From NCBI RefSeq assembly GCF_020885515.1, contig NZ_AP024987.1:660001-692000 (forward strand): 32,000 bases of DNA, given 5' to 3'. Shown here in pieces: positions 1 to 32,000 of this stretch (positions are counted from its first letter, which is position 1; every line of letters begins with the position of its first letter). Both the position numbers and the translations under genes were made by a program. The stretch is from a cyanobacterium endosymbiont of Braarudosphaera bigelowii (GTDB lineage Bacteria > Cyanobacteriota > Cyanobacteriia > Cyanobacteriales > Microcystaceae). The notes beneath the pieces were generated by a model, which had not been told where the DNA came from, searched no databases, and saw only the letters and a program-made list of their open reading frames with translations.

Positions 1-1079
1 AGTTAAGTAAAATTTTATTTGAAAAGTTACAGCTAAGTACTAAAAAATCTAAAAAAATAATAACTGGATATTCAACTGATCATGCTACTTTAGAAAAATT
101 AAAAGGCGATCATTCAATTATTGATCATCTTTTAGAATACAGGACTTTATCTAAATTACAATCAACTTATATTGATACTTTACCAATACTAGTCGATAGG
201 AAAACATGTCGAATACATACTAGTTTCAATCAATCTATTACTGCAACGGGAAGATTATCTTCCTCCAATCCAAATTTACAAAATATTCCTATTAGAACTG
301 AATTATCCCGTAAGATTAGAAAAGCCTTTATTCCTCCTAAAGAATGGTTATTAGTTTCAGCAGACTATTCACAAATTGAATTAAGAATTTTAGCTTATTT
401 AAGTCAAGAACCTTTACTAGTAAACGCTTATTGCAACTATCAAGATATTCATACTGTTACAGCACAGTTATTATTCGATAAAAAAGAAATTACGACAGAG
501 GAAAGAAATTTAGGAAAAACTATTAATTTTGGTGTTATTTATGGAATGGGTTCACAAAGGTTTGCAAGAGAAGCAGGCGTAACAATAGCTAAAGGAAAAG
601 ATTTTATTAAAAAGTATCATGAACGATATACAAAAGTATTTGAGTTCCTTGAAAATGTAAAAATAGAAGCTATCACAAAGGGATACGTCACAACAATATT
701 AGGAAGAAGACGTTATTTTAACTTTTATAGTGATAGTTTGCGCAATTTATATGGATGTGACTCTAGTAAAATCAATTTAGAGGAACTAAAGTATAGTTAT
801 AAAGATTCTCAACTATTGAGAGCTGCTGCTAATGCTCCAATACAAGGTTCAAGTGCCGATATTATTAAAGTTGCAATGATTAAAATAGAGAAACTGTTAA
901 AAAATTATCAAGCTAAATTACTATTACAAGTTCATGATGAGTTAGTATTCGAGATACCTCTCGAAGAACTAGAAGAATTAAAGAATAAGATAAAACAAAT
1001 TATGGAAAAATCTGTGGATTTAACTATTCCCTTGCTGGTAGAAGTAAAATCTGGAGTTAATTGGATGGAGGCTAAATAG
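1..1079 (+). CDS. polA: DNA polymerase I, C-terminal polymerase domain (5' end lies outside the window)
   Basis: Frame 3 is open from the window edge (first full codon at 3) to the stop at 1077-1079. The translation carries family-A polymerase motifs: TGRLSSSNPNLQNIP, DYSQIELRILA (motif A), RNLGKTINFGVIYG (motif B) and QVHDELVFE (motif C). The ATG at 546 in the ORF track is internal. Confidence 0.95.
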   Translation, partial: LSKILFEKLQLSTKKSKKIITGYSTDHATLEKLKGDHSIIDHLLEYRTLSKLQSTYIDTLPILVDRKTCRIHTSFNQSITATGRLSSSNPNLQNIPIRTELSRKIRKAFIPPKEWLLVSADYSQIELRILAYLSQEPLLVNAYCNYQDIHTVTAQLLFDKKEITTEERNLGKTINFGVIYGMGSQRFAREAGVTIAKGKDFIKKYHERYTKVFEFLENVKIEAITKGYVTTILGRRRYFNFYSDSLRNLYGCDSSKINLEELKYSYKDSQLLRAAANAPIQGSSADIIKVAMIKIEKLLKNYQAKLLLQVHDELVFEIPLEELEELKNKIKQIMEKSVDLTIPLLVEVKSGVNWMEAK

Positions 1080-1429
1080 ATTCAACTACTATACTACAAA
1101 ATATAGTTTTACTTAAAATCTTCAATATACAAGATAAGGAATTTAAAACAGAAAGAGGTTTATTAGTTTTTATTAATAGTAAATAACAATGATATTGTTT
1201 ACTTAAGTTATATTAAGCTTTAAAATAAACTTGTAAAATACATTTCTAAAAATTAATAAGTGTACACCATCTAACTTTAACAAAACAGTTTAATCTTAAT
1301 ATATAGTTGTTTAGATTACTAATAATATAAAGTTAGATTGTTAAACAGTTAATTTAAAAAAATTTCTATGTATTTTAAATTTCTTTAACTTTTCACAATA
1401 AAAGAGTTAATCATAGGTAACTATCATAT

Positions 1430-2041
1430 ATGTTAGGACAAGACTGGTTAGTAAAAAATAATGGTAAGTTAATATCGCTTAATTCACCTCGAGATTGGGA
1501 TTTATTAAACCCGTCTTCTCCTTATCGACTATATCAGTTTTTAATAGAGCTAGATAATATAATGAGTGACGTTGATAGAGGAAAGGAAATTGAAGAGAAA
1601 TATCTCTTAAGATTGAGACATTTAACCAGAAAGTTAATAGTTAATACTCCTTGGATTAGCAATAATCTATCCACCTCTAATATATCAGCACTATATGATG
1701 AGCCAGGTTATCCATACACTCTTCAGAGAGAAATTATGCTTCCTGGTAGTAGTACATTTATTCATAATCATGGAACTTGGGCAATTGTAGCAACATTACA
1801 AGGAATGCAAAAAAATATTTTATGGGAACCTTTTCCAGCTCTAGAATATCCCCATAAAATTAGAAAAACTTATGAAAAAGTTTTTCAACCTGGGGATATC
1901 GTAAGTTTTACAAATGATGCCATTCATTCTGTTGAAGCTGTAGGTGAGGAACCAAGTGTTACTTTAAATATTTATGGAGAAACTGATGCATTGAAGAGAT
2001 TAAAATTTGATATTGATCATAATTGTTCTTATCGCTTTTAG
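1430..2041 (+). CDS. Cupin-fold metalloprotein, cysteine dioxygenase type I-like (function unproven)
   Basis: 203-aa ORF with a 3-His-type cupin signature: FIHNHGTWAIV (H-x-H) plus a downstream AIHSVEAVG. It sits as a stand-alone ORF after a 350-bp spacer. Confidence 0.6.
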   Translation: MLGQDWLVKNNGKLISLNSPRDWDLLNPSSPYRLYQFLIELDNIMSDVDRGKEIEEKYLLRLRHLTRKLIVNTPWISNNLSTSNISALYDEPGYPYTLQREIMLPGSSTFIHNHGTWAIVATLQGMQKNILWEPFPALEYPHKIRKTYEKVFQPGDIVSFTNDAIHSVEAVGEEPSVTLNIYGETDALKRLKFDIDHNCSYRF

Positions 2042-2052
2042 AAGGTTTCTAA

Positions 2053-2259
2053 CTATAGTATTTTTTTAAATTTATCAAAATATAAAGGTACTGCAACAAG
2101 ACTTAACTTTAATATCCATGGAGCAAGTACGAGAGTTATAAATAATGATAATAATGCAAGACATCCCATAGAAACTTTAACTATATCTTCTTTTAGATTG
2201 AGACTCAAAAAAGCAGACATTGAAGCAATACCTAAGGTAATTAAAGAAGTGACTAACAT
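2053..2259 (-). CDS. Hypothetical small membrane protein (two predicted TM helices)
   Basis: 68-aa ORF with two hydrophobic stretches (LITLGIASMSAFLSL and CLALLSLFITLVLAPWIL). A GAGG lies 11 nt upstream of the ATG. I recognise no family. Confidence 0.35.
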   Translation of the reverse strand: MLVTSLITLGIASMSAFLSLNLKEDIVKVSMGCLALLSLFITLVLAPWILKLSLVAVPLYFDKFKKIL

Positions 2260-2629
2260 TTTTTATGCTACCTCATAGTTACTTGTAGTATTGAAAGCTT
2301 TCGATTAAGAAAAATCTGATTTGTAGCTTTTTTAAACATAGTTATTTTTTAAGGCACCATGCAGTGCTAATAAATAGTTCTTATGCTAGTAACGCTACAC
2401 AATTCTTAATACAAGTGTCAAGTTAAAGTATGAATATAGTTTAGATACTTATAAATAGAAAAAAAATTGTACTTTCATATCTCAATTAATTTTTTAAGGT
2501 CTTTGTCATACTAACTATTAGAGCTAAAGTTGAATCAATTTTACTAATATCGAATATTAACCATTTTGTTTTTTAGAATGTTGTATTTAATAAAAAGTAG
2601 TTTGTATTTTATGATTGATTTCCAGTCAA

Positions 2630-3325
2630 TCATAAATATCCTTGCTTTACTAAAAAATCTGAACTGATATCTGAATTAATGTTAGATTTTTTAGATATTA
2701 AAGTTTTACTGATAAATTTCTCTACATATTTGCCTAAAATATCTCCTTCAATATTTACTAAATCACCAGGTTTTAGATAACAGAGATTAGTATGTGTATA
2801 GGTATGAGGTATTACTGCAATTGTAAACCAAGTTCCTGATAGATCACATTCAGCTATAGTCAAACTGATACCATTAACAGCTATACTTCCTTTTGTAATC
2901 AAATATGGTTGAATAAAATCAGACCATTCTTGGACTCTTGAATACGGAGCTGCAAAAGTTAGTTCCCAAGCTTTATTAGTGGGAGTGCAACTTACTAAAG
3001 AGCCTATTCCGTCTACGTGACCAGTAACAAAGTGACCACCTAATTTGCTCCCTACACATAATGAAGACTCTAAATTAACATAATTGGTAGTTTTTACTTT
3101 TTGAGATAAATTAGTTCTTTGTAAAGTTTCAGAAGAAACAGTGGCGATAAAACCATCTTCTGTTAAGTTTTCTGCCGTTAAACATACACCATCTACAGCT
3201 ATGCTATCTCCTATTGATAAAGTGGATAAAATACTTGTAGTAGAGGGTTTTAAAACGGTAAGAATAAAACGATTAGATTCAAGAGAATCCATCATACCAA
3301 GATTTTCAATCAAACCAGTAAACAT
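2630..3325 (-). CDS. ribE: Riboflavin synthase (alpha chain)
   Basis: Canonical MFTGLIE N-terminus and two internal lumazine-binding repeats (GDSIAVDGVCLT and GSIAVNGISLT). Confidence 0.92.
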   Translation of the reverse strand: MFTGLIENLGMMDSLESNRFILTVLKPSTTSILSTLSIGDSIAVDGVCLTAENLTEDGFIATVSSETLQRTNLSQKVKTTNYVNLESSLCVGSKLGGHFVTGHVDGIGSLVSCTPTNKAWELTFAAPYSRVQEWSDFIQPYLITKGSIAVNGISLTIAECDLSGTWFTIAVIPHTYTHTNLCYLKPGDLVNIEGDILGKYVEKFISKTLISKKSNINSDISSDFLVKQGYL

Positions 3326-3751
3326 TTCTGTAATTATTAAAAAAGTTATCTATATTTTGATATGTAGTACGAATATAACTTATTATCCCAAAAAAAGTAT
3401 TCAACTATTATTAGGTTCATTAATTAGCTCAAATAAATCTAGTATGTATTATGAAAAATATGTATATCACAATTATTAGATAATCTTCATTATGAACTAT
3501 GAAATTTTTCAAACAAATAACTCAGTTTTAAGTATTTCTTAATTAGAAAATATTCAGTGTAAGATTAAATTATTTTCCAATCATATATAAACAACTAAAA
3601 CGGTTCTAAATGTTAATAATAAATACTCTAGATAGCAGAATGTTTACTTATATTTCTATACTATAAGTATAGTTTACTGATTTAAGAGAAATGTCTATAT
3701 TAATCTATAGAATAAAGATTTGAAGATACATGGTTGTATATATGATTCCCG

Positions 3752-5020
3752 TTAAGTAATTTGTTTTTTCTTTATTCTTTTTCCAATTACGTTAGCATCT
3801 ATATTGTAATAACTTGCTGCTTGTGAATTATTAAAGCTTAATCTCTCTTCATCCTTTAACCTGTATCGAACAACTGGTTTAATAGGTAATATATCTAAAG
3901 CTTTAATAATTTCTTTGGCGATAGCTCTTGCTAATAAAGGGGGTACTGAATTACCAACTTGTCGAAATCCATGCCACTTAGTCACATGAAATCTAAACCA
4001 ATCAGGATAAGAATGCAATCTTGCAGCTTCTCTGACAGTAATACATCTAGGAGTAAAGGGATGAATAGGTCGAGGAGATGTGTATGATCCTCTATTACTA
4101 GGTGTTCCAGCTCTTAAAGTATTACAAAAACCTTCTGGGTGCAATTTGAAAAATCTGCTAATAGGTTCCTTTTGACCTTGAGGGGTTTTTTGAAATCTTT
4201 CAATCAATTTTTTTGTGTGCTTTGTTCTTAAACTGGAAGTTAAAAGATTCTTATCATATATTCTTTGATAAGAAAAATTATCACTGGAGTTAAGAATACT
4301 TTGAACATAATCATTATGTTCAAAGTAGTTAACTTTAATCCAATCCTTGTAGTTTAGCTCTGGATAATAGTTAACTTCAGGTAAATTACTGATAGCTTGA
4401 CTTACTGTTGGAGTAAAAGGAATAGTGAAATTTACGTTTCTTTCGTAATTAGTCAAAAATTGAGGATATTTAGGAAGAGGTAAATTTGATTTTGCTCCTA
4501 GAAGAAAAAGTCTTTTTCTTATTTGTGGAACTCCGTAGTTAGCAGAATTCAATATTCTATAATTTGTTTGGATCTGATAATTATTGGCATTGAATTTATT
4601 AAATATTTCTTCTAAGAATATTTGATTATTTTTCGTAGCCATACCAGGAACATTTTCAATTACAAAGTACTTAGGCTGTAATTCTAGAACTAAGCGAATA
4701 AAATGTTTAACTAAATCATTACGACTATCTTTTGGATCTCGTTTACCTATCGAAGAAAAACCTTGACAAGGTGGACCGCCAAAAACAACATCAATATCCC
4801 TATCTCCAATATGAGATAAATTTTTAATTGTCATAGCATTTATTATAGAAACATCAGAACATATAGTTGTCCAAAATGGAAAATTATATTGATGAACAGC
4901 ACAGTGAATTGGATCAATTTCTATAGCTCCTAAAACATCAAATCCAGCTTGTTCAAAACCAAGTGTCATTCCTCCCACACCGGCGAATAAGTCAATAGCA
5001 ATAGGACGTTTTTGATTCAT
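3752..5020 (-). CDS. dcm: DNA (cytosine-5)-methyltransferase, solitary
   Basis: C5-MTase motifs occur in order: I DLFAGVGGMTLGF, IV GGPPCQGFS, VI FVIENVPG, VIII QIRKRLFLLG and X GNSVPPLLA. A long variable (target recognition) region lies between VIII and the C-terminal motifs. Confidence 0.92.
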   Translation of the reverse strand: MNQKRPIAIDLFAGVGGMTLGFEQAGFDVLGAIEIDPIHCAVHQYNFPFWTTICSDVSIINAMTIKNLSHIGDRDIDVVFGGPPCQGFSSIGKRDPKDSRNDLVKHFIRLVLELQPKYFVIENVPGMATKNNQIFLEEIFNKFNANNYQIQTNYRILNSANYGVPQIRKRLFLLGAKSNLPLPKYPQFLTNYERNVNFTIPFTPTVSQAISNLPEVNYYPELNYKDWIKVNYFEHNDYVQSILNSSDNFSYQRIYDKNLLTSSLRTKHTKKLIERFQKTPQGQKEPISRFFKLHPEGFCNTLRAGTPSNRGSYTSPRPIHPFTPRCITVREAARLHSYPDWFRFHVTKWHGFRQVGNSVPPLLARAIAKEIIKALDILPIKPVVRYRLKDEERLSFNNSQAASYYNIDANVIGKRIKKKQIT

Positions 5021-5208
5021 ATAATTATTCTGATAATGTAGAAAAATTAATATTGATAAGTTAGTCTAAATCAATTTTTATATTTTTAGTAATTATATTG
5101 AACATAAAAACTATTAATCTATTAAAGTTTTTTAGTAAATTGATATCTTGAATAGGTTAACAGGAAAATTTTTGGGATATATACCTTAGAGTTATTTCAA
5201 TAAATAAA

Positions 5209-6459
5209 TTATCCATCTTCTAATAATCTATTTTTTTCTTTTAAAAATTTAATTGCTTCCTGATACTGTATGTCTTTTACTGTTGCAATCTCATCATAAG
5301 TAAGTGGCCCTTCTGAAATAAATCTATCCGGTTGAATACCTAATTTATGAATATTTCTATGATTAGGAGTTTCGTATCTAGCTACAGTAATAGCTAAGCT
5401 AGAATTATCAGACAATTCAAATAAAGATTGAATTAGACCTTTCCCAAAAGTTCTTTCACCCAACAATATTGCTCTTTTGCTATCTTGTAAAGCTCCTGCC
5501 AGGATTTCACTAGAACTTGCAGTACCTTTGTTAACCAATAAAACTAATGGAGCATTTGTTAATGGTGTTCCAAAAGAACTAAAACTATCCTGAATACCTT
5601 GACGATTGATAGTATAAACTATCGTCCCTTTATTCATCCATAGACGAGCAATATCAATTCCGCCTTGTAAAAGTCCTCCGGGATTATCTCTTAAATCCAA
5701 AATATAAGATTTTGCACCTTCTTTCCTAAGCTTCTCAATGGCCTTTTTCATTTCTTCAGCAGCATTTGCACTAAATTTATCTAAACGAATATAACCAATA
5801 AATAAATTAGGTAAAGTTTTTTCTATATTGACTATTAAAGGACTTAAAGATATATGCTTACGAATAATCTTATTTTGATATATTTTTTTATCTTGAGAAG
5901 AAAATATAGTTAAAGTAATTTCTGTACCAATTGGTCCGCGCATTTTTTCAGCAGCTTGATCTAAGGTTAAGCTATTAGTACTGATACCGTCAATTTCTAG
6001 AACCAAATCATGTGATCTAATACCAGCAAAATATGCAGGAGAGTTTTTAAGAGAAGAGACAACTTCTAAGTCGCCAGTTTTAGAATTAACTTGAATTCGT
6101 AAACCTACTCCTAATAATTCTCCTGAAGTCTCAATTTGTAGGTTATGGTATTGTTCTGGCCTCAGTAAACGAGTAAAAGGTTCGTCAAGTGTGATTAGCA
6201 TTTCATCAATTGCCTTATAAGTATCTTCTCGTGTCTTGAGAGAATACTTTAATAAATCTTGTCTTACTAAATGCCAATTTTGATGATTAAAAGTGTCATC
6301 TAAATAAGATGTGTTCAGTAAATCCCAAGATTCTAATAATAATTTTTGATTTTTAGTGAGAGCATAAGCATCGGCAGTTAAAATAAAGTAACTATAAAGA
6401 ATTAGAGTAACAAAAAAAAATATAAATTTAGAAAAATTTCCTTTCATAAGATCAGTCAA
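5209..6459 (-). CDS. Carboxyl-terminal processing (tail-specific) protease, peptidase S41, CtpA/B/C family
   Basis: N-terminal signal/TM segment, a PDZ-like central region, the catalytic Ser context GTASSSEILAGAL and the Lys context TFGKGLIQ. The track start at 6459 is TTG. The ATG at 6447 (MKGNFSKF...) is a more likely start. Confidence 0.9.
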   Translation of the reverse strand: MTDLMKGNFSKFIFFFVTLILYSYFILTADAYALTKNQKLLLESWDLLNTSYLDDTFNHQNWHLVRQDLLKYSLKTREDTYKAIDEMLITLDEPFTRLLRPEQYHNLQIETSGELLGVGLRIQVNSKTGDLEVVSSLKNSPAYFAGIRSHDLVLEIDGISTNSLTLDQAAEKMRGPIGTEITLTIFSSQDKKIYQNKIIRKHISLSPLIVNIEKTLPNLFIGYIRLDKFSANAAEEMKKAIEKLRKEGAKSYILDLRDNPGGLLQGGIDIARLWMNKGTIVYTINRQGIQDSFSSFGTPLTNAPLVLLVNKGTASSSEILAGALQDSKRAILLGERTFGKGLIQSLFELSDNSSLAITVARYETPNHRNIHKLGIQPDRFISEGPLTYDEIATVKDIQYQEAIKFLKEKNRLLEDG

Positions 6460-6886
6460 AACAAAGTTTTTAGATGTAGAAAATATATTTTAACCTGGCC
6501 AAAAAATATTATAATTAAAATATCGTATTAATAAATATTGCTTGGACTTATTGTTATTCATACGATAGTAAAGATGCAACAATCCTAATTTAGAATAATA
6601 TTCTTTTATCAGAATAAAAGGCTACTATTGATTAACTAAGCTTATAAAAATTTGAAATAAATACTAATATTTATGTCTATGCTCAAGTTTCGTTGCAATA
6701 TAATCTATTGTAAGACTTTATCGTTACTATTCATCCATTATGTAAAAACTAAAATACTATCTTAAATAAAAACTCTATAATTTTATTCACTAGTTTTACA
6801 TACTATATAAACTAGAATAAATTTTATTTTATAGAATATGGTAGATATAATAAGATCTATAAACTTTTGAGAGAAGAGATTAGAAA

Positions 6887-7777
6887 GTGTCAATTAATTT
6901 TCAGGAAATTATTACAAAATTGAGTAATTTTTGGAGTAGCTATGGTTGTCTAATTTTACAGCCTTATGATATTGAAAAAGGTGCAGGAACTATGAATCCT
7001 AGTACATTTCTTAGAGCTATTGGTCCAGAACCCTGGTCAGTAGCATATGTGGAACCTTGTCGCCGTCCAACAGATGGTCGTTACGGCAAAAATCCTAACC
7101 GTTTTCAATATTATTTTCAGTACCAGGTGTTAATTAAGCCGTCTCTAGATAATATTCAAGAAGTCTATTTGGAATCTCTTAAAGCATTAGGTATTAAACC
7201 TCAAGATCATGATATTCGTTTTGTAGAAGATAATTGGGAATCGCCTACTTTAGGTGCATGGGGCGTGGGCTGGGAAGTATGGCTTGATGGGATGGAGGTT
7301 ACTCAATTTACTTACTTTCAACAATGTGGAGGAAAAGATTGTTATCCAACTCCTATAGAAATAACTTATGGCTTAGAAAGATTAGCAATGTATTTACAGG
7401 AGGTAGAGGTAATTACTGATATTCAATGGAATGAAAGTATCAACTATGGAGATATATTTCTACAAAGTGAAATAGAACAGTGCATATATAACTTTGAGGT
7501 ATCTAATTCTGATTTACTATTTCAATTATTCAACTTATATGAAAAAGAGGCTGAAAGATTAATTTCTAAAAAATTAGTTTCTCCTAGTTTAGACTATGTT
7601 TTAAAGTGTTCTCATTCATTTAATCTATTAGATGCTAGAGGAGTAATTTCAGTAGCAGAAAGAACTCTTTATATAGCTCGCATTCGTTCTTTAGCTAAAG
7701 AAATTGCCGACTTATACTTGGAGCAGAGAAGAAATCTTGATTTTCCTTTATTACATAAAGATATTAACTACTTTTAA
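6887..7777 (+). CDS. glyQ: Glycine--tRNA ligase alpha subunit
   Basis: The full length is highly conserved GlyQ sequence ([58 protein letters not shown]). The start codon is GTG. Confidence 0.95.
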
Positions 7778-7941
7778 CAGGATATTGACTTATAAAATCT
7801 TATTAATAAAATTGTAGAATACAATTACTCTTTATTAAAAAATAAAGTGTTCATAGTCAATAAATTATATATAGGCAATACCTCAACACTTAAATAAACT
7901 AATAATAATGGTTTTCAAGAATTAAAAAAATTTCTGAATAA

Positions 7942-8619
7942 TTACTTCCCTCGAATTGTAGAGTAGAGAGAAAGCTTCACAACTTTAGCTAACCCATTTT
8001 TTTGTTCTACTTTCTTCAAATTTTTAATTTTAGTTTCCAATTCTTTTACTACACTGGAATATTCCCAAATCTTACGTTGATTAGTTAAAATAGTAATACT
8101 TTTATAAGTTAAATTTGTTCCGTTTTTTTGTTTGTAATCATCAGCATGGTTCGTAATATCTTTTTTTAAAATTTCTTTTTCTTTTTCTAATTTATCTATT
8201 AAATTGCATATTTCTAAATATCTATCAATTTTTTGATGAAATGATAAGGATATAGAGTTAGGTATCTTTTCAGTATCTATTTGATTTTTATCTTGATTCC
8301 GAAAAGGTGTATAGAAAATAAGATACTCTGCTTCTATGTCTTCTAATTCTGTCTGATTACAAAGCAAGTAGTGGATTTTGTAGATATTATTTTGATACAA
8401 ATTTGATAAATCATAATTTAATAAATATTGCTTAAGATTCGTAGATTTGCTTACATAATATACATATCCAGATTTATTAGCCATTAAACAAATACCTATT
8501 TTTTCTGGTAATTTAGTTAAATTATCTAAGCTAACTGCTTTTAAATCTTCTAATAAAGGTAAATTTTGTAAGTTAGACATAAAAATTTCTCCGTCTTTCT
8601 TATAAAAGATAAAGTACAA
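7942..8619 (-). CDS. Hypothetical protein with a degenerate GIY-YIG-like N-terminal segment and a Lys/Glu-rich coiled-coil region
   Basis: PEKIGICLMANKSGYVYYVSKSTNLKQYLLNY resembles the UvrC-type GIY-YIG opening (PGVYLF..G.vlYVGKAKNLR.R). However, Gly of YVG is Ser here and the conserved Arg is Gln. The likely true start is the ATG at 8580 (MSNLQNL...), preceded by ACGGAGA 9 nt upstream. Confidence 0.55.
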   Translation of the reverse strand: MYFIFYKKDGEIFMSNLQNLPLLEDLKAVSLDNLTKLPEKIGICLMANKSGYVYYVSKSTNLKQYLLNYDLSNLYQNNIYKIHYLLCNQTELEDIEAEYLIFYTPFRNQDKNQIDTEKIPNSISLSFHQKIDRYLEICNLIDKLEKEKEILKKDITNHADDYKQKNGTNLTYKSITILTNQRKIWEYSSVVKELETKIKNLKKVEQKNGLAKVVKLSLYSTIRGK

Positions 8620-8665
8620 TTTAGAAAAATAATCATTAATATTAATAATACGATAATAAAAAATT

Positions 8666-10078
8666 ATGTTTGATGTTCTTAGTGATCGCTTAGAAGAAGC
8701 TTGGAAAAAACTACGTGGTCAAGATGCAATAACTCATACAAATATACAAGAAACTTTAAAAGAAGTTCGACGTGCTCTTTTAGAAGCAGACGTTAATTTA
8801 CAGGTAGTCAAAAATTTTATTATAGATGTTGAAAAATCTGCAATCGGTATAAAAGTCATTGGAGGAGTTAATCCTGGTCAACAGTTTATAAAAGTTGTTT
8901 ATGAAGAATTAGTAAAAGTTATGGGAGAAAGTGCTTCTCCTCTAGCTAGAGCAGAAAATAATCCTACAGTTATTTTAATGGTAGGTTTACAAGGAACTGG
9001 TAAAACAACTGCGACAGCAAAACTTGCTCACTATCTTAAAAAACAAAAACAAAGTTGTTTAATGGTTGCTGCAGATATATACCGTCCTGCAGCCATTGAT
9101 CAATTAAAAACACTAGGAGATCAAATTGAGATTCCAGTTTTTGAATTAGGTAATCAAGAAAACCCTGTTGATATCGCTATCCAAGGTGTTAATCGAGCAA
9201 AAGAAATGGACCTTGATGTAGTTATTATCGACACAGCAGGACGACTACAGGTTGATCAAGAAATGATGCTTGAATTGGCTCAAATAAAAGAAAGTATTAA
9301 TCCTGATGATACTTTACTAGTCGTAGATGCTATGACGGGTCAAGAAGCGGCTAATCTTGCTCAAGTTTTTCATGAGCAAATTAAAGTAACGGGCACAATA
9401 TTAACTAAGATGGATGGAGACACCAGAGGTGGAGCAGCCTTATCAGTTAGGCAGGTTTCAGGACAACCTATAAAGTTTGTTGGTGTTGGTGAAAAAATAG
9501 ATGCTTTGCAACTTTTTTATCCTGATCGAATGGCTTCTAGGATATTAAATATGGGAGATATCCTCACATTAGTGGAAAAAGCTCAGGAAGAAATTGATCT
9601 TTCTGATATGGAACAACTGCAATCGAAAATTCTAGATGCAAAATTCGACTTTAACGATTTTCTTAAACAAACGCGTCTAATGAAAAGCGTGGGATCATTT
9701 AGTAGTATTTTAAAAATGGTTCCAGGATTAAATAAAATTAACACCAAAGACATTGAAAAAGGAGAAAGTGAACTAAAACGTACTGAAGCTATGATCGGTT
9801 CTATGACATTGGAGGAACGAAAAAATCCAGATTTATTAGCAAAATCTCCAAGTCGTAGAAATCGTATTGCTAAAGGTTCAGGACACTCTGAAACTGAAAT
9901 TAGTAAACTAATCAAAAACTTTACTAGAATGCGTACAATGATGCAACAATTAGGAAAAGGTGGAATACCGGGAATGGGGAATGGAATACCAAGTATGGGA
10001 GATTTGTTTGGCCAAAAAGGAAACCAAAAGAAAAAAACGAAAAAAGTGAAAAAGAAAAAGGGTTTTGGAGATCTATAA
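8666..10078 (+). CDS. ffh: Signal recognition particle protein Ffh
   Basis: NG domain with GLQGTGKTT (G1), DTAGR (G3) and TKMDGD (G4). The M domain is Met-rich and ends in a basic tail. Confidence 0.96.
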   Translation: MFDVLSDRLEEAWKKLRGQDAITHTNIQETLKEVRRALLEADVNLQVVKNFIIDVEKSAIGIKVIGGVNPGQQFIKVVYEELVKVMGESASPLARAENNPTVILMVGLQGTGKTTATAKLAHYLKKQKQSCLMVAADIYRPAAIDQLKTLGDQIEIPVFELGNQENPVDIAIQGVNRAKEMDLDVVIIDTAGRLQVDQEMMLELAQIKESINPDDTLLVVDAMTGQEAANLAQVFHEQIKVTGTILTKMDGDTRGGAALSVRQVSGQPIKFVGVGEKIDALQLFYPDRMASRILNMGDILTLVEKAQEEIDLSDMEQLQSKILDAKFDFNDFLKQTRLMKSVGSFSSILKMVPGLNKINTKDIEKGESELKRTEAMIGSMTLEERKNPDLLAKSPSRRNRIAKGSGHSETEISKLIKNFTRMRTMMQQLGKGGIPGMGNGIPSMGDLFGQKGNQKKKTKKVKKKKGFGDL

Positions 10079-10211
10079 ATTTTAGTTTTAGATATGAAGA
10101 AGTTCTTAAAATATTTAGTCTTTGATAAAAAAATAAGTTTATTTAAAAAAACATAGATAACTTAATTAAATATAAAGAGTGCATAATCAATTAAATAAAT
10201 TGATTCCATCA

Positions 10212-11087
10212 TTAAAACTTATGCGTTACAAAAATTCCTAACATTTTCTCTCCTAAAAGTTCTGGCTGATCTACCATAGACATATGCCCGCAGTTTGGAA
10301 GATCAATAACATTTTTACCTTGGAAGCTAAAAAGTTTATGAAAACTAGCTAAGTATCTTACATATTGAGGTTCGATTAAAGTATCTTGTCTTCCAGCAAA
10401 AAAATATACCGGTTGTGCTAGACGTGCAACAATTTGTGGCAATATATGGACTTCTGTTTCAGTTGTTGAATTTAATAAAGAGCCTAATGCAGCTATTGAA
10501 TCAGCTCTCATTAAGTCTGTTACTTTCTGTTTTCCCCACCTACTTGCTATAGGATCCGTTACCATCATTTTTGAGAAAAGGATGTTAATTAAAGGAACAT
10601 TTGATAACCAAGGTGGTTTATATTTAACTAATTGTTTTCTAACTAGACGAAATCGTTCAAACTCTTCTTTAAGATATATCCCACCACCAACATTTAAGCA
10701 AACCACTCCTTGAATTTTTTCTGGACAAAGTTCAGCTCCCCACAATGCAATACTTCCCCCAATAGAGTGACCTATTAACCAACTTCTATGAATTTTTAAT
10801 TTTTCTAATAGAATAATTAAATCTTTTGCATAAGTTTCCAGAGCATACGGAGAAGATATTTGTAAATTTTGAGATGAAAAACCTTTAATAGGCTGGGAAT
10901 CTCCAAATCCTCTAATATCATAGATAAGACAAGAATATTTTTTAGAAAGTCTTTTAATGAGAGGGGACCAATATTGGCGACTTAATAACCAACCATGAAC
11001 AAAAATTAGAACAGGTGCAGAAGAATTAGAGGGATATGAAGTTAACTCATAAGTATGAGAAACTCCTAAAATTTTTATAGTTGGCAT
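10212..11087 (-). CDS. Alpha/beta-fold hydrolase
   Basis: Oxyanion region FVHGWLLS, nucleophile elbow GHSIGG and a C-terminal CGHMS His context. The substrate is unknown. Confidence 0.8.
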   Translation of the reverse strand: MPTIKILGVSHTYELTSYPSNSSAPVLIFVHGWLLSRQYWSPLIKRLSKKYSCLIYDIRGFGDSQPIKGFSSQNLQISSPYALETYAKDLIILLEKLKIHRSWLIGHSIGGSIALWGAELCPEKIQGVVCLNVGGGIYLKEEFERFRLVRKQLVKYKPPWLSNVPLINILFSKMMVTDPIASRWGKQKVTDLMRADSIAALGSLLNSTTETEVHILPQIVARLAQPVYFFAGRQDTLIEPQYVRYLASFHKLFSFQGKNVIDLPNCGHMSMVDQPELLGEKMLGIFVTHKF

Positions 11088-11139
11088 ATTGTGTCTTACC
11101 TCATGGGAAGGTCATGATGACATTATTAGTTAAAACCAT

Positions 11140-11445
11140 TTGATGCCAATAGTCTTATTCAATTGTAATTTATATGGAGTTCTGATGCTTAACTTTATCT
11201 CTATGGATCTTAAATCTATTAGCACAAAAATATTACTGATTTTAATTAGAAATTATAAAACATACATCTCTCCACTTCTGCCTCCTAGTTGTCGATTTCA
11301 ACCAACATGTTCAGAATATATGTTAGAAGCCATAGAAAGATTTGGACCTCTATATGGTACTTTATTAGGGATCAAGAGAATTTTTCGTTGCAACCCTTTT
11401 AGTGTCTCAAGATATGATCCTGTACCGCTTAAAGTCAAAAAATAA
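11140..11445 (+). CDS. yidD: Membrane protein insertion efficiency factor YidD
   Basis: Conserved core [31 protein letters not shown]...RCNPF. The track start is TTG. Internal ATGs at 11185 or 11203 would give a more typical length of about 80 aa. Confidence 0.85.
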
Positions 11446-11535
11446 CTATAGAACACATTTGACTAATCTTTAATTACATACTGAGCAATCGATAACTTTA
11501 TTGATTGTCTTAATAAGTATTTAAGAGATTAAATC

Positions 11536-11569
11536 AAGAAAAGACAATATGGTAATATTGTCTTTTCTT
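11536..11569. terminator. Candidate bidirectional intrinsic terminator between convergent yidD and pgsA
   Basis: Perfect 15-bp inverted repeat AAGAAAAGACAATAT / ATATTGTCTTTTCTT with a 4-nt loop GGTA. A T-rich run follows on the + strand. Confidence 0.6.
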
Positions 11570-11783
11570 ATTAGTTTTGATAATGGTGTTGTAGGAACAA
11601 AACATATTCAATACTTTCTCTAAATTCTTGTTATCAGAATTAGTTTCATTTAACATAAACTATACGCTTATATTATCGTTTTTCAATAAAATTATAAATG
11701 TTTCTATATAAATCTAAAAGATAAGCATCATAAAGTGATTTATAGTATGTTGCCCTACAATTTCGTTTTTATAAAATATAAAA

Positions 11784-12356
11784 TTACATATCTTTAGTTT
11801 TATTCTTTTTCAGCCCAATATCAGGAATAACATAAATTAATCCTGACACTAATGTCAAGATTACAGATATCCAAAATAATATATTACTAAAATTATCCCA
11901 GTCTTGGGGAAGAGGTGCAATAAGAAAAGCAATAGCTATTACTTGACTAAAGGTTTTAAATTTACCCCAAATGTTAGCTTCTTTAGGACCTCTTTTGTTT
12001 TTAATACTATTAATTCGATAAAAAGTTATTGCTATCTCTCTAAATATTATTAAGATTACTCCCCATATAGAAATTCGTTCTACTATTACTAAGCCTGACA
12101 AAGTTGAAATTATAAAAACTTTGTCCACTAAAGGATCAAGAAACTTACCTAACTCGGTAACTTGGTTCATTTTTCTAGCTAAATATCCATCTACCCAATC
12201 TGTAGAAGCTATAGTAAGAAAAGTTACTAGACTTATCCAACGACTAAAGAAAACAGGTGTAATTAAAAAATAAAAGAGAAAAAAAACTCCTATTAAACGG
12301 CTGACAGTAATCCAATTAGGAATGTTCATTAATAATTTCTTAGAAATACAATACAA
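11784..12356 (-). CDS. pgsA: CDP-diacylglycerol--glycerol-3-phosphate 3-phosphatidyltransferase
   Basis: CDP-alcohol phosphatidyltransferase motif DWVDGYLARKMNQVTELGKFLDPLVDK (D-G-x2-A-R-x8-G-x3-D-x3-D) in a multi-TM protein. The likely true start is the ATG at 12329 (MNIPNWITVSRL). Confidence 0.9.
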   Translation of the reverse strand: MYCISKKLLMNIPNWITVSRLIGVFFLFYFLITPVFFSRWISLVTFLTIASTDWVDGYLARKMNQVTELGKFLDPLVDKVFIISTLSGLVIVERISIWGVILIIFREIAITFYRINSIKNKRGPKEANIWGKFKTFSQVIAIAFLIAPLPQDWDNFSNILFWISVILTLVSGLIYVIPDIGLKKNKTKDM

Positions 12357-12369
12357 TTTATCATTTTTA

Positions 12370-13560
12370 TCAAATACCTATTTCTTGTAGCTTATCACGT
12401 AACATACTTGCTTCTGTCTGTTTATTTTGTAATTCATACAAGTCTATAGCTTTATGAAATGCTTCAGAACTTTTAGAAATTTTCCTTAACTTAAATAAAA
12501 CTACTCCTAGATTCTGATAGGTTTCAGCACAATTAGGATTTAGAGAAATTAGCTTTTCATAGATAATTACAGAATTTGTTAAATTGCCCATAGTGCTTAA
12601 AACTATAGCAAGATTATAGTAGCCGGTTAAAAAGCTAGGATCAATTTTTAAAGTTGTTTCATAAACTCTAGCTGCATCTTTAAAACTTTTTATATTCTGT
12701 AATACAACTCCATAATTATTATACGCACCCAGCTTTAAATAATCCATAACATCTTGAGCTACTGCCTTTTTATAATGTTTTATAGCTTGTTCGTTATTGT
12801 TCGTCTTAGCATATATATTACCTAAGTGATAATGTAGTTCAAATAATATGTGAGCGTTATTTGGGCTAAATTTCAAACCTTGTTTAAATAACTTAATAGC
12901 CTGCTTTTCTCTACCCGCTTGAGAATATAAGGCTCCTAACTTACTGCAAGTATATGAGTCATATGGATATTTTTTTAAAAAACTTTCCATTGCTTCTTTA
13001 GCACGAGCATGTTTGCTTAAAGATAGAATTTGACTTGGAGTATAGCCATAATGATGGATAGAGACTATAGGAAGATCTACAACTTTCCAACGATTCTCTA
13101 TTCTTAGTAACTTAGCTACGCTCTCATCTATAGAGGAATGATATGGGCGAAAAAAGGAAATACTTGAATGCTTACGAAACAGGCGAGAAACTAAAGAATA
13201 AGGTGATTGGGACGCTCCCACTTCAAAGCGTACTAAATTAATCACTAAGTTATCTTTTTGAGCAATGGATTCTTTGATTTGCGGAATAGCTTCTTTGTTC
13301 AAAATTTCATCAGCATCAAGAACTAATACCCAATCTTTGTTAACGTATTTTAATGCTTCGTTTCGTGCTGCTGAAAAATCGTTATTCCACTCAAAGACAG
13401 GAACAGTTGCCCCGAACTTTTGAGCAACTTCTATAGTCTTATCGGTTGAACCAGTATCTAAAACTATAATTTCATCGACTAGTCCTTTAATACTATCTAG
13501 ACATTTAGATAACCTTTCTTCCTCATTTTTAACAATCATGCAAAGACTAAGTTCTGTCAT
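12370..13560 (-). CDS. Family 2 glycosyltransferase fused to C-terminal TPR repeats
   Basis: N-terminal GT-A signature (LCMIVKNEE...LDTGSTDKT...LDADE). The C-terminal half consists of several approximately 34-aa TPR-like repeats (A..Y.NLG/Y..A). It lies 13 bp upstream of pgsA on the same strand. Confidence 0.8.
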   Translation of the reverse strand: MTELSLCMIVKNEEERLSKCLDSIKGLVDEIIVLDTGSTDKTIEVAQKFGATVPVFEWNNDFSAARNEALKYVNKDWVLVLDADEILNKEAIPQIKESIAQKDNLVINLVRFEVGASQSPYSLVSRLFRKHSSISFFRPYHSSIDESVAKLLRIENRWKVVDLPIVSIHHYGYTPSQILSLSKHARAKEAMESFLKKYPYDSYTCSKLGALYSQAGREKQAIKLFKQGLKFSPNNAHILFELHYHLGNIYAKTNNNEQAIKHYKKAVAQDVMDYLKLGAYNNYGVVLQNIKSFKDAARVYETTLKIDPSFLTGYYNLAIVLSTMGNLTNSVIIYEKLISLNPNCAETYQNLGVVLFKLRKISKSSEAFHKAIDLYELQNKQTEASMLRDKLQEIGI

Positions 13561-13946
13561 TTTTAATCTAAAGCTATTTTTTAATCTAATAAATTATTAG
13601 AATTCTGCAGTAAAGATCATTCCTTATATAGTATATTGTTAATAACTTAATATTGTAGTTAATAATATTAATGATGTTCAGTAGAACAGAAACAATTTAA
13701 TTTCTCAATAGTATAAATTGCTTAGTATTTTAAAGAAGTAAATTTTCTTTTATAGTTTTTGAAATATTAATATTTCACTTATTTTGTTTTAAAAAATATT
13801 TCAAATAAGAGGCATTAGCACAAAGCAATGTATCCTTTTCAAATCTTTTCTTCTTACTATTTCAACATCTCAAAAATCAATAGTAGACTATTGTATATGA
13901 GTATAGTGATAATTCGCTTGCTATTAAAGTTCATATAAATTATCTT

Positions 13947-15416
13947 ATGTCATTGACTCTATTAACATCAAAGGAAATTCCTCAACTAATTTATCAACCC
14001 AACCGTGAGCACTTTGATGAAACTTGGCAAAAACCGTTGAGTATCTTACTAGGGTTAGGAAGAGCTGCAGGAGCAGATTTTTTAGAATTTTTTTTAGAAA
14101 GGACTAACTATCTAAGTTGCTTAGCAGAAGAGGAAATTATTACAGCTATTTCTCCCTCTTTGTCTTCTGGCGCTGGGATACGTATTTTTAAAGGGAAAGC
14201 TGATTGCTATGTAAGTACTAATAATATCTCATTTAAAGGCCTCAGAGTAGCCTTGGAAAAAGGGTTATCTATTTTAGGCTTAAGTTTACCCTCTTCTAAT
14301 GCTTATGTTTCAGAAGTAAATTTAGAGTTATTAAGAGATTACACTATAAGTAAGCAAAAAGAATCATGGCTACTAAAATGTATTCCAGTTGAGGAAATAC
14401 AACAAATTTTACTTTCAGCAAACCAGGCTATTACTGACAAGGTCAATCATATTCAATCTCGTCGTTCTACTTATTTTAGAAATTGGCAAGAAGTTTTAGT
14501 TGCTTCTAGTGATGGTACCTTTGCTAGAGATATTCGTCTTACTCAATCTGTTGGCTACTCTTTATTTTGTGCAGACAGAGAGCATCGTAGCTCAATAAAT
14601 AAACGTTTTGGTGATACTAGTAATATTAATTTTTTAAGGGAGTGGAATTATGAAAATGCATCAGAGGAAATTGCAGAATCTGCTGGAAGAATGTTACACG
14701 CTGATTTTGTTGAATCAGGTAATTATCCTATAGTTATGGCTAATAAGTTTGGTGGAGTAATTTTCCATGAGGCTTGTGGACATCTTTTGGAAACTACCCA
14801 AATAGAAGCTCATACAACTCCTTTTATAGATAAAAAGGGACACAAAATTGCTCATGAAAATTTAACGGCTTGGGACGAAGGAGTATCGGATAAAGCTTTT
14901 GGAAGTATTGATATGGATGATGAAGGAATGCCTTCTCAAAGAACTCTTTTAATAGAAAATGGTATTCTAAAAAACTTTTTATCTGATCGTGCTGGTTATC
15001 TTCGCACTGGTTTTCCTCGTACAGGTAGTGGAAGACGCCAAAGCTATGCCTATGCTCCAGCATCTCGAATGCGTAATACATATATCGCTCCTGGTAATTA
15101 TTCTACAAATGATATTTTTGCTTCTATAGATAAAGGAATTTACTGTAAACAAATGGGTGGTGGTAGTGTTGGAGTTACAGGCGAGTTCAATTTTTGCGTT
15201 TCTGAAGGATATCTAATTGAAAAAGGAAAATTAACAAAACCTTTGAAAGGAGCAACTTTAATTGGAATAGCTCAAAATATAATGAACGAAATTTCAATGT
15301 GTTCACAAGATTTAGAGTATGCTCCAGGATTTTGTGGTTCTACAAGTGGTAGTATATATGTCACTGTTGGTCAGCCACACATTAAAGTTGATAAGATTAC
15401 CGTAGGTGGTCGCTAA
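13947..15416 (+). CDS. tldD: TldD-family metalloprotease
   Basis: The zinc-site motif HEACGHLLE and the conserved C-terminal region (GEFNF...GYLIEKGK...PLKGATLIG) are typical of TldD. Confidence 0.9.
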
Positions 15417-15733
15417 CTCTGTAAACTTTAATCAGCATACATCGCATAAAACATATTTGTAAAAAGCAATTATCATAATTAAGTATTATTTTAAGTAATC
15501 AAACATAATTTATCAGCTGTATGCTTAATTTATTTAAAAAGATAATGTCTGCAGTAAATATCTTATGTTTATTAATCTACATATTACCGATTTGAATGTT
15601 TAACAAGCGTACGTAAGATTAAAAATGTAATCAATAAATATAGTTTAAAACTATCGAATATCATCAATGATTAAATATTGAATTTTCTAAAAATTAATAA
15701 CTGAAAAGTGAAATATATTTTAGATTTAAAACT

Positions 15734-17218
15734 ATGAACTCATCTAACACCACAAAAATTGAATATGCTGATGTTGTTATTGTCGGCGGTGGTATAGCTG
15801 GAATAGCAACTGCAGAATTTTTAGCTCGTCACAGTAATTTATCTATCAAGCTTTTAGAAAAAGCTTCTCACCTAGGAACTGCATCGTCAGGAAAATTGGA
15901 AGGATGGTATCATACCGGAGCACTATATTCTGGACAAGATGATGCACAAACATTTATTAACTGTGTAAATGGAGTTGAAGATTTAATTAATTTTTACACC
16001 CCATATTTTGTTTCTCAGTGTAATATCAACTTGTCAGAAAGAAAGACTGGTTTCTTTACACCTTCAATTATGCCTAGATCAGGCGGTTGGTTTAACAATT
16101 CTCCAGTTTATTTAATTCATCCTCAACTTAACTCTCCGGAAATTCACCTCTCTCGTCTTAAAAGTGATCTAACACATATTAATAACCAAAAAGAGAGAGT
16201 CATAGGGAGACTAGAAGCTGCTTATGGAGAACAGCATAATTGGTTGGTTGATAACAAATGTACTGCTCCAACCTATGCTCAAGTTGAAAGCAATGAAGGA
16301 ATAGAATCTTCTTTAAAACAATCAACAGCTACTATTCGCAATCTTTGTAATAAATTTAACTTGTCCTATGGAATAAACACTAATACTTATGACTATATTA
16401 AAACTTTAGATTGTTCTATGAATACCAATAAAATTTTGAGGGATCTAGTATCTAGTTCTCTTAGGCATGGTGTAGATTTTGAAGCAGGAATTAAAATTGA
16501 AAAATTGTCAATTGATAATTATGGCCCTATTCGATTAAAAAGCTTATTATGTGAGACTAGAAAAGGATTATTAAAAAAATTTAAGGCGCGATTATTTATT
16601 TTTGCTGTTGGTAATGGATTTGAACCTTTCTTACGGGATTTGCAGATTAGAGCAAGATTAAAACGTAATAAAAGTGCTATGGTAGTTGCTGTTCCTCCTC
16701 TTACTGATGTAAATTTTTTTAGAATGTCTACTAAGAATCATTTTCATTTCAATCATTTTTTCCGACAACCAAATACTAGTAGTCAAGCATACTCGATATT
16801 AGCCAATTCTGGTTACATTAATAATGAAACAAATTATGAGATCGATACTGATCCGATTTTAGAGGCAGCGGAACGTTATTTTGGTAATACGAATTTGTAT
16901 AATAGAGAATTATATAGCTATGAATGTACGAAAACTGAATTTGTTAGTGAAGAAGAGCAGAAACGACGTTATAGTTATTGGATTGAATCCAGGCCAAATA
17001 GCAACTATATGTGTATCTTACCAGGCAAATTTTCTTTTTTCCCCACTGTAGCTTACCAAGCTTATCAAAGGATTAGAACCTTATTGGATTTTCAAGAAAT
17101 AAAACCTCAATTAAAATTTCAATCTACCAATGATATTGAAGTTAAAGTTAGTAGTTTAGTAGCTAATTCATATTCTTTTCAAATCTCTACAAACAACCAT
17201 TCCTCTACTATCAAATAG
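15734..17218 (+). CDS. FAD-dependent oxidoreductase (DAO/GlpD-like N-terminus), function unknown
   Basis: Rossmann dinucleotide motif DVVIVGGGIAGIATAEFLA...LLEK, followed by SSGKLEGWYHTGALY and a later LFIFAVGNG segment. I do not recognise the C-terminal region of about 170 aa. Confidence 0.7.
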   Translation: MNSSNTTKIEYADVVIVGGGIAGIATAEFLARHSNLSIKLLEKASHLGTASSGKLEGWYHTGALYSGQDDAQTFINCVNGVEDLINFYTPYFVSQCNINLSERKTGFFTPSIMPRSGGWFNNSPVYLIHPQLNSPEIHLSRLKSDLTHINNQKERVIGRLEAAYGEQHNWLVDNKCTAPTYAQVESNEGIESSLKQSTATIRNLCNKFNLSYGINTNTYDYIKTLDCSMNTNKILRDLVSSSLRHGVDFEAGIKIEKLSIDNYGPIRLKSLLCETRKGLLKKFKARLFIFAVGNGFEPFLRDLQIRARLKRNKSAMVVAVPPLTDVNFFRMSTKNHFHFNHFFRQPNTSSQAYSILANSGYINNETNYEIDTDPILEAAERYFGNTNLYNRELYSYECTKTEFVSEEEQKRRYSYWIESRPNSNYMCILPGKFSFFPTVAYQAYQRIRTLLDFQEIKPQLKFQSTNDIEVKVSSLVANSYSFQISTNNHSSTIK

Positions 17219-17510
17219 TAGTAAAAATAATCTTATAAAGAATTTATATATCAAATTTAAAATACTTTCCCTTTTTTAGGATAAGAAGTAGTATATTTTG
17301 GTATTTTCATTATCATATATACAGTACTTAATGTAAATTTGTCATATATGGAACATTAATAACCTAGGGTATACAAAGTATTATTTACTATACTACTAAG
17401 TTATTTTTAAATAAGTATTTCTAAATTAGGTATATGAAAGGTATAACTTTAATTATTATTTCTTGACTCAAAATTATAGGTTCAATAAATAATTTTTATA
17501 GATAATCACT

Positions 17511-18365
17511 ATGATAGACAAAAAAAAATTAAACTCAGGAACTTTATATGTGGTAGGGACACCTATAGGTAATTTAGAAGATATAACATTACGAGCAATT
17601 AGGGTTCTAAAATCAGCTGATTTAATTGCAGCGGAAGATACTCGTCATACCGCTAAACTTCTAAATTATTTCAAAATAACTACTCCTAAAATTAGTTATC
17701 ATCAACATAATTATGTAATTCGTCAAGATGAATTAGTAAGTAAATTAGAACAAGGAAATATAATTGCTTTAGTAAGCGATGCTGGGATGCCAGGTATCTC
17801 TGATCCCGGTTATGATTTAATATGCTCATGTATTATTAAGAATATTCCTGTAGTTCCAGTTCCCGGCCCTACAGCAGTTATTACGGCTCTTATAACTTCA
17901 GGATTACCTAGTGATCGTTTTGTTTTTGAGGGTTTCTTACCTATCAAAGCTCAAGCAAGACAAGAACGACTTAACTTGTTAAAAAAAGAAAGTCGTACAA
18001 TCATTATTTATGAATCTCCCCATCGCTTGTTAAAAACTTTAATTAATTTTATAGAAATATTTGGTGACGATCATAGAATCACTATAGGAAGGGAGTTGAC
18101 TAAGTATTATGAAGAATTTTGGAGAGGCAATTTAAAAGAAGCTGTATTACATTACAAAGAAGTTAAGAATATTAAGGGAGAATTTACATTAGTTTTATCT
18201 GGCTGTTCTCAAAATAACTTATTAGATTTAAATATCGAACAGGTAAAATGTGAGTTCCTAAAATTATTGGATAAAGGAATGACGAGATCTCAGGCAAGCA
18301 AGTATTTAGCTACAACAGTAAATTTTTCTCGTCGTCAAATTTATGAAATGTCTTTAAGTGACTAA
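17511..18365 (+). CDS. rsmI: 16S rRNA (cytidine1402-2'-O)-methyltransferase
   Basis: GTLYVVGTPIGNLEDITLRAIRVLKSADLIAAEDTRHT, a tetrapyrrole-methylase-fold RsmI N-terminus, with conserved YESPHRL. Confidence 0.92.
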   Translation: MIDKKKLNSGTLYVVGTPIGNLEDITLRAIRVLKSADLIAAEDTRHTAKLLNYFKITTPKISYHQHNYVIRQDELVSKLEQGNIIALVSDAGMPGISDPGYDLICSCIIKNIPVVPVPGPTAVITALITSGLPSDRFVFEGFLPIKAQARQERLNLLKKESRTIIIYESPHRLLKTLINFIEIFGDDHRITIGRELTKYYEEFWRGNLKEAVLHYKEVKNIKGEFTLVLSGCSQNNLLDLNIEQVKCEFLKLLDKGMTRSQASKYLATTVNFSRRQIYEMSLSD

Positions 18366-18554
18366 TACGTATCAATATTTCTATTATGATGATAGTTATA
18401 GAAACTAATTATTAATAAAATTTATAAGATTCTAATATGTATAATTTATGATAGTTCATATATAGTCTTGTTTTTACAAGAAAATAGAAAAAACTATGAT
18501 TTATATATCTTCCGAGCTTAAAAAAAAATATCTTCTCCATTAAAGATAGGATCG

Positions 18555-19502
18555 TTGAGTCTTAACAGCAGAGTTTTACAATCACCTTTAGCTGGAGTAA
18601 CAGATTTAGTATTTCGTAAGTTAGTTCGACGTTATTCTCCTAAATCTATGATTTATACCGAAATGATCAATGCAACAGAACTATGTCATTTAGGAAGAAC
18701 GCAACAACTTATTAATATCGAGATTGAACAAAAGCCAATCGGAATACAAATATTTGATTCTCGTTACCACTTTATGGTGGAAGCTGCTAAAAGAATAGAA
18801 ATTCAGGGTGCACAAGTAATTGATATAAATATGGGATGTCCAGTTAATAAGATTACGAAGAAAGGAGGAGGATCTTCATTATTAAAGCAGCCAAAAACAG
18901 CCAAAAAAATTATTTCTGAAATTGCGAAAGCAGTAAAAATACCTGTTACTGTAAAGACAAGAATTGGCTGGAACGATAATACAATTAACATATTAGATTT
19001 CGCAAAAATGATGGAAGATGCTGGAGCTTGCATGTTAACCATTCATGCAAGAACTAGAAATCAGGGATATACTGGAACTCCTTATTGGCAATGGATCAGA
19101 AAGATTAAAGAAAACTTACTTATTCCAATCATAGCGAACGGAAATATTTTTTCTGTTGAAGATGCAGTGAAATGCTTAGAAATGACAAATGCAGATGGAG
19201 TTATGTGTTCTAGAGGAACCTTAGGTTATCCATTCCTCGTAGGAGAAATCGATCATTTTTTTAAAACAGGTCGTTCCTTTGCTACAATAACTCCTCAACA
19301 AAGATTGGGATGTGCCAAAGAACACCTACAAGAGCTTTGGGAACACAAAGGTAATCAAGGCATTTATCAAGGGAGAAAACATCTTCTCTGGTATTGCCAA
19401 GGATTCCCTGGTGCACCAGAATTAAGGAAAGAAATTATAAAAATTCAAAATATAGAGGAAGGATATAAGTTGTTAGATAAAAGTATTGAGTTATGTCTAT
19501 AA
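18555..19502 (+). CDS. dus: tRNA-dihydrouridine synthase (5' end probably disrupted or recoded at an A9 tract; see findings)
   Basis: SPLAGVTDLVFR, IDINMGCP (catalytic Cys context) and TIHARTR. The track start is TTG, but the same frame is open back to 18522 and encodes KKISSPLKIGS, which looks like genuine Dus N-terminus. Confidence 0.9.
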   Translation: MSLNSRVLQSPLAGVTDLVFRKLVRRYSPKSMIYTEMINATELCHLGRTQQLINIEIEQKPIGIQIFDSRYHFMVEAAKRIEIQGAQVIDINMGCPVNKITKKGGGSSLLKQPKTAKKIISEIAKAVKIPVTVKTRIGWNDNTINILDFAKMMEDAGACMLTIHARTRNQGYTGTPYWQWIRKIKENLLIPIIANGNIFSVEDAVKCLEMTNADGVMCSRGTLGYPFLVGEIDHFFKTGRSFATITPQQRLGCAKEHLQELWEHKGNQGIYQGRKHLLWYCQGFPGAPELRKEIIKIQNIEEGYKLLDKSIELCL

Positions 19503-19734
19503 AAAGATTCTATTTGAGACCTAGTCAAGTTATAACTTTTTTATAAGACAAGTACTGTCTAATAGTATTAGTTCTATAGAGCTTTCAAAAAATTTGCTAT
19601 GTATAAAAATTAGGTGATTTATCTTGTCTGAGAAACTTTTCAACATATTTGAAAATTATATGGCAGTATTAAAAATCATGTTGATTTTGAGCGTTAATAA
19701 TTTAAAAAGAATTATCACAATTTTTCTCAAACAT

Positions 19735-19782
19735 AATTAAATGAAAAATAACTTTTTAATAAAAGTTATTTTTCATTTAATT
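19735..19782. other. 48-nt perfect hairpin (22-bp stem, TAAT loop) in the dus-guaA spacer; either the dus terminator or a guaA leader element
   Basis: AATTAAATGAAAAATAACTTTT / AAAAGTTATTTTTCATTTAATT are exact reverse complements. The hairpin lies 233 bp after the dus stop and 134 bp before the guaA GTG. Confidence 0.4.
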
Positions 19783-19915
19783 TCAGTAGATAATTCAAAA
19801 AAATGCTATATTAATGTGAGTATTTACTTTTAAAATTTTCGAATTTCTATTTATATATACATATATTAAAAATAGAACTTATTACCTATTAACTATTTGT
19901 CCGGATCCTCCAAAC

Positions 19916-21550
19916 GTGACTACTCAAATTCCTTTTATTACCAACGACTCAGAAACTTCTCCAGCAAATGTTTCGAGTGACTGCTTTAATCGTAATCATC
20001 AAATGATAGTAATTCTTGATTTTGGTTCTCAATATTCAGAATTAATCGCACGTCGGATTCGAGAGACACACGTTTACTCTGAGGTTATATCCTATCAAAC
20101 TGATATAAAAAAAATATACGAACTTAATCCGAAAGGAATTATCCTTTCAGGAGGGCCTAGTTCAGTTTATAGCGATTTTTCTCCACAATGTGATAAAAAA
20201 ATATGGGACCTCGGCATTCCTATCCTAGGTATTTGTTATGGGATGCAGCTGATGGTACAACAGCTTGGAGGACAGGTTGAAAAAGCAGAGTATGGAGAAT
20301 ATGGCAAGGCATTGTTAAAAATAGATGATCCGACAGATCTATTTACTAACTTGGAGGATAGTTCTACTATGTGGATGAGTCATGGAGATTCATCCACCAA
20401 ACTACCTGAGGGATTTTCTATCCTAGCCCATACAGATAACACACCATGTGCTGCTATTGCTAATCATGATAAAAAACTTTTTGGGGTCCAGTTCCACCCA
20501 GAAGTTGTTCATTCTGTAGGAGGAGTTGTAATTATACGTAATTTTGTTTATCACATTTGTGGATGTGAGCCTACATGGACTACAAAAGCCTTTGTTGATG
20601 AAACAATTAATGACATTCGTAAAAAAGTTAAAGATAAGAAAGTATTGCTAGCCTTGTCTGGAGGAGTAGATTCTTCAACATTAGCCTTTTTACTACATCA
20701 AGCGATTGGTAGCAATTTAACTTGTATGTTTATTGACCAAGGTTTTATGAGAAAGGAAGAACCAGAACGTCTGGTAGATATATTTAGCAAACAATTCCAT
20801 ATCCCTGTTGAATACGTAAATGCGAGAGAACGTTTTATAAAGAAACTAGAAGGAATTGTTGATCCTGAGAAAAAACGTCATCTTATTGGTCATGAATTTA
20901 TACAAGTATTTGAAGAAGAATCTCAGCGTCTTGGTCCTTTCGATTACTTAGCACAAGGGACACTTTACCCTGATGTGATAGAATCTGCAGATATCAATGC
21001 TACTCCTAATGCAGGTGAAAGAGTTGCTGTTAAAATTAAAAGTCATCACAATGTTGGAGGATTACCTAAGAATTTAAGATTTAAACTAGTGGAGCCCTTA
21101 CGCAAATTATTTAAAGATGAAGTCCGAAAAGTCGGTCAGTCTATTGGCTTGCCAGAAGAGATTGTGCGACGTCATCCTTTTCCTGGACCAGGACTAGCTA
21201 TTCGTATAATCGGGGAAGTTACTCGAGAACGTTTAAATATATTAAGAGATGCAGATTATATCGTAAGAGATGAGATAAGTAAGCAAGGCGCATATCACGA
21301 TTTTTGGCAAGCATTTGCTGTATTGCTACCTATTCGGAGCGTTGGAGTAATGGGAGATAAACGTACTTATTCTCATCCAATAGTATTACGTCTTATTACT
21401 AGTGAGGATGGCATGACTGCAGACTGGGCAAGAGTTCCTTATGAACTTTTAGAAGTTATTTCTAATCGTATTGTTAATGAGGTAAGAGAAGTGAACCGTG
21501 TAGTTTACGATATAACTTCTAAGCCTCCAGGAACTATTGAATGGGAATAA
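19916..21550 (+). CDS. guaA: GMP synthase (glutamine-hydrolysing)
   Basis: GATase domain with catalytic GICYGMQ, ATP-pyrophosphatase P-loop SGGVDSS and the conserved C-terminal dimerisation domain ending PPGTIEWE. The GTG start gives the cyanobacterial-type N-terminal extension MTTQ... Confidence 0.96.
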
Positions 21551-21609
21551 TTATGAAAACTAAGCCATAATATTTATTAAAATGTTATGGCTTAGTTTTC
21601 ATAATTATT
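21546..21609. terminator. 64-nt near-perfect palindrome; candidate bidirectional terminator between convergent guaA and vipp1
   Basis: 25-bp perfect outer stem 21546-21570 / 21585-21609 (AATAATTATGAAAACTAAGCCATAA / TTATGGCTTAGTTTTCATAATTATT). After one T/G position there are 4 further inner pairs and a 4-nt loop. The stem includes the guaA stop codon (21548-21550). Confidence 0.6.
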
Positions 21610-21741
21610 AAAAATAAGTTACTTCAAGAATTATTTTATGTGAAAAATCTTGAGGCTAGTATTTTTATATATTCTTTTAAATTTTGTCGCTTTTAATCTC
21701 CAGTTAATTAATTCTTTTTCAAAAGATCAAATCACTAATAG

Positions 21742-22518
21742 CTACATATTATTTAATTCTCGTTTAAGTTTTTCTAATTCCTCATCATCAGTGATTTGAT
21801 CTTTTGAAGAAGAATCATTATCTTCGATTGATTCAGGTAAAATACCTTTTGAAGGACTAGAACCAGATATTTGAGATTTTAACATTGCCAATTCTTCATC
21901 TACTTCGCTACCAGCTTCTAGTTGAGCGAATTGTCCTTCTACTCCAGCTGCTGCTAGTTCTCCAATAGATTGGGATTGAGCCTCCATATCCAAGACTTTA
22001 TTCTCCATACGTTCAAAGGCAGACATAGAAGTACTTGTATCTAATCCGCTCATCGTTTTTTGTAAAGATTGAGTAGCTTTTGCTGCTTTTGAACGAGCAA
22101 TCAGAATATTTTTTTTAGTTTTAGCTTCTCCAATTTTACTCTCTAGAGTCGCTAAATTGTGACGCATTGTTTCAAGTTGAGTATTTTGTTGATTAAGCTG
22201 TTCATTGAGAGTTAAAGCAGTTTCAGAGTAAGATTTTTTACGGACTAATGCTTCTCTTGCAAGATCTTCTTCTTTTCTTGATATAGCTAATTTTGCTCTC
22301 TGTTCCCAGTTATTAGCCTCCATAAGTGATTTTTTATATTGTGATTCGATCCGTTTTTGGGAACTAAGACTTTGAGCAAATGCTTGTTTTAATTGAACTA
22401 AATCTTCACTCATGTCAACAAGTGTCTGTTCTAAAACTTTTTCTGGATCTTCTGCTTTACTGACAAGATCGTTAAGATTAGCTCTCACAACCCGACTTAG
22501 ACGATCAAATAGTCCCAT
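21742..22518 (-). CDS. vipp1: Vesicle-inducing protein in plastids 1 (IM30), PspA family
   Basis: MGLFDRLSRVVRANLNDLVSKAEDPEKVLEQ... is near-identical in pattern to cyanobacterial Vipp1. The 258-aa length includes the acidic C-terminal extension that distinguishes Vipp1 from PspA. Confidence 0.93.
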   Translation of the reverse strand: MGLFDRLSRVVRANLNDLVSKAEDPEKVLEQTLVDMSEDLVQLKQAFAQSLSSQKRIESQYKKSLMEANNWEQRAKLAISRKEEDLAREALVRKKSYSETALTLNEQLNQQNTQLETMRHNLATLESKIGEAKTKKNILIARSKAAKATQSLQKTMSGLDTSTSMSAFERMENKVLDMEAQSQSIGELAAAGVEGQFAQLEAGSEVDEELAMLKSQISGSSPSKGILPESIEDNDSSSKDQITDDEELEKLKRELNNM

Positions 22519-22786
22519 AATATTTTATTTCCTCTTGGTATTGATAAATTTTACTAAGGTTCACGATTAAAATAACATTTTTATCCCTTAATTGAGATAT
22601 AGTATTTTCTAGTTTATCAGTTGTCTTTCAATTAATCATTAACTTAACGTTAATTAGATAACTCAAAATGTATGTAATAAGTATACGGCAATAATAAGAA
22701 ATTTATAGTTGCATAGTAATTGATTGTAAGAAAGTTAGAGTAAATAATATAGCTTATTTTAAACTTTCTTATTACTTTTTCATTCT

Positions 22787-23110
22787 CTATATTTGGTCTT
22801 TTAGCTCTTGTAGTTTAATGGCTTTGATTTGATTTTCCCGGAATGATTTAGTAGCTTTACTAAGATCATCTATAGTATCTTCTATAAATTCACCATTATT
22901 GCGGCTTCTTTGAAAATTTGTCCTGTGCATTAAATTTAAAGGATTTATAAGATTTTCTGATTCCTCGGTTTCATTACTTCTATTATTTTGATAAGAATGT
23001 ATATTGATTGATTTTTTTGATTGAGAATAAGCTTCTGGAATACTTTGAAAAGTAACTAACAAAAAAATTGGTAGAAATACGAACTTGATTGGTTCGAACT
23101 TTTTAAACAT
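22787..23110 (-). CDS. Hypothetical small secreted protein
   Basis: 107-aa ORF with a signal-peptide-like N-terminus (KFVFLPIFLLVTFQSIPEAYSQ) and a polar, low-complexity remainder. GAGGGA lies 10 nt upstream of the ATG. It sits 40 bp downstream of the ABC-2 permease on the same strand. Confidence 0.45.
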   Translation of the reverse strand: MFKKFEPIKFVFLPIFLLVTFQSIPEAYSQSKKSINIHSYQNNRSNETEESENLINPLNLMHRTNFQRSRNNGEFIEDTIDDLSKATKSFRENQIKAIKLQELKDQI

Positions 23111-23150
23111 TTAAAGTCATTCCCTCTAGTAAATAGTTGTTAGTTTTGAA

Positions 23151-24026
23151 TTAATTAAATCTTCTACGTAATAATGGTTGAATAGAAAACAAAACTAGTA
23201 GATCAAATCCTAATAGTAGAAGTAAGGTTTCTACTCCATTAATCTCGATGAAAGGATTTCTAAAGATAATACTATTCATAGATAGATTTCCGTAAAGATA
23301 GATATACCTTATAAATTCAATAGCATAAGTTAGAGGATTTAAACTGGCAATAATCTGCAGCCATTTTGCCATAAAAGAGAGGGGTGCAAGAGCAGTACTT
23401 GCAAATAGTAGAGGTAAGTTAGTGACAAAAATAACGGCGATAAGTTCAATATGGCCAGGCAATGCAAAGGCAAGTCCGAGACTTAACCCTGTTACTCCAC
23501 ACACAGTTAACAAAATAACAAGAATAATCGCTACTAAATCAAAAATGTTGGGAATGCCGGCTCCTAGTATTGAACTTGCTATTATAATAACTCCTGTTTG
23601 GATTAGGCTAAGACTAATAATATATAAAGTGGAAGATGCAACAATAGAGTATCGAGAAGATAATGGGGCAACTAATAGACGATTAAGGAATCCAAACTCT
23701 CTATCAAACATTATAGGAAGTCCTGCATTTAACGATCCTGAAAAAGCTGTAAATATTATGATTCCAGGTGATAAAAATTTTGCATAATTAATATTGTTTT
23801 CAAAGATTCCTTCTGGGGCATTATGAAATAATGCCCCAAATAATATTAACCACATAAAAGGCTGGACAATACCTGCTATTAAACTAGAAGGTCGACGCCA
23901 TAACTGAATGAATAAACGTTTAGTCATAGCTAAGGTCTCTTGTAAAAATTCTGATAAAAAATTTTCTTGTTGACAAGTATTGTTTATAGAATTTGGCGAT
24001 AAAAAATCTTTATTCTCAGAAGACAC
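23151..24026 (-). CDS. ABC-2 type transporter permease
   Basis: 291 aa with about 6 hydrophobic helices and an ABC-2 (DrrB/NodJ-like) architecture. It lies directly downstream of an ABC ATPase. The start codon is GTG. Confidence 0.85.
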   Translation of the reverse strand: MSSENKDFLSPNSINNTCQQENFLSEFLQETLAMTKRLFIQLWRRPSSLIAGIVQPFMWLILFGALFHNAPEGIFENNINYAKFLSPGIIIFTAFSGSLNAGLPIMFDREFGFLNRLLVAPLSSRYSIVASSTLYIISLSLIQTGVIIIASSILGAGIPNIFDLVAIILVILLTVCGVTGLSLGLAFALPGHIELIAVIFVTNLPLLFASTALAPLSFMAKWLQIIASLNPLTYAIEFIRYIYLYGNLSMNSIIFRNPFIEINGVETLLLLLGFDLLVLFSIQPLLRRRFN

Positions 24027-24365
24027 AAGTTTTTATTTCCGCTTTATTACTTATTATTTTATGATTCTAACCTAATATTATGGTTTAGTTCATTTGTTGT
24101 TTTTTCTCTATAAAAGGCTGGACAATACCTGCTATTAAACTAGAAGGTCGACGCCATAACTGAATGAATAAACGTTTAGTCATAGCTAAGGTCTCTTGTA
24201 AAAATTCTGATAAAAAATTTTCTTGTTGACAAGTATTGTTTATAGAATTTGGCGATAAAAAATCTTTATTCTCAGAAGACACAAGTTTTTATTTCCGCTT
24301 TATTACTTATTATTTTATGATTCTAACCTAATATTATGGTTTAGTTCATTTGTTGTTTTTTCTCT
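23854..24365. repeat. Perfect head-to-tail tandem duplication, 2 x 256 bp (unit 1 23854-24109, unit 2 24110-24365)
   Basis: A base-by-base comparison by eye finds no difference between the two units. Each unit holds the permease 5' end (57 codons plus part of codon 58), the 58-bp ATPase-permease spacer, and the last 7 codons plus stop of the ATPase. Confidence 0.95.
24085..24282 (-). pseudogene. Duplication-derived chimeric ORF: permease codons 1-57, one junction codon, then the last 7 codons of the ATPase
   Basis: The translation MSSENKDF...IAGIVQPF is identical to the permease N-terminus. It then reads I-EKKQQMN*, and EKKQQMN* is the ATPase C-terminus. The ORF carries the same GTG start and upstream spacer as the real permease. 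Confidence 0.6.
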
Positions 24366-25363
24366 TTTTTTAAATCTCTATTACCTACAGCAGCTAACTC
24401 GGCATCTATTAAGGTCTGTCCTGTTGCTGCTAGATATACATCATCAAGACTAGGACGGGATTGAGATAAGCTAAAGATACCTAAATTAGCATTTTCAAGA
24501 GCTTTTTCTATTTTACTAAATAAATTTGTTTCTCCTTTAACTATTAAATTTAAAGAATTTCCTTGGGATTTGTTAATAATAATTTCTTCTACAAACGGTA
24601 ATTTTTGTAAAATTTCCTGAGCTTGATACACATCTCTAAGTTCTGAAAATTCTTGAATTTTTAAAGTGATACGATTACCACCTAAGTGATTTTTAAGTTG
24701 AGATGGAGTTCCTTGGGCAATTACTTTACCACAATCAATAATAGCTAAGTTATCTGCTAGAGAATCAATTTCCTCTAAGTAGTGACTTGTTATGAGAATT
24801 GTCGTTCCTGCCATTTTAAGCTTTTTAAGGAATTCCCAAACTATTAATCGACTTTCAATATCTAAACCAACAGTTGGTTCGTCAAGAACTAGTAAACTCG
24901 GTCTGTGTAACAACCCGGCAGCAAGATCAAATCTTTTGCGAATTCCTCCTGAATAATCTCCTGTTTTGCGATCGCTATATTCATTCAGATTCAATAAAGT
25001 TAATAGTTTTTCAATTCTATCTTCAGCATCACGTCTAGATAAATGATAAAGAGATCCTTGTAGTTGAAGTAATTCTCTACCTGTCAAAATTTTATCAAGC
25101 GTAACATCTTGTGCAACATAGCCTAAAAAATTTCTAATAACGTTTGGATATTTTAATGCTGAAATTCCACCAACTTTAATTTCTCCACTATCAGGTTTAG
25201 TTAAAGTAGATAAACATCGAATAGTTGTTGTTTTACCCGATCCATTTGGTCCTAATAAGCCAAAAATTTCTCCTTTATTAATATTAAAGGAAATGTTTTG
25301 AACTGCTTTTACACTATTAAAACTTTTTTGTAACGATTCAATTATAACTAAGGGAGTCATCAT
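24341..25363 (-). CDS. ABC transporter ATP-binding protein (ABC-2/DrrA-like subfamily, with a C-terminal accessory domain)
   Basis: Walker A GLLGPNGSGKTT, Q-loop, signature YSGGIRKRFDLA, Walker B LLVLDEPTVGLD and H-loop TSHYLEE. Confidence 0.93.
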   Translation of the reverse strand: MMTPLVIIESLQKSFNSVKAVQNISFNINKGEIFGLLGPNGSGKTTTIRCLSTLTKPDSGEIKVGGISALKYPNVIRNFLGYVAQDVTLDKILTGRELLQLQGSLYHLSRRDAEDRIEKLLTLLNLNEYSDRKTGDYSGGIRKRFDLAAGLLHRPSLLVLDEPTVGLDIESRLIVWEFLKKLKMAGTTILITSHYLEEIDSLADNLAIIDCGKVIAQGTPSQLKNHLGGNRITLKIQEFSELRDVYQAQEILQKLPFVEEIIINKSQGNSLNLIVKGETNLFSKIEKALENANLGIFSLSQSRPSLDDVYLAATGQTLIDAELAAVGNRDLKKEKKQQMN

Positions 25364-25679
25364 TAATTTTATTTAAAATGAAATTCAAGTGATTTAAAAG
25401 ACTTTCATTACGAACTTTTTCCTAAAAATTTTACGCACTATATTAAGTTAATAAAAAATAAGTAAAAGTTTTTATATTTAATGATAATACACCTTTTTAG
25501 AATCTATGCATTAATACTCATTAAACTTTATATAAAAAAAGTACATTTAACTACATTTATATCGAGATTTTAGATAAAATATATGTTTTTACTATTTTTA
25601 TTTACAAAATTATTGCAACTCTAATTAAGAAGTTAGATAAGTTGAATTTTGTTATAGATATCAAACTTAATAGAGGAAC

Positions 25680-26411
25680 CTAATTATTAATATTAAATAA
25701 TACTTGTGATATATATTTATTAGCCCAATTTACACCAAAAAAGTTTTCTAAAATACGACGAGTCTTATCATTTTGCTTTTGTTTATAACAGTAATACTCT
25801 TGTCCCTGCAAATTCAGATTTCTTTCAAAGTCAGAAACTATTTTAGAGTTAGTTGATTGTTTACAGTGTATTTGTAGAATATCTTCAACTTGCTGAAGAA
25901 ATTTATTTTCTTCTTCTAAATTAATGGGTTGAATAAACAAACAATATTCAGAAAATATGTCTCCCCATTCTGGTAAATTACGAGTCATCAAAAAATCATA
26001 AGGCTTTAATTGAGATAATTTTTCTTTATATTCTCTAGAAAGTTCTATTTTAGGATTAGTTGGAGATAAATCAACGACTGCTGCACTAATTTTATTTTTT
26101 CCAATAACGAGATCGCATCCAAATATAGGCAAAGAATACTTAAATCGAGGAAACATTACACAGTGGAGAATATCTAGTTTTTGCTCAAACCTTACTAACT
26201 CTAAGTGAATCTTACGAAATTGATGTGATTGATAGCAAAAATTTTGTATCGTTAATTTATCTGTTCCCAATAAACTTTCTATATAGTTTAAGTCCTTTGG
26301 TAGTTTATATGGAGCTAAGTAAAGCTTTTTTCTCCAACAAGAAACTATAGAAGTAGCTAATTTATAAATCAAAGGATGTAAAGGCAAAAAAGTAGTTAAA
26401 TCCTGGACCAT
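25680..26411 (-). CDS. pcyA: Phycocyanobilin:ferredoxin oxidoreductase
   Basis: Collinear with cyanobacterial PcyA: PYKLPKDLNYIES...NFCYQSHQFRKIHLELVRFEQKLDILHCVMFP...LPIFGCDLV...SAAVVDLSP. Confidence 0.9.
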   Translation of the reverse strand: MVQDLTTFLPLHPLIYKLATSIVSCWRKKLYLAPYKLPKDLNYIESLLGTDKLTIQNFCYQSHQFRKIHLELVRFEQKLDILHCVMFPRFKYSLPIFGCDLVIGKNKISAAVVDLSPTNPKIELSREYKEKLSQLKPYDFLMTRNLPEWGDIFSEYCLFIQPINLEEENKFLQQVEDILQIHCKQSTNSKIVSDFERNLNLQGQEYYCYKQKQNDKTRRILENFFGVNWANKYISQVLFNINN

Positions 26412-26496
26412 TAATCTTTTAGTATTTGTAAATTTTCAATCAATGATTTATTAGAATTATATAGAATATTTCTTTTTCATACATTAGCTATTTAAT

Positions 26497-26787
26497 TTAA
26501 TCTAAAATTTCTTTGATAGCTAACTCTAGTTCCTTCTGATTTAAGTCTGTAACAATAAAAACTTCTTGAACTGTTTTACCTTGTCTAGCTATTGCTTTAT
26601 ATCCCCCAAGAATTTGAACTGATATTCTTAACTTTAAGTGTGGGCAATGACCTTTAGCTCTGCCAATAACCCCAGGAGTAATAGTTCTAATACCTGGAAA
26701 AATAACTAACTTTTCTAGAATAGGTATCAAACCATCTAAGTGAGTAGAGTGATTCCAAATTAGTCTTCCTTTATTTTCCTGAGTCAT
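26497..26787 (-). CDS. Conserved small protein, probably DUF2103-type (family name from memory, unverified)
   Basis: The 96-aa ORF starts 4 bp after the clpS stop, so translational coupling is likely. Its His/Cys-containing segments (WNHSTHLDG, GHCPHLK) are compatible with a metal site. Confidence 0.55.
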   Translation of the reverse strand: MTQENKGRLIWNHSTHLDGLIPILEKLVIFPGIRTITPGVIGRAKGHCPHLKLRISVQILGGYKAIARQGKTVQEVFIVTDLNQKELELAIKEILD

Positions 26788-26791
26788 AAAT

Positions 26792-27112
26792 TCATATTCC
26801 TTCTAATGGAGCCATTGTTAGTCCTTCACGACGTAATTGTTGATGATATAGTTCTGCTTGTTCTAAAGGCCCTATCCAAACGGTTGCCAATCCATCAAAA
26901 TGTATTTTTTGAGTTAGCTCCCATGCATAACTTTTAGTCATTGCAGGAATATATCTTATTAAACAATTAGCAACATGGTCAAAAGTATTGAAATCATCAT
27001 TAAGAACAATTATTTTACAGTTAGGATAAGGTTTATGATCAATAACTGCTAAATTTTTTGTGTCAGTTGATGTAGATACTTCTTGAATTGTTATGGACAG
27101 TCTCTTGATCAT
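26792..27112 (-). CDS. clpS: ATP-dependent Clp protease adaptor ClpS
   Basis: Core ClpS sequence YPNCKIIVLNDDFNTFDHVANCLIRYIP...A.ELT..IH.DG.A.V..G..E.AE. Confidence 0.9.
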   Translation of the reverse strand: MIKRLSITIQEVSTSTDTKNLAVIDHKPYPNCKIIVLNDDFNTFDHVANCLIRYIPAMTKSYAWELTQKIHFDGLATVWIGPLEQAELYHQQLRREGLTMAPLEGI

Positions 27113-27652
27113 GAATTTTAATGAATAAAAAATTTTCGAAAATTATGAGTACAGCCTGATTAAAAGTTTAACAATTTTTTACAAAAAAAACAGTTTTAAG
27201 AAACTAATCATTCCAACTGTTCAAAATAATTCGTATATATTAAGGAAATTATACCTAAAGCTATTAAACATGAACTATATATTTTATATAATCAAAAACA
27301 ATGTCGTTCTAATACAAAAAATAATTAACGAATAGCTTTTGTTTTTTAGTACAAGTTAAATAATACTCGCTATATTGTAGAGTTTTAAAAAAAAGCGAAT
27401 AAACCTTAGAGGTAAATATAAATGAACTTGATTTTCATAATGAAAACTAAGTTTAGTAAATCTATATATAATTTGTTTATATTTAATGTTCAACATAGCA
27501 GATAGTTTATTACTTTAGAGTAAGGTTTATTTTAAGATAAGCTTTAAAATACTTATAACTAGATTACAAAAAATATCGTTCTTTATTCGACACATCATAC
27601 GTATCTTGATCTACTATAAATTGTTATGGATATGGAATGAATAATAGACTTT

Positions 27653-28213
27653 ATGATACAAAAAGAAAAAGTACGCAATCTTGAATTAACTGCTTATGAA
27701 AATTTTAATCTAGAATGTGAAAACGTCACAGTACCACTTAAGAGCTATCTCCAGGAAACACAGCGCCTAGTTAAAGTTCTTGCAGGAAAAAATTTAATAG
27801 AAAAGATATCAGAGTTTGAGTTTCGTTTTCATATGAAAACTTTAAATTTCGTAAATATCTATTCCTTTCAACCTATCGTAACTATTAAAGTTTTACCAGA
27901 TAAAAAAGGAACAGTTTCTTTCGAGTCCCAAGATTTTGAAATGATAGGGATTAATTATATAAATCATAATTTTTCTTTAAAGTTCCAAGGTAAGTTATTT
28001 TCACAAGAAAAAAATAATAAAATATTTTTACAAGGTCAAGCATATCTGACTTCTTCTTTAGATTTACCATCTAACTTATGGATAATTCCGAAATCTATAT
28101 TACAGAAAGCTGGTGATACACTATTGAAAAATATTTTAGAACGTATTAGGCATAGTTTATCTAATGAACTATTACACGACTATGAACATTGGGCTAGTTT
28201 ACAAAAAAAATAA
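27653..28213 (+). CDS. Conserved cyanobacterial/plastid-lineage protein, probably DUF1997 family (name from memory, unverified)
   Basis: 186-aa ORF. The pattern VPLKSYLQETQRLVKVL...FRFHMKTLNF...QP.V...V...G.V...S....I.GI.YIN..FSL...G.L and the C-terminal LLHDYEHWA match my recollection of DUF1997 proteins. Confidence 0.6.
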   Translation: MIQKEKVRNLELTAYENFNLECENVTVPLKSYLQETQRLVKVLAGKNLIEKISEFEFRFHMKTLNFVNIYSFQPIVTIKVLPDKKGTVSFESQDFEMIGINYINHNFSLKFQGKLFSQEKNNKIFLQGQAYLTSSLDLPSNLWIIPKSILQKAGDTLLKNILERIRHSLSNELLHDYEHWASLQKK

Positions 28214-28814
28214 GCCTTTTAAAATGGTTAAGATAAGTTTTGCTATCGTAAAAAAATTAGTTAGAGTTTCATGAAATATGTAAAATCATCTAAATCTTAT
28301 GATTACTTTAATATTTATTTTTTTCCTAAACTCTTACTGAATCAATCTATACATAGATTTATTGAGTTTTATACTGAACTTGAAAAATGAAATTTTAATA
28401 CAGAAACTTTTCAAACGTTGTAACCTTAAAGGCTCAGAAAATTTTATTTTATTTTAAATATCAAGATCATCGAAATCGCAATAAAACTTAAAATTTAGGA
28501 GTAACAGGGTGTGTTATCCAGTAGTAAGCTTTTATAAGAATTATATATTGCCTAATAAGATGTTTTATCTTACGGGTAAAAAGTAATTTTGGTAGAATCT
28601 GTAAGAAAATTTTAGTCCTAGTTATTTATTTTTTTAATTCTCTAATAAAATGAATAGCTAACATAATGTACAAAATAAGTTCTTCTGATTTTCTCTCAGT
28701 TTTTGAAAAGCCCCGATTATTACTAATCTCTAACTTTTTGTAGTTGGAGTAAATGTAAAAGAGATGGAATTTATTCCTTCAATTTAAATATTCATTCACT
28801 AAGGATGCTTACTC

Positions 28815-29033
28815 ATGGTTAAACGTAAAGATACAGTTAGAGTTAAACGCAAAGAGTCTTATTGGTATAATGATGTTGGGACTGTCGTAACTATAGACAA
28901 AGGTGATTCACTTTTGTATCCAGTTGTTGTTCGTTTTACAAAAGTAAATTATGTCGGTATTTCTGGAGATCCTTCAGGACTTAATATGAATTCATTTGCA
29001 GAAAGTGAATTAGAGGTTGTAGCTGAAGGATAA
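28815..29033 (+). CDS. psaE: Photosystem I reaction centre subunit IV
   Basis: 72 aa. [22 protein letters not shown]....[13 protein letters not shown]......[10 protein letters not shown] is canonical PsaE. Confidence 0.93.
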
Positions 29034-29050
29034 TAAAGTTGGTGTGAACT

Positions 29051-29905
29051 TTGCCAGAATTACCTGAAGTTGAGAGCATTTGCCGGAAACTTAACGAACT
29101 AACTGCCGGCCACACTATCTGGGGAGGACAAGTGTTATTACCACGTTCACTTGCCTACCCCTTTTCTGTGCAAGAATTTTGTAATTTTGTTGATAATATT
29201 AATCTAAAAATATGGAGTAGAAGAGGAAAGTATTTATTAGCAGAGTTGGATAGTAATAAGGGATGGATGGTGTTTCATCTTAGAATGACAGGACAATTGT
29301 TATGGACTCAACAGAGCGAACCATTTTCAAAACATACTCGTCTCCGCTTTTTTTGCACAAGTTCTTATGAATTAAGGTTCGTAGATATTCGAACTTTTGG
29401 CAAGGTATGGTTAATTCCTCCATCCCATAATCCAGAGGATATAGTTATCGGATTAAAAAAATTAGGGATAGAACCTTTATCAGATGATTTTTCAGTTAAT
29501 TATCTTACTGAAAAATTAACAAGCTATAAACGTAACATTAAAACTCTTTTACTCGATCAATCAATCATTGCAGGAATTGGAAATATATATGCCGATGAAG
29601 CTTTGTTTAGAAGCGGTATTCATCCAGAGACTAAAGGTATTGAACTAAATATTAAACAAATCAAAAATTTAAGAAAAGCTATTATTGAAGTTCTAAATAA
29701 ATCTATCGAAAAAGGAGGGACAACCTTCAGTAATTTTCTAAATATTACTGGTAATAAAGGTAACTATGCAAAAATTGCTTGGGTTTATGGAAGGAGTAAT
29801 ATGTCTTGCCGTATTTGTAATACTTCGATTAAGCGTATTAAGTTAAGCGGTAGATCTTCCCATTTTTGTCCCAAGTGTCAACAACATAATAAATTACTTA
29901 AGTAA
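29051..29905 (+). CDS. mutM: Formamidopyrimidine-DNA glycosylase
   Basis: N-terminal (M)PELPEVE catalytic Pro/Glu, a helix-two-turn-helix region (LLDQSIIAGIGNIYADEALF) and a C-terminal zinc finger CRICNT...HFCPKCQ. The start codon is TTG, 17 nt after the psaE stop. Confidence 0.93.
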   Translation: MPELPEVESICRKLNELTAGHTIWGGQVLLPRSLAYPFSVQEFCNFVDNINLKIWSRRGKYLLAELDSNKGWMVFHLRMTGQLLWTQQSEPFSKHTRLRFFCTSSYELRFVDIRTFGKVWLIPPSHNPEDIVIGLKKLGIEPLSDDFSVNYLTEKLTSYKRNIKTLLLDQSIIAGIGNIYADEALFRSGIHPETKGIELNIKQIKNLRKAIIEVLNKSIEKGGTTFSNFLNITGNKGNYAKIAWVYGRSNMSCRICNTSIKRIKLSGRSSHFCPKCQQHNKLLK

Positions 29906-29969
29906 TTCTTTTATTATACTTGACAAATAGGGAAGTACTTTGCTAAATTTATATACGTCTTCACATTAA

Positions 29970-30041
29970 TGGGGTGTAGCCAAGCGGTAAGGCAGCGGGT
30001 TTTGGTCTCGCCATTCCTGGGTTCGAATCCTAGCACCCCAG
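29970..30041 (+). tRNA. tRNA-Gln (anticodon UUG), CCA not encoded
   Basis: Manual fold: acceptor stem TGGGGTG/CACCCCA, anticodon stem GCGGG/CTCGC with loop TTTTGGT (anticodon TTG), T arm CTGGG-TTCGAAT-CCTAG and discriminator G. It is collinear with E. coli tRNA-Gln. Confidence 0.93.
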
Positions 30042-30360
30042 TCATATTAATTAACGAAAATTAGCTTTCATATTCATAGATTTTTAAGTATATTAAATAG
30101 TAAGAATTATATTAATATTCTTATTATTTAATATTTATTTTTGAGAGAATTAAATTTCTAACAATAATTTAATCTATAAAAAGTAAATTTAATTTGTTAA
30201 TATAATTTATTTTTAAATTATATTAATCTAGACTGTAAAATTTTATAATTTAGAAGCTTACTGTACTGTTGAACAATATAGTTGTCATGAAAATTAAGAG
30301 ATGTATAGTAAGTAAAGGAAGGTTCCCCGGTATAGGTTTTTGTAAAAAGAAAGGAAATCC

Positions 30361-32000
30361 ATGGCACAACAGTTAAAGTTTATAAAAACTGGCAAAATTA
30401 TTTCAACATCTCTACATACGGAAATGAGACATTCGTACCTAGAGTATGCCATGAGTGTAATTGTAGGAAGAGCTTTGCCAGACGCAAGAGATGGATTAAA
30501 ACCTGTTCACCGTCGTATTCTTTATGCCATGCATGAATTAGGTTTAACTCCTGAACGACCTTTTCGTAAATGTGCCCGCGTAGTAGGCGATGTCCTCGGT
30601 AAATATCATCCTCATGGTGATCAGGCTGTATATGATGCTCTAGTTCGAATGGTGCAAGAGTTTTCAAGTCGCTACCCTTTGCTTTCGGGACATGGAAATT
30701 TTGGCTCTATAGATAATGATCCACCTGCAGCAATGCGTTATACGGAAACTAGGCTTTCCTCTATTGCAAGTTATGGAATGCTTGGAAAAATTAGTGAAAA
30801 TATTGTTGATTTCAATAATAATTTTGACAATTCTCAACAAGAACCTATTGTTCTTCCTAGTAAGTTTCCTAACTTACTGGTTAACGGTTGTACAGGCATC
30901 GCTGTAGGAATGGCTACTAATATTCCTCCACATAATTTAGGAGAGTTAGTAGATGGATTAATAGCCTTAATAGAGAAACCCGAGCTATCTAATGAAAAAT
31001 TATGGGAAATAATTCCTGGTCCAGATTTCCCCACTGGAGGTGAAATTATTCAAACGGAAGGAATTAGAGATGCTTACCGTGACGGAAAAGGGATAATTAA
31101 AGTTCGTGGAGTAGTTAATATAGAAAAGATCAATGTAGGCAAAAAGAGACGCCAAGAGAGAACAGCATTAATAATAACTGAGCTTCCTTATCAAGTAAAT
31201 AAATCCGCGTGGATTGAAAAAATTGCTGATTTAGTTAATTGTGGACGTCTAGAAGGTTTAGCAGATATTAGAGATGAAAGTGATCGTACCGGAATGAGGG
31301 TGGTAATAGAGTTAAAAAGGGATGCAGTTACTAAATTAGTTCTTAAAGAGTTATATAGAAAAACAGCTTTAGAACATAATTTTGGCGCAATTATGTTGGC
31401 TTTAGTTAATAATCAACCACGAAAACTATCTTTACGTGAGTTGTTGGAAGAATTTTTAAAATTTCGAGAAAATACTTTAACTCGTCAATACGGCAATGAA
31501 TTGAAAAATTGTCAAGATCAGTCACATATTTTAGAAGGATTACTAGTTGCTTTAAAAAACTTAGATAAAGTAATTAATATTTTGTGTGATTCTGGAGATT
31601 CAACGATTGCCAAAGAAAGATTGCAAAAAGAGTTGAATTTGAATGAGAAACAAGCCGATGGCGTTTTAGTAATGCCTATGCGACGATTAACTGGGTTGGA
31701 AAGAAAAAAGATTGAAACAGAATATAAAGAATTACAAGCCAGGATTAATCAGTTAGAAGTTTTATTAAAAAATCGTAAGGAATTTTTAAAAGAATTAAAA
31801 AAAGAACTACGTTCTCTTAAAAATAAATATGGAGATATCCGTCGTACTAAAATTATTCAAAAAGATGCTATACAAACAAACAGTTATGAACCCCAAACAA
31901 TTGATATTCAAAAACAATCAGTATTACAAAATAAAAAGAGAATACCCCGTGAGTCTAAACAATCAAACTTCGTCCCATCCAAAGATTCTATTTTAGAGAT
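30361..32000 (+). CDS. gyrA: DNA gyrase subunit A (3' end lies outside the window)
   Basis: The frame stays open from the ATG at 30361 to the window end, so it is not in the ORF track. It contains [33 protein letters not shown], the QRDR segment KYHPHGD and the active-site context AAMRYTE. AAAGGAAA lies upstream of the ATG. Confidence 0.95.

Follow-up and report, generated by a model that had tools for sequence, protein, structure and literature searches.

A private 256-bp tandem duplication in an ABC-2 exporter operon of a Braarudosphaera bigelowii endosymbiont genome and its possible origins

In genome AP024987, from the UCYN-A2-type nitroplast of Braarudosphaera bigelowii, a segment of 256 bp at the boundary between the ATPase and permease genes of an ABC transporter is found twice in direct succession. 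This raises the question of whether the second copy arose in the living endosymbiont or during the handling of its DNA, and whether it has any effect on the operon. An earlier note on this DNA, made by eye from the letters, had proposed a very recent duplication, active homogenisation of an older one, or an assembly artefact. The window analysed here is the whole stretch of 32,000 nt that contains the operon, and all positions refer to it. The best explanation obtained in our study, to which we give about an even chance, was a one-off head-to-tail segmental duplication of in-vivo origin, private to the single B. bigelowii cell behind AP024987.

Structure of the repeat and of its host operon

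The repeat was examined with Tandem Repeats Finder, a second repeat search and direct string comparison. The first reported a single array at 23854-24365 with a period of 256, 2.0 copies, 100% matches, 0 indels and a score of 1024, and the second returned the same two copies at 100% in the 32-kb window. The string comparison of copy 1 with copy 2 gave 256 identical positions of 256, so the identity noticed by eye held without any mismatch. The claimed absence of microhomology at the junction was confirmed as well: it amounted to 0 nt, since the period-256 match already failed at the first base beyond each end (flanks ..CCAC/ATAAAAG, ..TCTCT/ATAAAAG and ..TCTCT/TTTTTTA). The junction 20-mer (24100-24119) was present once in the window. 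Furthermore, no other repeat of at least 30 nt with an identity above 78% was found in the whole 32-kb window, in agreement with the earlier description of the window as otherwise free of repeats. A perfect adjacent 256-mer cannot be explained by chance. At the sequence level the array is a tandem segmental duplication, with 256 nt present twice head-to-tail at 100% identity and one novel junction. The features of the locus are listed in Table 1.

Table 1. Positions of the repeat units, genes, spacers and hairpin at the duplicated locus
Feature	Position in the window	Strand	Basis or remark
Permease of ABC-2 type transporter, BDA39730.1, 291 aa, GTG start, full length	23151..24026	-	ORF; PF01061
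Perfect hairpin, 11-bp stem and 3-nt loop, in the permease CDS, 15 nt outside the left breakpoint	23814..23838	.	DNA folding
Duplication unit, copy 1	23854..24109	.	Identical to copy 2 at 256/256 positions
Downstream copy of the 58-nt spacer, immediately upstream of the permease GTG	24027..24084	-	Identical to the upstream copy
Chimeric mini-ORF, 65 aa, RefSeq hypothetical protein WP_407084191.1	24085..24282	-	ORF map
Duplication unit, copy 2	24110..24365	.	Novel junction between 24109 and 24110
Upstream copy of the 58-nt spacer (ATPase to start), now ahead of the mini-ORF	24283..24340	-	Sequence comparison
ABC transporter ATP-binding protein, DrrA-like, full length	24341..25363	-	ORF; PF00005, PF13732

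Read on the minus strand, each unit comprises a 25-nt end piece of the ATPase (1 base, 7 codons and the stop), the 58-nt spacer and a 173-nt start piece of the permease (57 codons and 2 nt). The gene pieces were those given in the earlier note, with a small correction of one extra ATPase base and two extra permease nucleotides. As had also been claimed, both flanking genes remained full length in the ORF map, with 340 aa for the ATPase and 291 aa for the permease.

The host operon encodes an exporter of the ABC-2 type. Its proteins scored above the Pfam gathering thresholds for PF00005 (ABC_tran; 103.5 vs 25), PF13732 (the DrrA1-3 C-terminal domain, DrrA1-3_C; 30.7 vs 27.4) and PF01061 (ABC2_membrane; 113.6 vs 26.9). 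The operon shares with DrrAB-type ABC-2 exporters an ATPase composed of ABC_tran and the DrrA1-3 C-terminal domain, a permease of the ABC2_membrane family, and the order ATPase then permease. However, both proteins fell below the curated cutoffs for the DrrAB daunorubicin-resistance subfamily, with 301.3 against 312.45 for drrA (TIGR01188) and 122 against 223.05 for drrB (TIGR01247). The ATPase (BDA39731.1, 340 aa; WP_229637655.1, 339 aa) is annotated as DrrA by DDBJ, and BDA39730.1 is recorded as a hypothetical protein/permease. In addition, orthologues with 73-76% identity are found in free-living Crocosphaera.

The GTG start of the permease is supported because the N-terminus of the protein can be aligned along its length with the homologues from UCYN-A and Crocosphaera. 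The hydropathy analysis centred the first hydrophobic helix of the permease at about residue 58, so that the breakpoint falls in the middle of TM1. The permease start is preceded by the same 83 nt as before the duplication, namely a 25-nt ATPase-type tail that includes the stop, followed by the 58-nt spacer. The spacing between ATPase and permease in the genes called in related loci was the same 58 nt. A scan for promoters and terminators over 22.5-26 kb gave counts that were not different from those of shuffled sequences, and it therefore assigned no regulatory element to the unit.

The duplication creates a 65-aa ORF, in which permease residues 1-57 are joined in frame, through one junction codon (ATA, Ile), to the ATPase tail EKKQQMN; this is the fusion that the earlier note had described. 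In the protein clusters it was the sole member, found on one contig, that of the source genome, and profile searches returned no family match for it. The maximum 19-residue hydropathy of the mini-ORF was 0.65; it contains half of TM1 and no TM segment. Judged from these features of the sequence, the 65-aa ORF appears to be an accidental by-product without function, and its product is probably either synthesised and then degraded or never made. The suggestion that a decoy start or peptide could alter translational coupling gained no support, as the 83-nt context was unchanged and the mini-protein lacked a complete TM helix. Since this context is unchanged, a ribosome ending at the stop of the mini-ORF is as far from the permease start as one ending at the stop of the ATPase was. 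Nothing points to a function of the mini-ORF or of the duplication.

Occurrence in related genomes and age of the event

Ten proteins of the window matched entries in the range BDA39714-BDA39735 of AP024987 exactly. In a collection of species-representative genomes, the nearest match to the ATPase was 93% identical and came from a UCYN-A4 MAG of Candidatus Atelocyanobacterium thalassa, while the next was only 40% identical. The DNA of the locus was compared with 18 related loci. Thirteen were distinct contigs of the same sublineage with 99.0-99.4% identity, including the SIO64986 draft, the MAG JAGDYS01, several ENA assemblies (Tara, KOPF15 and others) and the Logan assembly of SRR10912901. 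The remainder were a short, closely related mosaic contig (L093) and the loci of four other UCYN-A sublineages, namely UCYN-A4 (L001/L082), two ENA scaffolds (L080, L081) and a 150-kb Tara contig (L090), with DNA 83-88% identical to the window.

All 18 related loci carried a single copy, and the gene order was ATPase, 58-nt spacer and permease. For every one of these contigs, the BLAST alignment against the window split exactly at 24109/24110, with the two segments overlapping by exactly 256 nt in the subject. The ancestral state is a single copy, on which the breakpoints map cleanly. In seven related loci the single unit was identical to that of the window at 256/256 positions. Moreover, the junction word was absent from all 183 fetched loci, and searches with a junction 42-mer and a junction 28-mer gave zero matches in the genome and metagenome contig collections. 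Among the UCYN-A assemblies examined, only AP024987 has the duplication. Gene conversion acting on an old duplication, which had been proposed as active homogenisation, was ruled out, because there was no two-copy state in any sublineage examined and hence nothing older to homogenise.

Two other observations on the relatives were considered. The SIO64986 draft was suspected of carrying the mini-ORF, as its PcyA gene and its gene for a 107-aa protein are separated by three CDS; the extra CDS, of 63 aa, lies between PcyA and the ATPase and is unrelated. Another contig (L180) ended at 24370, which is 5 nt outside the unit. A branch in the assembly graph would end k-1 nt inside the unit, and this end was attributed to coincidence or low coverage.

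The age of the event was considered next to the divergence of the strain. In a comparison with five relatives over about 8.7 kb, the differences private to the strain amounted to 39 SNPs and three 1-nt indels. The private branch corresponded to about 0.45% divergence, and the strains of the sublineage were less than 1% apart. Because the strain is distinct to this degree, a private structural variant in it is unremarkable, and the duplication is probably younger than the private branch. At the oldest admissible age, only about 1.5-2.6 differences between the copies were expected, and the probability of 0 differences, averaged over age, was about 0.4. The zero divergence is therefore uninformative as a dating argument. 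Of the earlier claim of a very recent duplication, the recent event itself is still viable, but the conclusion drawn from the zero divergence was too strong, given that about two differences would be expected even at the age of the private branch.

Source library and support for the junction

The DNA behind AP024987 was obtained from one cell and amplified with GenomiPhi, i.e., by phi29 multiple displacement amplification (MDA) (Suzuki et al. 2021, PMC8679911). After treatment with S1 nuclease, the amplified DNA was sequenced on a MiSeq at 2x300, and the reads were assembled by SPAdes 3.1.1 at k=77 (PMC8679911). Subsequently, 188 endosymbiont scaffolds were brought to four contigs in CodonCode Aligner, with gap closure by PCR, cloning and Sanger sequencing (PMC8679911). 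The duplication is not mentioned in that report (Suzuki et al. 2021, PMC8679911).

Three Logan contigs of run DRR256276, spanning 9,608, 5,097 and 6,076 nt, were 100.000% identical to the window, while all other assemblies differed from it by 0.6-1%. On the strength of this identity, DRR256276 is probably the source library of AP024987 (DRA011127). The Logan assemblies are based on a de Bruijn graph at k=31, from which k-mers seen once are dropped and in which each 31-mer is kept once. On the permease side, contig DRR256276_1545 ended at 23883, which is 30 nt into copy 1; on the ATPase side, contig DRR256276_2 reached 30 nt into copy 2 from the opposite direction and stopped at 24336. Both ends lie at k-1 = 30 nt past the boundary, and they therefore show the pattern of a loop from unit end to unit start. 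In such a loop, the unit end can be followed either by the permease body or by the unit start, and the unit start has two predecessors. Single-copy read sets give an unbranched path, as was the case in 13 other samples, including the Logan contig L166 from SRR10912901.

Because the k=31 contigs of DRR256276 break k-1 nt inside the unit on both sides, the junction was present in the sequenced library and was seen at least two times. The presence of the junction in the raw reads, which the earlier note had proposed to check with reads mapped across the region, is in this way established indirectly through the ends of the Logan contigs. The junction edge survived both the graph clean-up of Minia3 and the SPAdes assembly of the authors. 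Minia removes weak connecting edges by default. The survival of the clean-up suggests that the junction was not a rare class of reads at this locus. The 256-nt unit contig of the DRR256276 graph, sought by its predicted 57-aa partial product, was not in the collection.

Further breaks of the Logan assembly of DRR256276, at about 9.6 and 10.6 kb, fell where the sequence is locally unique. Since there are such further breaks, branches or drop-outs of coverage are common in this library. For this part of the window, which contains a 470-aa ORF at 8666-10078, the contigs of DRR256276 were retrieved with the methyltransferase gene. On the Logan contigs, the gene call of the ATPase begins at the second Met, and that of the permease is truncated by the contig end.

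Origin of the duplication and comparison with known systems

If the duplication arose in vivo, it may have come from a homology-independent template switch or an illegitimate join while the endosymbiont chromosome was being replicated. The nascent strand would copy from ATPase codon 333 to permease codon 58, re-prime 256 nt back, and copy the same stretch again. This could have been preceded by a stall 15 nt before the 11-bp hairpin in the template. The hairpin had a folding energy of -13.4 kcal/mol as DNA with a z-score of -4.1, and 0 of 200 shuffled sequences folded as well. It might be a site at which the polymerase stalls and a template switch is favoured. Such a stall could apply equally to a cellular replisome and is less plausible for phi29, and it does not discriminate between the two origins. 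The duplication would be nearly neutral to selection, as is suggested by the intact ORFs, the identical 83-nt contexts and the mini-ORF that has neither a TM helix nor a family match.

The junction itself argues for the in-vivo origin, since a direct, short-range junction with 0 nt of complementarity is uncommon among MDA chimeras; the S1 nuclease treatment, which reduces chimeras, points the same way. Against this origin, the lack of microhomology is atypical also of slippage duplications in vivo, the DNA came from a phi29-amplified single cell, the span of 256 nt lies in the modal range of chimeric distances, the collections searched contained no unamplified second data set of the strain, and all 18 related loci are single copy. 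Furthermore, a simple loop is traversed once whatever the frequency of the junction, and the assembly would always give exactly two copies.

The single-cell phi29 origin of the DNA adds a strong rival to the list in the earlier note, which is a chimera formed during MDA. According to this explanation, a displaced 3' end primed synthesis anew at a point 256 nt upstream on its own template strand, and the resulting direct chimera arose early enough to dominate the locus. The junction reads would then form a simple graph loop that SPAdes traverses once, giving two copies in the assembly, while the living nitroplast has a single copy. We regard this as a serious possibility that falls somewhat short of an even chance. 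About one chimeric junction has been reported in every 10-22 kb of product, and treatment with S1 nuclease reduces chimeras but does not eliminate them (Lasken and Stockwell 2007, PMC1855051). Most are intramolecular, within less than 10 kb, with a peak of distances at 250-300 nt (PMC1855051; review PMC9984789), which agrees with the 256-nt span found here. The occurrence of the junction and the 65-aa ORF in AP024987 only, with the duplication missing from every other UCYN-A assembly examined, including the 13 of the same sublineage at about 99%, is also what a chimera would give, and the same read set yielded the further contig breaks in locally unique sequence.

However, the anatomy of the junction is not that of a typical chimera. 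In the published set, 85% of the chimeras were inverted, and only 11 of 475 were both direct and less than 10 kb apart (Lasken and Stockwell 2007, PMC1855051). More than 70% had a complementarity of 2-21 nt, with a mode near 7 nt (PMC1855051; review PMC9984789). These properties are typical and not obligatory, and their absence lowers the probability of a chimera without excluding it. In addition, a chimera would have to be frequent at the locus to survive the clean-up of two assemblers. By a rough estimate of the Luria-Delbrück type, only about 0.1-1 such chimeras of the duplication type would be expected per 1.5-Mb genome, and in-vivo duplications would likewise come to about 0.1-1 per genome.

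An artefact of finishing was judged very unlikely. It would require a contig overlap of 256 nt that was joined untrimmed at the CodonCode/PCR stage, or a rotated circular contig with untrimmed ends, and no molecules with the junction would exist. The hand finishing of 188 scaffolds to four contigs, followed by gap closure by PCR (PMC8679911), offers an occasion for it, and an untrimmed overlap gives perfect identity with no need for microhomology. That the unit length of 256 equals 2^8 might point to a software artefact; this was noticed after the fact, carries little weight and is contradicted by the evidence from the reads. Such a join predicts the absence of junction k-mers and a single copy in an independent assembly, but the k=31 assembly of DRR256276 branched at both boundaries, which needs junction k-mers seen at least twice, and the read sets of 13 other samples with a single copy were assembled straight through. 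The simple assembly artefact proposed earlier, an untrimmed contig join, is therefore not supported.

It is even less probable that the duplication is a genuine, possibly heteroplasmic structural polymorphism of the nitroplast chromosome within one host cell, whose extra start or peptide measurably changes the expression of the exporter permease. If that were true, an organelle-like genome would still generate, and transiently tolerate, homology-independent tandem duplications. The least probable explanation is a functional or regulated structure, either an older gene-converted duplication or a mini-ORF decoy by which the DrrAB-like exporter operon would adjust permease dosage or translational coupling: the mini-ORF does begin with the start region of the permease itself and runs in frame to a stop, and RefSeq annotates WP_407084191.1 as a protein, but the 18 related loci from five sublineages have no second copy that could be conserved or homogenised, the 65-aa product matches no family and holds half of TM1, the upstream context of the permease is unchanged for 83 nt, and zero divergence precludes a test for selection.

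The duplication is not conserved, shows no sign of selection or regulation, and occurs in a single data set, obtained by amplification from one cell. The main value of the result is a caution for the curation of AP024987 and WP_407084191.1. No other closed UCYN-A2-type genome comes from a B. bigelowii cell identified by its morphology, and AP024987 is hence used as a reference. The duplication and WP_407084191.1 are shared by no other UCYN-A assembly, and both may stem from the amplification of the single cell. In comparisons of gene content and in counts of strain-specific genes, the 65-aa ORF should be treated as spurious. If the duplication did arise in vivo, it would be a small case of ongoing structural mutation in an organelle-like genome, with no gene affected and no new question raised.

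Compared with known systems, the locus is probably either an ordinary short-junction tandem duplication, as a neutral one-off event, or its in-vitro mimic, the direct MDA chimera. It resembles the direct chimeras of phi29 MDA in its single-cell phi29 library, its intramolecular nature, its span within the 250-300 nt mode and its restriction to the amplified sample. It differs from most of them, which are inverted and have 2-21 nt of complementarity, in being direct with 0 nt, and a typical chimera is rare at any site, whereas the junction here was frequent enough to enter two assemblies. Tandem duplications in bacteria with short junctions and independent of homology arise by template switching in replication or by illegitimate recombination, and they are lost by unequal exchange of the RecA type, as in Salmonella and E. 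coli. Two perfect direct repeats of 256 bp are a substrate for unequal homologous exchange, and instability, by collapse or expansion, is expected. Unlike the usual bacterial cases, which have a few nucleotides of homology at the junction, the junction here has 0 nt, and the duplication is known from one single-cell data set of a reduced, organelle-like endosymbiont genome. In its other properties the locus agrees with them: the copies are identical and head-to-tail, there is one novel junction, the relatives are single copy, the flanks are intact, and the structure is expected to be unstable.

Hairpin and assembly breaks

The features described here are collected in the table below. A perfect hairpin lies 15 nt away from the left breakpoint of the 256-bp tandem duplication. 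Its folding as DNA gave -13.4 kcal/mol, with a z-score of -4.1, and it is possible that the hairpin acts as a polymerase stall site.

In the independent k=31 Logan assembly of the inferred source run DRR256276, two further breaks were found in locally unique sequence, at window positions ~9608 and ~10574. About 1 kb between the two contigs that end there, _10 and _1545, was outside the long-contig coverage of this run. No repeat was visible in the deposited sequence around either position, and the breaks may have been caused by MDA chimeric branches or by coverage drop-out.

Features of the window
Feature	Position	Strand	Remark
Dcm-type DNA cytosine methyltransferase gene	3752-5020	-	PF00145
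End of Logan contig _10	9608		within ORF 8666-10078
End of Logan contig _1545	~10574		within ORF 10212-11087; computed from the contig's length
30-nt inverted repeat	21546-21609		97% complementary, 4-nt loop; between convergent guaA and pspA/IM30
107-aa ORF	22787-23110	-	directly downstream of the permease
Permease gene	23151-24026	-	
Perfect hairpin	23814-23838		11-bp stem, 3-nt loop; within the permease coding sequence; TGGGGCATTAT-GAA-ATAATGCCCCA
ATPase gene	24341-25363	-	

Inverted repeat and mosaic contig

The inverted repeat between guaA and pspA/IM30 looks like a bidirectional terminator. By BLAST, it was also aligned in reverse orientation in several metagenome contigs, and the terminus of one contig, L171, is a 114-nt fold-back copy of it. 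This fold-back probably reflects faulty assembly at the palindrome.

The 1222-bp metagenome contig L093 (OJFS01011518.1) was a mosaic. Its first 641 nt shared ~99% identity with the window (6 mismatches), whereas the remaining 531 nt shared ~88% (65 mismatches). Most likely, two UCYN-A sublineages that occur together were co-assembled into one chimeric contig; that L093 is a recombinant is less likely.

Neighbouring genes and start codons

The Dcm-type methyltransferase gene is kept in the strongly reduced, organelle-like genome; no restriction-endonuclease domain was present among the neighbouring genes listed for the related locus L183. The 107-aa ORF had no match in Pfam or NCBIfam. Its position was conserved across all UCYN-A sublineages examined, with a 105-aa variant in one contig, and it may supply the transporter operon with a third component, so far uncharacterised.

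The databases disagree on the start codons of the permease and the ATPase. The ATPase has 340 or 339 aa, depending on the annotation, and the permease has 291 aa with a GTG start in DDBJ versus 258 aa from Met34 in RefSeq. Sequence alignment with the Crocosphaera homologues favours the long form of the permease.
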